Part shown: in pieces, positions 1-64,000 of the stretch | Layout of the letters: each line of letters opens with the position of its first letter | How positions within the stretch are numbered: the stretch's first letter is position 1 | NCBI GenBank assembly: GCA_964461995.1 | Contig: CAYWXL010000013.1 | Coordinates: forward strand, 18,039-82,038 | Reading direction: 5' to 3' | DNA: 64,000 nucleotides | Source: an uncultured Solibacteraceae bacterium | Lineage (GTDB): Bacteria > Acidobacteriota > Terriglobia > Bryobacterales > Bryobacteraceae | Made by a program: the position numbers and the translations under genes | Notes under the pieces: model-generated | Seen by the model: only the letters and a program-made list of their open reading frames with translations | Databases searched by the model: none | Told to the model about the DNA's origin: nothing

Positions 1-324
1 GAAGCCTGCCGCCGCTATCCGCTGCGATCTTGGGAAAAGCTAACCTTCGAGTACGTGCTATTGAAGGACGTGAATGACTCCGATGCCGACGCGCGCCGCG
101 TGGTCCGCTTATTGGCCCATTTGAACTGCAAAGTCAATCTGATCGCCTGGAATCCAGGTCCCGGGCTGCCGTTCGAGACGCCAGAGCCAGAACGCGTCGA
201 AGCCTTCCAGACGATCCTGCGGCGGAGCTTCCCGACATTCATCCGGAAGCCGCGGGGGCGGGACATCTTCGCCGCGTGCGGGCAATTGAAGCGGGCGACG
301 GCGGGAGATCTCGTCGGGCCGTGA
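1..324 (+). CDS. rlmN: RlmN-type radical-SAM rRNA/tRNA adenine-C2 methyltransferase, C-terminal fragment (5' end outside window)
   Basis: Frame 1 is open from base 1 ([27 protein letters not shown]...). [10 protein letters not shown] and [15 protein letters not shown] match the conserved RlmN/Cfr C-terminal tail. Stop at 322-324. Confidence 0.8.
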
Positions 325-364
325 ACGGGAGTCCGCGGGAGCTGGACCGGCTGGCGCCGGTACA

Positions 365-1075
365 ATGGCACAGACGCCGATGCGGAAGATCGAGGCTCTT
401 CAGCGCGAAGTCGTCGCCTGCACCCGGTGCCCCCGGCTGCGCTCCTATTGCGAGGAAGTGGCGCGCAAGAAGCGCCGGGCCTACCGCGACTGGGATTATT
501 GGGGCCGCCCGGTTCCCTCGTTCGGAGATCCCGAAGCCCGCCTGCTGCTGATCGGGCTGGCGCCAGCGGCCCACGGGGCCAACCGGACGGGGCGGATGTT
601 CACGGGAGACCGCTCCGGGGACTTCCTTTACCGGATCCTGTACCGGGCGGGTTTCGCCTCCCAGCCCCAGGCCGTCTCCCGCGACGATGGCCTCGAGCTG
701 CACGACTGCTACATCACCGCCGCGGTGCGCTGCGCCCCGCCGGCCAACAAGCCCTCCCGCGAGGAGATCGCCAATTGCCGCCCGTTCCTCGAGCGCGAGC
801 TCAAGCTGCTGCGGCGGCTGTGCGTCGTCGTCGCTCTGGGGCGTCTCGCGTTCGACGTCTACCTGTCGATTCTTCGTGACCAGGGCCGGATACGAAGCCG
901 GGGCCTCTTCCAGTTCGCCCACAATCGCCTCCAGCCCGCCGTCGAGGGCGCCCCGGCGCTGATCTCCTCCTACCACCCGTCCCAGCAGAACACCCAGACC
1001 GGACGGCTCACCGAGCCCATGCTGCTGGCCGTCTTCCGCCGTGCCCGCCGTCTGATCGAGCCGGGGACGCGCTGA
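365..1075 (+). CDS. Uracil-DNA glycosylase superfamily protein, family 5 (UdgB-like), Fe-S type
   Basis: Contains GLAPAAHGANRTGRMFTGD, the family-5 form of motif A. N-terminal CTRCPRL...C plus later C residues are consistent with a 4Fe-4S cluster. C-terminal SYHPSQQN matches motif B. Confidence 0.75.
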   Translation: MAQTPMRKIEALQREVVACTRCPRLRSYCEEVARKKRRAYRDWDYWGRPVPSFGDPEARLLLIGLAPAAHGANRTGRMFTGDRSGDFLYRILYRAGFASQPQAVSRDDGLELHDCYITAAVRCAPPANKPSREEIANCRPFLERELKLLRRLCVVVALGRLAFDVYLSILRDQGRIRSRGLFQFAHNRLQPAVEGAPALISSYHPSQQNTQTGRLTEPMLLAVFRRARRLIEPGTR

Positions 1076-1172
1076 CGGGGCCCGGCTTTCTACTCGCCCC
1101 AGATCGGCGTATTTTAATAGTTGCCGAATTCACCCCGGTGCAGGAAACTGGAGTTTTCGGGAGGGCTTTCTC

Positions 1173-3119
<1,947 letters not shown>

Positions 3120-3180
3120 GGCGCTTCCGGTTGGAGCTGAAACTCCGGGATCTCGCTGGCGAGTCCGTGCAGCCGCAAGT

Positions 3181-4308
3181 ATGAAGATCCTAATCTCGGC
3201 GGGCGAAGCCTCAGGAGACCTATACGCGGCGGAACTCGCAAGACGGATCAAAGCTCGGCGTGCGGACGCCGAGTTGTTCGGCTGCGCCGGTCCGCGGATG
3301 GTGGAAGCGGGGGTGCAGCGGGTGGTGGACGCGTCCTCGCTCTCGGTGGTCGGCCTGGTAGAAGTGGTGTGCCACATACCGCGGATTCACCGCGAATACC
3401 GTAAGCTTGTGGCAGCCGCCCGGCGTGAACGGCCGCAGATCGCCATCCTCACCGACAATCCGGGATTCCATTTGCGGGTCGCCAGGGCGCTGCGCAAAGA
3501 AGGCATACCGGTGGTCCAACTGGTGGCGCCGCAGGTGTGGGCCTGGAGAAAGTGGCGGCTGCGGCGCTTGCGGCGGGATGTGACGAAGCTGCTGTGCATC
3601 TTCCCTTTCGAGGAGCCCTTCTTCCGGCAGCACGGGGTGAATGCCGCCTACATCGGCCATCCGCTCGCGCGGCTGATCGGCGCCCGCATCTCGCGCGGGG
3701 AGTTCCGCCGCCGGCACGGGATCCCGGTGGACTCGCCGCTCGTCGTCCTACTGCCGGGAAGCCGCCGTGACGAAGTCGCCAGACATCTTCCGGTGCTCGC
3801 CCGAGCCGTCGAACGAATCCGTCGGCGCCGAAAGACTGAGTTCCTAGTCGCCGCCCCGCCGGGTGCGCTGAACGAATGGGAGTCCAGTTTCTGGGAACCG
3901 ATTTCCCGTTTGGCCATCCAAGTTATTGAGGGTGAAACCTGGGACGCGATTGCACACGCTGATCTCGCGCTGGCCGCGTGCGGCACAGTTACAGTGGAAG
4001 CAGCGTTGCTCAGGACGCCTATGGTGACCTTCTATCGCGTCTCACCCTTAACGTGGCGGCTGGGCCGCTTGCTGGTCCGGGTTCCCTACTATTCGATGGT
4101 AAATCTGATCGCCGGAGAACCCATTGTGCCCGAGCTGGTGCAGCATCGCTGCACGTCAGAACGACTGGCTGAGGAAGCTCTCCGCCTCATGGAGAGTTCT
4201 GAAGCCCGAGAAGCAATGCGGCGGAACCTCGGGGCGGTGCGGGCGAAGCTACTGTCAGATGCAGACCCGATGGAAAGAGCGGCGAAGTTGATAGAAGATC
4301 TGTTATAG
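3181..4308 (+). CDS. lpxB: Lipid-A-disaccharide synthase
   Basis: The ATG at 3181 gives MKILISAGEASGDLYAAELARRIK, the canonical LpxB N-terminus. The track ORF start at 3055 would overlap the speA 3' end, so it is treated as an upstream extension. Confidence 0.85.
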   Translation: MKILISAGEASGDLYAAELARRIKARRADAELFGCAGPRMVEAGVQRVVDASSLSVVGLVEVVCHIPRIHREYRKLVAAARRERPQIAILTDNPGFHLRVARALRKEGIPVVQLVAPQVWAWRKWRLRRLRRDVTKLLCIFPFEEPFFRQHGVNAAYIGHPLARLIGARISRGEFRRRHGIPVDSPLVVLLPGSRRDEVARHLPVLARAVERIRRRRKTEFLVAAPPGALNEWESSFWEPISRLAIQVIEGETWDAIAHADLALAACGTVTVEAALLRTPMVTFYRVSPLTWRLGRLLVRVPYYSMVNLIAGEPIVPELVQHRCTSERLAEEALRLMESSEAREAMRRNLGAVRAKLLSDADPMERAAKLIEDLL

Positions 4309-4313
4309 GCGAT

Positions 4314-6314
4314 ATGCGCAGGCTAGCGGCTGTAGTTCCCCATTCGGTTCTTCCGGCGATCCTCGCAGCAGTTTGGCTGATGTGGGGCGGGGCCGGCAGT
4401 GTCACGGCGCAGACAGCCGCCCTGCCCCCGATCGACGTCGAGCGCTACCTGATCGAAGCCGAGATCCATCCCTCCAGTGAAGAGCTGACAGCGAAAGCAG
4501 CCGTGACTTTCTCCGTCGTGGACGACGACATCCGCTCCGTCTCCTTTGAACTCCACAACGATCTCGAAGTGGACAGCGTCACGGACAGCAAGGGTAAGGA
4601 ACTGCAATTCTCCCGCTCGTACGATGACTTCAGCATCCGGGTGGATTTCGGGCGCCGCCGGCTGAAGGCCGACACGGAAACTTTGACATTCACCTACGGC
4701 GGCCACTTCACGGGACCGGACGAATCGCCGATTTGGGGCATCGACTTCGCCATCATCAACCAGGACTATGCTTACCTGCTTTACCCGGCGCGGTGGTTCC
4801 CGGTGAGCGGTTACACGACGGACCGCTACCAGGCGACCCTGAAGATCACGGTGCCCGAAGGCTACGCCGTTGTCGGCAGCGGAATCGCTTTGACGGAGAC
4901 GGGCAGCGACGGGCGGACCACCTACACGCTGGAGTACACGCAGGACTCTTTCCCGGGTTCGATCGCCGTCGTGCAGGGCGAGCCGCAAGTCGTCGAGAGC
5001 GAAGGCGTCCGGACGTTCTTCTATTTCCGGGAGGACGCCGCTCCGATGGCCGGGCCGTACGGACAGGAGATCGGGCGGATCATGACGTTCCTCACGGACC
5101 GCTACGGGCTGCCGCCGGAGAGCAGCCTCACGGTGGTGGAGACGAGCGAGACGGCGCCCAACGGCTATGCCGCCCCGGGGCTGCTGTTCCTCTCGCCGCG
5201 GGCGATCGGCGAAGAGGTGAATACGCGGTTGCTGGTGAACCAGATCTCGCGACAGTGGTGGGGCGTGCTGACGTCGCCGGCCACGCGGAACCATTTGTGG
5301 CTGACGAACGGAGCTGCCCGGTATTCCGAACTGCTGTGGATCGAGGAGACTGAAGGTCCGGCGGCGGTACGCACGCTGATTCACGACAACTACGTCGAGG
5401 CGCTGACGGTGGACAACGTGCCGCTGATCCAGGCGGCGCGGATCGAAGACTACTCGCCGGAATTCTGGGCGGCGACCGCTGGAAAGGGCGCCGCCGTGCT
5501 GCATATGCTTCGGCAAATCGTCGGCGATGAGAAGTTCGTGGCGGTCCTGCAGCGCTTCCTCGAAGAGTTCGCCTGGAAGAGCTTTTACACCGACGACTTC
5601 CGCAAGGTGGCCGAGGCTGTGTCGCAGCAAAACCTGCAAGGGTTCTTCATCCAGTGGATCGAGTCGAGCGGCGCGCCGGAGTTTGACATCGAGTACACGG
5701 TATACCGAACGCAGAAAGGGTTCCGGATCATCGGCCGGATCATGCAGGACATGGACACGTTTCGCATGCCGGTGAAGCTGCGGATCGAAACCGAGGGAAA
5801 TCCGGAAGAGAAGGTCGTCGAAGTGGTGGGGCCGTCCACGGAGTTCGTGATCGACACCTTCGGCAAGCCGAAGAACATCATTATCGACCCGGACGGGGAC
5901 GTGCTGCGCTACGACGACAAGATGCGCGTGGCGGTGGCGATCCGGCGGGGCGAACAGTTCGCTGAGATCGGCGAGTTCACCGACGCGTTGCGCGAATACC
6001 AGAAAGCGCTCGACGTGAACCGGTATAGCTCCTTGGCCCATTACCGCGTGGCGGAAGTCTTCTTCCTGCAGCGCAACTACCAGGCGGCGGCCAACGAGTT
6101 CCGGGAAGCGATCAACGGCGACCAAGAGCCGAAGTGGACGGTGGTGTGGTCGCACATCAACCTGGGCAAAATCTTCGACATCACCGGCCAGCGCGACCGG
6201 GCGGTGAACGAGTACCAGCGGGCGCTGCGCACCAAGGACAACACCCAGGGCGCGCTGGAGGAAGCCGCCAAATATCTGCAGAAGCCCTACGAGCGCCCGA
6301 CCCAACGCATCTAA
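4314..6314 (+). CDS. Secreted M1-aminopeptidase-fold protein with C-terminal TPR region; zinc-binding motifs degenerate (probable pseudo-peptidase)
   Basis: N-terminal signal-like segment (AAVWLMWGGAGSVTAQ). M1-like core with NQISRQWWG in place of HExxHxWfG and WLTNGAARYSE in place of WLnEGfAtY. C-terminal TPR-like repeats (EYQKALDVN..., NEYQRALRTK...). Confidence 0.7.
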   Translation: MRRLAAVVPHSVLPAILAAVWLMWGGAGSVTAQTAALPPIDVERYLIEAEIHPSSEELTAKAAVTFSVVDDDIRSVSFELHNDLEVDSVTDSKGKELQFSRSYDDFSIRVDFGRRRLKADTETLTFTYGGHFTGPDESPIWGIDFAIINQDYAYLLYPARWFPVSGYTTDRYQATLKITVPEGYAVVGSGIALTETGSDGRTTYTLEYTQDSFPGSIAVVQGEPQVVESEGVRTFFYFREDAAPMAGPYGQEIGRIMTFLTDRYGLPPESSLTVVETSETAPNGYAAPGLLFLSPRAIGEEVNTRLLVNQISRQWWGVLTSPATRNHLWLTNGAARYSELLWIEETEGPAAVRTLIHDNYVEALTVDNVPLIQAARIEDYSPEFWAATAGKGAAVLHMLRQIVGDEKFVAVLQRFLEEFAWKSFYTDDFRKVAEAVSQQNLQGFFIQWIESSGAPEFDIEYTVYRTQKGFRIIGRIMQDMDTFRMPVKLRIETEGNPEEKVVEVVGPSTEFVIDTFGKPKNIIIDPDGDVLRYDDKMRVAVAIRRGEQFAEIGEFTDALREYQKALDVNRYSSLAHYRVAEVFFLQRNYQAAANEFREAINGDQEPKWTVVWSHINLGKIFDITGQRDRAVNEYQRALRTKDNTQGALEEAAKYLQKPYERPTQRI

Positions 6315-6480
6315 CCCGCCGGCGCCTCTATTCTGCTTTTCCCTGCAACTTTTGGGACCGCTACGGGTTTCGTCCTATGTACGGCCCGCGCCCATCCTCG
6401 AAGCGGCCCTCGGGAATCTCGTTTTCCGCCGCTAGAGGACGCGTGCGGCCGTACGGAATCCCAATTGTCAGGAGAGAACC

Positions 6481-7041
6481 ATGGAAACGACACGCAGGTG
6501 GTACTGGACCGGGGTCCGAGCGCTGCTGCTCGCTCTAGCGACGATCGTGGCGATGCCGGCGCAAGAGCCAGCCGAGGACGGCGCCCGGACCTTCGTTTAT
6601 TCTGCCAAATTCGTCTGCAAGGACGCCGGCGTACCGGCCACCGACGCCGGCCGGGCTTTCGTCCCGGCGGTATACCGGACCGTCGTCAACTTACACAACC
6701 TGCACGCGCGTCCGGTGAAGATCGTTGTCCGGGCCGTGGAAGCTCATCACATCGCCAACCCGGAGCCGGGGGCCTCAGGCAGGATCGAGAAAAGGCTGGC
6801 GCCCGGCCAGGCGGTGTTCCTGGGCTGCCGGGTGATCCAGGAGATGCTCGGAGGCGACGCCGACGTCCCGGACAAGATCGACGGCTTCGTAACCATTGCC
6901 TCTCCGCTCCGGCTGGACGCGGCGGTGGTTTACACGGCGGTGAACCGGGCGCCCGTCGGGCTGAACGACGGCGTGACGATGGACGTCGAACGCCTGCGGC
7001 CGAAGATCGTCTACCGCGACGGGCGCGTGGACGAGGAATAG
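6481..7041 (+). CDS. Hypothetical secreted protein
   Basis: 186-aa ORF with a signal peptide (LLLALATIVAMPAQE) and GC-rich third codon positions. I recognise no domain. Confidence 0.5.
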   Translation: METTRRWYWTGVRALLLALATIVAMPAQEPAEDGARTFVYSAKFVCKDAGVPATDAGRAFVPAVYRTVVNLHNLHARPVKIVVRAVEAHHIANPEPGASGRIEKRLAPGQAVFLGCRVIQEMLGGDADVPDKIDGFVTIASPLRLDAAVVYTAVNRAPVGLNDGVTMDVERLRPKIVYRDGRVDEE

Positions 7042-7108
7042 ATCCGGCCGCAGGGCTGACGATTCCGCTGTTTCACCGGGCCGCGGCCGTGGATAAGGGG
7101 CGATCTCC

Positions 7109-7732
7109 TCACTGAGGGTCGCGGCCCCAGTTCACGGCTGCGCCGTCCTTGCACCCGCGTCGGGTTCCGTTCAGCAAGCGGTCCAGGAGGCGCCCGGGAT
7201 CGGAATCGTGGGTCACGAGGGCCCGATGGCGCAGCTTCAAGAATCCTTCCCGAACGGCCCGATCCAGGTAAGCGATTAATGGATCAAAGAAGCCCTCCAC
7301 ATTGAGGAGACCGCACGGCTTGTCGTGCAAGCGCAGTTGGGCCCAAGTGACGGCCTCCGTGAGCTCGTCGAGGGTGCCGTAACCGCCGGGAAGGGCGACG
7401 AAGGCGTCGCTGAGCTCCATCATGAGAGCTTTGCGCTCGTGCATGGAGCCGACGCGATGCAGCTCAGTCAGCCCGGGATGGGTGACTTCGGACGCCAAAA
7501 GCCCCTCCGGGATGACGCCGATCACTTTTCCGCCGCCGCGCAACACTGTGTCCGCTAGGATGCCCATCAGCCCGGCGTTCGCCCCTCCGTAGACGAGAAC
7601 CAGCCCCCGGTCGCAAATCAATTCGCCTAGACGGCACGCAGCGTCGCGGTAGGCCGCTCTTGCCCCCAGCCCGGACCCACAGAAGACGCACAGCCGCCGC
7701 TCCGCCATGACTTGTTCAGCAAGACCCGCCAC
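7109..7732 (-). CDS. LOG family protein (cytokinin riboside 5'-monophosphate phosphoribohydrolase-like, TIGR00730-type)
   Basis: CVFCGSGLG..., VYGGANAGLMG and the PGGYGTLDELTE motif are LOG hallmarks. The start could instead be the internal ATG (MAERRL, about 7705). Confidence 0.85.
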   Translation of the reverse strand: MAGLAEQVMAERRLCVFCGSGLGARAAYRDAACRLGELICDRGLVLVYGGANAGLMGILADTVLRGGGKVIGVIPEGLLASEVTHPGLTELHRVGSMHERKALMMELSDAFVALPGGYGTLDELTEAVTWAQLRLHDKPCGLLNVEGFFDPLIAYLDRAVREGFLKLRHRALVTHDSDPGRLLDRLLNGTRRGCKDGAAVNWGRDPQ

Positions 7733-7996
7733 TTTACATTGTGTCAGGATTCATCGAGCACGGTTCCATCAGGCGACGTCCTCGCTAGCCGCTAAGCCTT
7801 CCGAGACAGTGGCTAACAAACCGTCCCGGCAGCCGTGGCTCCGAAATGATAAAAAGAACAAACCTCTGAACCAGAATCGAAGGAGATCTCGTAGAGATAT
7901 TCCGATTATTCCCGATAACGTTTAAAGACCATTTTGTAGCAAATCCCACCTCACAACGGTTACGCGCGGTTACTCAAACGCCGTTTCTAGAGAGCT

Positions 7997-8665
7997 TCAG
8001 CCCCGGCGCGGGGACTCGGTCCGTTTCCCACGGGAAAACCCCGCAGAATCCAGCTCTGCCGTCCACTCAGAATACCCAGCCACAGTGTACATGCCGTGGG
8101 CCACGCGCTGAAGATGGCCTCGATACACGAGTTCCTTCAGATACTCCGAGCACGTGTTCGGCCGGAGGTTCATCAACTCCGAAAGTTCATTTGGGGTGAT
8201 GACCTTGCGCTGTTTGACAATGTTGTACACCTGCAAAAGGCGCGGGGAGAGAAGCAGCTTCCGTTTGGCAGCGGGCGCTCTAGCGATTTCAGGCGCCGAT
8301 TGCGGGGCTTGCGCCAGCAAGGTTTCGATTCGGCGAAGAGCCTGTTCCAGAGCTTTCTCCCGCTCCGAGATCAGTGTAGTCGCGTTCTCGAGTCTCCTGA
8401 TCGACTCTCGTAAGCGCGCTGCCAAACGGGCAATGCTGGAAGATCCTGTCCCGCGCGGTGTGGTGACGGCGTATGTACGACTTGAAATGCGTTTGGCCAT
8501 TCGCCTAGTGCTCTGTCCGCGGGACAGTCGTGTCTTTCCCTTCACAGCTTTACGACGGTTCGGTTTTCTCCTTTGAGGCGCAAGCTTATGCGCCGCCCCG
8601 TTGTCCTGGGACAGCACCTCACACCTCCCGCACTGCAAGTTCCATCGGCAACTTGCAACGGTCAA
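7997..8665 (-). CDS. Hypothetical protein with coiled-coil and C-terminal winged-HTH (AbiEi-N-terminal-like)
   Basis: C-terminus reads ITPNELSELMNLRPNTCSEYLKELVYRGHLQRVAHGMYTV (wHTH, G.L.RV..G.Y pattern). Visibly lower GC than its neighbours. Start uncertain; an ATG at 8500 gives MAKRISS... Confidence 0.45.
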   Translation of the reverse strand: MTVASCRWNLQCGRCEVLSQDNGAAHKLAPQRRKPNRRKAVKGKTRLSRGQSTRRMAKRISSRTYAVTTPRGTGSSSIARLAARLRESIRRLENATTLISEREKALEQALRRIETLLAQAPQSAPEIARAPAAKRKLLLSPRLLQVYNIVKQRKVITPNELSELMNLRPNTCSEYLKELVYRGHLQRVAHGMYTVAGYSEWTAELDSAGFSRGKRTESPRRG

Positions 8666-8940
8666 ATATAGGCCAGAATGGCTCCCTGGATAAAGGTCTT
8701 ACGAGTATCGGAGACGATTTGCGAGTGTCGCTGGATTTCTAGCATTTTTGACGCACGAAGGCGATAAAACGTTGCATCGGGAGCTCAGCGGGAACTACGA
8801 TCGAATCAAGAAAGGCAGGTGGGGGCGAATGAGCCTTGCCGGCAACGGCCGGAGCCGACTCCGGGGAAGGCCGGCAGGCGGCCATCTGGAGAGGGTGATC
8901 ACGAGGCTCCAGCTGATCCGGCGCACTTGGGAGTTCCACA

Positions 8941-10548
8941 ATGAAAGACGAGGATAGCAACCACGGTCATTCCTGCCCCATTTCGGGCCACGAGGAGTTG
9001 AACTCGCTCCACGCGAACAGGCTCGAGACGCTCGGCCGGCTGACCGTGGGCGTGGCGCACGATCTCAATAGTCTGCTGACTGTCATACTCACTTGCTGTG
9101 GGGCGCTCGAAGAGGCGATCTCCCCGCAGGATGGAGTGCGGGACAACATCAGGGAGGTGGAACAGACCTGCCACCGCGCGGCCGCGCTGACGCGGCAATT
9201 GCTCGCCTTTGGCAGGCCGGTTGAGTCCCGCATGAGCAACTTTGATCTGAATGAGGTGCTTCTCGACGTCGAGGGCATGTTGCGGCGGCTCCTCCCCGGC
9301 AACATTGACCTGCGTGTGCGGCTTTGTCCCGAGCCGGCTCCGGTGACGGCGGATCGCCTCCAGATCCAACAGGTGCTGCTCAACCTAGCGCTGAATTCCA
9401 GGGACGCGATGCCGGACGGCGGCTGTCTTTGCATCGAACTCCGGCCGGCAGCGAAAGCCGGCGGGCCTAATCAGGGACAAGACAGACCCGAACCTGGTTT
9501 CTTCTTCGAACTCACTGTAAAGGACACCGGGACGGGCATTCCTCAAGAATTACAGGAAAAGGTCTTCGAATCATTCGTAACGACGAAGTCGGCGGCCGGC
9601 GGCAGTGGCTTGGGACTGGCCACCGTTGCCCGCATCGTCAAACAGCACGGGGGCTCCATCCAAGTAGAGAGCGAACCCGGGAAAGGAAGCACATTTACTG
9701 TGCGTCTGCCTGGCGCGCAACCCGCGACCGCGGAGAAACAGCCCAAGCAGCGGGCGCCACGGCCGGCCAGCGGCGGAGAGACGGTGCTCGTTATAGAGAA
9801 TGACGGCCGCCTTTGTGAGGCTGTCCGGCGGGTGCTGCATAAAGCCGGCTACCGGGTTCTTATTGCCAAAGACGTGGACGCGGCCTCCAGAATCGCTAAA
9901 GAACATCCCGCGGCCATTCATTTGTTGCTGGCTGACTCGGATTTATCAGCCATCCGGGCATCGGAATTCATTTCCAAATTGCAGGCATCGCAGCCGGAGA
10001 TGCGTATCGTGTACACATCCAGCACCGGGCGCCGCACACCTGAGGAAAAACGCGGCCGCGAACCGGATGTCCCGACGATGCTCAAACCGTTCTCGAGCGC
10101 TGAACTGCTGGCGACCGTCAGAAAGGTCCTCCAGAATTCGGCTTCCCAGCGCTTGGCCTTGGTGGTGGATCAGGATCCCACCTGGCAGGACGCCGCACGT
10201 CACCCCTTGCAGGACCGTGGGTATACGGTGATTACCGCGCAAAACGAGCGGGAAGCGCTCGACTGGCTCAAGAAGAAGAAGTTCGATCTGTGCGTCGTCG
10301 AGCTGCGGGGCCAAAAGCCCTGCGGCGCGAATGTCATCGCGGCGATCCGAAAGGAATATTCACCCATGTCCCCCGTCGTCGCCACGGGGTATTTCGACGG
10401 AAAACTGCTGGACGCCGCCCGGGCGTCCGGCGCTGATGCGGTTATGCGGAAGCCTTATTCGAGAGACGATTTCTTGCTCGTCCTCGACACGCACGTCAGC
10501 CCGGCGGCTCGGAAGGAGAACCCCGCAGTGGGCGCGCCCGGCGGGTGA
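8941..10548 (+). CDS. Hybrid sensor histidine kinase with two C-terminal receiver-like domains and no obvious input domain
   Basis: H-box GVAHDLNSLL lies about 40 aa from the N-terminus. HATPase_c region (N-box LNLALNSRDAM, G-boxes DTGTGI and GGSGLGLA). Two REC-like segments follow (VLVIENDG...LLLADSDL and LALVVDQD...DLCVVELRG). Confidence 0.8.
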   Translation: MKDEDSNHGHSCPISGHEELNSLHANRLETLGRLTVGVAHDLNSLLTVILTCCGALEEAISPQDGVRDNIREVEQTCHRAAALTRQLLAFGRPVESRMSNFDLNEVLLDVEGMLRRLLPGNIDLRVRLCPEPAPVTADRLQIQQVLLNLALNSRDAMPDGGCLCIELRPAAKAGGPNQGQDRPEPGFFFELTVKDTGTGIPQELQEKVFESFVTTKSAAGGSGLGLATVARIVKQHGGSIQVESEPGKGSTFTVRLPGAQPATAEKQPKQRAPRPASGGETVLVIENDGRLCEAVRRVLHKAGYRVLIAKDVDAASRIAKEHPAAIHLLLADSDLSAIRASEFISKLQASQPEMRIVYTSSTGRRTPEEKRGREPDVPTMLKPFSSAELLATVRKVLQNSASQRLALVVDQDPTWQDAARHPLQDRGYTVITAQNEREALDWLKKKKFDLCVVELRGQKPCGANVIAAIRKEYSPMSPVVATGYFDGKLLDAARASGADAVMRKPYSRDDFLLVLDTHVSPAARKENPAVGAPGG

Positions 10549-10690
10549 AGCCCACGGGCGAGCGGGTCAACGAGAGACGAAACGAAAACAGTGCGCCGGT
10601 AGAGCCGACCGAGGCGAGGCCAGTCCTTTTGCGCCGCTGATAAGGACGCACCGGCCTTGCACGGCTGTTGCTCCCCCACATCGCCGGGGA

Positions 10691-12544
10691 CTATGTCCGG
10701 CATCCTTTGAAGACCACGGCGCCAGGACGCCGGAAGCGCACCTCGGCGGCGCTCACGCGGATCGGGACGGCCAGCTCAGGCGTGACAAAGCGATCTTCTT
10801 CCGACGAGAGTATCGTCTGCCACGCGTAACCGGGAGGGAGATGCCCGCAAGGCCTCGAGTCCAGATCCGCCGTCGCCGGTCCGTCCAGGCAGACGACGAT
10901 CAGCAGTGGCCGGGGGCCGTTCCACCCGTACCGGAGCGCCACGCAGCTTCCGCCGACCGGTTCGACCAAACACGCGGGGCGGGATTTCGCTTGCAGCGCC
11001 GGTTCACGCCGCCGCAGGACCAACAGAGAACGGTAAAGCGCCAGTACGCCACGGTGAGGTTGCTGTTCCCGCTCGCGCCAGCGTAAGCGGCTGGAGGTGA
11101 ATGTGGAGAGGGTCTGCGGGTCGGGGATGGTTCCCGGCAGCGCCGGCCCGAAGCTACGTTTGTGTTCCCGGAACCGCGCCTTTGCCACCTTCCGCCCTAG
11201 CTCGGGGCAGTGGTCGGTGAAATACAGGAACGGCGTCGAGGCAGCCCACTCCTGGCCCATGAAGAGCAGCGGGGTTTGCGGGGCGAGCAGCAGGAGCGTC
11301 GAAGCCGCTCGCCAGGCGGCAAGGCCGCTCGAGACGTGGAAGCGGTCTCCAAAGGGGCGGTTGCCGACCAGATCGTGATTCTGAAGGTAGATGACGAAGC
11401 GCTCGGGCGCGGGGGGAGCGGACTGGGAGAGCGGGCGTCCGGCGCCGCGGGAAACACCTAGCCGCAACGTACGGGCGAGGGCGGCGGGGCCGCCGGCGTG
11501 GCGGGCCAAGGGCCCGTGGCGCTCGCGGGTAAAGCGGCGGCGGAGCCGGTGGTGGAGATCGTTCACCCAGACGCCGTCCAGTCCCCAGCCTCCCTTCTCT
11601 ACCGGACCCAGCAGGATGGCGAAGTCGGGGTGGTCCTCGGCGATGAGGATGGCGCGCCGGCCGGATCGCGCGGCGGACCGGCGCACGGCGGCGGCGAGCT
11701 CCGCCAGGAAATGCCGGGCGCCGGCATCCTGGATGGACCCGGCGGCGTCCAAACGCAGCCCGTCGATATGGAACTCCTCGATCCAGTACAGGGCATTCTC
11801 GATCAGGAAGCGGCGAACGCCGAAGCAGAATTCTTCATCGAGATTCGGACAGGGCCCCCAAGGGGACCAATGACGCCGTGATACATAGTGCTTGGAGATT
11901 CTCTTCATATAGGCGCCGTCCGGACCGAAGTGGTTGTACACGACGTCGAGAAAGACCGCGAGGCCGAGGTGATGGGCCTTGTTGACCAGCCGGCGAAAGT
12001 CGTCGGGAGTCCCGTAGCAGTGTGCCGGCGCGTAGAGCGCCACGCCGTCGTATCCCCAGTTCCGCAACCCGGGGAAATCCGCCACCGGCATCAACTCAAT
12101 TGCCGTGACGCCCAGATCCCGCAGGTAGGGAAGCCGGTCGCGGACACCGTCGAAGGTGCCCTGAGGGGTAAAAGTCCCGACGTGCAGTTCGTAGAAAACC
12201 AGATTCGCCAAGGGAGGGCAGCACCACTTGCGGTCCGACCAGGGGAAGGTCCAACCGCCGGGCCACACCTCAGAAGGGCCATGGACGCCGGCAGGCTGAT
12301 AGCGTGACGCGGGGTCGGGGAAGGGTCCCCGACCGTCTACCAGGTAACGGTACCGGTCCCCGGCCCGGACGCCGGGGAGGACTGCCGCGTGGAACCCGCC
12401 AGCCTCGCGCTGGAGGGTAAACAAGCCCCGCCCTTCTATTTGGACCGCGACTTCACCGGCATCGGGGGCCCAAAGACGGAACTCGACACCTTCCGGAAGC
12501 AAAGTAGCTCCGAATCTCAGGCGCCCATCGGCCGACTCGTTCAT
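10691..12544 (-). CDS. treZ: Malto-oligosyltrehalose trehalohydrolase (GH13)
   Basis: 617 aa. N-terminal FGA.L...GV.FRLWAP CBM48-like start. GH13 regions present (DVVYNHFGPDG, GLRLDAAGS, IAEDH, YLQNHD). Confidence 0.8.
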   Translation of the reverse strand: MNESADGRLRFGATLLPEGVEFRLWAPDAGEVAVQIEGRGLFTLQREAGGFHAAVLPGVRAGDRYRYLVDGRGPFPDPASRYQPAGVHGPSEVWPGGWTFPWSDRKWCCPPLANLVFYELHVGTFTPQGTFDGVRDRLPYLRDLGVTAIELMPVADFPGLRNWGYDGVALYAPAHCYGTPDDFRRLVNKAHHLGLAVFLDVVYNHFGPDGAYMKRISKHYVSRRHWSPWGPCPNLDEEFCFGVRRFLIENALYWIEEFHIDGLRLDAAGSIQDAGARHFLAELAAAVRRSAARSGRRAILIAEDHPDFAILLGPVEKGGWGLDGVWVNDLHHRLRRRFTRERHGPLARHAGGPAALARTLRLGVSRGAGRPLSQSAPPAPERFVIYLQNHDLVGNRPFGDRFHVSSGLAAWRAASTLLLLAPQTPLLFMGQEWAASTPFLYFTDHCPELGRKVAKARFREHKRSFGPALPGTIPDPQTLSTFTSSRLRWREREQQPHRGVLALYRSLLVLRRREPALQAKSRPACLVEPVGGSCVALRYGWNGPRPLLIVVCLDGPATADLDSRPCGHLPPGYAWQTILSSEEDRFVTPELAVPIRVSAAEVRFRRPGAVVFKGCRT

Positions 12545-12644
12545 GGCGCTGACAAGCTGGCCGCCGCATTGCGGCTAGGCAAGCTCCTAGTGTACTTCGC
12601 AGCGCGCGGCTTGATTCCCTGCACGCCGGTGCTAGACTGCGATT

Positions 12645-14054
12645 ATGCGTGGTCCTGGACCCTTGCGAATCGTGACCTGCGCCCTGTTGGCGGGGCTCTG
12701 GCTGGCCTCCTGCGGGCCGGAAACCGATCCCCGGCTCGAGCGCGCCTGGCGCGCCCCGGAGCAGAACGGCTGGATCTTCGTCCATCTGGAAGGAAGCCCC
12801 GAAGAGATCGGGTACCAGCACGGCTACCTGCTGGCGCCGGAGATCGAAGACGCTTTCGCCGTGATCCGCCTCAGCCTCACCCACGAGGGTGACAAGGACT
12901 GGGAGTTTTACCGCAAAGCGGCCCGGGAAATCCACTGGCCACATGTGGACGCCGAATACCAACAGGAACTCAAAGGCATCGCGGAGGGGCTCCAAGCCAA
13001 CGGCGTCCAGATGGATCTGTGGGACGTGGCGGCGATGAACGCGTGGCTGGAGTGGGACTACTACGTGAAGTACTACAACAAGCTGCACGGCATCGAGACG
13101 CCCGAATCGAAGGGCGCGCCCGAGTCTTGCAGCGCCTTCGTGGCCACCGGCAGCTACACCACGGACGGCCGCATCGTGATGGCCCACAACGCCTGGACGG
13201 GTTATATGGACGGCGAGCGCTGGACCATCATCTTCGACATCGTCCCCGAAAAGGGCCACCGCATCTTGATGGACGGCTTCCCCGGGCTGATCCACTCGGC
13301 CGACGACTTCGGCATCAACGCCGCCGGCATCATGATCACCGAGACGACGATCTCGAAGTTCGAGGGCTATGATCCGGACGGCGTGCCGGAGTTCGTCCGG
13401 GCGCGGAAGGCGATGCAGTACTCCTCGTCGATCGACGACTACGTCCGCATCATGAAAGAGGGCAACAACGGCGGCTACGCGAACAACTGGCTGGTGGGGG
13501 ACCGCAAGACGGGCGAGATCGCCAGCCTGGAGCTGGGCCTGAAGAACGTCACCCTGCGGCGGACCAAAGACGGCTACTTCGTGGGATCCAACTTCCCGGT
13601 GAGCGAGAAGCTGGCCCGGGAAGAGACGACCTTCGACCTGGCCGACCCGAGCCTGAGCCCGAACGCGCGGCACATCCGGTGGGAGCAACTGATGGCCGAG
13701 TACAAAGGGCGGATTGACGTCGAAGCGGCGAAGCAGTTCCTGGCCGATCACTTCGACACCTATCAGAAGAAAGAAGAGCCGAACGAGCGCACCTTGTGCG
13801 GGCACGTGGACCTCTCGCCCCGGGGCGTGCCCCCTTGGCAGCCGCCCTTCGGGCCGGCGGGCGCGGTGCAGAACAAGGTGACCGATTCCACTCTGGCCGA
13901 ACAGATGTCGCTCTGGGCGGCGGCGGGGCATGCCTGCGGGATCCGTTTCGACGCGGAGAAGCATCTGGCCGAGCACCCGGAGTTCTCCTGGCAGAAAGGC
14001 TACCTGCGCGACCTGCCGTCCCGGCCGTGGACGCGGTTCGAGATCCGGCGGTGA
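12645..14054 (+). CDS. Lipoprotein, C45-peptidase / phospholipase-B-like Ntn-hydrolase family
   Basis: Lipobox LWLASCG. The ESCSAFVATGSYT segment resembles the autoprocessing Cys-nucleophile site of C45/PLB-like Ntn hydrolases, and NNGGYANNWLVGD lies downstream. Confidence 0.55.
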   Translation: MRGPGPLRIVTCALLAGLWLASCGPETDPRLERAWRAPEQNGWIFVHLEGSPEEIGYQHGYLLAPEIEDAFAVIRLSLTHEGDKDWEFYRKAAREIHWPHVDAEYQQELKGIAEGLQANGVQMDLWDVAAMNAWLEWDYYVKYYNKLHGIETPESKGAPESCSAFVATGSYTTDGRIVMAHNAWTGYMDGERWTIIFDIVPEKGHRILMDGFPGLIHSADDFGINAAGIMITETTISKFEGYDPDGVPEFVRARKAMQYSSSIDDYVRIMKEGNNGGYANNWLVGDRKTGEIASLELGLKNVTLRRTKDGYFVGSNFPVSEKLAREETTFDLADPSLSPNARHIRWEQLMAEYKGRIDVEAAKQFLADHFDTYQKKEEPNERTLCGHVDLSPRGVPPWQPPFGPAGAVQNKVTDSTLAEQMSLWAAAGHACGIRFDAEKHLAEHPEFSWQKGYLRDLPSRPWTRFEIRR

Positions 14055-14138
14055 ACCCGCACGGAAGCTACATTAGGCGGCGGGTGGCATGCTGGCCGGG
14101 CGATGGGGGGCATCCGGCTGGGAGGCTGCTGAGGCCGC

Positions 14139-16034
14139 TTATTCCGGCACGTCAGCCAGGAAGTAGGTCGCAGGGCCGAGGTAGCGGCCGCGGGCGGTGA
14201 TCTCGACTGGGATCACGTAGCGCTCGCCCGGGCGAGCCTCCCGCAGGCGGAACGCCAACCGGCGGCGTCCTTTAGACTGAGCCGCAACGGTGAATTCTCC
14301 GCTCGACGGGCTGACGACGGCGGGCGCGTCCTGCTTCACCCGGTACTCGATCCGCAGCGGCTCGTCAAAAGGATTTTCCACGCGAAGCTCGACGGCGCCT
14401 TCGGCGCCCCGCGTAATCAGCGGGTAGGTGGCGAAGACGTGGGGGTTGAAGTCATAGCGGTGGCTGCCGCTCGGCGAGAGCGCGTCCAAGGCCCTCGCCG
14501 CTCGTTCGGCCCAGCGGACGCGGAGCCGCCATTCACGGTCGCTGTACCAGAAAGGCTTGGCGTGCTCGGCGAGAATCCAGTCGGGCCGGATGTCGATCAT
14601 CAGCCGGGCCGAGCGCGCGTGGTATTCGGGAAAGCCGCGGTTCAGGCCGCTCCAGCCGCCGGTGCCGTCGGCAATGTCCCAGTGGCCGACCGGATAGAAG
14701 CTGTCTCCGGAAAAGACGGCGCGATGGCCGTCGATCGTGGTCTCGAGAAAGGCGTGAAACCACGTCTGGCCGGGAGCGAAATGGGCGCGGAAGCGGTAGC
14801 CGCGCCATTCGAATTCCTCGCCGTCCTCGAGGACGCGGTCCGGCTTCACGCCGTCGAACGCGGAGTAGGGGTGCAGGTAGGCCCAGGGCTTCTCAAGCAG
14901 ATCCGCCAGGGGACGGACGGTGAGAATCTTCACGCCGTAGCGCTGGCGGATCTCGGGCAGGCGGAGAGTATGGTCCGAGTGCAGGTGGGTGATCCAGAGA
15001 AACTCGACCCGGCAGTTGCCGAGCCTCTCGAGGATGGGCTTCCAGTCTTCGGGCGCGAGGTTATTGTCCACGGCGAAACAGGAGCCGTCGCCGGAAAGCA
15101 AGAAATAGTTGTTGCCGGCCACCCAGAGGCTCCGGCTAAGGCGCTCGAGGCGGATTCTCTTGCCGCTGGCCAAGCTAACGTCCTGGACTTCGAGGCGGGA
15201 AAGAACTCTCGTCTCCCTGATGGGCGGACGGCTGCTCATGGCGAACAGCTCGAAGTTCTTTAGCTTTGCGGCGCGCCAGACGCGGTCCGCGGTGAGCATC
15301 AACTTCTCGCCCACGTTGCCGCTCATCGGCTCCCCGTGGGCCGGCAGCAGGAGCGCCGGGCCCTCGTCCCGCATACGAAGCAAGGAGCGGAACTCGGCCT
15401 CGTAGCCTCGGCCCCGCCAGTGGTCCCAGTCGAGCTGGAAGCCTTGCCAAACCTTGCCGGGCGCGTAAACCAGATCCCCGGTGAAGGCCATCCGCCGCCC
15501 GCCGAGATCCGTCAGGTAGCCGACCTGATCCGGCGTGTGACCGGGGATGGCAAGGACGCGCAAATCGCCGACGGGCGTCTCGATGACAGATCCCGGCTCC
15601 ACGTCCACAAGCGGGTAGTCGGTCGGAGCCGTGACCATCGAATACGAAAAGCGGCTGTGCGGAACGGGAAAGAACTCCCTCCAGTAACGCAGGATGGTGG
15701 CCGCCGTATACCCGCCGGTCCGTGCGTCGGTGGCCGGGGCGTGGATCGGGATACGGCGCTCCTCCGCCTTAGCAAAGCCAAACCACTGATCCCGGTCCCG
15801 GTGGGTGAGGTACACCGCGTGGACGCGTGAGACGCCGATGCCCGGCAACGCGTCGAGGACGGCCCCGCTGCCTAGGTCAATCAACACAGCAGTCTCGCCT
15901 TTCCGGATCACGTAGACATTCGTCGAATCGCGCCACCGGAGCAAGTTCTGCTGGATCGTTTCGAATTCGGCGGATGGGCCCCGGACGGCCAGTCCAAGCA
16001 GCAAAAGCGCGGCCAGCGGAAAGCGCGAATTCAT
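14139..16034 (-). CDS. Secreted protein with two metallo-beta-lactamase-fold domains
   Basis: Signal peptide (LAALLLLGLAVRGPSAE). Domain 1 has VLIDLGSG...YLTHRDRDQ...GHTPDQVGY...TGDLVY...AHG. Domain 2 has the canonical ITHLHSDH. Confidence 0.7.
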   Translation of the reverse strand: MNSRFPLAALLLLGLAVRGPSAEFETIQQNLLRWRDSTNVYVIRKGETAVLIDLGSGAVLDALPGIGVSRVHAVYLTHRDRDQWFGFAKAEERRIPIHAPATDARTGGYTAATILRYWREFFPVPHSRFSYSMVTAPTDYPLVDVEPGSVIETPVGDLRVLAIPGHTPDQVGYLTDLGGRRMAFTGDLVYAPGKVWQGFQLDWDHWRGRGYEAEFRSLLRMRDEGPALLLPAHGEPMSGNVGEKLMLTADRVWRAAKLKNFELFAMSSRPPIRETRVLSRLEVQDVSLASGKRIRLERLSRSLWVAGNNYFLLSGDGSCFAVDNNLAPEDWKPILERLGNCRVEFLWITHLHSDHTLRLPEIRQRYGVKILTVRPLADLLEKPWAYLHPYSAFDGVKPDRVLEDGEEFEWRGYRFRAHFAPGQTWFHAFLETTIDGHRAVFSGDSFYPVGHWDIADGTGGWSGLNRGFPEYHARSARLMIDIRPDWILAEHAKPFWYSDREWRLRVRWAERAARALDALSPSGSHRYDFNPHVFATYPLITRGAEGAVELRVENPFDEPLRIEYRVKQDAPAVVSPSSGEFTVAAQSKGRRRLAFRLREARPGERYVIPVEITARGRYLGPATYFLADVPE

Positions 16035-16238
16035 GGGGAGACTCGTGAGGATTTTACCACCGCGTCTCGGTCGAAACCTGGACCAGCGGATGAGGTGCGG
16101 GCGCCGCAGCGCACTGGCCCCTGGTTTGCTAGTCTAAGAGCGATAGTGAGCGGGAAACCTCTGAATCGCTGTGCCAACCGGCAGCGAAGAAGTGTACTTG
16201 TTGCAGGGTACTGTAAATATTGCAGGTGAAGCGGCTTT

Positions 16239-16796
16239 ATGTGGAAGCGACGCAAAGAAGAAACACCAACAGAGACATTGAGAGAGCCGGCCACGCGCCC
16301 GAGCCAACCTTTCGACACGCCCCAGGCGGCTCCGCCGTCTGCCCCGCCAGCGCCTCGAGTGACGCGTACCGAAGCCACGATCGGCAAGAGCGTGCGCATC
16401 AAGGGGAACCTCTACGCCGAGGAAGACCTCTATCTGGACGGGCAGATTGAGGGAACGTTGGATCTCCCCAAGCACCGGCTGACGATCGGTAAGAGCGGCA
16501 AGGTGCAGGCGACGATCAAAGCCCGGGAAGTGGACGTGCACGGCACGGTGAACGGCGACATCGAGGCGAGTGCGAAAATCACGATTCGCAGCGCGGCCAA
16601 CCTGGTGGGGAACCTGAAGAGCGCCACGATCTCGATCGAGGACGGAGCTTACTTTAAAGGCAGTATCGATATCGTAAGGACAGCCCCAACGAAGTCTGCG
16701 GCTTCGAAACCGGCCCCCCAACCGACGGCGGAAAGCCGGCAGCCGACGGCGAAACCGGCCGGCAACCAACCCGCGCGCGCCGCGGGCAAGCCGTAG
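16239..16796 (+). CDS. Bactofilin family cytoskeletal protein
   Basis: Central beta-helical repeat region (IGKSVRIKGNLYAEEDLYLDGQIEGTL...KVQATIKAREVDVHGTVNGDIEA...LVGNLKSATISIEDGAYFKGSIDI) flanked by Pro/Ala-rich tails. Confidence 0.8.
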   Translation: MWKRRKEETPTETLREPATRPSQPFDTPQAAPPSAPPAPRVTRTEATIGKSVRIKGNLYAEEDLYLDGQIEGTLDLPKHRLTIGKSGKVQATIKAREVDVHGTVNGDIEASAKITIRSAANLVGNLKSATISIEDGAYFKGSIDIVRTAPTKSAASKPAPQPTAESRQPTAKPAGNQPARAAGKP

Positions 16797-16816
16797 CCGG
16801 CAGCTCGAAACTTACC

Positions 16817-17368
16817 CTAAGGCTGTCCAGATACAGCCTGCTGGAGCGCGGCGACGATCTTCGCGGCGGCCTTGTTGAGTTGCTTGCTCGAGTAATTCTT
16901 CGGAGGCAGATAGGTGGACCAGACGACGTGCCGCGTTCGGAGATCCACCAGGAAAACGTTGCCTTTCCCCCGCCGGAACGATGAGACGATGGGCCGCTTG
17001 GCCTCGCGGGTCTGCTTTGCTTCGGCAGCGGCGGCTTCGGCTTCCGCATCTCGCTCGGCGCTTTCTTTGTCCGCCGAGTCGGCCTTGGCTGGTTCAGGCT
17101 CGGGTTCAGGCGGGTACAACTCTTCAAGCTGCATCTCGAAAGCGGGACCGATCTGATCGGTGAAAATGGCGTCCGCTTTGCCCGGATCCGTGACCACTTG
17201 GAAGACGCCGTTCACGGTAAGCTGGTTGGCGAGGTACTGGTCCAGCCCGCTGGCCATGGGCAAGAGATACACGGTCTGTATCCCGGCAAGTTCCGGCTGG
17301 TTCGCCGCCGGGGCGGGGGAAACACACAGAAGGGCAAGGACTGCCGGCGCTAGTCTCATGCTAATCAT
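16817..17368 (-). CDS. Hypothetical secreted protein with internal acidic low-complexity linker
   Basis: Signal peptide (LAPAVLALLCVSPAPAANQ). Contains a PPEPEPEPAKADSADKESAERDAEAEAAAAEAK insert. No domain recognised. Confidence 0.5.
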   Translation of the reverse strand: MISMRLAPAVLALLCVSPAPAANQPELAGIQTVYLLPMASGLDQYLANQLTVNGVFQVVTDPGKADAIFTDQIGPAFEMQLEELYPPEPEPEPAKADSADKESAERDAEAEAAAAEAKQTREAKRPIVSSFRRGKGNVFLVDLRTRHVVWSTYLPPKNYSSKQLNKAAAKIVAALQQAVSGQP

Positions 17369-17451
17369 AGTACTCTCGGCGGGCGCTCGCGGCGCCCGAT
17401 CTCATTAGAAAGACTCCCGGCGGCCCGAAAAAGTCGGCATACAATATCGCC

Positions 17452-18168
17452 TTGTACAAGAACCACCGCATCACGGTGATTATCCCTTGCCTCAACGAGG
17501 AGCAGGGCATCGAGCAGGTGTTGCGGCGCATGCCCGCCTTCGTGGACGAGGTGATCGTCGTGGACAACGGTTCCACGGACCGTACGTCCGAGGTGGCGGC
17601 ATGTTTCGGAGCCAAGGTGATCCGCGAGGAAGTCCGGGGCTACGGCCGGGCCTACAAGCGGGGGTTCGCCCAAGCAACCGGCGACATCATCGTAACCCTC
17701 GACGGGGACCATTCCTATCCGCCGGACGCCATCTCCTATTTGCTCGAGGCCTTCCTACACCTCGAAGTGGATTTCCTGAACGCCTCGCGGTTCCCGGTCC
17801 GCGACCCCAAGGCGATGAGCCTGAAACACAAGCTGGGGAACCTTATCCTGTCTCTGACGATGTCGCTGCTGTATCTGACGTGGGTGCGCGACTCACAGTC
17901 CGGCATGTGGGTGTTGCGCCGGAACATCTTGCCGGAGCTGGAATTGATCTCCGACGGCATGGCCTTCAGCGAGGAGATCAAGATAGAGGCGATCCGGCAC
18001 CCCCGCGTCCGCTTCGCGGAGATCTCGATTCAATACTCGAGCCGGCTGGGTGAGATCAAGCTGAACCCGTGGAAGGACGGGTTCTACAACCTCTGGTTCC
18101 TGGTCCGGAAGCGCCTCCGGCGGCGGCGCCGGACCGCCGGCGCCTTGGCCGAAGCCGCTAAGTCGTGA
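17452..18168 (+). CDS. Glycosyltransferase family 2
   Basis: TTG start. ITVIIPCLNEE, VVDNGSTD and the TLDGDHSYPPD (DxD) motifs are typical of DPM1/GtrB-like GT2 enzymes. Confidence 0.8.
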   Translation: MYKNHRITVIIPCLNEEQGIEQVLRRMPAFVDEVIVVDNGSTDRTSEVAACFGAKVIREEVRGYGRAYKRGFAQATGDIIVTLDGDHSYPPDAISYLLEAFLHLEVDFLNASRFPVRDPKAMSLKHKLGNLILSLTMSLLYLTWVRDSQSGMWVLRRNILPELELISDGMAFSEEIKIEAIRHPRVRFAEISIQYSSRLGEIKLNPWKDGFYNLWFLVRKRLRRRRRTAGALAEAAKS

Positions 18169-18204
18169 TATATTCAGGTGTTACCCGCCTGCGTTCCCCT
18201 CCCT

Positions 18205-19176
18205 ATGACTGAGGTCACCGCGGTGATACCGAGTTATGACCGGCGTTGCCTGCTGGAAACACTGCTCGATGGCCTCGGACGGCAGACGCGTCCCTTCGAC
18301 CATGTGCTGGTAGTGGACAACGGTTCCCAAGACGGATCGGCCCAGGCGGCGCGCGCCCGGGGCGCGGAAGTTCTCGAACTGCCGGTGAACGTCGGTTTCG
18401 CCGCAGCAGTGAACCGGGGCATCGAACGCGCGGATACCCCTTACGTCGCGGTGCTGAATAACGACGTGGAACTCGATCCCCGGTGGCTGGAGACGCTGCT
18501 GGAGGCGCTTGCCCGGGACGGCGGCTGGTTCGCCGTGGGCAAGCTGTTGCGGCACGGCGAGCGAGACGTCATCGACGGCACCTTCGACGCCGTCTCGCGG
18601 TCGGGCTGCGCCTGGCGGTGCGGCGAAGGCAGGCCGGACGGTCCGGTATGGAACGAACCGCGGGAGATCTCCGTGGCGCCGCTTACTGCAGCCCTGTTCC
18701 GCCGTGAACTCTTCGACCGGGTGGGCCCTCTCGATGAACGCTTCGAGTCCTACCTGGAGGACGTGGACTTCGGCATCCGGTGCGCCGCCGCGGGTCTGAG
18801 CGGCCGATACGTGCCCGGGGCGGTGGCCTGGCATCGAGGCAGCGCGACTTTCGGCGCTTGGGGGCGGGAGAAGGTGCGGCGGATTGCCAGAAACCAGGTC
18901 TGGATCGCCGCCAAGCACTTCCCGCGCCGCTGGGGGCGGTTCGCTTGGCCGGCGTTGGTGGGACAACTGCTATGGGGCGCTGTGGCGCTTCGACACGGGG
19001 CCGGGCTGGCCTATTGCCGGGGAAAGCTCGAGGGCCTCTGGGGCTGGCAGGCCATGCGCCGGACGATGCAGCCGGCTCCGCCGGGCTTCTTCGAAAATGG
19101 CGAGCGGCTCATCCGGGAGGTGCAGGAGGCCGCCGGCTTCGATTGGTATTGGAAATGCTACTTCGCTCTGACGTGA
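18205..19176 (+). CDS. Glycosyltransferase family 2 (rhamnosyltransferase-like)
   Basis: MTEVTAVIPSYDR..., VVDNGSQDGS, NVGFAAAVNRG, NNDVELDP and YLEDVDFGIRC are present. An alternative GTG start lies at 18178. Confidence 0.75.
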   Translation: MTEVTAVIPSYDRRCLLETLLDGLGRQTRPFDHVLVVDNGSQDGSAQAARARGAEVLELPVNVGFAAAVNRGIERADTPYVAVLNNDVELDPRWLETLLEALARDGGWFAVGKLLRHGERDVIDGTFDAVSRSGCAWRCGEGRPDGPVWNEPREISVAPLTAALFRRELFDRVGPLDERFESYLEDVDFGIRCAAAGLSGRYVPGAVAWHRGSATFGAWGREKVRRIARNQVWIAAKHFPRRWGRFAWPALVGQLLWGAVALRHGAGLAYCRGKLEGLWGWQAMRRTMQPAPPGFFENGERLIREVQEAAGFDWYWKCYFALT

Positions 19177-20135
19177 GGCGGCCCGGAATCATCGTCGTTA
19201 CGCACAACTCCGCCGATGTGGTGGGAGCGTGCATTGAAGCAGCATTGCGCGCAGGGGGCGATGTCCTGGTGATCGACAACCACTCGGCGGACGAGACCGT
19301 CAGCGAGGTCAGGAAACACCGCGGCGCGGCTTTGATCGTGAACCCTTCGAATCGGGGATTCGCCGCGGCGGTCAACCAGGGGGTACGCGCCCTCGAAAAC
19401 GAGCTCCTGTTGCTGCTGAATCCTGACGTGGTTTTGCAGACCGGCCTCGACCCGATGACGGCAGCGCTCGCCGAACCAGGCGTCGGCGCGGCGGCCGGTA
19501 AATTGGCCGGGATCGACGGCACTCCTCAGAAGGGCTTCACCGTGCGCCGGTTTCCGACGCCGACGACGCTGGTGTTCGAGACGCTGGGCCTCAACCGGGC
19601 CTGGCCCGGAAACCCAGTGAACCGGCGTTACCGCTGCTTGGACCTGGATCTCGATCGCCCAGGAGACGTGGAGCAGCCCGCTGGGGCGTTTCTCATGTTC
19701 CGACGCGAGGCGTGGAGGCGGGTGGACGGTTTCGACGAGCACTTCCACCCGGTGTGGTTCGAGGACGTCGATTTCCTGTTCCGGCTGCGCCAAGCCGGCT
19801 ATCGCGTGCGTTACGTGCCCGAGGCGTGGGCGGCGCACCAAGGCGCGCACTCGATCCGGAAGCTGCCCCCCCACTGCCGCCGAAGTTACTGGTATGGTAG
19901 CCTGCTAAGGTACGCGGCGAAACATTATTCGCCCGGTGGACGAGCGTGCGTCGCCTTCGCCGTCCTGCTCGGCGCCGCGCTGAGAATGCCCGCGAGTGCG
20001 GTGCGAAGCCGGAACATGGAATCGCCCGCGGCCTACAGGCAAATCATGCGGCAGGCAGCTTCCTTCCTGGTGAGGGGCCTTCGGGAAAAAGCAGCGCCGG
20101 CCGCCTCGGAAAAAACAAGTTGTTCCATCGTCTAG
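19155..20135 (+). CDS. Glycosyltransferase family 2
   Basis: IIVVTHNSADVV, VIDNHSADET, NRGFAAAVNQG, NPDVVL and WFEDVDFLFR are present. The true start is the ATG at 19155 or the GTG at 19173 (GTGA overlap with the upstream stop). The track start at 18780 is an extension lying inside the previous gene. Confidence 0.75.
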   Translation: MLLRSDVRRPGIIVVTHNSADVVGACIEAALRAGGDVLVIDNHSADETVSEVRKHRGAALIVNPSNRGFAAAVNQGVRALENELLLLLNPDVVLQTGLDPMTAALAEPGVGAAAGKLAGIDGTPQKGFTVRRFPTPTTLVFETLGLNRAWPGNPVNRRYRCLDLDLDRPGDVEQPAGAFLMFRREAWRRVDGFDEHFHPVWFEDVDFLFRLRQAGYRVRYVPEAWAAHQGAHSIRKLPPHCRRSYWYGSLLRYAAKHYSPGGRACVAFAVLLGAALRMPASAVRSRNMESPAAYRQIMRQAASFLVRGLREKAAPAASEKTSCSIV

Positions 20136-20157
20136 AGGACGCAGACCGGTAGAGTTC

Positions 20158-21207
20158 ATGTGCTACGACGACCTGGTTTCGGTCACGATCGTGACTTACA
20201 ACAGCGGGCGGTTCATCAAGCGGTGTCTGGAGTCCGTCCTCGAGCAGAAACACCCCTACCTGGAGGTGATCGTTGTCGATAACGCGTCGACAGACGGCAC
20301 GGTGGACATTCTCGAGCAGTTCGAAGACCGGTGCCACATCATCTATAACGATCGAAACGTCGGCTTCGCCGCCGCCCAGAATCAGGCGATCCGGCTGGCG
20401 CAGGGTGACTGGGTGCTCACCCTGAACCCCGACGTACTGCTCTTGCCCACCTTCGTACCCGCGTTGCTGGAGGCCGGCTACATCGACCGCCGGGTGGGGA
20501 CGGTGTGCGGGAAATTGCTGACTCTCACCCCCGACTTCCACATTCCGGATAAGCCCCTCGTGGACTCAACGGGGATCTACTTCAACCCGATGCTCCGTCA
20601 CCTCGACCGCGGAAGCCAGGAGGTGGACAACGGGCATTACATGAACTTCGAATACGTCTTCGGCGCCACGGCGGCCGCAGCCCTTTACCGCCGGAAGATG
20701 ATCGAGGACGTCACCATCAACGGAGAGTTCTTCGACCCGGATTTCTTCGTCTATCGCGAAGACGCCGATGTCGCCTGGCGGGCGCAGTTGATGGGTTGGC
20801 GCTGCATCTACACGCCGAGAGCCCGCGGGTACCACGTCCGCACGGTGCTGCCGGGAAACCGGCGCGCCCTGCCCGCCGAAATCAACATGCACTCCGTGAA
20901 GAACCGGTTCTTGATGCGAATCAAGAACATGACCGGCGATCTCTACCGCCGGAACTGGCTGTCCATCACGGCTCGGGACCTCATGGTGATCGGCTGCTGT
21001 CTGCTGCGCGAGCACAGCTCGTTGCGCGCGTTCTGGTACCTAGCGAAGAACTGGCGCCGCTTTTACGCGAAACGCCGGCAGATCATGCGGCGGCGCCGGG
21101 CGAGCGACGCCTATCTCGCCACTTGGTTCTCTTACCAGCCGGCCAGCCGGCCGGCTCCGAAACCCTCGGCGCGCCTCTACGCCCGGGTGCGCGCCGCACG
21201 CGGCTGA
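20158..21207 (+). CDS. Glycosyltransferase family 2
   Basis: VSVTIVTYNS, VVDNASTDGT, NVGFAAAQNQA, NPDVLL and YREDADVAWR are present. Confidence 0.8.
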   Translation: MCYDDLVSVTIVTYNSGRFIKRCLESVLEQKHPYLEVIVVDNASTDGTVDILEQFEDRCHIIYNDRNVGFAAAQNQAIRLAQGDWVLTLNPDVLLLPTFVPALLEAGYIDRRVGTVCGKLLTLTPDFHIPDKPLVDSTGIYFNPMLRHLDRGSQEVDNGHYMNFEYVFGATAAAALYRRKMIEDVTINGEFFDPDFFVYREDADVAWRAQLMGWRCIYTPRARGYHVRTVLPGNRRALPAEINMHSVKNRFLMRIKNMTGDLYRRNWLSITARDLMVIGCCLLREHSSLRAFWYLAKNWRRFYAKRRQIMRRRRASDAYLATWFSYQPASRPAPKPSARLYARVRAARG

Positions 21208-22310
21208 TGCGAGTGGCGATCGTCGGAACCCGGGGCATCCCGGCCTGTTACGGGGGATTCGAAACTTTCGCCGAGGAGTTATCCGCCCGGCTGGCAGAGC
21301 GCGGGCACAAGCCGGTCGTCTACTGCCGCCAGCGCCACGCGGAACCCTCCTATCGCGGGGCGAAGCTGGTGTATTTGCCCACGATCCGCCACAAATACTT
21401 CGACACAATCGCCCATACTTTCCTCTCGACGGTAGACCTGATGTTCCGGCGGGCGGACGTGGCCCTCTACTGCAACGCAGCCAACGCGGTGTTCACCCTT
21501 CTGCCGCGGTTGACGGGCATTCCGGTGGTCTTGAACGTGGACGGCCTCGAGCGCAAGCGCAAGAAGTGGAACCGCGCCGGGCGGGCTTGGTACGCGATCT
21601 CCGAGTGGCTTTCCACCATCCTGCCGACGGAGGTCGTCTCGGACGCCGAGCAGATCCAGCGGTACTACCGCAGCCGGTACGGCAAGGAGACGACCTTCAT
21701 CCCCTACGGCGCCGAAACCGGGAAGGTCGAGACGTTGGAGACGCCGTTGCGCCTTGGTCTGGAACCCGGCCGCTACTTTCTTTACGTCAGCCGGATGGAG
21801 CCGGAAAACAACGCCCTGCTGGTGCGCCGGGCGTTCGAGCAGGTCGAAACGGACATGAAACTGGCGTTGGTGGGCGACGCCCCGTACGCCGCCGCTTATA
21901 TACAGCAAGTCCGGCAGACGCGGGATCCGCGGATCCTGTTCCCCGGAGCCATCTACGGAACCGGCTACCACGAGCTGCTCTCGCACTGTTTCGCCTACAT
22001 TCATGCCACCGAGGTTGGGGGCACTCACCCGGCGCTGATCGAAGCCATGGGGCGAGGGGCGCTCGTCCTCTATCTCGACACTGAGGAGAACGCTGAGGTG
22101 GCGTCCGGAGCGGCGCTGCCGTTCCAGCGGGACGGCCTCGCAGACCGGATCCGTGAAGTTCTCGCGATGGACGAAGAGGAGCGCAACCAATGGCGGCGCC
22201 GGGCCGTCGAGCGCGTAAAGACGAGGTACAGTTGGGACGCCGTAACGGACGCCTACGAGAAACTGTTGCGGACTCTCACGCGAGAGAGCCGGAGGGAGAT
22301 GTCCGCGTGA
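21207..22310 (+). CDS. Glycosyltransferase family 4 (DUF1972-type N-terminus)
   Basis: MRVAIVGTRGIPACYGGFETFAEELSARL... The ATG overlaps the upstream TGA (cTGATGc). GT-B C-terminal EVGGTHPALIEAMGRG motif present. The track start at 20796 is an extension inside the previous gene. Confidence 0.8.
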   Translation: MRVAIVGTRGIPACYGGFETFAEELSARLAERGHKPVVYCRQRHAEPSYRGAKLVYLPTIRHKYFDTIAHTFLSTVDLMFRRADVALYCNAANAVFTLLPRLTGIPVVLNVDGLERKRKKWNRAGRAWYAISEWLSTILPTEVVSDAEQIQRYYRSRYGKETTFIPYGAETGKVETLETPLRLGLEPGRYFLYVSRMEPENNALLVRRAFEQVETDMKLALVGDAPYAAAYIQQVRQTRDPRILFPGAIYGTGYHELLSHCFAYIHATEVGGTHPALIEAMGRGALVLYLDTEENAEVASGAALPFQRDGLADRIREVLAMDEEERNQWRRRAVERVKTRYSWDAVTDAYEKLLRTLTRESRREMSA

Positions 22311-22312
22311 CG

Positions 22313-23440
22313 ATGGAGAAAGGCCTGCGTTCCTGGGTGGAGGTTTCCCGCAGCCGCTTGGCGGCGAACTTTCGGGCGGTGCGCGAGCTGGTGGGCCCGG
22401 GCGTGGAAGTGATGCCGGTGGTCAAGGCCGACGCCTACCGCCACGGCGCGGTGGAGGTCTCCCGGGTTCTGGAAAAGGAGGGCGCCCGGTGGCTGGCCGT
22501 CAGCAGCGTGGAGGAAGGCGTGGCGTTACGGGAGGCCGGCATCCAGGCCCGGATTCTCGTGATGGCCGACTTTCTTCCGTGCGAACGGGAGGCGCTGCTC
22601 CAGTACGGCCTGACCCCTGCCATCCACAGCCTGGAAGACGTCGGCGCTCTCGACCGGCTGGCGGCGGCGCGCGGCGTTCAGGTGCCGTATCACCTCAAGG
22701 TCGATACGGGACTCGGCCGGTTAGGCACCCTGGCCGATGTGGGGGCGATTGTGGAGGCTGCCCGGGCGGCCCGCCACGCGGCGCTCGAGGGACTCATGAC
22801 GCATTTTGCCTCCGCCGCCTTTTACGATAGTGATCAAACTGCCGGCCAAATCGCAGCCTTCCGCGAGATCCGCTCGGCGCTGATCCGCGCCGGGCTGCCG
22901 CCGCGTTACTGGCACATGTCGGCGACCATACCCGTGGCTTACGGGCGGCGGGAGGCGTGGGGAAATATGGTCCGGCCCGGCCACGCGATCTACGGCTACG
23001 TGTCGCCCGTGCGTGGCGCCGCCCCCCGAAAGGAACTGGAGGTCAAGCCCGCGCTGACGTGGAAAGCGACCGTCCTCGAGATTAAGAACGTCCCCGCCGG
23101 GGCGCCCATCGGCTACGGGGCGATGTTCCGCACGCAACGGCCGACACGGCTGGCGGTGCTCGCCGTGGGGTACGCGGACGGGTTGCCTCATCGTCTCTCC
23201 AACCGCGGGCGCGTAATCGCCGCCGGGCGTCTCGTGCCGATCCTTGGAGCCGTGTCCATGGACCTGACCACGGTAGATGTGACCGGCTGCCCGGAGGTGC
23301 GGCCGGGGGACGCTGTCATCCTGATCGGAGAACAGGGAAACGCACGGATCGACGCCCAGGAGATGGCGAAATCCGCCGGGACGATCTCCTACGCCGTGCT
23401 ATGCGGCATCAGCGTGCGGGTGCGCCGGATCTACGTCTAA
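22313..23440 (+). CDS. alr: Alanine racemase
   Basis: MPVVKADAYRHGA is the PLP-Lys motif, and length and C-terminal beta-domain fit Alr. Alternative GTG start at 22307 (GTGA overlap with the upstream stop). Confidence 0.85.
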   Translation: MEKGLRSWVEVSRSRLAANFRAVRELVGPGVEVMPVVKADAYRHGAVEVSRVLEKEGARWLAVSSVEEGVALREAGIQARILVMADFLPCEREALLQYGLTPAIHSLEDVGALDRLAAARGVQVPYHLKVDTGLGRLGTLADVGAIVEAARAARHAALEGLMTHFASAAFYDSDQTAGQIAAFREIRSALIRAGLPPRYWHMSATIPVAYGRREAWGNMVRPGHAIYGYVSPVRGAAPRKELEVKPALTWKATVLEIKNVPAGAPIGYGAMFRTQRPTRLAVLAVGYADGLPHRLSNRGRVIAAGRLVPILGAVSMDLTTVDVTGCPEVRPGDAVILIGEQGNARIDAQEMAKSAGTISYAVLCGISVRVRRIYV

Positions 23441-23460
23441 AGGCCCCCGGCACCGCAGCG

Positions 23461-23769
23461 AAAACAGAATTTTAAGCCGATGTTTGACGGAACCCGCATG
23501 CCTACCTACTACATTTGTGGTACTTGACTATACCTTTGTAATCTGTTGTGAACAAAGGATTAACAATTTCACGAATTCCTTGTGTCGAGCGGGGTCAACT
23601 GTGGTAGACTGATTTTCCGCAGCCGATAGGTGCGGTGACGCACACGCCGGTGCAGGCTGCATCTCGCCGTCGGTTCCAGCCGAAACGGAGACAATGGATA
23701 TCGGGATTATCCACAGTCTGTGGAAAAGATGTGGGTATTTTGTGCTTCGCGGCACAAGAGTCAGGCGAT
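23461..23769. promoter_or_regulatory. dnaA upstream region: candidate oriC part / dnaA promoter with DnaA boxes and AT-richer stretches
   Basis: 329-bp noncoding gap, visibly less GC-rich around 23461-23580. Holds a perfect DnaA box and several 1-3-mismatch boxes (tgtgaacaa, tgtggtaga, tgtggtact, tgtgggtat). Confidence 0.55.
23707..23727. promoter_or_regulatory. Inverted pair of DnaA boxes
   Basis: TTATCCACA (23707-23715, perfect consensus), then gtc, then TGTGGAAAA (23719-23727, equal to TTTTCCACA on the other strand, 1 mismatch). Lies about 45 bp upstream of the dnaA ATG. Confidence 0.7.
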
Positions 23770-25098
23770 ATGGACGTTTGGGAACGGATCAAGCAACACC
23801 TCGCCACGCAGCTCAGCGCACAGAGCTACCGAAACTGGCTGGAAAAGACCACACTGCAGAATGCCACCGATGACGTCCTCTATGTCGGGGTTCCCGATGC
23901 AGCCAGCCGTGAGTGGATCGAGCAGGAGTACGGCGGCCGGATCCTCTCGGCAATCCGGACCCTGGGCCTACCATACCAAGCCGTCGTCTACCAGGTTCAT
24001 GCGAATGGCGACCTTGCAACGGCCACAGCAGCGTACTCTCAGAAGGCCAGCTCTGACCAGGAGGATACCCTCTCGCTGGGCTTCTCCCAGCTGAACCCGC
24101 GCTTCACCTTCAGCAACTTCGTCGTGGGGCCGTGCAACCAATTCGCCCATGCGGCGGCGAGGGCGGTGGCGGAGATGCCAACTCGGAGCTACAACCCGCT
24201 TTTCATCTACGGCGGTACCGGGATGGGTAAGACCCACCTGATGCATGCCATCGGCCACTCACTCCTGGAGACTAGCCGCGGGGTCCGGGTCGTCTACACC
24301 ACAGGTGAGCGCTTCATGAATGAGCTGATCCGCTGCATCCGTACCGACCAGATGGGCCTGTTCCACCGCCATTACCGGCAGGCCGACGTCCTTTTGGTGG
24401 ACGACATCCATGTGCTAGCGAACAAAGAGAGAACACAAGAGGAGTTTTTTCACACGTTCAACGAACTCTACGACCACCAGAAGCAGATCGTGCTCTCGAG
24501 CGATTCTCCCCCCAGCGACGTGCCGGGCCTCGTAGACCGTCTCAGGTCCCGCTTCGAGTGGGGCTTACTGGTTGACGTTCAACCACCAGATCTGGAGACG
24601 AAGATGGCCATCCTCGACCGGAAGGCAGAGATCGAAGGCATTGAGTTGCCGGAGGACGTCCGCATCTTCATCGCCACCAAGGCGAAGTCGAACGTTCGCG
24701 AACTCGAGGGAGCTCTGATCAAGCTCATTGCGTACTCCTCAGTCACCGGTGAGAAGGTCACCCTGACAATGGCACGGCAGGTTCTGAAACATTTCGATGC
24801 CGGCCAGCGCCACCGCATCACCATCGACTCCATCATCCGGGAGGTGGCCGAGCGCTTCAACCTCCAGCCCTCCCAGATCAAGCAGCGCACGAACGCCCGG
24901 AAGATCGCTTACCCGCGGCAGATCGCTATGTATCTAGCCAAGGAACTCACTCCAGCATCGCTTCCGGAGATTGGGCGGGCATTTGGCGGGAAGCACCACA
25001 CCACTGTGCTCCACTCGGTCCAGAAGATCGACCGGCTCCGCCAAAAGGATCCGGACTTGAACAGGATTCTCAACAGCCTAATCGACTCGCTCAGCTAG
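23770..25098 (+). CDS. dnaA: Chromosomal replication initiator protein DnaA
   Basis: MDVWERIKQHLATQLS..YRNWL N-terminus. Walker A GGTGMGKTHL, Walker B LLVDDIHVL, C-terminal DNA-binding IAMYLAKELT..SLPEIGRAFGGKHHTTVLHSVQKI. The track start at 23635 is treated as an extension across the DnaA boxes. Confidence 0.92.
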   Translation: MDVWERIKQHLATQLSAQSYRNWLEKTTLQNATDDVLYVGVPDAASREWIEQEYGGRILSAIRTLGLPYQAVVYQVHANGDLATATAAYSQKASSDQEDTLSLGFSQLNPRFTFSNFVVGPCNQFAHAAARAVAEMPTRSYNPLFIYGGTGMGKTHLMHAIGHSLLETSRGVRVVYTTGERFMNELIRCIRTDQMGLFHRHYRQADVLLVDDIHVLANKERTQEEFFHTFNELYDHQKQIVLSSDSPPSDVPGLVDRLRSRFEWGLLVDVQPPDLETKMAILDRKAEIEGIELPEDVRIFIATKAKSNVRELEGALIKLIAYSSVTGEKVTLTMARQVLKHFDAGQRHRITIDSIIREVAERFNLQPSQIKQRTNARKIAYPRQIAMYLAKELTPASLPEIGRAFGGKHHTTVLHSVQKIDRLRQKDPDLNRILNSLIDSLS

Positions 25099-25341
25099 CT
25101 TTGCACGATGATCCACACCCATCCCCCAGCGCCCGGGAAGGAAACCTGTGGAGGAGGCATGGAGCCCGTCGTGAGCCACACCGCACGCCCAGTTTTTCAA
25201 CCGGCGTCGGAACAGCCAAACTCCTTGATTTGGTATAATTTAGAGAGAAATCAACATTTCAACAGCCCCGATGACTACGGTATCCCTAAAGCATCACTGA
25301 TAGGTAGTGGCAGGAGGGAATAGGGCAGGAGGCCGAAGATC
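25099..25341. promoter_or_regulatory. dnaA-dnaN spacer: second oriC candidate (DnaA-box-like sites plus AT-rich stretch)
   Basis: TGATCCACA at 25110-25118 (1 mismatch) and tgtggagga at 25148-25156 (2 mismatches on the reverse strand). AT-rich ttgatttggtataatttagagagaaatcaacatttcaac at about 25226-25262. Confidence 0.45.
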
Positions 25342-28966
<3,625 letters not shown>

Positions 28967-29333
28967 AATCCACGGCGGCCCTTGAGCCTGTCCCTTGCGC
29001 ATTTCCTGCCCATGTTCGCTCAGCGCCCGGATATCGCCGCCTTAGGGCTCAGGGCCTCGCGGATCATCTCAAGGTTGGTCTCGTATTACCGATTTAGAGA
29101 ATCAAGGGGGGAAATGTGTGGTGATCGGGCGGCGCGTGAGCGCCGGCGGCGGAACGCCGGCACGGGCTTGGCGGGAGGCGAAGCAGCGCGGGAGTCCTTG
29201 AGAGCCATCCGCTTGCGGTATCGATTTTCCCGGCTTTGCTCCATACTGGAACGAGCAACCGGGTGGGAGGGTTTGTGAAGGCCCGGGAGCCGGGCAGTAG
29301 AAAACACCGGATCCGTCATCGCCGGTGGCGCAT

Positions 29334-29345
29334 TGGAGATCTCCA
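29334..29345. repeat. Perfect 12-bp palindrome TGGAGATCTCCA in the gyrB / histidine-kinase intergenic region
   Basis: Read directly. Lies about 80 bp upstream of the kinase ATG at 29427, so it could be an operator. Confidence 0.4.
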
Positions 29346-29426
29346 GTGGACAACGGCGGCCACGCAGAGACGGCCCGGAGGCCATGCCTCGCCTGCGGAC
29401 TGTATCCGGTCGCAAGCGAGGATGTC

Positions 29427-31943
29427 ATGAATATTTGCTTGCTCATCCGGTCTTCTCCTGATGCGGTCCTTCTCGTGGACGCGCAGAGCCTCGAAATCCT
29501 GGACGCGAACCAGCACGCCGAGGCCTTGTTCGAGATGCGTTGCGAGCAGTTGCGGCGCGCCGGCGTGGCGGGCTTGCTGGCGGAGGAGCAAGGGGAAGGA
29601 CGTTCCCGGGCCGAGGTGATCGCCGAACTCCGCATGCGCCTCGGCGATGACCAACTCCACCAGGACGAGTACGTCACCTGCAGCCCCGGAAGGGGCCGTT
29701 TCTTCACTGAGACCCGGATCGTGCCGCTCCCGGGCGGGGCCGGGCGGCGGATGGCCCTGTTGAGTTTCGTGGACGTCACTGCGCGAAAACGCGCCGAGGA
29801 GAAGTTGCGTGAAAGCGAGGCTCGTTACCGGACGCTATTCGAGGCGGCGAACGACGCGATCTTCCTCGTCAAGGGCGACCGTTTCGTGGACTGCAATCCC
29901 AAGACTTTGGAGATGTTCGGGGGCAGCAGGAGCGAAATCATCGGAGCATCACCATATGCTTTGTCCCCGCCGGAGCAGCCGGACGGATCAAAGTCGGACG
30001 TGAAGGCGATGAAGTACATCGAGAAAGCCCTTTCCGGGGAGCCGCAGCGCTTCGAGTGGAGGCACCGGCGTTTAGACGGCGCGCTCTTCGATACGGAGGT
30101 GAGCCTGAACCCGGTCACGCTCGGCGGCGAGGTGCTGCTGCAGGCCATCGTCCGGGATATCACACAGCGCAAACAGGCTGATGAAGCGCTTCGGATAGGG
30201 AGTGTCTTCGAGCGTTTGGTGACCAGCGTGTCGGCCCGGTACATCCAGAGTCCCGCTGAGCGGGTATACGACGCCATTGAGCAGGCTCTCATGGAGATCG
30301 GGGAGTTTGCAGGGGTGGACCGCAGCTACGTCTTCGTCTTCTTACCGGAGGGAGACCAGGTTCAGTGCATCGCAGAGTGGGCGCGGCCCGGCGTGAAACG
30401 CCACGGAGGCTTTGGCGCCAAGCCGGTCTCCTTGAAGGCGCACGATTGGTGGCGTGGCTGCATGGAGCGCAATGAGGTCATCCACGTCCAGACGCTCGGC
30501 GAGTTGCCCGCTGAGGCGGAGGCCACGCGGGCCGCTTTCGAGGAGATGGGGGCCCGGTCCGTACTTCACGTTCCGATGTTCTACGGCGACAGGCTCATCG
30601 GTTTTATGGGGTGGTCCTCGGTGACCGAAGAGCGGAAGTTCTCCGAAGGCAGCATTGCCCTCCTGCGCGTGGTGGCGGAGATCACGGCCGGCGCCCTCGA
30701 ACGCCGTCGGCGTGAGCTCGAGTTACGGGAAGCAAAGAAGGCTGCGGAGGCCGCGAACGAGGCCAAGAGCCGTTTCCTGGCCAACATGAGCCATGAGATC
30801 CGCACGCCGCTGAACGGGATCCTCGGTATGGCGCGGCTGCTTCGGGACGCAGGCCTGACACCGGCTCAACTGGACATGGCGGAGACAATCGAAGAGTCTG
30901 CCCAGGCTCTCATCCGCGTCGTGGATGACATCCTGGAGTTCTCAAGGATCGACCGGGGGCGTATCGAGTTCAAGCACGCCCCGTTCGACCTGCGGGCGGT
31001 TCTGGAGGAGGCGCTGCACCTCGTCCAGCCGGCCGCTACGAAAAAAGACCTTCGCCTGGAGCTTCGTTACAGCGGGACGCTGCCGCGGCGGTTCGTGGGC
31101 GACATGGGCCGGCTCCGACAGGTGATGCTGCACTTGCTGGGGAATGCGATCAAGTTCACGGACCGGGGAAGCGTAGCGCTCGAGGTGGACGAGGCTTACA
31201 ATTGGGCCACCCGGCGGATGGTCCGGCTGTCGGTACGTGACACCGGCATCGGCATCCCAGTGGAGAAGCAGCGGTTATTGTTCGAGAAGTTCACCCAATT
31301 GGACAGCTCGACGAGCCGCCGCTACGGCGGGACGGGGTTGGGCTTGGCGATCTCGAACGGGCTGGTGCGGCTGATGGGAGGGCGGATCACGGTGGAGAGC
31401 CAACCTGGGCGGGGTTCGACGTTCACCGTGACTCTTCCGCTCGAACCGGTCGAGAACGAGGGCGCGGGCGGTGAGGGCATCCGCCGGGAGATGTCCAAGG
31501 CCGGGTCCCCGCGGCGCCCGGCGCCGGCGGGGGAAGACATCCGCCCGGACAGCCCTTTCGCCGGACGGCGGGCGCTTCTGGTCGAAGACAACCCAGTGAA
31601 TCGGAAGGTTGGAGCGGGGCTGCTGGCGAAACTCGGCTTCGCCGTAGATGTTGTCAACGATGGACGCCAGGCTTTGGAGACCATTGCCGCCAAGAAATAC
31701 GACGTCGTGATGATGGACTGCCAGATGCCCGGGATGGACGGGCTGGAAGCCACGCGCCGGTTACGCGCCATGGGTTCGGAGGCCGCCAAGACACTGGTGA
31801 TCGCCATGACGGCGTACTCCCTGCAGGAAGACCGCGCTCGCTGCTTGGCGGCGGGGATGGACGATTACGTCAGCAAGCCGATCCGGCTGGAAGAACTGAA
31901 AACCGTGCTGTCCCGGCACCTCACGCCGTGCGGCCCCTCATGA
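29427..31943 (+). CDS. PAS/GAF-containing hybrid sensor histidine kinase / response regulator
   Basis: Two PAS-like segments (SPDAVLLVDAQSLEILDAN...; ESEARYRTLFEAANDAIFLV...VRDITQRKQA) and a GAF-like segment. HisKA FLANMSHEIRTPLNGILGM, HATPase (DTGIGIP, GGTGLGLAI), REC (LLVEDNPVNRKV...VMMDCQMPGMDG). The start could be earlier (29325). Confidence 0.8.
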   Translation: MNICLLIRSSPDAVLLVDAQSLEILDANQHAEALFEMRCEQLRRAGVAGLLAEEQGEGRSRAEVIAELRMRLGDDQLHQDEYVTCSPGRGRFFTETRIVPLPGGAGRRMALLSFVDVTARKRAEEKLRESEARYRTLFEAANDAIFLVKGDRFVDCNPKTLEMFGGSRSEIIGASPYALSPPEQPDGSKSDVKAMKYIEKALSGEPQRFEWRHRRLDGALFDTEVSLNPVTLGGEVLLQAIVRDITQRKQADEALRIGSVFERLVTSVSARYIQSPAERVYDAIEQALMEIGEFAGVDRSYVFVFLPEGDQVQCIAEWARPGVKRHGGFGAKPVSLKAHDWWRGCMERNEVIHVQTLGELPAEAEATRAAFEEMGARSVLHVPMFYGDRLIGFMGWSSVTEERKFSEGSIALLRVVAEITAGALERRRRELELREAKKAAEAANEAKSRFLANMSHEIRTPLNGILGMARLLRDAGLTPAQLDMAETIEESAQALIRVVDDILEFSRIDRGRIEFKHAPFDLRAVLEEALHLVQPAATKKDLRLELRYSGTLPRRFVGDMGRLRQVMLHLLGNAIKFTDRGSVALEVDEAYNWATRRMVRLSVRDTGIGIPVEKQRLLFEKFTQLDSSTSRRYGGTGLGLAISNGLVRLMGGRITVESQPGRGSTFTVTLPLEPVENEGAGGEGIRREMSKAGSPRRPAPAGEDIRPDSPFAGRRALLVEDNPVNRKVGAGLLAKLGFAVDVVNDGRQALETIAAKKYDVVMMDCQMPGMDGLEATRRLRAMGSEAAKTLVIAMTAYSLQEDRARCLAAGMDDYVSKPIRLEELKTVLSRHLTPCGPS

Positions 31944-31981
31944 AAAACGCCGGGGTCGGAAAATGTTATCATGATGCCTGC

Positions 31982-33343
31982 ATGGAGCTGCGTCAGGGGC
32001 TCCCCACAGTAGTGATTCTGGGGCGTCCCAATGTCGGCAAGTCCACCCTCTTCAACCGTATCCTGGGCAATCGGCGGTCCATCGTGGGTGACGAGCCGGG
32101 AATCACCCGCGACCGCATTACTGGAGAGGCCGAGTTCCGGGGCAAGTACTTCCGCCTGATCGATACTGGGGGCCTTGTCGTCCACGAAGACGAGGCAATC
32201 CCGGCCGAGATCTTCCGCCAGGCCCGAAAGGCGATCGAGGAGGCGGATCAGATTATCTTCCTGATCGACGGGCGCGCCGAGATCACGGGGACAGACCGGG
32301 AGCTCGCCCAGATGCTGCAGAGGCTGGGCAAACCTGTAACCGTAGCCGTAAACAAGATCGATGTGCCCTCCCGTGAGAGCTTGGCGCACGAATTCTTCAG
32401 CCTCGGATTCCAGAACTTGTTCGCTGTGTCCGCCGAGCACGGGCTCGGGGTGGAGGAACTACTGGAGCACGTGACGCGGGACTTCCCGGAGGCCGAGGCA
32501 GAAAGGGGCGAGGCTCTCCAGCTCTGCATCAAGGTGGCGATCGTAGGCCGGCCGAACGTAGGCAAATCCACGTTGCTGAACGCGCTGACAGGGGGCGACC
32601 GGGCGATCGTCTCATCGGTTCCCGGGACCACTCGGGACGCCGTCGATGAGTCTGTCCTGCGCGATGGCGTCCGGTACGTTTTCGTGGACACTGCCGGGAT
32701 CCGCCGCAAGGGCAAGACCCGGCTCATGGCTGAAAAGCTGAGCGTCGTGATGGCCCAGCGGCACCTCCGGATGGCGCAGGTCGTGCTGCTGGTCTTGGAT
32801 GCTACGACAGGCGTCGTGAATCTGGACGCGACAATCGGCGGCTACGCTCATGAGAGCGGAAGGTCGATCATCTTGTGCGTGAACAAGTGGGATGCAGCGC
32901 CGAACAAGGACAAAGCCGCGTTCATCGAGCAGCTTCGCTGGCAGCTCAAGTTTCTCGACTACGCCCCCATCGCTTTTCTCTCGGCAAAGACCGGAGCCGG
33001 CGTCAGCCAGCTTTTCCCGCTGATCCGAAGAGGGTACGAGGCGGCGTCGAAACGCATCCCAACGGGGGAACTCAACCGGTTTCTGCAATCTTTGGAGTTG
33101 GAGAAAGACCTGCATGTGAAGTACATGACGCAGGTCTCGGTCAGGCCGCCGACCTTTGTGGTATTCACGGACCAGGTGCGGGAGCTGCATTTCTCCACGC
33201 AGCGCTACATCGCCAACCAGATCCGGAAAGAGTTCGGGTTTCCAGGCACGCCGATCGTCATCAAGGAGCGCACCAAGCCGAAACGTGAGTTCAAGGGCGG
33301 CGAACGCAAGCCAGTCCGCCGGTCCCGCGGGAAGCCGCGTTAG
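31982..33343 (+). CDS. der: Ribosome-biogenesis GTPase Der (EngA)
   Basis: Two G domains (GRPNVGKSTLFNRI...DTGG; GRPNVGKSTLLNAL...DTAG...NKWD) plus a KH-like C-terminus. The track start at 31928 would overlap the kinase 3' end. Confidence 0.9.
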   Translation: MELRQGLPTVVILGRPNVGKSTLFNRILGNRRSIVGDEPGITRDRITGEAEFRGKYFRLIDTGGLVVHEDEAIPAEIFRQARKAIEEADQIIFLIDGRAEITGTDRELAQMLQRLGKPVTVAVNKIDVPSRESLAHEFFSLGFQNLFAVSAEHGLGVEELLEHVTRDFPEAEAERGEALQLCIKVAIVGRPNVGKSTLLNALTGGDRAIVSSVPGTTRDAVDESVLRDGVRYVFVDTAGIRRKGKTRLMAEKLSVVMAQRHLRMAQVVLLVLDATTGVVNLDATIGGYAHESGRSIILCVNKWDAAPNKDKAAFIEQLRWQLKFLDYAPIAFLSAKTGAGVSQLFPLIRRGYEAASKRIPTGELNRFLQSLELEKDLHVKYMTQVSVRPPTFVVFTDQVRELHFSTQRYIANQIRKEFGFPGTPIVIKERTKPKREFKGGERKPVRRSRGKPR

Positions 33344-33394
33344 GTTTCTCGACCGGGCGTAGTAGGAGCGTCGTCGTCCTGGGCAACGGCAGGA

Positions 33395-34759
33395 TTACCC
33401 GAGACTCACGCGCGGGTCGGGCTCCTCCCAGGCGTCGGCCCGGGTGCGGCGCCGCCGGTGTTTGCGGTACGGTTTCAGGCCCATGTTACCCAGCACGATG
33501 TAGCCGGCGAATCCCGCGGCACAGGCCAGCACGGCAGCGGGCTGAGCCAGACGCTGGAAATGCTCCGGTATCGGCATCAGGTGCAGCGTGCCGGCCAGGA
33601 CGCCGAGGACCCAGGCGCCGAAGCCCGCGTAGTTGACGCCTGGGCGGGTATGAGGCCAGCGCCGCTCGTGTTGCCAATAGTCGGCCGCCATGATGCCGCA
33701 CAAAGGGGCGCAGAGTGCTCCGGTGACGGTGATGAAAAGCGAAAGATTTCCTGGAAGGCCGGACAAGGCGGTCAGAGCGGCGACGGCGGCGGCCGCCGCG
33801 GTGAGCGCAGGACGCGGGAGGCCGGGGAACATCACCTTGAAGCTGTCAACAGCGAGCCAGGCGATAAACCATGAGGCGGGCGCTGCGCCAGCCAGCAAGA
33901 ACACGGGAATCAACGTGGCCGCAGCGCCGCCGAGGCCGGCGGCGGAGGACAGGAAGGCGAGTCTTTGTATGTCCGGATTCAAGGCCTTGGCGCCAGCGAC
34001 GGTGAGCAGAGCCAACAGGCCGGCCCCGACGGCCGGAGCCGCGATGCTCAGTAGCCCTGTCCGCCGAAGGTCACGCTTCGACGGAAGGTAGCGGGTCACC
34101 GCCGGAGAGACCGCAGCGAAGGGAGCGAAGAAGGCGGTCACCAGATGCACTGTGTAAGCGAAGCCGAAGAGAGGTTCCGGCAGTTCCATCTCCCACTCCG
34201 CTATACCGGGGCCCGCAGCGATGAGGCCCGCAAAGAGTGCGAAAATCGCGAGAGCTCCCAGGACAAAGGCGACGATCGCAATTCTTCGGAGGCCTGCGTG
34301 GGCCGCAGCGGCGAATGCCGCGATCCAAACCACGGCAATTCCTGCGCGCACCGCCGCGGCGGCGCCCTGTTCAACGCGGAGCAGGATGGCTACCGTCTCG
34401 CCTACGTAATAGCCAGCCGTTCCCAGCCATGCGGAGACCACCAGCGCGAGGAGCGGGCCGGGGATCACGAGACCGCCCCGGCTGCCGAAGGTCGAGCTCC
34501 CGAGCACCCCGGCGGGATAGCCGGTTTGCATTCCCATGGCGCCGGGGATCAGGAAGAACAGAAAGTGGCTGGCGAGGGCGCCGGCCAACAGTCCCAGAAA
34601 GACCGTGCCGTAGGGAGCGCGATCCACGGTGCCGGAGGCAAGGTCCTGATAATAGCCGACCCAAAGGAACAGCGCGACGAAGCAAGGCAAAGCCCACCGG
34701 TACCACGGAGTGCGGTTTGTCGGTGGGTTCGGTTTGGTCTTGACAAGATAGGCACGCAT
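33395..34759 (-). CDS. Polytopic membrane transporter (possibly NCS1 / purine-cytosine-permease-like)
   Basis: About 12 hydrophobic segments across roughly 450 aa. ATG at 34759 gives MRAYLVKTK; the track TTG at 34831 is less likely. The family assignment is tentative. Confidence 0.5.
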   Translation of the reverse strand: MRAYLVKTKPNPPTNRTPWYRWALPCFVALFLWVGYYQDLASGTVDRAPYGTVFLGLLAGALASHFLFFLIPGAMGMQTGYPAGVLGSSTFGSRGGLVIPGPLLALVVSAWLGTAGYYVGETVAILLRVEQGAAAAVRAGIAVVWIAAFAAAAHAGLRRIAIVAFVLGALAIFALFAGLIAAGPGIAEWEMELPEPLFGFAYTVHLVTAFFAPFAAVSPAVTRYLPSKRDLRRTGLLSIAAPAVGAGLLALLTVAGAKALNPDIQRLAFLSSAAGLGGAAATLIPVFLLAGAAPASWFIAWLAVDSFKVMFPGLPRPALTAAAAAVAALTALSGLPGNLSLFITVTGALCAPLCGIMAADYWQHERRWPHTRPGVNYAGFGAWVLGVLAGTLHLMPIPEHFQRLAQPAAVLACAAGFAGYIVLGNMGLKPYRKHRRRRTRADAWEEPDPRVSLG

Positions 34760-34827
34760 CGGCGTCTGTTTTCCGCGTTTCGCTCGAGCGCCCGGACCAG
34801 TCTGATCTGGGCGAAAACGAAGAGAAC

Positions 34828-35370
34828 TCAACCGCCAGGTGCGTCCGGCTCACCAGTTCCCGCCAGATCCTCGATCTTTGTTCCGTGACAATCGATCCGC
34901 TGGGGGATCGACCGGCGCATAGACACCTGATCCTCCCGAGCGCCGGGATCTCTTCCCGGCCCCTCACGGGCGGTGGCCGGTCTTGACTCGACGCGAGCCG
35001 CGTCCCGCATGAATTCCAGCAGAAGCGTCTCTAGCGGGGCCACGAGGCGATCGAGATCAGGCCGGTTCAGCGAGCTACAGAAGTGGCGGGGGGACATCGA
35101 CTCGAGCACTACTCCACGCTCGTCCTGGATCGCCGCAATCCGGCATGGCAGAAACGCCGCAAATCGGATGTCGGCGGCGAGCAATGCTCCGTAGAGCTCG
35201 GTATGGCAGATGCCGAACGAGATTGCGGCCTGGGCGGACCGGCGGGCCTCTTCGCTCAGCAAGGCGTCGAACGGCGTGATCGAAATGACATGAATGCCGT
35301 GTTGAGGGGCGACGCGCGATAGAGCGCCTTCTACCTCATGCAATTTGAGTCCCGACGTTACTTGAATCAT
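34828..35370 (-). CDS. DUF302-like domain protein
   Basis: FGICHTELYGALL...AAFLPCRIAAIQDE resembles the DUF302 core. The ATG at 35370 is preceded by GGGAGG. The track start at 35391 lies in an 11-nt duplicate of the start region. Confidence 0.5.
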   Translation of the reverse strand: MIQVTSGLKLHEVEGALSRVAPQHGIHVISITPFDALLSEEARRSAQAAISFGICHTELYGALLAADIRFAAFLPCRIAAIQDERGVVLESMSPRHFCSSLNRPDLDRLVAPLETLLLEFMRDAARVESRPATAREGPGRDPGAREDQVSMRRSIPQRIDCHGTKIEDLAGTGEPDAPGG

Positions 35371-35464
35371 CCCGCCTCCCACTTGAATCATACTCCACGG
35401 GGTGCAGTCCCCGAAAGAAATGGATCCCTGCGGTTCGGCGCGTCCGAGTGTGGAGACCGCGTTT

Positions 35465-36169
35465 TCACGGGGTGCGGCTGACGTAGAAGTCTACGTTTAC
35501 TACAGGGGTGGTCTGAAGGCGGCGCGCGACTGTGCTGAAGGCGAGCAGAGAGCGGGCTTCCGAGAGAGTTCTCGCGGCGTTTGCCGTGACGGTGAGACGG
35601 TAGCGATCCGCCTGGTAGGAATAGCTGTAATCGATATAACGGAGGTTACCCGCACGAGCCAGATCCACGAGTACGTCCCAGAAGCTCCGGCGGCGCAACC
35701 AAGGCCTCTTGACCAGAGCGTCTTGGCGCAGCTCAAGCGCGCCGCCGTGGGCGAAGTGCAGTACGATGATTCGGCAATGCTCTGGAGCAAAAGGGCGGTC
35801 GGGGTCGGGGTCGGGATAGCGGCGAAAGAGGGCGGCGAGTTCAGTATCGTCGGGTGAACAGCTCTCCCAGCGGTATCGTGAGGCCCCGGCCACAAGCGTC
35901 CCGCTCTCGAGCAGCCTCCGCACACGATCCGCATCTTTGCCGACCTGCGCAACGATCGCATCCATGAGTTCCTGAATCGGCATCTCACGGACCACGGCGG
36001 GCGTAATGCTGATCGCCCCGGCTTCGTCCGAGAGCAGCCTGACTCGAATTACCTTGGGCAGCGGCATGGCTTCGGGGAGGAAGGAAGTCTCTCCGTTCAT
36101 CATATCCGCAACCGTGCGGCAGGGAGGCCGGCTCCCGGAAGGGACCGGTGCGGCGGAGGCCAGCGGCAT
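35465..36169 (-). CDS. Hypothetical protein
   Basis: 234-aa ORF with coding-like composition and no recognised domain. Start uncertain (internal MMNGETS...). Confidence 0.4.
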   Translation of the reverse strand: MPLASAAPVPSGSRPPCRTVADMMNGETSFLPEAMPLPKVIRVRLLSDEAGAISITPAVVREMPIQELMDAIVAQVGKDADRVRRLLESGTLVAGASRYRWESCSPDDTELAALFRRYPDPDPDRPFAPEHCRIIVLHFAHGGALELRQDALVKRPWLRRRSFWDVLVDLARAGNLRYIDYSYSYQADRYRLTVTANAARTLSEARSLLAFSTVARRLQTTPVVNVDFYVSRTP

Positions 36170-36225
36170 CGTACAATACTCGCCGTAGCCTCAGCTTTCG
36201 GTTGCCGCCGAGAGGGTCATGGACG

Positions 36226-36546
36226 ATGGTTACGAGCGCCGGCAACGACTCTACCGACGCCCTTCTTGAGAAAGTGCGCCGCGAGCTGCGCCGGTATCGT
36301 CACTTGGTGCTCGATTTCGGCGCCGAGCCGTCCGGCGATGGGGGAATCGACCTGGTGATCCGTTTCCGTGAACCTCCGCCCGGAGCCCACATCTACCGCG
36401 CGCCGTTGCATCCACGCGACGTCGCTTCCAGCCAGTTCTCGTGGAACTTGCAGCGCTACCTGTATGACTGCATGCACGACTATCTGGTGGAACTTTTCCT
36501 GTTCACTCCCCAGAGCCGGCAAGAGGGCGCACAGCAGGGTTCGTGA
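36226..36546 (+). CDS. Hypothetical small protein, translationally coupled to the downstream methyltransferase
   Basis: ATG at 36226 (MVTSAGND...). Its stop TGA at 36544-36546 overlaps the GTG/ATG start of the next gene (cGTGATGa). No domain recognised. Confidence 0.4.
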   Translation: MVTSAGNDSTDALLEKVRRELRRYRHLVLDFGAEPSGDGGIDLVIRFREPPPGAHIYRAPLHPRDVASSQFSWNLQRYLYDCMHDYLVELFLFTPQSRQEGAQQGS

Positions 36547-37514
36547 TGACCCCGGCGGCTGAGATCCTTCGCGACGAGATTTCCAAGAGCGGACCTGTGC
36601 CGTTCAGCCGGTTCATGGAGATCGCGCTGTACGACCCCGCCCACGGCTACTACCGGCGAGGGCGGGATCCCTTCGGCAAGGACGGAGACTACTATACGGC
36701 CGCGCAGGTCCAACCGGTTTTCGGGCTGCTGGTCAGACGCATCGTCGAGTCGTTATGGGAAGAGGAAGGGCGTCCCCAGACATGGCAGGTCATCGACCTA
36801 GGGGCGGGCCGTGAAGAGATGGGGGAGTTCTTTGGCGGCTTCGAATATACCGCGGTGGAAGTGGGCGACCCGTTTCCGGAAGCGGTTCGCGGGGTCGTGC
36901 TGGCCAACGAGTTCTTTGACGCTCTCCCAGTGGACGTTGCGGTGCGGTGCGACGACGGGTTTCGGCAACGAAGGGTCGGTTGGAAAGAGGGGCGGTTCGT
37001 TTGGGAGGAATGCGACGATCTGCCGGACGAAGCCCTGGCCTACCTGGAGAGATTCGCTCCGAAGGTTCCGCCCCGTACGGTGGTCGAAATCGGATTGGAA
37101 TGGCTGCGGTGGATCGACCGCATAGGATTGCGGCTGGAGTCGGGGTACGTCCTCATTCTCGATTACGGCTACGACGCCGCCGAGCGGATCCGCTTCCCGG
37201 AGGGCACGTTGATGAGCTACCGGCGGCATATGGCCATCGAAGATGTACTGGCGAATCCGGGCGGGCAGGACATCACCGCCCACGTTTGCTGGACGGCTCT
37301 TGAGAATCAGGCGCGGGAGCGCGGGCTGACAAGGATTCGCCGCGAGACAATGAGCACCACACTGTTGCGCGCCGGCGAGACAGACGGGTTCGCAAGCGTT
37401 TTGGACGGGCTAGAAGAGCCGGAGCGCCGCCGTCGGCTGCTTCAAATCAAGACTCTCGTCGTCGGGATGGGGGAAACCTTCCAAACGTTGCTGCTCGCTT
37501 CGGGGCGGACATAA
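36543..37514 (+). CDS. SAM-dependent methyltransferase, MidA/NDUFAF7 (DUF185) family
   Basis: GPVPFSRFMEIALYDPAHGYY...G..GDYYTAAQV..VFG is the typical MidA N-terminus, followed by the methyltransferase glycine-rich DLGAG. Confidence 0.8.
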   Translation: MMTPAAEILRDEISKSGPVPFSRFMEIALYDPAHGYYRRGRDPFGKDGDYYTAAQVQPVFGLLVRRIVESLWEEEGRPQTWQVIDLGAGREEMGEFFGGFEYTAVEVGDPFPEAVRGVVLANEFFDALPVDVAVRCDDGFRQRRVGWKEGRFVWEECDDLPDEALAYLERFAPKVPPRTVVEIGLEWLRWIDRIGLRLESGYVLILDYGYDAAERIRFPEGTLMSYRRHMAIEDVLANPGGQDITAHVCWTALENQARERGLTRIRRETMSTTLLRAGETDGFASVLDGLEEPERRRRLLQIKTLVVGMGETFQTLLLASGRT

Positions 37515-37539
37515 AAGCGGCCCCGGAAGCCGGGGCCGC
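37513..37539 (-). terminator. Intrinsic terminator for the H1-like gene, between convergent genes
   Basis: GCGGCCCCGG/CCGGGGCCGC 10-bp GC stem (37517-37526 pairs with 37530-37539). On the minus strand it is followed by a TTTT tract (complement of 37513-37516). Confidence 0.6.
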
Positions 37540-37575
37540 GGGGACGAACCTTTGTTTGATCGGGCTGCGAGGGCG

Positions 37576-37815
37576 CTACTTCTTCTTCGCTGTGGCTTTC
37601 TTCTTCGTCGCTTTCTTGGTAGCCTTCTTGACGGCCTTCTTCACGGTCTTCTTGGCAGCCTTCTTCACCGTTTTCTTGGCGGCCTTCTTCGTGGCTTTCT
37701 TCGCAGCGGTCTTCTTAGCAGCCTTCTTCTTCGTCGCAGCGGCCTTCTTCACAGCCTTCTTCGCAGCGGCCTTCTTGGTGGCCTTCTTCGCAGCCTTCTT
37801 GGTTGCGTACTTCAT
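37576..37815 (-). CDS. Histone-H1-like Lys/Ala-rich DNA-binding protein
   Basis: ATG at 37815 is preceded by GGGAGA 8 nt upstream. The product MKYATKKAAKKATKKAAAKKAVKKAAATKKKAAKKT... is about 79 aa of (A/T/V)KKAAKK repeats. The track start at 37902 lies upstream of the predicted promoter. Confidence 0.7.
   Translation of the reverse strand: MKYATKKAAKKATKKAAAKKAVKKAAATKKKAAKKTAAKKATKKAAKKTVKKAAKKTVKKAVKKATKKATKKKATAKKK
37590..37800. repeat. Imperfect tandem coding repeats (ggccttcttc / gcagccttctt units) encoding the KKAAKK tracts
   Basis: Read directly. Both strands give long low-complexity ORFs (K/A-rich on minus, F/L-rich on plus). Confidence 0.8.
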
Positions 37816-37873
37816 CGATCGATTCTCCCTAGACATCAAATTTGCGGCCTCAAGATGACCGCAGTGTGATTCA

Positions 37874-37902
37874 TATATAAGGTTGTTTGAAAGGAATGTC
37901 AA
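37874..37902 (-). promoter_or_regulatory. Near-consensus sigma70-type promoter for the H1-like gene
   Basis: The minus strand reads TTGACA (complement of 37897-37902), a 17-nt spacer, then TATATA (37874-37879). Lies about 58 nt upstream of the ATG. Confidence 0.55.
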
Positions 37903-37969
37903 GCAAAAAATGTCTCATCAGCAAGTCTGGTAGCAATGACGGCTTCTTTCGTCACCCGAAACGTTTGCG

Positions 37970-37986
37970 TCTACAATTGTTGTAGA
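37970..37986. promoter_or_regulatory. Inverted repeat TCTACAA-ttg-TTGTAGA immediately upstream of rlpA
   Basis: Perfect 7-bp arms read directly, ending 16 bp before the rlpA ATG at 38003. Confidence 0.35.
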
Positions 37987-38002
37987 ACATTTCCGACCGT
38001 TC

Positions 38003-38737
38003 ATGGAGTGGGCGATGGCTTCTGACAGCGACATCCATGCCGGGCGGCGGAAGTGGGTGGCGCTGTTCGCCGGCTGCGCGCTGTTGGCGGCGGCGACCGG
38101 TTGTCGCAAGCATCCTCCGCGCGTGGCTGTGCCGCCGCAGGTCGTATTGCCCGGAGAAGAAGTCGGTCTGGCAAGCTGGTACGGCCACCCCTACCACGGA
38201 CGCCGCACCGCCAGCGGCGAGATTTACGATATGAACCGGTACACCGCCGCGCACCGCACCCGGCCCTTCAACACCTGGGTGCGCGTACACAACCTGGAGA
38301 ACGGAAAGTGGGTGGACGTTCGGATCAATGACCGAGGGCCCTTCGTAGATGGCCGGATCATCGATCTATCTCGCGCTGCGGCGCGGGCCATCGGCATCAT
38401 AGGCCCGGGGACCGCGTGGGTACGGTTAGAGACCATCCCTGGTCCCGGGAGTCTTCCGGCGCCCGCGGCTGAGGGGTCGAAGGCCACGGTGCGTTTCGGG
38501 GTCCAAGTCGGAGCCTTCCGGAACCGCGCGAATGCGGAGCGGTTGGCTCGCAAGATGAGGCGGCGGTACGGTGATGTCCGTATCGAACGAAGGGGAGGGG
38601 ACCCTCCGGTGTGGCGGGTTGTCGTCGGCGGCTGGTCTACTGAAGAAGAAGCGCGATCCCGTGCGGCTGGTATGAAGGGCGTTGGGGGGGCGCCGTTCGT
38701 GGTTCGGCTGGACACGGATTCAGAGCCGGGAACGTAG
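38003..38737 (+). CDS. rlpA: Septal-ring lytic transglycosylase RlpA family lipoprotein with SPOR domain
   Basis: Lipobox LLAAATGC. DPBB region ASWYG...GRRTASGEIYD...AAH...PFNTWVRV.N..NGK.V.VRINDRGPF. C-terminal SPOR (FGVQVGAFRNRANAERL...WRVVVGGW). Confidence 0.85.
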   Translation: MEWAMASDSDIHAGRRKWVALFAGCALLAAATGCRKHPPRVAVPPQVVLPGEEVGLASWYGHPYHGRRTASGEIYDMNRYTAAHRTRPFNTWVRVHNLENGKWVDVRINDRGPFVDGRIIDLSRAAARAIGIIGPGTAWVRLETIPGPGSLPAPAAEGSKATVRFGVQVGAFRNRANAERLARKMRRRYGDVRIERRGGDPPVWRVVVGGWSTEEEARSRAAGMKGVGGAPFVVRLDTDSEPGT

Positions 38738-39117
38738 GGCGCCCGGGGCGATCCGCTTGCCGCAGGGTGCGCCGGGGATTGGGACTCGGAGCTTCCCATG
38801 TCTAAGGTTTTTCTCTAGCGGCCCACCCCCCGATTGCGGTGGAAGGGTCTAGAACCGATCCCCCACATGAGGCGTCGAGGACACCACATCAAAGGTTTGT
38901 AAGACAGTCTACTTGGGGTGTTCCCCTTAAGACAGATCTCCTGTAGATTCCTTTCTAGAAAACTTCACTATGTTCCTTATCAGGTTGGAGACGACAGCGG
39001 CTGCAGCGGAAAGGGAGTTCCGCCGGCAGCGCTTCGCCGTCCCTGAAGCGAATCCTGGCGGCCGCTGGGCCGCCCGGCCGGGAACCACCTGATGCTCATT
39101 GTGAATGCGGGAGTTGC

Positions 39118-40155
39118 ATGATGGCGGCAGACGTTGACAAGCGCAGTGCCCACCGCAGAATTGTGGGAGTCTCTGAAGCAATCCAGAAGACGATTCGGAT
39201 GGTTCAGAAAGTCGGCCGAGGACGGTGGCCGGTTCTGTTGTTAGGCGAGACCGGCACGGGGAAGGAGGTGGTGGCCCGCGCCATTCATGACGTGCAACCG
39301 ACGGGGCCCTTCGTGACGATCGACTGTTCTTCCCTGGTCGGGCCGCTGATGGAGACTGAGCTGTTCGGCCATGTGCGGGGCGCGTTCACCGGAGCGACGA
39401 TGTCGAAGATCGGCCTGATTGAACGCGCCAACGGGGGCACGGCGTTCTTTGACGAGATCGGGGAGTTGTCCCTGGACTTGCAAGCCAAGCTCTTGCGGGT
39501 GCTTCAAGAGAAAGAGTTCCGTCCGGTCGGATCGGTGACGCCGAGGCGCTCGGACTTCCGGATCATCGCGGCCACGAACCGGGACCTTGCCAAAGAAGTC
39601 GAGCGAGGGAACTTTCGCCGCGATCTTTATTACCGTTTGAACGTGGTCTGTTTGAAGTTGGCGCCGCTTCGCGAGCGCAAAGACGACATTCCGCCGTTGG
39701 TGGAGCACTTTCTCCGGCAGTACGGGACCGGACACCGATTCACCAAGGAAGCCATGGACGCGCTGATGGAATATGACTGGCCTGGCAACGTCCGCGAGCT
39801 GGAGAACTGCGTGCAGCACATGGTCGCCATTCACACCGGGCCGCTACTCCACGTTCACGATCTGCCTTCACCGATCCGGAACTTCCTGAACACGCGCCGC
39901 AAGCCGGCGGTTTCGGTGGCGGTTGGAGCCGGGGGCTCTCTCACCCAAGGGCGCGGGTTCCCGGATCCAGTCTTTCCGCCCAGTCCATCCGCGCCCGGCG
40001 ATCCGCCTGTCTTGCCGTTGGAGGAAGTCGAGAGGCGCGCCATCTTGCAGGCCTTGCAATACACGAAGGGGGACCGCGCCGTGGCCGCCAGCCTTTTGGG
40101 CATCGGGAGGACCACTTTGTACCGGAAGCTGAAGGAGTACTGCGTAGCCAGTTGA
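39118..40155 (+). CDS. Sigma54-dependent transcriptional activator lacking an N-terminal sensory domain (AAA+ plus Fis-type HTH only)
   Basis: The AAA+ domain begins about 12 aa from the start ([10 protein letters not shown]). Walker A GETGTGKE, the sigma54-contact GAFTGA loop, Walker B FFDEIGEL, and C-terminal [22 protein letters not shown]. Confidence 0.85.
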
Positions 40156-40242
40156 GGCGCCAGTTTCGGCGAGATTAGTTGCTCTGCGAGGCTACCAGTT
40201 TTCAGAGGGCGGCAAGCCTTCTGACGGAAGAGAGCGAAGCCG

Positions 40243-41169
40243 ATGAACCCACGGTCGATCCACGTATTGCTCCTGGCTGACGATCCGGACGAGATTCAAC
40301 TCGTCGAGGAGGCTTTCGAGGAGCTGCGGGAAGTGCAGTTCACGCGCCCGTGGCTGGCTGCCGGGGAGTTCGAGGTGGCCGAGTCTGCGGAGGAGGCGCT
40401 GGAGATGCTGGCCGGAGGCAGGTACGATGCTTTGGTCGCCGACCTGGCGATTCTCGGCGGGAGCGGGAGCGCCTTTTTGCGCCGGGTGAACGAGAAGCTG
40501 CCCGAGCTGCCGGTGCTGTTCCTGGTGGCACACGAGGAGGAGATGGAAGGCTTTTCGCTTCTGCGGCAGGGGGCGCAGGACTGCCTGTTGAAATCCGAAC
40601 TCGACTGCCTTCCCTTGGCACGGGCCCTCCAAGCCTCAATCGAACGCTCCAGGACCCGTGCGGCGCTCCGCAGCGTTTCTCTGATCGACGAACTGACAGG
40701 TTTGTATTCGCGGCGCGGTTTCCTCGAGCTCTCCGAGCGTTTCTTGAGTGTGGCCGAATGGGCCTCTGCTCCGATGCTGCTGCACTTGTTTGCGCTGGAG
40801 AGAGCAGGGGGGGCTGATCCTTTGTCTGCCCATTTCGACCGGGACCTGGCGTTGATTCTTCTCGCGGAGGCGTTGCGGGAGCGCGCCTCGGGGCCGGAGA
40901 TTGCGGGGAGGGTCTCGAACTCCGAGGTCGCCGTGCTGAGCGCCGGGGACGGGAGCGGTTTCGCCGCCGATGATGTAGCGGCGGACGTGGCCCGAAAAAT
41001 CTCGAGGGAGGAAGGAGCCGGCGATGAGGTCGCCCACTCCGGCGCCGGATTGACAATACGCACGGCTACGATCGACGCCGTTCCGGGGACGGCCCCGGCC
41101 GAGCTGCTCTCCGCCGCCCGGGCGGCACTGTGCGAGAATAGGCGGGCGAGGTCCACGGCCTGCCGATGA
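40243..41169 (+). CDS. Response regulator with degenerate GGDEF-like output domain
   Basis: REC features (LLLADDPDE...DALVADL...CLLKS). The GGDEF-domain entry motif DELTGLYSRRGF is present, but the active-site position reads RVSNSEVAV rather than R.GGDEF. Confidence 0.65.
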   Translation: MNPRSIHVLLLADDPDEIQLVEEAFEELREVQFTRPWLAAGEFEVAESAEEALEMLAGGRYDALVADLAILGGSGSAFLRRVNEKLPELPVLFLVAHEEEMEGFSLLRQGAQDCLLKSELDCLPLARALQASIERSRTRAALRSVSLIDELTGLYSRRGFLELSERFLSVAEWASAPMLLHLFALERAGGADPLSAHFDRDLALILLAEALRERASGPEIAGRVSNSEVAVLSAGDGSGFAADDVAADVARKISREEGAGDEVAHSGAGLTIRTATIDAVPGTAPAELLSAARAALCENRRARSTACR

Positions 41170-41199
41170 GAGTCCGAGCGGCGCTGGGCCCCGGGAGGA

Positions 41200-42243
41200 G
41201 TGTTGGATCGGCCGTTGCGGCTTGCACTCGACGCGACTTACGCGGTAGGAACGGAACTCAGCGGCATCGGAGTCTTCTCCCGCGAACTGATTAGCGCGCT
41301 GGCGGAGGTACTTCCCGAAGAGACTCTGGTGCTGGCTTTCCGGCCTCATCGGTTTCTCCGATCCTTTACCTGGCGGACTCCGCCCAATAGCCGGCGGCGG
41401 CTGCTGTTGGAAGGGCGTCCGCTGGCGGGGGTGCGGCTCTTCCATGGCCTGAACCAGCGGCTGCCCGCAGCCCGGTACCCGCACACGGTGAGCACATTCC
41501 ACGACTTGTTCGTGCTCACGGGTGAATATTCCACGCCGGAGTTCCGCGCGCGTTTCGCGCGCCAGGCCCGCGATGCTGCGGAGCGTTCTGAGAGGATCAT
41601 AGCGGTTTCCCGGTTCACCGCCCGCCAGGTGCGGGATCTGCTCGGGGTCGAGGAGGCCCGGCTCCGGGTGGTGCCTCACGGCGTGCATCTTCCGGCGGAG
41701 ATTCCACGGCGGCGCCGGCCGGTGGCGCTTCACGTGGGAGCGATTCAAGCCCGCAAGAACCTCGTCCGGCTCGTCCGGGCGTTCCGATCCATGCCGCCAG
41801 AGTGGCGGCTCGTGTTGGCCGGCGGCAAAGGCTACGGCGCCGAAGAGGTGATGGAGGCGATCGACTCGAGCCCGGTGCGGGAGCGCATCGAAGTATCTGG
41901 TTATGTCGATCGGAAGACGCTTGCCGAGCTTTACGCGACGGCGGGTCTGCTGGCGTTTCCATCACTGGACGAAGGCTTCGGCATCCCGGTGCTCGAGGCC
42001 ATGGCCTGGGGACTGCCCGTGGTGACGTCGAATCGCTCTGCCTTGCCGGAGGTGGGAGGTGAGGCGGTCTGGTACGTGGACCCGCTCAATGAAGATGAAC
42101 TGGCTGAGGCGCTGAGGCGGCTGGCGACAGACGCGGAATTGCGGGACAAGCTTTCGCGGTTGGGGCGGGAACGCGCTGCGAAATTCCGGTGGGAGGATTC
42201 CGCGCGCGGGGTAGCCACCGTCTACGAAGAGGTCGCGGGCTAG
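41200..42243 (+). CDS. Glycosyltransferase family 4 (GT-B)
   Basis: GTG start. GIGVFSRELISAL N-terminus and the C-terminal PSLDEGFGIPVLEAMAWGLPVVTSN (E-x7-E region). Confidence 0.8.
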   Translation: MLDRPLRLALDATYAVGTELSGIGVFSRELISALAEVLPEETLVLAFRPHRFLRSFTWRTPPNSRRRLLLEGRPLAGVRLFHGLNQRLPAARYPHTVSTFHDLFVLTGEYSTPEFRARFARQARDAAERSERIIAVSRFTARQVRDLLGVEEARLRVVPHGVHLPAEIPRRRRPVALHVGAIQARKNLVRLVRAFRSMPPEWRLVLAGGKGYGAEEVMEAIDSSPVRERIEVSGYVDRKTLAELYATAGLLAFPSLDEGFGIPVLEAMAWGLPVVTSNRSALPEVGGEAVWYVDPLNEDELAEALRRLATDAELRDKLSRLGRERAAKFRWEDSARGVATVYEEVAG

Positions 42244-42551
42244 TCGTCCTCGATGGCGATCTTCAGGGCCCGCAAGAACTTCTCGTCCTGGGAAGTCCAC
42301 CGAATGCGGCCGGGGGTCGTCGAAGAAAGAGAAGAACCTTCCTGTTCAGCGTCGCATTCGTGATCTTCGACGTCCGGGTCATCGTCGGCCGAACGTTTGT
42401 TAAAGCCGATCGTGGCTTCCAGGACGAGGAAGACGTCATAACCGGCGCGTTTGATCTCGCCGATCGCACTGGCAATGCGTTCAGAGTCCGACAAGGACTC
42501 GTTGATCGCGTTACCGAGTTCCTCCATCAGTTCTTTCAGTCGCTCGTCCAC
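42240..42551 (-). CDS. Hypothetical small acidic protein
   Basis: 103 aa: MDERLKELMEELGNAINESLSD...DDDPDVEDHECDAEQEG...RWTSQDEKFLRALKIAIEDD. Its stop overlaps the stop of the convergent GT4 gene (CTAG). No domain recognised. Confidence 0.45.
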   Translation of the reverse strand: MDERLKELMEELGNAINESLSDSERIASAIGEIKRAGYDVFLVLEATIGFNKRSADDDPDVEDHECDAEQEGSSLSSTTPGRIRWTSQDEKFLRALKIAIEDD

Positions 42552-42712
42552 CTCAGCCCCCTTCTGTGAGCCAATTCCAGGATAGCACCGCGGCGCTGCC
42601 TCGGGAATAGGACCGCCACGGCAATTCCAGCCGCCAGGGCGAAACGGCGTTTATCGTTTGCGACTTCTGTGGATGCATCTGTCTCTCTCATCGGACGTCA
42701 CCGGCTGCTCCT

Positions 42713-45049
42713 TCACCCTCCCAGCTCGGCGAGGAGCTTCCGGGCGTGGGTGGCCGCCCGTTCGTCGAGTCCTGCGCCCAGCGCGGCTTTCAGTTCCCGG
42801 CGCGCCGGCTCCAGATCGCCGTTCTGGTGGTATGCGAGTGCAAGATGGTAGCGGTAGTCGGCGCGATTCGGGTGCTGTGCGGTTAGTTGGCGGAGCAAGG
42901 TGATGGCGTTCTGGTTGAGGCGCCGCCGGATATAGACGAGCGCCAGCGTGTCCGAGAAGTCGGGATTGTCCGGGTCGAGGGTCATGGCCCGTTGCGCCAG
43001 GTTCATCGCCCGGTCGAGGTCCGTGCCAAGTTCGGCCAGAACGAAGGCGAGATTGTTCAGCGCCACGGGGTTCTCAGGGTCAAGCTCGACGCTCCTTTCC
43101 AGATAAGGACGAGCTTCTTCATATCGTGTCTCGCTAGCCAGCAGAGAACCGTACATCGAAAAAGCTTTGGCTACCGGTGGAACGGCTTTGATCGCGGTCT
43201 GGAGTTCGCGGCGCATGGCCTCAGTGTCTCCGCGACGGGCTGCGATCTGCGCTAGCATCACACGGGCTTCCCCGTTGTTGGGCTCCTGCTCAAGCAGCGT
43301 CTGCAGGTACTGTTCGGCCTTGTCGTCCTGTCCAAGGCGGGCTGCCAGCTTCGCGCCGGCCATCATCAGTCCCGTATGTTCCGGCTGTTTTTTCAGCGCA
43401 TCATCGATTAGTGGGCGGGCCTCACGGAGCCGGCCTTGTCGGGAGAGCAATTGGAAAAGGCCGTCGAGCGCGGCCGCATTGCCAGGGTCGGCCGCGAGCA
43501 CCGTCCGGAAGCCCCGTTCCGCCGTCTTCCATTTACCTTCGAGTAGGTCGGCTTGAGCGGTCAACAGGACCGTACGTAGACGCATGCTGGGGATCCGCCG
43601 AAGCGCGGCCAATTCCTTGCGGGCTTCTTTGAATTCGCGCCGGCCCAGATGTGCGAGAACCAGGCGGATCCGGGCCTCTGCGTCGAACGGCCGTCTGCGC
43701 AAGACTTCCCGGCAAGCGACCTCGGCTAGCGAGTACTCGCGGTTCTGCAAGTGGAGGTCGATGAGTGCATACCGGGCCGGCAGGTACTGCGGGTTGACTT
43801 TCAACGCTTCCCGGAACTGAGCTTCGGCGTTGACCCGGTCGCCGTTGCGCAGCAACGCGCGCCCGTAGTGGAAACGGAGGAGAAAGTCCTCAGGCGCGGA
43901 GGCTATCGCGTTCTTCAGATCTGTCATTCCGGCTTCACGGACCGCTTCGTCGCCGGTCTGAAGCCTCGCCAGCCCACGCAGCCCAACAGCCACGCCGTCA
44001 TCCGGGTTCTCCGCAAGCAACGCCTCGGCTTCTTGGAGTGCGGTTTGCGCATCGCCGGCGGCCAGCAACGCCTGGATGATCCGGCGGCGATAGCGCCGGC
44101 GGACCTTGTCGTCGTCCGTTTCTTCCAATCCGGCACGGTAGTACTCCACGGCGCGTTCGGCTTCGCCTTTCAGGAGACAGTAATCCCCAATCAACTGTTT
44201 GGCGCCGGGGAAAGTCTCCGGGTCCCCGGCGAGCTTGTCGATGATCTTCTGGGATTCTTCGAGCTTGCCGACCTCGTGGTAGTGAGACGCCAGCGCCAGC
44301 CAGTTTCTGGCGTTTCCGGGGATCTTCTCGCACTTCGCCTTTAACACCTGCTCGGCGGCGTTCGCGTCACGCCTGCCGGCGTAAATCAGGTAGAGCAAGT
44401 CGTAGAACCGGGGGGCCTCAGGGTGTTTCTCCAGGTAGTCCCGCGCCAGCCGCTCGGCTTCTCCGTCCGCGCCGGTTCGCACCATGGCCGCGGCTAGTGC
44501 CAGCGTAACAGTGGGGTCCTCCGGCGCGGCCTGGTGGGCCCGGCGAAATAGAGCCAGCGCTTCCTGGTACTCCCCTTGATAGGCCAGAATCTGGCCTTTG
44601 ATCAGGGTCACTTCCATTGCGCCCGGGTGACGCTCTTCGGCTTGGCGCTGCAGATCGAGTAAGGATTGGAGGGTGGCTTCTCGATTCGGCGTCCCGGGCA
44701 TGGCGAGGGTCATGACGTGCAGCTCGGCGAGCTTCCGGAAAGCGTCGAGATTGTCGGGATCCAACTCGAACGCCCGGCGCAGCGCGCTAGCGGCCCCCGA
44801 CCAGCGTTGCATCTCCAAGAAGGTCAGGCCGAGCCGGTAGTAAGCTTCAGCGAACCGCCGGTCTACCTGGATCGCCTTTCTGTACAGCAGAGAGGCCTCG
44901 TCGAACTCCTGCCTGGCGAAATATTTGTTCCCGAGCTCCAGCAGCCGCCGCTTTTGCTCCTCCGTGTCCGTGCCGCAGGCTAGCCCGGCGATGAGCAACG
45001 CCGCCAGCCCCCAGCGCCATGCCGCGGCAGAAAGTCCTCTAGGTTTCAC
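42713..45049 (-). CDS. Large tetratricopeptide-repeat protein with N-terminal signal/lipoprotein-like sequence
   Basis: 778 aa, TPR consensus throughout (A..Y..AL...P....A...LA..Y...G....A). N-terminus LAALLIAGLACGTD. Confidence 0.75.
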   Translation of the reverse strand: MKPRGLSAAAWRWGLAALLIAGLACGTDTEEQKRRLLELGNKYFARQEFDEASLLYRKAIQVDRRFAEAYYRLGLTFLEMQRWSGAASALRRAFELDPDNLDAFRKLAELHVMTLAMPGTPNREATLQSLLDLQRQAEERHPGAMEVTLIKGQILAYQGEYQEALALFRRAHQAAPEDPTVTLALAAAMVRTGADGEAERLARDYLEKHPEAPRFYDLLYLIYAGRRDANAAEQVLKAKCEKIPGNARNWLALASHYHEVGKLEESQKIIDKLAGDPETFPGAKQLIGDYCLLKGEAERAVEYYRAGLEETDDDKVRRRYRRRIIQALLAAGDAQTALQEAEALLAENPDDGVAVGLRGLARLQTGDEAVREAGMTDLKNAIASAPEDFLLRFHYGRALLRNGDRVNAEAQFREALKVNPQYLPARYALIDLHLQNREYSLAEVACREVLRRRPFDAEARIRLVLAHLGRREFKEARKELAALRRIPSMRLRTVLLTAQADLLEGKWKTAERGFRTVLAADPGNAAALDGLFQLLSRQGRLREARPLIDDALKKQPEHTGLMMAGAKLAARLGQDDKAEQYLQTLLEQEPNNGEARVMLAQIAARRGDTEAMRRELQTAIKAVPPVAKAFSMYGSLLASETRYEEARPYLERSVELDPENPVALNNLAFVLAELGTDLDRAMNLAQRAMTLDPDNPDFSDTLALVYIRRRLNQNAITLLRQLTAQHPNRADYRYHLALAYHQNGDLEPARRELKAALGAGLDERAATHARKLLAELGG

Positions 45050-45148
45050 AACCCACAGTATAAGGTAGCTTCAGCCAGCCGGAAGACCGTGGGCCCACAG
45101 CCCGAGAATTCCTTGGCGGCGGGCCTACTGGATTAACGGGGAGCTTCA

Positions 45149-47677
45149 GTGCGCGAACCAATGATCGGACCGGTGACGGCTCTTGTTGCCGGTATCCTGA
45201 TCGGCCGCGCGGGAGATCTGAGCACCGCCGACGCCGTCTTTGCGACCGTCGCCTTCAGCGGCTTGGCGGCTCTCAGCTATCGGGCCGCACGTCAGTGGTT
45301 ACACAAGCTGTGCGTCTTTCTCCTGATCGTTTCGATCGGCGCCGGCACAGTGGTGGTCCACAGCCGCGGCGAACGTCCTGTGATCGATGCCTCGCCGGAC
45401 GAAACGGTCGTCGTCCGAGGTTGTGTGGTGGAGCCCTCAGTGACCGCCCGGGGCTGGCAGGAGTTCGTCGCCGAGTTGGCGCCGGGCGCGCGCGCGCGCG
45501 TTCGAGTCTATTATGAGGAGTCCACACCGCCACCGAAGCTGGCTTACGGCCGCCGGGTGGACATCACAGGCAAGATCCGGCGGCCACGGGGTTTTTGGAA
45601 TCCTGGGGCCTTCGACTATCGGCGCTACCTGGAGCGTCTCGGCATCTACTGGACGATTTCAGTCCGGAGCCCCGCCGACTTAGAACTGCTGCCGGGTGAC
45701 TGTGGTTCTCGATGGTGGGCGCTGGTGCACCGTTTGCGAGCCCGCGCAATCCGGAGGCTTGACCAAGTGTTTCACAGCTATCCGGACGCCGCTCGCCTCT
45801 TACGGGCCGCCCTGTTCGGGGATACATCTTCTTTAGAGGAGCGATGGCTCGACCGCTTTCGTGAGACCGGCGCTTACCACACATTGGTGGTTTCGGGACT
45901 CCACTTGGCGATCCTTGCCGGTCTCGTTCATGTCCTGCTGCGTGTACTGGTCGTCCCACGAGGCTGGAAGGTCGTGACCACGATCGCCCTTGCCTGGGTT
46001 TACGCGCTGTTGACAGGCGGGCGTCTTCCAGTACTACGAGCCGCCTCCGGACTCACGCTATTCCTGATCGGATCCTGGTGTTTCCGGCGGGCGCGGCTGC
46101 TCAATATCCTCGCCACGATCGCTTTCGTGTTTCTGGTGGTCGATCCAGGCCAGCTCTTCGATACCGGTTTCCATCTCTCCTTCCTGGCTGTAGGGGTGAT
46201 CGGCGCTTGGGCCATCCCTCTCATAGAACGAACGACGGCGCCTCTGGCAGCCGCCTTACGGGACTTGGCGGACGATGGCCGTGATCCGGGGCTGCCACCC
46301 AACGTTCAGCGCTGGCGCGTGGAGCTGCGCCTGTTCGCCGAGACGGTCTCGCTTTGGACGCATTGGCCACGGCGGTTCTTAATTCCTGTCCTGGCCGGAA
46401 CGCTGCGGGCCAGTGTGCGCTTGTGGGAGCTAGTTCTGGTCTCGGGGGTGGTTCAGGCAGCCTTGGCCTTACCCCTCGTCATTCACTTCCAGCGTTTCTC
46501 TTGGACCGGCGTGGCAGCGAACCCCGCCGTTGTGCTCGGGATGTCGGTCGCCCTCCAGGCGGGTCTCGTCGCCGTAGTCACCGGTATCCCCACGGCTGCT
46601 TGGGTCGCGGCAGGCGCGGCGGATCTGTGTTTCGGCCTCGTAAAGGAACTCGCCCGCTGGGGAGCCTCCTGGCGGGTGCCGCCGCCGCCCTGCTGGCTCG
46701 CCTTGGGGTTCTTGGCGGCTTTGGTTGCGGGGGCCCTCTGGCTGCGGATGGCGCCGAAGCGGCGCTGGCTCGCATTTCTCGTGCCTGGGGTCCTGCTGGG
46801 GCTGATTCTGACGCACCCCTTCCCACCCAAAATCCACTCTGGGACGTTGGAGCTTACAGTGATCGACGTCGGGCAAGCCGAGAGTTTGTTCTTGGCTTTC
46901 CCTGACGGGCGGACGGCAATCGTGGACGGCGGGCTGCGCCTGTCTGAGGATGGGCGTCCGGTGTTCGATGCGGGCGAGCGTGTCATCGCGCCGTATTTAT
47001 GGCGCCGTTCCATTCGCCGCCTCGACGTGCTCGTCTCCACCCACGGTCATCTGGACCACATCGGCGGCCTCTCGACCTTGGTGCATCTATTCCGTCCAAA
47101 GCAGCTCTGGCTCGGGGCGGCCGCCGCCGATCCAGCTACTACGTCACTAGTGGCGGAGGCCCGGCGTTTGGGAGTGGAAGTAGTGCGCCTGGCGGCGGGA
47201 GAGCGGTTCTCGTATGGCGGGGCGGAGTTGCGAGTCTTGGCGCCGGACCCAGGCCAGGGCGGTGGCCCGGCAGCTCACAATGACGACTCTCTGGTGCTTC
47301 ACGTCCGGTACGGCAGCCGGGCTTTCTTGCTGACAGGCGACATCGAGGCGGTCGAGCGCCGCATCGCCGCCTCCGGTCTGCCCCGGGCGGCGGTGCTCAA
47401 GGTGCCGCACCACGGCAGCAAGACTTCCACCAGCGCCGAGCTCTTGCGGGCTATCCGTCCAGCGTTCGCCGCGATATCGGCCGGGTATGGGAACCCGTAC
47501 CGGTTTCCCTCTACGGCTGTACTCGAGAGGCTGGCAGCGGCGCGGGTGTTGACATTCTGCACCAGCCGCAACGGGCTGATCTCCTTCGGAACCGACGGGT
47601 GGCGGGTCTGGGCGAAGCCTCTGAGGTGGACTGTTCCGAACCCGGCTCCGGCGGGCAGGGTCGCGCGATCCCGGTGA
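45149..47677 (+). CDS. comEC: DNA internalization-related competence protein ComEC/Rec2
   Basis: N-terminal OB/DUF4131-like region, polytopic competence domain (TGAYHTLVVSGLHLAIL), and C-terminal MBL domain (VIDVGQAES...VLVSTHGHLDHIGG...VPHHGS). Confidence 0.85.
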   Translation: MREPMIGPVTALVAGILIGRAGDLSTADAVFATVAFSGLAALSYRAARQWLHKLCVFLLIVSIGAGTVVVHSRGERPVIDASPDETVVVRGCVVEPSVTARGWQEFVAELAPGARARVRVYYEESTPPPKLAYGRRVDITGKIRRPRGFWNPGAFDYRRYLERLGIYWTISVRSPADLELLPGDCGSRWWALVHRLRARAIRRLDQVFHSYPDAARLLRAALFGDTSSLEERWLDRFRETGAYHTLVVSGLHLAILAGLVHVLLRVLVVPRGWKVVTTIALAWVYALLTGGRLPVLRAASGLTLFLIGSWCFRRARLLNILATIAFVFLVVDPGQLFDTGFHLSFLAVGVIGAWAIPLIERTTAPLAAALRDLADDGRDPGLPPNVQRWRVELRLFAETVSLWTHWPRRFLIPVLAGTLRASVRLWELVLVSGVVQAALALPLVIHFQRFSWTGVAANPAVVLGMSVALQAGLVAVVTGIPTAAWVAAGAADLCFGLVKELARWGASWRVPPPPCWLALGFLAALVAGALWLRMAPKRRWLAFLVPGVLLGLILTHPFPPKIHSGTLELTVIDVGQAESLFLAFPDGRTAIVDGGLRLSEDGRPVFDAGERVIAPYLWRRSIRRLDVLVSTHGHLDHIGGLSTLVHLFRPKQLWLGAAAADPATTSLVAEARRLGVEVVRLAAGERFSYGGAELRVLAPDPGQGGGPAAHNDDSLVLHVRYGSRAFLLTGDIEAVERRIAASGLPRAAVLKVPHHGSKTSTSAELLRAIRPAFAAISAGYGNPYRFPSTAVLERLAAARVLTFCTSRNGLISFGTDGWRVWAKPLRWTVPNPAPAGRVARSR

Positions 47678-47694
47678 AGGATGCTGCCGGAGCG

Positions 47695-48189
47695 CTAGTG
47701 CTCGTCAGCGCGTTCTGCCTCTTCGGCGGCTTCCGGCCCTGCCTCCTGCGCTTCAGCGAGGATCTTGCGCGCTAAGTCCAAATGTTTCCGGGGGACTTTC
47801 ACCACGAAGCGGAGGTTGGGGTACTGCGGCGGGCTGATGAAAACGGTAGGAATCCCGTTCGCCTCCAAGACGCTTCGGACTCCCAGAGCCTCGACCTCCG
47901 CTGTCGCGCCGATGGCGCTGAAAATAGTTACCGGATCCAGGTCGTGCGAGGCATCGCCTTTCTCGGCCGGTGACTCCTCAGCCGCACGAATGATCTCTTC
48001 GGCCTTTGCGGCCTGTTCGGCCGGCACTCGCACTTCGAAGGCCCCGAGGGGCACGCCGGGTGCGGAATCGTCAACGATGACCGGAGAAAGACCCGCGTCT
48101 GCCAGCAGGTCGTAGACGTCGTGGACCTCGTCTTTGGCCGAAGGATCGGCGGACCGGTAGACGACCACCTGTTCCTGGTCCGAGTTCAT
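47695..48189 (-). CDS. Hypothetical protein with two DUF2007-like modules
   Basis: Two similar halves (VVVYRSADPS..A..V.DLLADAGLSPVIVDD and VTIFSAIG...EALGVRSVLEANGIPTVFI). The assignment is tentative. Confidence 0.45.
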   Translation of the reverse strand: MNSDQEQVVVYRSADPSAKDEVHDVYDLLADAGLSPVIVDDSAPGVPLGAFEVRVPAEQAAKAEEIIRAAEESPAEKGDASHDLDPVTIFSAIGATAEVEALGVRSVLEANGIPTVFISPPQYPNLRFVVKVPRKHLDLARKILAEAQEAGPEAAEEAERADEH

Positions 48190-48304
48190 AACCTGAGCAT
48201 ATCACTGGTCCGCCGGCGCCGGTATCCGCGCAGCACGACGGCCGTTGTCCGTCCTCGGGCTGAGCATCCTTTTCCATTCGGTTCCTGGCCAGCACACGCT
48301 GCGC

Positions 48305-48334
48305 TTGACGCCGCTCCAAGCGCCTCCCTACAAT
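48305..48334 (+). promoter_or_regulatory. Sigma70-type promoter upstream of tatA
   Basis: TTGACG (48305-48310), an 18-nt spacer, then TACAAT (48329-48334). AAGGAGG at 48347-48353 precedes the ATG. Confidence 0.5.
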
Positions 48335-48357
48335 GAAGGTGTCTTCAAGGAGGCCGC

Positions 48358-48531
48358 ATGAGATCAATTGGCTTGCCGGAGCTTCTCATCATCCTGGGAA
48401 TCGCCGTGCTTCTGTTCGGCGGGCGAAAGATTCCCGAAGTGGCCAAAGGGCTCGGGGAAGGAATCCGGAATTTCAAGACCGCCCTCAAAGGCGAGGACAA
48501 GCCGGAAGAGGCTGAGAAGAAGCAGGCCTGA
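48358..48531 (+). CDS. tatA: Twin-arginine translocase subunit TatA/E (57 aa; below the ORF-track length cutoff)
   Basis: My own translation gives [57 protein letters not shown]. This has the TatA architecture: TM helix, FG hinge, amphipathic helix. A strong SD lies upstream. Confidence 0.85.
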
Positions 48532-48573
48532 ATCGCCGCAGGCGCCGCCTGCAGCGGGACCGGTTTCGTGAAG

Positions 48574-48604
48574 AAAACCCCGCGAGGGCGACTCGCGGGG
48601 TTTT
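48574..48604. terminator. Bidirectional intrinsic terminator between tatA (+) and the HU gene (-)
   Basis: AAAA-CCCCGCGAG-ggcga-CTCGCGGGG-TTTT. A 9-bp GC stem with A- and T-tracts on either side. Confidence 0.75.
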
Positions 48605-48630
48605 CGTTTTGAGTCTTCGTTTCCCGGCTG

Positions 48631-48948
48631 CTACTTTTTCTTCTTCCGCGGGGGGACGATGGCCTCCTTGCATGCTTTGGAGACCGTGAACTTCACCACC
48701 TTCTTGGCCGGGATCCTGATCTTCTCGCCCGTTTGCGGATTGCGGCCGATGCGGGCTTTACGCTCCACCTTCTTCAGTCGGCCGATCCCGGGCAGCACGA
48801 AGACTCCGTTTTTCTTGGTTTCGGCGATTGCGATGTCCGCGTAAGCCTGAATGATCTCTTTCGCCACTTTGTTCGTGATACCGCCTACTTCGGCGATCTT
48901 CTTGACGAACTCAGTCTGCGTCATCTTCTTCTTGGTCGTCGTTGCCAT
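48631..48948 (-). CDS. HU/IHF-family DNA-binding protein with Lys-rich N- and C-terminal extensions
   Basis: MTQTEFVKKIAE...GFG.F-type arm (LPGIGRLKKVERKARIGRNPQTGEKIRIPAKKVVKF) and a C-terminal PPRKKKK tail. Confidence 0.85.
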   Translation of the reverse strand: MATTTKKKMTQTEFVKKIAEVGGITNKVAKEIIQAYADIAIAETKKNGVFVLPGIGRLKKVERKARIGRNPQTGEKIRIPAKKVVKFTVSKACKEAIVPPRKKKK

Positions 48949-49253
48949 AGCTTGATCTGTCTCCCAATGAAATCTTGTCCCGCCCTCTTTCGAGGAGGGC
49001 GCCCGCCACGAAAAACCTGAGACGGCCGATGCTACCGGGCCGCTTCAGGCTTCGTTTACACCCGCTTCGGTACCGTTCGGGTAAGCGGCTGATTAATGAT
49101 AAAAGATCTACGCCGCACCTGTAAAGAGAAAAGTGCTCCAGAGCCGCTTTTTTTGCGGGTCTGAGCGCCTCGGGGCCTCCGTCGCCCTGTTTTGACGCAC
49201 CTTTGAGCATCACCGGCGCGGGTCATTGTAAAGCGAACGGTCGCGGGACGAAT

Positions 49254-50213
49254 TCAGCGGGCCAGCCCAGGCAGGCCGCCAAGAGTCGGCGCCTGGCGTA
49301 CCGCGCGGACGATGGCGCGGGCGACGGCCTCCGCGGCAGCAACTCCCAGCGCCTCCAACGGCGCCTCCACCGTGCCGCAAGAAAGAGCGATGACGAGGTC
49401 TCCGTCCAGGGTCGTCCATGCCGGTGAGAGGGTCCTCGCCATACCAGCCGAGGCCAGGCGCGCCAACTGTGCAGCTTCCGGCTTAGTGAGGCGGGCATTT
49501 GTCGCGACCACAGCGAGCGTCGTGTTTCGGCCGAACGCGCGGACACGCTCTCCCGAGAGCATTTTCCGCGCGGTGTCGGCGAGGTCCAATGCATCTGGAG
49601 CCGTGCGCGCCCCGGCCAGCAGCTCCCCGGTCTCTGGGTCGCGGACGTCGCCGAAAGCATTGACGGCCACGAGCGCCGCGGCCCGCGCCGGGGCGAGCCG
49701 GCCTTCGAGCGGTACCGTCGCCGATCCGATGCCCGATTTCATCGCTCGAGTCATTCCGAACAGTTTCCCAACGGTGGCGCCGGTTCCCGCCCCCACGGCT
49801 CCTTCCTCGACCGGCTCGTTCGTGGCGGACGCCGCAGCCCGCTCGCCCATCTCCCGGCTCGGGCGCGCTTCTGGACGCCCGAGCGCGAGGTCGTAGAGGA
49901 TCGCGCCGGCCACCAGCGGCACCTGGGCGGCGCCCGTCGGGTATCCAATTCCCTTTTTCTCCAGAAACCTGCGGACGCCAGAGACGGCCTCCAGGCCGAA
50001 GGCGCTGCCGCCGGCCAAGCAGACGCCGTGGATGCGCTCGGTCAAGTGCAGCGGCGAGAGCAGCCCGAATTCTTCTGTTCCGACAGCCCCTCCCCGCACG
50101 TCGCAGCCCGCCGTCGCTCCTTCCGGACAGAGGATCGCCGTGCATCCGGTCAGCCCCTCGAGGTCCGACGCATGCCCTACGAGAATTCCCGGTATGTCAG
50201 TGAGGCCTTTCAT
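49254..50213 (-). CDS. P1/S58 family peptidase (DmpA-like aminopeptidase)
   Basis: LTDIPGILVGHASD...TGCTAIL...GGAVGTxE and the later GGSAFGL and NTTLAVVATNA motifs are typical of DmpA/S58 Ntn hydrolases. Confidence 0.75.
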   Translation of the reverse strand: MKGLTDIPGILVGHASDLEGLTGCTAILCPEGATAGCDVRGGAVGTEEFGLLSPLHLTERIHGVCLAGGSAFGLEAVSGVRRFLEKKGIGYPTGAAQVPLVAGAILYDLALGRPEARPSREMGERAAASATNEPVEEGAVGAGTGATVGKLFGMTRAMKSGIGSATVPLEGRLAPARAAALVAVNAFGDVRDPETGELLAGARTAPDALDLADTARKMLSGERVRAFGRNTTLAVVATNARLTKPEAAQLARLASAGMARTLSPAWTTLDGDLVIALSCGTVEAPLEALGVAAAEAVARAIVRAVRQAPTLGGLPGLAR

Positions 50214-50275
50214 CCTCTACGCGTCCGCTGCGATGCGGCACTATGGTAGCATCTTGGTGACGAGGGAAGACCGGA

Positions 50276-51034
50276 TTGCTCGATTTCCTGAAGCCACCAG
50301 TCCTCGCCTTTCAAGAGTTTTTCCTCCTTGCCGGACGGGCGTTCCGAAACATCTTCCGCAAGCCGCACTATTTTGATGACATCTCCATGCAGATGGACCT
50401 GATCGGCGTGGGCAGCCTGCCGATCGTAGCCCTCACCGGGTTTTTCACTGGCGCCATCATGGCCCTGCAAATGTCCCGGGCGTTGAACCAATACGGGGCG
50501 GCCAGCACCGTGGGCCAGATCGTTTCTATTTCTCTGGTGCGCGAGATGGGCCCTGTCCTCTCGGCGCTCCTGGTGGCGGGGCGCAACGCCAGCGGCATCG
50601 CCAGCGAGCTGGGTTCCATGAAGGTAACCGAGCAGATCGATGCCATGCGCGCCCTAGGGACCGATCCGATTCAAAAGCTCGTCACTCCCCGGCTGATCGC
50701 CATGTGCATCGTGCTTCCGTTGCTGGTGGTAATCGCCGATTTCATCGGTATGATCGGCGGCTACTTGGTGGCCTGCCCCTTGCTCAAGCTCACCACCGCC
50801 ACCCAGTACTGGAGCAGCGCCTGGCGGGCCCTCGAGTACAACGACATCGCCCAGGGATTGCTGAAGCCTTTTGCCTTCGCCATCGTGATCTCGCTCGTAG
50901 GCTGTTTCTACGGGATCCGGACGACCGGAGGCACACAGGGAGTGGGCCTGGCAACCACGCGGGCGGTAGTAGTCTCGTCGGTGTGGATCTTCGTCTTGAC
51001 CTTTTTCATCGGGAAGCTGTTCGTCAGCCTGTAG
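50276..51034 (+). CDS. mlaE: ABC transporter permease, MlaE family
   Basis: TTG start. IGVGSLPIVALTGFFTGAIMALQ, LVREMGPVLSALLVAGRNASGIASELGSMKVTEQIDA and ...DPI..LV.PRL are MlaE signatures. Confidence 0.85.
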   Translation: MLDFLKPPVLAFQEFFLLAGRAFRNIFRKPHYFDDISMQMDLIGVGSLPIVALTGFFTGAIMALQMSRALNQYGAASTVGQIVSISLVREMGPVLSALLVAGRNASGIASELGSMKVTEQIDAMRALGTDPIQKLVTPRLIAMCIVLPLLVVIADFIGMIGGYLVACPLLKLTTATQYWSSAWRALEYNDIAQGLLKPFAFAIVISLVGCFYGIRTTGGTQGVGLATTRAVVVSSVWIFVLTFFIGKLFVSL

Positions 51035-51040
51035 CCCGCG

Positions 51041-51877
51041 ATGCCTGAGATTCACGAGGAGACCGTCCTGCAGTTCGAGGACGTGCGTCTGCAGTTCGCC
51101 GACAGCGACCGCCCTGCGCTCGACGGGATCTCCTTCGCCTTGGCGGCCGGCCACTCTTGCGTGATCATGGGCGCGGCGGGCAGCGGAAAGACCGTCCTGC
51201 TGAAAACGGCCGTCGGTTTGCTGAAGCCCGACTCCGGCCGGGTGCGCCTGTTCCGCGAGGAAATCACCCGCATGAGCGAGAAAGAGCTGTTCCGGCTCCG
51301 GGCCAAGGTGGGCATCCTGTTTCAGGAAGGCGGCTTGTTCGATTCCTTGACGATCGAGGAGAACGTCGCCTATCCGCTGGTGAATCAGCCAGGGGCCCAC
51401 TTTTCGCCGGAAGAAGTCCGTCGGCGCGTGGTAGAAGCCTTGCGGCTCGTGGAACTCGATCACACTCTGGAAAAGTTCCCCAGCGAGTTATCCGGGGGCA
51501 TGCGCCGGCGGGTGGGGATCGCCCGCGCCAACGTGACCGAGCCGCCACTGGTGCTCTACGATTCGCCGACCGCGGGGCTCGACCCGATTACGGCGCACAC
51601 GATCATGGGCTTCATCATCAAAGAGCGCGACACCAAGAACACCACCACGGTGATGGTGACGCACCGTTATCAGGACGGCAACCTGCTAGCGAAATATCGA
51701 TACAATCAGGTAACAGGACGGCTGGAGCGCGCGACCTCGGAAGCCGGAGACGGTGGCCCTCCGACGCGGTTCATGGTGCTGCGGGAGGGAAAGCTCGTCT
51801 TCGAGGGAACGCAACAGGAGTTGGAAGCGTCCGCCGACCCGTACGTCCGGAAATTCCTGCGGACCGTCGGCGGGTAG
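51041..51877 (+). CDS. mlaF: ABC transporter ATP-binding protein, MlaF-like
   Basis: Walker A GAAGSGKT, Q-loop, signature LSGGMRRRVGIARA, Walker B LVLYDSPTAGLD, H-loop VTHR. Confidence 0.85.
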   Translation: MPEIHEETVLQFEDVRLQFADSDRPALDGISFALAAGHSCVIMGAAGSGKTVLLKTAVGLLKPDSGRVRLFREEITRMSEKELFRLRAKVGILFQEGGLFDSLTIEENVAYPLVNQPGAHFSPEEVRRRVVEALRLVELDHTLEKFPSELSGGMRRRVGIARANVTEPPLVLYDSPTAGLDPITAHTIMGFIIKERDTKNTTTVMVTHRYQDGNLLAKYRYNQVTGRLERATSEAGDGGPPTRFMVLREGKLVFEGTQQELEASADPYVRKFLRTVGG

Positions 51878-51896
51878 AGAACGATTAGGTAGAGAG

Positions 51897-52970
51897 ATGC
51901 CTTCGAAAGAGAAAGTCCGGTGGGCGCAACTCAAGGTCGGGCTGATGGCCATCTTCGCGCTCTCGCTCATCGCGGTGCTTATCTTCCTGATGACCGGGGA
52001 GCGGAAGTTGTTCGGCGAGAGCGTGATCGCCTACACGTACCTGGACGACGCCGCTGGCATCAACCCCGGCTCTCCGGTCCGGCTGAACGGCGTTCTCGTG
52101 GGCAGCGTCCGGAAGGTGGAGCTTTCCGGCGAAACACGGCCGAACCGGGCCATTCGCGTCACCCTGAGCATCGACAAGGAGTTCCTTTCGCAGATTCCGT
52201 CGGACTCAGAGGCGCTGGTGGCTTCCGAGAACGTGCTCGGCACGAAGTTCATCAATATCAAGCGCGGCCGCGGCAAGACGCCGATCGAGGCCGGTGGGGA
52301 GATCGCCGCGCGGGACGTGCGCGCGTTCGAGGACCTGGTGGCCGAAGGCTACTCGACGCTCGACTCGTTACGCAGCATCCTGCGCCGGGTGGACGCAATC
52401 ATTGCCGAGGTCGAGGTGGGCCGCGGCAGCGTGGGCAAACTGCTCACCGACGACGCGCTCTACGAGCAGCTCACCGGGACGGTCGCTGAGGCGCACAAGC
52501 TGACGGCTGCGCTCAACCGTCCCGCAGGGACGGTGGGCAAGCTGATCAACGATCCGGCCTTGTACGACGAGCTCCGCGACGCCATCGCCCGGCTGGACGC
52601 CATCATTGACGGCGTCGAGCAGGGCGAGGGCACGGTAGGGAAGCTGCTCAAGGACGAGGCCTTGTACGCTGACGTCCGCGCCACCGTTCAGGAACTTCGC
52701 CAAGTGATGGCCGACGTGAACGCGGGCAAAGGGACCGTCGGTAAGTTGCTGAAGGACGAGGCGCTCCACGATCGCGTAGCGAGCGTCGTGGAGCGTCTGG
52801 ACACGACGCTCGCAAAGGTGAACGCTGGCGAAGGCACTCTTGGGCAGCTCCTGGTGAATCCGCAGCTCTACGAATCGCTGAACGGGGCCAGCTACGAACT
52901 GAACGAATTCCTCAAGGAATTCCGGAAGAATCCCAAGAAGTACCTGCGGATCAAGGCGTCCATCTTCTGA
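51897..52970 (+). CDS. mlaD: MlaD/MCE-family substrate-binding protein with C-terminal 34-aa tandem repeats
   Basis: ATG at 51897 (MPSKEKVRWAQLKVGLMAIFALSLIAVLIF is the TM anchor). MCE domain (GINPGSPVRLNGVLVGSVRKVEL), then a repeat region. The track start at 51753 lies inside mlaF. Confidence 0.8.
   Translation: MPSKEKVRWAQLKVGLMAIFALSLIAVLIFLMTGERKLFGESVIAYTYLDDAAGINPGSPVRLNGVLVGSVRKVELSGETRPNRAIRVTLSIDKEFLSQIPSDSEALVASENVLGTKFINIKRGRGKTPIEAGGEIAARDVRAFEDLVAEGYSTLDSLRSILRRVDAIIAEVEVGRGSVGKLLTDDALYEQLTGTVAEAHKLTAALNRPAGTVGKLINDPALYDELRDAIARLDAIIDGVEQGEGTVGKLLKDEALYADVRATVQELRQVMADVNAGKGTVGKLLKDEALHDRVASVVERLDTTLAKVNAGEGTLGQLLVNPQLYESLNGASYELNEFLKEFRKNPKKYLRIKASIF
52415..52880 (+). repeat. 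About 4.5 tandem copies of a 102-nt (34-aa) coding repeat, G(T/S)VGKLLxDxALYxxL...
   Basis: GSVGKLLTDDALYEQL, GTVGKLINDPALYDEL, GTVGKLLKDEALYADV, GTVGKLLKDEALHDRV and GTLGQLLVNPQLYESL. Counted directly, successive copies start 34 aa apart. Confidence 0.85.
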
Positions 52971-52996
52971 GGCGCCCGGCCGCCGCTATCGGGTCC

Positions 52997-53860
52997 ATGG
53001 ATTCCGGCCGCCCACAGCCCGCCCGCGACGGCGCACCGCGCCCGCGCCTACTGGTGAACGCCGACGACTTCGGCTTCACACGGGGCGTCAACGAAGGGAT
53101 CGTCGAAGCGCACACCTCGGGGATCCTGACCGCCGCCACTCTGATGGCCACCGGGGAAGCGTTCCACCACGCCGTAGAGCTAGCTCGCCGTACGCCGACC
53201 CTGGACGTAGGGTGCCATATCGACCTCGTGCAGGGTGACTCGGTGTTGAAACCCGGGCGGCGTCTCCCGGCCACTCCCGCCGGCTTGGCTGCGGCGGTGG
53301 CTCTCGGACGGTTCCCGGTCGAGGAAGAGATCCGCGCGCAAGTGCGCAGGATCGTCGATGCGGGCATCCGCCCGAGCCACATCGACACACACAAGCACAC
53401 CCATCTGTTCCCGGCGGTGTTGGCAGCCGTGGCCCGCGTGGCCCGCGAGTTTGATATTCCTTGGGTGCGGGTGCCGGTCGATTCTCCGGTTCCCGGCGAC
53501 GGGATTCCCAGTCGGTTACGGCTAATCGCCTGGGGGGCGCGCCGAATGCGGCCGGTTTTCGACCGCATTCTCTCCCGCCACGGGCGCCGCACCACTGACT
53601 ACTTCACCGGATTCCAGCTCACCGGCCGGCTCGACACGCCTACTCTAGCGCAGCTCATCCGTAACCTGCCCGCGGGTTCAATCGAATTGATGTGTCACCC
53701 AGGTTACTGTACAAAAGAGCTTCTCCGTGCTCGCACGCGTTTGAAGGAGAGCCGCGAGAGGGAACTCGAGGCGCTGCTGGCTCCCGAAGTGAGGGAGGCC
53801 GTGGAGGCCGCCGGCGTGGAGCTGGTGAATTATCGCCAACTGGGAGGATTCCATGAATGA
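52997..53860 (+). CDS. YdjC/ChbG/HpnK-family carbohydrate deacetylase
   Basis: LLVNADDFGFTRGVNEGIVEAHTSGILTAATLM, IDTHKH.H and ELMCHPGY are YdjC-family motifs. The 3' end overlaps the next gene by 8 nt. Confidence 0.8.
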   Translation: MDSGRPQPARDGAPRPRLLVNADDFGFTRGVNEGIVEAHTSGILTAATLMATGEAFHHAVELARRTPTLDVGCHIDLVQGDSVLKPGRRLPATPAGLAAAVALGRFPVEEEIRAQVRRIVDAGIRPSHIDTHKHTHLFPAVLAAVARVAREFDIPWVRVPVDSPVPGDGIPSRLRLIAWGARRMRPVFDRILSRHGRRTTDYFTGFQLTGRLDTPTLAQLIRNLPAGSIELMCHPGYCTKELLRARTRLKESRERELEALLAPEVREAVEAAGVELVNYRQLGGFHE

Positions 53861-54329
53861 TGTAGTTTACAAAGCGAACATCCGAATCGAACGGGTCCGG
53901 GGGCCGATCCGCCTCGCTTGGCTGCCCGGCGAAGCCGAGCCGGTGACCTTCGGCGTCCACGGGGCCATCGCCGAGCACTACGGCGTGTCCCCCGAGGAGT
54001 TCGCCCCGCACGCCACGACGATCGACTACGTCATCGCCGCGGCCGCCGGTTGACTGATGGGGACTTACGGAGGCGCGCTGGAGGCGCGTCAGGTTCCCGC
54101 GAGCGGGGGGAAGCTTGTCGCCGAAGCGGCCGGCGAGGTGGAGAAGGAAAGTGACGGCGTCCTGGTGCTCAAGCGGATCCATGTCACCCTGCGGCTGAGG
54201 GCGCCGGAGACGGCCCGGGAGACGGCCGAGCGGGTGCACGGGTTCTTCGCCGATAAGTGCCCCGTATACCGGTCGTTGAAGGCGGCGATCCGGATCACGA
54301 CGAGCCTGGAGTTCGAGCCCGAGGGTTAG
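53853..54329 (+). CDS. OsmC/Ohr-like peroxiredoxin, candidate selenoprotein (in-frame UGA at 54051-54053 read as Sec)
   Basis: Track ORFs 53853-54053 and 54057-54329 share one frame, separated only by TGA then CTG. The joined product reads ...TIDYVIAAAAG-U-LMGTYGGALEA...FFADKCPVYRSL..., the two-Cys OsmC layout with the first Cys replaced by the UGA codon. SD GGGAGGA lies upstream, a hairpin lies downstream, and selB is nearby. Confidence 0.65.
54071..54089 (+). other. SECIS-like hairpin downstream of the in-frame UGA
   Basis: GGCGCGC-UGGAG-GCGCGUC: a 7-bp stem (one G-U pair) with a 5-nt loop containing GG. The stem starts 17 nt after the UGA. Confidence 0.5.
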
Positions 54330-54350
54330 GGCGCCAGACCAGGGGCGGCC

Positions 54351-55262
54351 TCAGCGGTAGTAGCCCCGGCGGGCGCGGATCTCCACGTCGCCGTAGCGCT
54401 CGCGGACGGCTGGGACGACCTCCACTTCGATGGTACGGAACTCGCCCGGCGCGCCCTCCGGGGCTCGGTAGTGCAGCGAGTAACGAGTGCGGAGGTTCTC
54501 GAGGAGCGCCTTGAAGGCGTCTCCCGCTTGGCGGGCGCGGATGGTCTCGCCGCCGGTCTCCCGGGCCAGCAGGAAGACGTCGGAAGGGGTGAAGTCGGGG
54601 TTGGCCCCTGCGCCCAACGGCCGCGGCGCCCGGGCGTTGCGGGTGGCGATCACGTTGAGGACGGCGTCGGCTTCATGGAGAGCCCGCAAGACCTCTTCGT
54701 TGGGAACCCGGTAGTTCAGGCCGAGGTTGTCGGTGAGGATGATGATCGCCCGGCGTCCCGGGGCTCCAGCCGTCTGTTCGCCAAGGTAACGCGCCGCGTT
54801 GATCACTGCGGCGTTGATGCGCGTGCCGCTGCCTAGACCGCGCTCTTCGACGGCGGTTCGGAGGCTCTGAGCCACCGCCCGGAAGTCGCTCGTGAAATCC
54901 TGGTGCACCCGCGTATGGCGGCTGAAAAGCATGACCCCGACGTGGTCGGCCGGCTTCATCGCCCCCAGCGCCTCTTGGGCGGCGGCGGCCATCTGTTTCA
55001 GGTGGCGGCTCATACTGCCGCTGACGTCGAGCAGCAGCAGCACCCAGAGCGGCTCAGTGTCGCGGCCGAAGTAGACGATCTGCTGCGGCGTTCCCATGTC
55101 CCGGACGATGAAGTCCTCCCGGCGCAGATCTTCTACGGGCCGGCCATCGGCGAGCACCTGAGCGTCCACTTTCACCAGCAGCACGTCGGCACGGAATACC
55201 GGGGTCTGCTGCGCCGGGCAGATGGCCGCCAGCGTGAATAGTACGATGGAGAGTGTCCGCAT
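54351..55262 (-). CDS. Secreted von Willebrand factor A domain protein (VWFA-related acidobacterial type)
   Basis: ATG at 55262 gives [19 protein letters not shown] (signal peptide). Then [14 protein letters not shown]...DLRREDFIV and the MIDAS motif LLLDVSGSM. An alternative ATG lies at 55274 (MILRMRT...). The track start at 55604 is an extension running antisense into selB. Confidence 0.75.
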
Positions 55263-57132
55263 GCGCAATATCATTGTCGGAACTGCGGGCCACATCGACC
55301 ATGGCAAGACGGCCCTGGTGCGGGCCCTCACGGGGATCGACACGGACCGGCTAAGCGAAGAGAAGCGCCGGGGCATCTCTATTGAACTCGGCTTCGCCCA
55401 CCTCGATCTCGGCCGCAACCTGCGCCTGGGCTTTGTCGATGTTCCCGGGCACGAGCGCTTCGTCCGCACGATGCTCGCCGGGGCGGCCGGCATCGACATG
55501 GTCCTGCTGGTGGTCGCCGCCGACGAGTCCATCAAACCACAAACCCGCGAGCATTTCGACATCTGCCGCCTGCTCGGGGTCTCGAGCGGCGTGATCGCCC
55601 TCACGAAGGCCGACCTCGTCGATGAGGAACTGCTCGAGCTGGTGCGCCTGGAGGTGAAGGAGTTCGTGCGCGGTTCGTTCCTCGAGGGTGCGCCGGTAGT
55701 AGCGGTGAGCGCCCGGACGGGCGTGGGTTTGGAAGAACTGAAGCGGCGGCTGGAGGAGGTGGCAGCCCGGGTGGCTCAGAAGGACGCTTCACGGCACTTC
55801 CGCCTGCCGGTCGATCGCTCGTTTGTGATGAAAGGTTTCGGGCGGGTTGTAACCGGCACACTCGTGTCCGGCTCGGTCCAGGTCGAGGACGAGGTGGAGA
55901 TTCAACCTCTCGGAGACACGGTCCGCGTCCGCGGCATCCAGGTGCACGGCGAGGCGGCGCAGCGGGCGGTGGCCGGCCAGCGGACGGCGTTGAACCTCGC
56001 CGGGCCGGCGGCCGACCGCGTGGTCCGGGGCATGACGCTGACGAAGCCCGGTCTGTTCCAGCCCACGCGGACCGTCGAAGCGCGCTTCCATCTGCTGGCC
56101 GGAGCGCGGCCGCTGAAGCATCGCGCTCCGGTCCACTTCCACGCGGGAACGGCCGAGGTGATCGCCGAGGCGCGCCTGCTCGAAGGCGAGGCGGTGGAAC
56201 CCGGCGCCTCGGCCCTGGTGCGGTTCCTGCTCCGCGAGCCCGTGCTGCTGCTGCCGGGGGACCGCTTCATCGTCCGGATGTTCTCCCCGGTAGTGACCAT
56301 CGGCGGCGGAGAAGTGCTCGAGATCGCCCCGCCGCCCCGGATCCGCCGGGCTGAAGCCGCCCGGCGCCTCCGGACGTTGGAGGCCGGCTCGGCGGCGGAC
56401 CGGATCGCCCTGCTGGTGGCCGAATCCGAGTACGGGCTGGGAACCGATGCGCTGGTGGCCCGCACCGGACTGCGGGCCGAGGAGATCCGCGAAGCGGCGG
56501 CGGGCGAGGAACGGCTCCTGCTGTTCGAGGGGCCGTCGGCGTGGCTCGTGGACCGCAAACGCTATGCCGCCCACGCCGCCAAGGTGCGCGCTGCCCTGCG
56601 GGAGCACCACCGGGCCCATCCGCTCAAGCCCGGAATGCTCAAGGAGGAGCTGCGCTCGCGCGAACTTCCCGGCGCCCCGGCTTTTTACCCGGACGCGATC
56701 CTGGCCCGGGAGCGGGATCTGGTGGCCGAAGGCGATACCGTACGGCTGGCCTCGCACAAGATCCGCCTCCGCGGCGACGAAGAAGAGGCGCTGCGCAAGA
56801 TCGAACAGGCGTTCCGGCGAGCCGGGCTGGCGGTACCGGCGGTGAAGGAGGTGCTGGCTCAGTCCGGCGTCGATCAAGTCCGCGCCCGCAACCTGCTCCA
56901 GGTGCTCCTTCGGGAAGGCAAGCTCGTCCGGGTCGGCGACGAGCTCGTCTATCACGAGACCGCGATCCGAGACCTGCTCGCGCTCATGGCCCGGCATCGC
57001 GGCGACCGGTTCAAAGTTCCCGAGTTCAAAGAGTGGACCGGTGTCTCGCGCAAGTACGCGATTCCGCTGCTCGAGTACCTGGACCGGCGGCGCGTCACCC
57101 GCCGGGAGGGCGACGAGCGCGTGGTTCTCTGA
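55261..57132 (+). CDS. selB: Selenocysteine-specific translation elongation factor SelB
   Basis: [46 protein letters not shown], then DVPGHERF. About 620 aa with a long C-terminal winged-helix region, typical of SelB rather than EF-Tu. GGAGAG lies 8 nt upstream of the ATG. Confidence 0.9.
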
Positions 57133-57141
57133 GGGGCGGCC

Positions 57142-58308
57142 TCAATCGAGCCGCGGCACCGGCGTCTCCCGGCCCAGATCGTCGGCCGAGACGTAGCCGG
57201 CGTAGATCGTCAGGGTGATGTCGATAGCCAGCTCCAGGTCGCTTTCCGGCGCCCGGCCCTCTCGCAGCGCGGCCAGGAAGTCTTCCAGCTCCTTCCGGTA
57301 GCCGAGACTCCAGCCTTCGTCGGGCGAGGCGGGGATCCAGCCCTCGTTCGAGCTGATCTTCTCCACCAAATAGAGGTCTTCGAACTGCTCGTGCTTCGGG
57401 TTGTAGACATCGACGACGTTGATGGGGCTCATCCGGCAACGTGTACGGTGGTTGTTGGCGAAGACCTCCACGTAGTCGTAGATGCCGCCGAGGACGATGT
57501 CGGAAGCGGTGATGTCGGCCACCATGCCGTCGTCGAAGACGATGTGCATCACGCAGTAGTCCTCGATGGGGTCCTGGTAGCCGGTGCGGATGAAGCCTTT
57601 GTCTTCGAAGGCCGGTTTGGCGGTGATGGAGTGGGTGCGGGCGGAGACGGCTACGGGCCGGATCGGCTTGCCGGTGCGGGTGAGGCCTTCCTTGCGCTTG
57701 AGGTAGAGGATCGCCCCCAGCGGATGGCAGCCTTTGGCGATGAGCGCGCCGCCTCCCTGGACGCTCCAAACGCCGTACACGGGGGAGTGGGAGCCGTTGT
57801 GGGACTCCTCGCCCTGCAGCCGCAGCAACTGGGCCTTCGTCTTCTCGACGATCTCGCGCTCCTTTTGGATCGACGGCGCGTAAACGAAGTTCTCGGCGTA
57901 GCCCAACGTGATGCCCGCAGCGCCAACCTCGTCGCGTAGCCGGCGAACCTCAGTGGTGACGGACTCGAGCATCTGCCCCTTGGTGAACTCTCTCGGGGAG
58001 CCGAAGAAGCCAGTGAGGGGCTTTTCGACGATCACGTGCTTGCCGGCCTTGGCCGCCGCCAGGATGTATTCGCTGTGCGAGGAGGGTGGCGTGCAGATAT
58101 CGAGCACGTCGATTTCCTCTAGCATGGCCGCTACCGAGTCGTAGGCTTTGATGCCGTGCTTGGCGGCGAAGGCTTCGCGGCTTTCGGCCCGGGCGGAGGT
58201 GACGCCGACCACCTGGGCTTCGGCCGGCATGTTCTCCAGATGGAAGCTCGCGGCAAAGCCGGCGCCCGCGATTCCAATGCGGAGCTTGGCTCTATTGTCT
58301 GCGCTCAT
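57142..58308 (-). CDS. Gfo/Idh/MocA family oxidoreductase
   Basis: N-terminal Rossmann LRIGIAGAGFAASFHLENM and EKP motif (VIVEKPLTG). ATG at 58308 (MSADNR...); an alternative start lies at 58353. Confidence 0.8.
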   Translation of the reverse strand: MSADNRAKLRIGIAGAGFAASFHLENMPAEAQVVGVTSARAESREAFAAKHGIKAYDSVAAMLEEIDVLDICTPPSSHSEYILAAAKAGKHVIVEKPLTGFFGSPREFTKGQMLESVTTEVRRLRDEVGAAGITLGYAENFVYAPSIQKEREIVEKTKAQLLRLQGEESHNGSHSPVYGVWSVQGGGALIAKGCHPLGAILYLKRKEGLTRTGKPIRPVAVSARTHSITAKPAFEDKGFIRTGYQDPIEDYCVMHIVFDDGMVADITASDIVLGGIYDYVEVFANNHRTRCRMSPINVVDVYNPKHEQFEDLYLVEKISSNEGWIPASPDEGWSLGYRKELEDFLAALREGRAPESDLELAIDITLTIYAGYVSADDLGRETPVPRLD

Positions 58309-58418
58309 GTTCACTGACCCTCCCTCCAGGTTCCCCTTGCGGTAAGCTCTCATTATACCCAGCCCGCGAGATGTGCCAAGCGACTCATTCCAGGCAAGTT
58401 ATCACCGGCCCTTCGTTG

Positions 58419-60668
58419 CTAGCCGCCGAATTCGAGCACCACGCCCACCGAAGGCAGGATGGGGAACATCCGGTAGAAGCCGAGCCAGGCGCGGCCGTCG
58501 CGCGGGCGGTACCAGCGAAGCTCATCGAAGCGCTCATTGCGACGGTCGTAGACGTTGATTACCTCGGCATATAAGGTCATTTTCCAGCCGGGATAGACGA
58601 AGGCTTTGTTCACCCGTACGTCGAGGCGGTGGTAGACGGGCAGCCTCAGCGTGTTGCGGGTTTCGGCGAGGTAATAACGGTCGCCTTCTTTCCGGAAGTA
58701 GCCGGGGATCGGGAAGCCGCTGCCGTAGAGCCAGCGGAGGCTGAGGTTGATCGTCGGGCGGATCCGGTAGGAGCCGAAGATGTTGACGGTGTGCGTCTGG
58801 TCGTTCTCAGAGGGGAAGCGAGCCCCGGTGACGCCGTCGCGGTAGCGAGTCTTTCCATAGCCGTAGGAGATCCAGCCGCTCAGGCGATTCGCGCTGCGCC
58901 GCTGCAGGAAGATCTCGAAGCCGCGGGCGTAGCCGCGCACCACGTTGCCGACGGGGGCATCTTCAGGGGGAATGAACACCTCCCCGTTCACGACGCGGGG
59001 ATCGGCCAGGGAGCGGAAGAGCAGGTCCCGGTCGTCGCGGTTGTAGAACTCCGCGCGGAGCCTCGTGCGCTCGGTAAGGCGCTGCTCGAGCGAGGCGATG
59101 AAGTGGTTGGCCCGCTCGGGGGCCAGCGACCGCCGCCCGATCCGCATGAGGAAGAAGCGCAGATCCGGGAACTGCGCCGGTTGGGACCAGCCCAGGCGAA
59201 GCTGAGTTTTCGGGTGCAGGTAGACGGCCAGAGCCGCCTGCGGCGACACGGTGGAGACGGCGTTGACGTCATGATGGTCCCAACGCAGGCCCGCCGTCAG
59301 ATACAGGCGACCGCTGAAAGCGTGCCGGCTCTGCTGGACGTAGCCGCCGCTCCGCAGGCCGGTTCCGGAGTAATTGTAGAGCTGTTTGATGATGAAGGGC
59401 TGAAGCTGGTACTGGTTCCAGAAGCCGCCGTCGCGCAGCCGGCGGAAGCCGCCGCCGAACTCCAACGTCGCGTTTTCGGCCCACCGCCAGGAACCCTCGC
59501 CGTGCCAAACCCATTCGCCGTAGTGGCCCCGGGCGAGGTCGGCCAGCAGGCGGTTCTGATTGTCGAACTTCTCGCGGATAAAAGCTCCATGCGAAGAGAA
59601 CAGCAGCCTGCCGGTGGGGGTGTAGCGCCAGCCCACCCGCGCGATCGTCGTGTGGTAGTTGGCGAGCATGATGGCGTTGAGCCCCAGGTCGGGCCAATCC
59701 TGGAACCGGTCGAGATCGGAGAAGCCGTCCACGATGGAAATGGTGACGTTTTGTTTCGGCGTCAGGTCGTAGCTGATTTTGCCTTGGCCATCGATGAAGC
59801 CGAAGGCAAGTGTGTTGTCTTCGGTGACGCGACGCAGCAGGTACTGCAGGTAGCTCTTGCGAACCGTCGCCAGCCACGAGCCACGCTTGCCCAGAGGACC
59901 CTCGGCGAGCACGCCGGCGTTGGACATGCTGGCCGTGCCGCGGACGAAGATCCCCCGGCGGGAGCCCTCGCGGGTGTGGACGTCGAGGATGGCGCCGGTG
60001 CGGTCCGAGTAACGGGCGGGGAAGGCTCCGGCGTGGAGCGAGACGGTCTCGGCCACATCGCCGCTGAACATAGTCAGCGAGCCGGCGGGATTGTCCTCGA
60101 GCACGGTGTGAAACGGCATGTGGAGGAGCACGCCGTCCAGGTAGAGGCCCACCCGGCGGAAGCCGGCGCCGCGGACGGAGAAGAAGCTGTTGAAGTCGTC
60201 GTTGGCAGTGACGCCCGGCATGCTCTGGACTGCGCGGAGAGGATCGTCGGCGAGGACGCTGGCCAGATTCTTGACCTCGTTGCCCTCGATGGTGAGTTCC
60301 GACGGGCTGTCGCTACGGACCGGCTCGAAGGGACCCGCCCGCACCTCGACCGAATCTGTATGACGCAGCGTGTCGGGGCTCAGGACGACTTCGAAGTCAA
60401 GAGTTTCACCGGGCTTCAGAGTAAAGTCGCGAGTCGCCAGCCGGTAGCCGACGGTGGCGACGTGGAGGGTGTAGTCACCCGGTGATACTGAGGGCAAAAC
60501 GAACCTCCCGTCGGCGTCGGTGACGGTTCGATAGCCGGTCCCGGACAACTTCACTTGGACCCGCGCCAGAGGTTCGCCTCCCTGCATGTCGAGAACGACC
60601 CCCTGGACTTGTCCAGTCTGTTGTCCCGCCGCCACCAAGGCGAGCAGCGGCCAGAACCAGACTTTCAT
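58419..60668 (-). CDS. TonB-dependent receptor with CarboxypepD_reg-like N-terminal domain
   Basis: ATG at 60668 gives MKVWFWPLLALVAAGQQ (signal). Then GVVLDMQGGEPLARVQVKL.GTGY...TDADGRF.L..V.PGDYTL (carboxypeptidase-regulatory fold), a plug region, a beta-barrel, and a C-terminal aromatic ...VVLEFGG. The track start at 60824 runs into the upstream gene. Confidence 0.8.
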   Translation of the reverse strand: MKVWFWPLLALVAAGQQTGQVQGVVLDMQGGEPLARVQVKLSGTGYRTVTDADGRFVLPSVSPGDYTLHVATVGYRLATRDFTLKPGETLDFEVVLSPDTLRHTDSVEVRAGPFEPVRSDSPSELTIEGNEVKNLASVLADDPLRAVQSMPGVTANDDFNSFFSVRGAGFRRVGLYLDGVLLHMPFHTVLEDNPAGSLTMFSGDVAETVSLHAGAFPARYSDRTGAILDVHTREGSRRGIFVRGTASMSNAGVLAEGPLGKRGSWLATVRKSYLQYLLRRVTEDNTLAFGFIDGQGKISYDLTPKQNVTISIVDGFSDLDRFQDWPDLGLNAIMLANYHTTIARVGWRYTPTGRLLFSSHGAFIREKFDNQNRLLADLARGHYGEWVWHGEGSWRWAENATLEFGGGFRRLRDGGFWNQYQLQPFIIKQLYNYSGTGLRSGGYVQQSRHAFSGRLYLTAGLRWDHHDVNAVSTVSPQAALAVYLHPKTQLRLGWSQPAQFPDLRFFLMRIGRRSLAPERANHFIASLEQRLTERTRLRAEFYNRDDRDLLFRSLADPRVVNGEVFIPPEDAPVGNVVRGYARGFEIFLQRRSANRLSGWISYGYGKTRYRDGVTGARFPSENDQTHTVNIFGSYRIRPTINLSLRWLYGSGFPIPGYFRKEGDRYYLAETRNTLRLPVYHRLDVRVNKAFVYPGWKMTLYAEVINVYDRRNERFDELRWYRPRDGRAWLGFYRMFPILPSVGVVLEFGG

Positions 60669-60675
60669 ATCGGGA

Positions 60676-61779
60676 TTATACGTGACCGGCGGCCCGCCGC
60701 AGCACGGCAAGCGTCTCGCGGGCGCACCGCTCCCAGGAAAAGCGCGCCGCGCGCTGGCGGCCGGCGGCGGCCAGGCGGGAGCGCAGGGCGTCGTCCGTGG
60801 TGATGCGTTCGAGCGCTTCTTCAATCGCCGCCTCGTCGTCCGGCGGAAACCTCAACGCGGCGTCTCCTGCCACCTCCCGCAGGGGCGGGATGTCCGAGCA
60901 GGCGCTCGGCACTCCGGCGGCCAGCGCCTCGAGGAGAGGCATACCGAAGCCCTCGAATGTGGTAGGCAGGACGAAAGCCCAGGCGCGGCGGTAGAGGTCC
61001 CGCACGGCTTCGCGGGAGATCCAGCCGGTGAGTTCCACCACGCCGGCGAGCCCGCGATCCTCGACGGCGCGCGTGACGGCCGCCGTGTGAAATCCTTTCA
61101 TTCCCGCCAGTACCAGCCGGAAGCGCGGATGTTTTCTGTGGAAGCCAGCGAAGGCCCGGATCAGGCGCTCGAGATTCTTGTGGGGATGGAGCGTCGAAAC
61201 GCAAAGCAAGAAGAGTTCCGGATCGCGCCGCCGGGCCGTCTCGCAAAGCTTTTCATCGACTCCGTGGCGCACCACCGTGATCCGGCAGCCCGTTCCCGGA
61301 TAATACCGTTCCAGATCGGCGGCGGTCGCCTGCGAGACGGCGATCAGAGCCTTGGACGTCCGGGCGGACTGCCACAGGAACCAGTTCCAGAACGGCAGGT
61401 CGAACCAGCGGAAGTATTCGGGATGGCGCTTGTGCTGCAGATCGTGGAAGACGGTGACCGATGGGCACCGGCAGCGGGCCGGAGCGGTGAAGCCGGGGTT
61501 GAAGAGTACGTCCAACCGCTCGCGCCGGATTGCCGAAGGCAGCCGGAACTGTTCCCAAAGGAGCCGCGCCGGCCGGTTCACAGCGCGCACGCCGGTCTCG
61601 ACGGTCCGGAAGTTCGGGGCTTCCGGCGCCAGGCCGGCCCCGGTTTCCCGGTTGACGAAGACCACGTAGTCGTTGCTACGGTCCACGCGGGCCAGGGCGG
61701 CGAGCAGACTCCTGAGATAGATCTCGGTCCCGCCGACCCCGCCGGGGATCAGATAGAGGGCATTGACGCCGATACGCAT
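60676..61779 (-). CDS. Glycosyltransferase family 4 (GT-B)
   Basis: MRIGVNALYLIPGGVGGTEIYLRSLL... and C-terminal PTTFEGFGMPLLEALAAGVPSACSD. Confidence 0.8.
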   Translation of the reverse strand: MRIGVNALYLIPGGVGGTEIYLRSLLAALARVDRSNDYVVFVNRETGAGLAPEAPNFRTVETGVRAVNRPARLLWEQFRLPSAIRRERLDVLFNPGFTAPARCRCPSVTVFHDLQHKRHPEYFRWFDLPFWNWFLWQSARTSKALIAVSQATAADLERYYPGTGCRITVVRHGVDEKLCETARRRDPELFLLCVSTLHPHKNLERLIRAFAGFHRKHPRFRLVLAGMKGFHTAAVTRAVEDRGLAGVVELTGWISREAVRDLYRRAWAFVLPTTFEGFGMPLLEALAAGVPSACSDIPPLREVAGDAALRFPPDDEAAIEEALERITTDDALRSRLAAAGRQRAARFSWERCARETLAVLRRAAGHV

Positions 61780-61790
61780 GGGTTCAATTG

Positions 61791-63578
61791 CTACCGGCTG
61801 CCGGAAACCATCCGTTCGGCGCGCTGAAGGGCCCGCCGGGCCGCTTCGAGATCCGGCCTGAGCTCGAGCGCGCGGCGGTACTCTCGGGCGGCTTGCTCGT
61901 AATCGCCCATCGTCGTGTAGACATTGCCCCGGTAGAAGTACGTGACGGCGAAGCGCTGGTTGATCTGACTGGCCTTGTCCAGAGCGGCGAGAGCCTCTTT
62001 GTAGCGCTCTAACTTGGCCTGCATCATTCCGATCAGCGCATAAACGTGCGCCGTAGGTTCTAACCGGGCGGCTTGTTCTAGTTTGGCCAAGGCCTCTTCA
62101 GGCCGGTTCGCGCAGTCGTAGGCGAGGGCCCAGTCGACGAGTAGCCGGTAGTCGGGTTCGCGGAGCCGGGCCGCTCTTGCGTACTGTTCGATGGCGTCCG
62201 AACATCTCCCGTGCTCGAAGTAGGCGTAGGCAAGCTGGAAGTTCGCCCGCCAGTTCTCCGGCGTCTTGGCCACCGAATCCTCCCACAGCGGGATCGTTCC
62301 CGCCCAGACGCGCGCCCGCTGGAAGCCCAGAAACGTAATGGCGACGACCACCGCCGCCAGCGCCCCGCCGAAAGCCTTCGGCGGAGCTTTCCATTGCACC
62401 AGTAGCCCCGCGGTGAGGAGCAGCAGTCCGATCATCGGCAAATAGAGCCGGCGCTCCACCAGAGCGTCCTTGATCGGGATGAAGGACGACGTTGGAGCGA
62501 TCAGCAGGAGGAAAACATAGAAGCCGTAAGTAGCCAGGGGATACTTCCGGCGCCAGATCCAGGCGGCCGCCACTGCCACGGCGAGCGCGGCGAATCCCAG
62601 CACAGCCCAGGGATCCAGCGTCGAGGAGACCATCGGATAATCGTGATCCACGTTCTGCCCGTAGGGCAACAGGAACATGCGCAGATAAATCCAGATCACC
62701 TTGCACTGGGTGGCGAAATAGATGTACCAGGGCAGGCCCTCCACGCGGAATCCAGCGGTGTCGGATTCGGCCAGGGTCTTGAGCACAAAAGCGAAACCCG
62801 CGAGCCCCGCCGCCGCTATGCCAGCGTAAAGCTTCCAGTTCCGCCTGAGTCCTGCCAGCGAGAAGCCTGGGTTGAAGTAATAGTCGGTAAGCACGAGCAG
62901 GAAGGGCAGGACGGCGGTGTGCTCTTTTGACGTCACGGCGGCGCCGAACAGCAGCAGGACCACCAGGGTCCCACCGATCCCGATCGGTTCCTTCCACCGG
63001 TAGAGAAATACGGCGAACGCGGCATAGAAGAAAAACACGCTCAAGTTTTCCGAGCGGCTGGCCACATACGCCACTGCTTCGGACTGGATGGGGTGGAACA
63101 GATAGATGGCGCCGGCGAAAGCCGCCAGCGCTTGTCGCCGCCAGGGTTCTGTATTCACTCGCCCCAGGAGCCGGCGCACGATCAGGAACACCAGCACGCC
63201 ATTGAGGAAGTGCAGCACGATGTTGACCACGTGGTAGGAGTACGGATTCTCCCCGGAAAGCTGATAGTTCAACCAGAAGGTGAACATCAGCGTAGGCCGG
63301 ACACCCGCCAGCCAGGCCGTCAGCGGCAGAGGCTTATAGCCGGGGTGCGTGAACGGAAGGTACTTGTCGTCGAACAGGAACGGCCCGTTGATGGCCGGCC
63401 CGTACATCTCGAAAAGGATGAACAGAGCCAGCGCGAAGCTGGTGAAGACAGGCCAGCGGCGTATGGGGAAGGTCTCGGACGCGCCGGCCGGGGCCTTTCC
63501 GGGCCGCTCGCGGTTGGCGACGGCGACGGAGCCCGGTGAGCCGCTCTTATTCCGGCTTCGACGTTTCCCTTTCTTCAT
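61791..63578 (-). CDS. Polytopic GT-C-like (PMT/TMTC/DUF1736-like) membrane protein with C-terminal TPR repeats
   Basis: N-terminal half has about 10 TM segments and FLFDDKYLP...NPYSYHVVNIVLHFLNGVLVFL, as in TMTC-type O-mannosyltransferase-like proteins. C-terminal TPRs (ANFQLAYAYFEHGR..., YRGNVYTTMGDYEQAAREYRRALEL). The 5' end overlaps the upstream gene by 32 nt. Confidence 0.65.
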   Translation of the reverse strand: MKKGKRRSRNKSGSPGSVAVANRERPGKAPAGASETFPIRRWPVFTSFALALFILFEMYGPAINGPFLFDDKYLPFTHPGYKPLPLTAWLAGVRPTLMFTFWLNYQLSGENPYSYHVVNIVLHFLNGVLVFLIVRRLLGRVNTEPWRRQALAAFAGAIYLFHPIQSEAVAYVASRSENLSVFFFYAAFAVFLYRWKEPIGIGGTLVVLLLFGAAVTSKEHTAVLPFLLVLTDYYFNPGFSLAGLRRNWKLYAGIAAAGLAGFAFVLKTLAESDTAGFRVEGLPWYIYFATQCKVIWIYLRMFLLPYGQNVDHDYPMVSSTLDPWAVLGFAALAVAVAAAWIWRRKYPLATYGFYVFLLLIAPTSSFIPIKDALVERRLYLPMIGLLLLTAGLLVQWKAPPKAFGGALAAVVVAITFLGFQRARVWAGTIPLWEDSVAKTPENWRANFQLAYAYFEHGRCSDAIEQYARAARLREPDYRLLVDWALAYDCANRPEEALAKLEQAARLEPTAHVYALIGMMQAKLERYKEALAALDKASQINQRFAVTYFYRGNVYTTMGDYEQAAREYRRALELRPDLEAARRALQRAERMVSGSR

Positions 63579-63921
63579 GGAGCGACTCCACTTGGTACTC
63601 GAGAATGGCGACGCGCTGAGTGAGCGCTATGTTGGCGTCGCGAAGCGTGGAGATGATCATCGAGAACCGGTAGAAGACCAGCAGAAAGACGCTGAAGCCG
63701 ATAAACAGCAGCGCCAGCGCCGGTTCGGGGACCCCCACGAGTACGCTTACCCAGCCGAGCAGCGTATCCGATTGGGACAGAACGAGCATGGTGACGCCGG
63801 CGGCAAGCCAGCTTACCGAGTACTCGACCCGAATGTGCTCACGGCGTAGCGACCCGAGAACGACTACGATCAGCGCGCCGCTGAGGACCGCAACGACGTT
63901 CAGAAAACGATCCATGGACAA
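63547..63921 (-). CDS. Small membrane protein, DUF2304-like
   Basis: About 120 aa with 3-4 TM segments and a C-terminal coiled-coil (LRDANIALTQRVAILEYQVESL). The size, topology and position next to a GT2 gene fit DUF2304. Start is TTG at 63921 or ATG at 63915. Confidence 0.55.
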   Translation of the reverse strand: MSMDRFLNVVAVLSGALIVVVLGSLRREHIRVEYSVSWLAAGVTMLVLSQSDTLLGWVSVLVGVPEPALALLFIGFSVFLLVFYRFSMIISTLRDANIALTQRVAILEYQVESLHEERETSKPE

Positions 63922-64000
63922 TCAGCGCCTTGGGCGCCCTCCCTCGTATTTCAGGATATTCACAAACACGCCGAGTAAGACGTGGACCATGTAATAAAAG
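63922..64000 (-). CDS. 3' end of a gene continuing beyond the window (possibly the GT2 partner of DUF2304)
   Basis: The minus-strand frame reads ...FYYMVHVLLGVFVNILKYEGGRPRR* with the stop at 63922-63924, abutting the next start. Only 26 codons are visible, so the function is a guess from context. Confidence 0.3.
   Translation of the reverse strand, partial: FYYMVHVLLGVFVNILKYEGGRPRR

Follow-up and report, generated by a model that had tools for sequence, protein, structure and literature searches.

A UGA-interrupted OsmC-like gene from Acidobacteriota is a probable selenoprotein gene with selenocysteine at the catalytic-cysteine position

The window, a 64,000-nucleotide stretch of DNA from an uncultured Solibacteraceae bacterium, contains two short open reading frames separated by little more than a TGA, and the question is whether they represent a decayed gene, two small genes, or one gene whose internal stop codon is read as selenocysteine (Sec). 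An earlier note, made from the sequence alone, had proposed a candidate selenoprotein rather than a pseudogene, and this proposal gains support from conservation of the TGA, Sec/Cys pairs among homologs, a downstream hairpin and a nearby SelB gene. In all likelihood the locus encodes a single selenoprotein of 158 residues with an Ohr/OsmC fold. Comparison with homologs makes it very probable that the in-frame TGA is a genuine Sec codon at the position of the catalytic Cys. The gene adds one more case to a known kind of selenoprotein and involves no new mechanism.

The two ORFs, at 53853-54053 (66 aa) and 54057-54329 (90 aa), lie in one frame with only the TGA and a CTG between them, and reading through gives 158 residues with a single internal stop; both points had been claimed earlier and are borne out. 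The peptide across residue 67 reads AAAG-U-LMGTYGGALEAR. The first ATG is preceded by the SD sequence GGGAGGA and the second ORF has none, again as the earlier note described, while the second ATG, at 54057, sits 3 nt past the TGA. The start of the gene overlaps the 3' end of the upstream YdjC gene, and aligned orthologs begin with M-x-x-V-V-Y at the equivalent position. In the output of gene callers and in the NCBI annotation, the gene appears as two fragments, of 66 and 90 aa. A screen of the window for further TGA-joined open frames returned only antisense or shadow frames.

Table 1. Positions of the OsmC-like gene, its predicted recoding signals and its neighbors in the window.
Feature	Position	Strand	Details
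YdjC-like gene	52997-53860	+	Pfam YdjC, E 2e-65; end overlaps start of OsmC-like gene
SD sequence GGGAGGA	53842-53848	+	4 nt upstream of ATG; read from sequence
Gene for predicted Sec-containing OsmC-fold protein	53853-54329	+	Complete, single frame, 158 residues, stop TAG
UGA, very probably read as selenocysteine (residue 67)	54051-54053	+	Context GGU-UGA-C; column of first catalytic (peroxidatic) Cys
Putative SECIS upper stem-loop	54072-54090	+	5' arm 54072-54078 GGCGCGC; loop 54079-54083 UGGAG; 3' arm 54084-54090 GCGCGUC
Cys136 (TGC), presumed resolving Cys	54258-54260	+	Invariant C-P-V-Y-R motif; alignments A1 to A3
selB, selenocysteine-specific elongation factor	55222-57132	+	Pfam GTP_EFTU, Beta-barrel_SelB, SelB-wing_2, SelB-wing_3

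The interrupting codon is shared widely by relatives. Within the set formed by the window and loci L001-L083, 81 members carry TGA at the residue-67 column at 61-91% protein identity, as do 78 of 80 genome loci, and the TGA-bearing loci come from Acidobacteriota, Anaeromyxobacter, Gemmatimonadota and Chloroflexota. Among the 120 database homologs that match best, 44 have Cys in the same column and another 50 have 'W'. The DNA behind these 'W' residues is TGA wherever it is readable (including P0030), and a real Trp in the full-length homologs was rejected on this ground. Four Cys forms (L084, L085, L171 and L172) have TGT or TGC at this position, verified in DNA. For two homologs showing 'G' and 'S' (P0042 and P0055), an artefact of the code-25 type was rejected, since the codons are a real GGA and a real TCA; each is one base away from TGA. 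On either side of the TGA the amino acids are conserved and third positions saturated, which indicates constraint at the protein level. As an ordinary stop, TGA is used more than any other codon in the window (17 of 33 genes end with it), so the code in use is the standard one.

Downstream of the UGA lies a GC-rich hairpin. The earlier note had its structure right but its position wrong by one base: the 5' arm begins at 54072, and the stem starts 18 nt, not 17 nt, after the UGA. The UGGAG loop can be closed by a U.G pair to leave a GGA triloop, the upper stem has 7-8 bp, the apical GGA/UGGAG loop lies 25-26 nt past the UGA, and the folding energy is -11.8 to -13.3 kcal/mol. Published bSECIS criteria (PMC13188914) ask for 3-9 nt in the apical loop with a G among the first two of them, an upper stem of 4-16 bp, a distance of 16-37 nt from the UGA and an MFE of -7.5 kcal/mol or lower. 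The hairpin agrees with all four, in its stem, spacing and energy and in a loop of 3-5 nt matching N1-G-G-N-N2, so the SECIS check suggested earlier comes out positive. Compared with the E. coli fdhF-type SECIS and bSECIS elements in general, it is likewise a stem-loop in the coding sequence just past the UGA, whose small apical loop carries GG, whose upper stem is stable and whose spacing falls within 16-37 nt; it differs in that its upper stem is G-C rich throughout, its loop has 3-5 nt and its lower stem is weakly supported.

Folded as a single sequence of 71 nt, the region has a z-score of -1.09, which is unremarkable, as expected in DNA of 64% GC; the significance of the hairpin comes instead from comparison across 142-153 orthologs. 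In 142 sequences, 98.1% of cells are paired and changes are pair-preserving only, against 25-60% in slid controls, and RNAalifold yields the same consensus hairpin. Entropy at four-fold synonymous sites is 0-0.95 bits within the hairpin versus 1.2-2.0 bits elsewhere in the gene, and the only trough of synonymous variation spans nt +13 to +39, codons +4 to +12 past the U. Codons in this trough are frozen (Ala GCG 153/153, Leu CTG 153/153, Ala GCG 149/152, Gly GGC/GGU 152/153, Arg CGU/CGC 152/153), and every tolerated change preserves a base pair. Orthologs thus keep the TGA, vary the hairpin only in pair-preserving ways and, in the few Cys forms, use TGT or TGC, an outcome in favour of the proposal made in the earlier note. 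Across the 142 sequences the upper stem shows one-sided pair-preserving changes and no double compensatory ones, because every position is also under coding constraint. The lower stem is unproven, since +18/+42 is the only pair that covaries there (U-A in 49 sequences, C-G in 34, U-G in 11) and 48 of the 142 are unpaired. No conserved bulged U was identified in the hairpin, and Rfam scans at gathering and permissive settings returned nothing relevant, so no library model matched the element. A distant Cys form folds to -10.3 kcal/mol at the same position. Counting against the SECIS evidence, GC-rich codons for the peptide G-A…A-R are inherently self-complementary in part.

Part of the Sec machinery lies close by. 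The selB gene is found ~900 nt downstream of the OsmC-like gene; its true start is probably 13 codons past 55222, near 55261. An NCBI protein of 623 aa is 100% identical to the window SelB, and relatives are named selenocysteine-specific elongation factor of Bryobacteraceae. In one ortholog locus (L118), selA, selB and tRNA-SeC(UCA) stand immediately upstream. Within the 64-kb window, selA and selD were not found among 20 large ORFs, and ARAGORN reported no tRNA, tRNA-Sec included.

Fold assignment places the UGA at a redox-active position. The read-through protein scores 49 bits against Pfam OsmC PF02566 (cutoff 27.5). An AF2 model of a natural Cys-form homolog reaches a pLDDT of 86, and the Foldseek matches listed for it are all OsmC/Ohr PDB structures at probability 1.00 (2onf, 1ukk, 1nye, 6ebd and others). 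In Thermus thermophilus OsmC (1ukk), U67 aligns with Cys57 and Cys136 with Cys123 of the CPV motif, and the Cys-form homologs agree with this placement, so that both the assignment of the UGA to the first catalytic Cys and the intact CP motif, as previously described, hold. Two catalytic Cys about 60 residues apart are a hallmark of Ohr/OsmC proteins (PMC5384416); the spacing of 69 residues between U67 and C136 fits it. OsmC matches in a PDB profile search were weak but in the correct register, and a single-sequence PDB search gave nothing but spurious repeat-protein matches. Asp58, 9 residues before the U, is invariant in the alignment, as are several Arg residues. Asp58 may lie where OsmC has its acidic residue. 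The protein scores 21.7 against the TIGR03562 OsmC model (cutoff 85.8), and is also below the cutoffs of TIGR03563 and the Ohr-type models. Neither the catalytic Arg nor the catalytic Glu known from Ohr/OsmC was located in it; for these reasons peroxidase activity is not assured.

Three explanations that dispense with Sec have to be weighed against these observations. A nonsense mutation in an ordinary Cys-type OsmC-like gene, or a sequencing or assembly error, would account for the way in which gene callers and NCBI cut the gene in two. It is effectively refuted by the identical TGA in ~160 independent assemblies from several phyla and by the selection on synonymous sites of the hairpin; both halves are under purifying selection and contain no further stops, and the chance that the gene is broken is negligible. 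No more credible is a pair of translationally coupled small genes with a restart at ATG 54057, which would suit the closeness of this ATG to the TGA. Of the first 75 orthologs, 56 have a Thr codon at that position, and in 128 of 161 TGA loci no in-frame start codon occurs within 7 codons past the TGA, which rules out the 3' half as a gene of its own. The ATG lacks an SD, and the two halves form one OsmC domain with catalytic residues on opposite sides of the TGA. Taken together, the ortholog codons, the missing starts and the single fold effectively refute this explanation as well.

Alternatively, a suppressor or a tRNA(Sec)-like tRNA, such as an allo-tRNA or a SelC*-type tRNA(Cys), might decode the UGA as Cys, Ser or Trp. 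Acidobacteria have allo-tRNAs that are possible nonsense suppressors, and SelC* tRNA(Cys) is a possible opal suppressor in other phyla, although SelC* has not been reported in Acidobacteria (Mukai et al.). We regard such decoding as very unlikely here: selB adjoins the gene, the ortholog described above is flanked by selA, selB and tRNA-SeC(UCA), and the conserved element has its apical loop at the canonical distance, with a G in it as in the SelB type. Moreover, general suppression would be harmful where TGA is the main ordinary stop.

Insertion of Sec at the UGA therefore remains the preferred reading, and standard bacterial Sec biology suggests how it may proceed. SelB carrying Sec-tRNA(Sec) would bind the stem-loop during translation, so that the UGA would be read as Sec rather than as a stop. 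Sec67 would occupy the peroxidatic-Cys position at the start of a long helix (AAAG-U-LMGT), and Cys136 of CPVYR the resolving-Cys position. The selenolate would most likely attack a hydroperoxide or another oxidised substrate to give a selenenic acid, which Cys136 may capture as an intramolecular selenenylsulfide, and a putative thiol reductant would then re-reduce the selenenylsulfide. Hydroperoxide reductase or peroxidase chemistry is accordingly a suggestion by analogy with the OsmC/Ohr thiol peroxidases (E. coli OsmC with Cys59/Cys125, and Xylella Ohr), which have the same fold and corresponding redox columns; the window protein differs from them in its probable Sec at the place of the peroxidatic Cys and in falling below the cutoffs of their models.

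Gene context brings a different function into view. The gene probably belongs to an operon MlaE-MlaF-MlaD-YdjC-OsmC, and the window's gene order is repeated in the close relatives L001-L005, L089 and L090. Among relatives, the commonest immediate neighbor (34 loci) is a fusion of an AhpC/TSA-type redoxin with DsbD_N, which lies at a median gap of 28 nt in neighbor clustering and is itself TGA-interrupted, in a UxxC motif. In a Cys-form locus, the genes directly upstream encode redoxin-DsbD_N and DsbD_TM. These neighbors raise the prospect of a selenoprotein that acts as a selenol/thiol-disulfide oxidoreductase with a relay of the DsbD/redoxin type and belongs to a third 'Ohr-like'/COG1765 group. 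The failure of the OsmC and Ohr subfamily models fits such a function, and the third group is described in the literature as poorly characterised and without the catalytic Arg and Glu. It is nevertheless the less likely function, since the protein agrees exactly with OsmC at both catalytic positions and in the CP motif, the redoxin-DsbD_N neighbor is absent from the OsmC-like locus of the window, and gene proximity does not define a reaction. The invariant Asp58, which may be the counterpart of the OsmC acidic residue, points the same way.

The relationship to known selenoproteins determines how new the gene is. A family of 'OsmC-like' selenoproteins was described in 2005, in the Sargasso Sea survey of Zhang, Fomenko and Gladyshev (COG1765/PF02566, UxxT), and is modeled by NCBIfam NF041052, 'OsmC-related (seleno)protein'. 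The earlier note had correctly pointed to such a prediction, and its existence lowers the novelty of the window gene. Both proteins have the common OsmC fold, with Sec standing, at the beginning of the same helix, where the first catalytic Cys would be, and a second Cys near the C-terminus; both genes have a bSECIS directly past the UGA, and both were found through Sec/Cys pairs. BLASTP and hhalign align U with U (in BLASTP, YVIAAAAG-U-LMG in the window and YIVAGIGF-U-LLT in the Sargasso protein), albeit with weak scores (BLASTP E 0.009, hhalign E 0.014) and, in BLASTP, only 25% identity over 52 residues.

Other features set the two apart. Against NF041052 the window protein scores 14.2 bits (cutoff 95), compared with 157.4 bits for the Sargasso control AACY01145085, and the best match among 31 relatives has an E of 1.6e-5. 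The motif is U-L-M-G-T in the window and U-L-T-G-T in its family consensus, in contrast to U-x-x-T (U-L-L-T) in the Sargasso family, and the resolving Cys lies in CPVYR rather than GCFAE. The window family has an additional conserved N-terminal region of ~55 residues (VVYRSxVRIER…HGAIAEHY), its SECIS sequence is unlike that of the Sargasso family, and it occurs in soil and peat Acidobacteriota and others instead of marine plankton. The failed model and the different motif, combined with an equivalent Sec column, mark the window protein as a member of a distinct family, predicted to contain Sec and to adopt the OsmC fold. A further step, plausible yet tentative and in our estimate somewhat short of an even chance, is that these proteins form an undescribed second clade of OsmC-fold proteins that uses Sec independently. 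This clade would be characterised by AG-U-L-T/M-G-T … CPVYR and would be abundant in soil Acidobacteriota, Anaeromyxobacter, Gemmatimonadota and others. It would be hidden in databases as split ORFs or behind a spurious 'W', and would often belong to a two-selenoprotein redox module whose partner is the redoxin-DsbD_N fusion with U-x-x-C.

The family is widespread in soil bacteria, and gene callers cut it in two or mistranslate it. Recognizing it corrects an annotation error that recurs in hundreds of soil-bacterial assemblies, where the protein appears as a 66-aa 'hypothetical' and a 90-aa 'OsmC family protein', or at full length with a false Trp. It also adds a probable Sec-using OsmC-fold clade that the current NCBIfam selenoprotein model misses, and suggests that selenium goes into an OsmC-type redox enzyme in Acidobacteriota and further soil phyla, often with a second Sec-redoxin encoded alongside. 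The family offers a clean natural Sec/Cys pair, and its recent Sec-to-Cys and Sec-to-Ser variants, which retain the SECIS, can be used to study the preference for Sec at a peroxidatic site.

Read directly from the sequence, the OsmC-like gene occupies a single frame whose sole interruption is an in-frame TGA, and the gene is a real selenoprotein gene, conserved across relatives and mis-annotated. Its product very probably contains selenocysteine (Sec). A UGA conserved at the catalytic position, paired Sec and Cys forms, a hairpin of the SECIS type under selection, a neighbouring SelB and an OsmC fold are all observed, and they uphold the selenoprotein reading proposed in the earlier note. The ORF finder splits the gene into pieces of 66 and 90 aa; as that note had described, the two share a frame across the TGA, and an SD sequence precedes the first ATG, with none in the sequence for the second ORF. 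NCBI likewise divides orthologs in two (MCH8873500.1, "hypothetical protein", and MCH8873499.1, "OsmC family protein").

Coordinates of the OsmC-like gene, its hairpin and associated features in the window and in L118, an ortholog locus in a Bryobacterales MAG
Feature	Location	Strand	Detail
OsmC-like gene	window 53853-54329	+	158-residue read-through product
In-frame TGA	window 54051-54053	+	residue 67 (U67)
ORF-finder pieces	window 53853-54053; 54057-54329	+	66 aa; 90 aa
SD	window 53842-53848	+	GGGAGGA, ahead of first ATG
Hairpin	window arms 54072-54078 and 54084-54090	+	loop UGGAG; from sequence
VWA/CoxE-like gene	window 54351-55604	-	longest ORF 417 aa
selB	window 55222-57132	+	complete: GTP_EFTU, domain 2, SelB beta-barrel, winged helices 2 and 3
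dnaA	window 23635-25098		
dnaN	window 25342-26463		
selA	L118 229-1662		E 4e-160
selB	L118 1659-3578		
tRNA-SeC	L118 3631-3726		anticodon UCA
TGA-interrupted redoxin-DsbD_N gene	L118 ~3780-4933		TGA at 4019

A database search with the protein returned 930 homologs. Among the best 120 of these, the column of the TGA (the U column) holds Cys in 44 and "W" in 50, and several are 90-aa fragments beginning exactly past the stop. At the DNA level, TGA is present in 81/81 motif-bearing sequences among loci L001-L083 plus the window (L013, L026 and L063 gave no match in the motif search and lie outside this count) and in 78 of 80 genome loci, the motif not being found in the other two. The TGA-bearing loci encode proteins 61-91% identical to that of the window and span Bryobacterales/Solibacteraceae, Terriglobia, Thermoanaerobaculia, Anaeromyxobacter, Gemmatimonadota, Chloroflexota and others.

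A real Trp at this column is rejected, as the DNA reads TGA in every case where it could be read, including that of the NCBI "W" protein P0030; the "W" arises where genes were called under a TGA=Trp code. A variant genetic code is excluded because TGA is the commonest ordinary stop in the window (17/33 genes), and a two-gene arrangement because 128/161 TGA loci have no start codon within 7 codons past the TGA. The false Trp occurs in P0001, P0002, P0004-P0008, P0010, P0030 and others. Most of these are JGI calls from short contigs; some are NCBI or ENA entries. This translation artefact conceals selenoproteins as seemingly full-length "W" proteins.

The GC hairpin noticed earlier exists, though its position is one base further right than had been given. 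Alone, the window copy is unremarkable (fold z = -1.09 in 64% GC DNA). In a codon-by-codon alignment of 153 unique Sec-form genes, four-fold degenerate sites carry 1.2-2.0 bits of entropy gene-wide, with a single trough at residues 71-79 (0.68, 0.88, 0.32, 0, 0, 0.14 and 0.95 bits). Stem Ala is GCG and stem Leu CUG in 153/153 genes, the second stem Ala is GCG in 149/152, Gly is GGC/GGU and Arg CGU/CGC in 152/153 each, and the loop-closing Glu codon is GAG/GAA; all tolerated stem changes preserve G-C, G-U or A-U pairing. Over 142 distinct segments of 75 nt, 98.1% of cells in the upper helix are paired, compared with 25-60% for slid-partner controls, and the RNAalifold consensus is this same stem, 7 bp long and capped by a GGA loop. 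The upper helix has no double compensatory change among these segments; the evidence for selection lies in the frozen synonymous sites and the one-sided, pair-preserving changes. Orthologs keep the TGA together with its hairpin, a point that the earlier note had proposed to check. A candidate lower pair, +18/+42, is weak (U-A 49, C-G 34, U-G 11, unpaired 48). Bacterial SECIS elements are judged by four criteria (PMC13188914), and the hairpin agrees with all four: its loop of 3-5 nt fits N1-G-G-N-N2, its stem has 7-8 bp, the UGA-to-loop spacing is 25-26 nt and the energy is -11.8 to -13.3 kcal/mol. Around the Sec codon (window 54048-54054; columns 7-13 of alignment A4), the preceding codon is GGU in 116/153 orthologs (0.95 bits) and the following base is C in ~86% and A in the remainder, which looks like a preferred U-UGA-C context.

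Natural forms with other residues serve as controls. Over +13 to +51, Sec forms fold at a mean of -15.0 kcal/mol (n=142), and the Cys forms L172 and L171 at -5.3 and -10.3 kcal/mol. The loop G and one stem pair are gone from Cys form L085, and the Gly form L088 (GGA, 616) has an altered loop G, CTA for CTG. In Cys form L084 (TGT, 6199) the hairpin is still perfect, and this form probably arose by a recent switch from Sec to Cys; the hairpin is also still present in Ser forms L086 (TCA, 5641) and L087 (TCA, 554). The intact hairpin still carried by L084 and the Ser forms suggests recent Sec loss. Each of TCA, GGA and TGT is here a natural variant one base away from the Sec codon.

The SelB that Sec insertion needs is encoded complete within the window. 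It is 100% identical to a 623-aa NCBI protein, its named relatives are Bryobacteraceae, and the gene order YdjC, split OsmC, VWA (-), SelB is common to close relatives. No selA, selD or tRNA-Sec was found within the 64-kb window; in L118, selA-selB-tRNA-SeC (229-3726) lies directly upstream of two putative selenoprotein genes, including the OsmC-like ortholog. The longest VWA/CoxE-like and selB ORFs overlap by ~380 nt; given relatives' calls of 292 and 623 aa, both genes probably start further in, which would make the overlap an ORF-calling artefact. Elsewhere, dnaA and dnaN adjoin, and the region of the chromosomal replication origin therefore probably falls within the window.

The read-through product scores 49 bits on Pfam OsmC PF02566 (cutoff 27.5). 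In the family profile alignment, A-G-U67 falls on A-G-Cys57 of Thermus thermophilus OsmC 1ukk, and Cys136-Pro-Val on its Cys123-Pro-Val; Cys-form homologs also have Cys at the U column, placing it on the peroxidatic Cys as had been supposed. The corresponding active-site cysteines of E. coli OsmC are Cys59 and Cys125. U67 and Cys136 lie 69 residues apart, compared with the Ohr/OsmC hallmark of ~60 between peroxidatic and resolving Cys (PMC5384416). For an AlphaFold model of the natural Cys-form homolog P0009 (pLDDT 86, pTM 0.80), all the PDB matches listed are OsmC/Ohr-type structures (probability 1.00).

Among catalogued prokaryotic selenoprotein families, "OsmC-like protein" dates from 2005 (3 Sargasso sequences, COG1765, motif UxxT), which bears out the earlier note on such predictions; it appears in 2022 and 2026 reviews, and a 2006 survey of complete bacterial genomes gives no OsmC-type selenoprotein. 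On its NCBIfam model, NF041052 (cutoff 95), the published member AACY01145085, taken from the 2005 paper's supplement, scores 157.4 bits, whereas the window protein reaches 14.2 bits and falls outside; the best of 31 relatives has E 1.6e-5. The window protein and AACY01145085 share the fold and Sec column, yet are only 25% identical over 52 residues (U on U), and differ in motif (U-L-T/M-G-T versus U-L-L-T), in the resolving-Cys context (CPVYR versus GCFAE) and in the N-terminal region. The window protein is a new member, at the family level, of a known kind of selenoprotein, and the mechanism is not new. Later large surveys may have lumped its clade under "OsmC-like".

In the proposed mechanism, SelB with Sec-tRNA(Sec) would bind the hairpin and Sec67 would be inserted. 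Its selenolate would reduce a hydroperoxide or other oxidised substrate, Cys136 would resolve the selenenic acid to a selenenylsulfide, and a thiol donor would recycle this. That the protein is specifically a hydroperoxide reductase is only slightly favoured; this peroxidase assignment is the weaker part because the family scores below the OsmC and Ohr subfamily model cutoffs and the catalytic Arg and Glu were not located. A relay-type oxidoreductase is a possible alternative, to which a redoxin-DsbD_N neighbour in 34 related loci, plus DsbD_TM in one Cys-form locus, lends weight.

In many relatives this neighbour, an AhpC/TSA-redoxin and DsbD_N fusion, is itself TGA-interrupted (L118, L012, L017, L023, L025, L030, L033, L035, L049, L056, L061, L062, L064, L069, L071, L081, L098, L102, L104, L106, L120, L122, L125, L128, L135 and L144); the window has no copy. 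Its motif, FRSADW-[TGA]-P(Y/F)-C (UxxC), is followed by the hairpin CAGCTSGTSGAGCTG. The fusion is probably a selenoprotein of the Prx-like/thiol:disulfide kind, and may be a redox partner for Sec-OsmC. A small EthD-like gene lies close to the OsmC-like one at 13 loci (L172, L027, L035, L036, L043, L047, L049, L058, L061, L081, L088, L120 and L134). In Cys-form L172 (452-3510) the order EthD, redoxin-DsbD_N, DsbD_TM, OsmC-like may point to a conserved cluster of redox genes.
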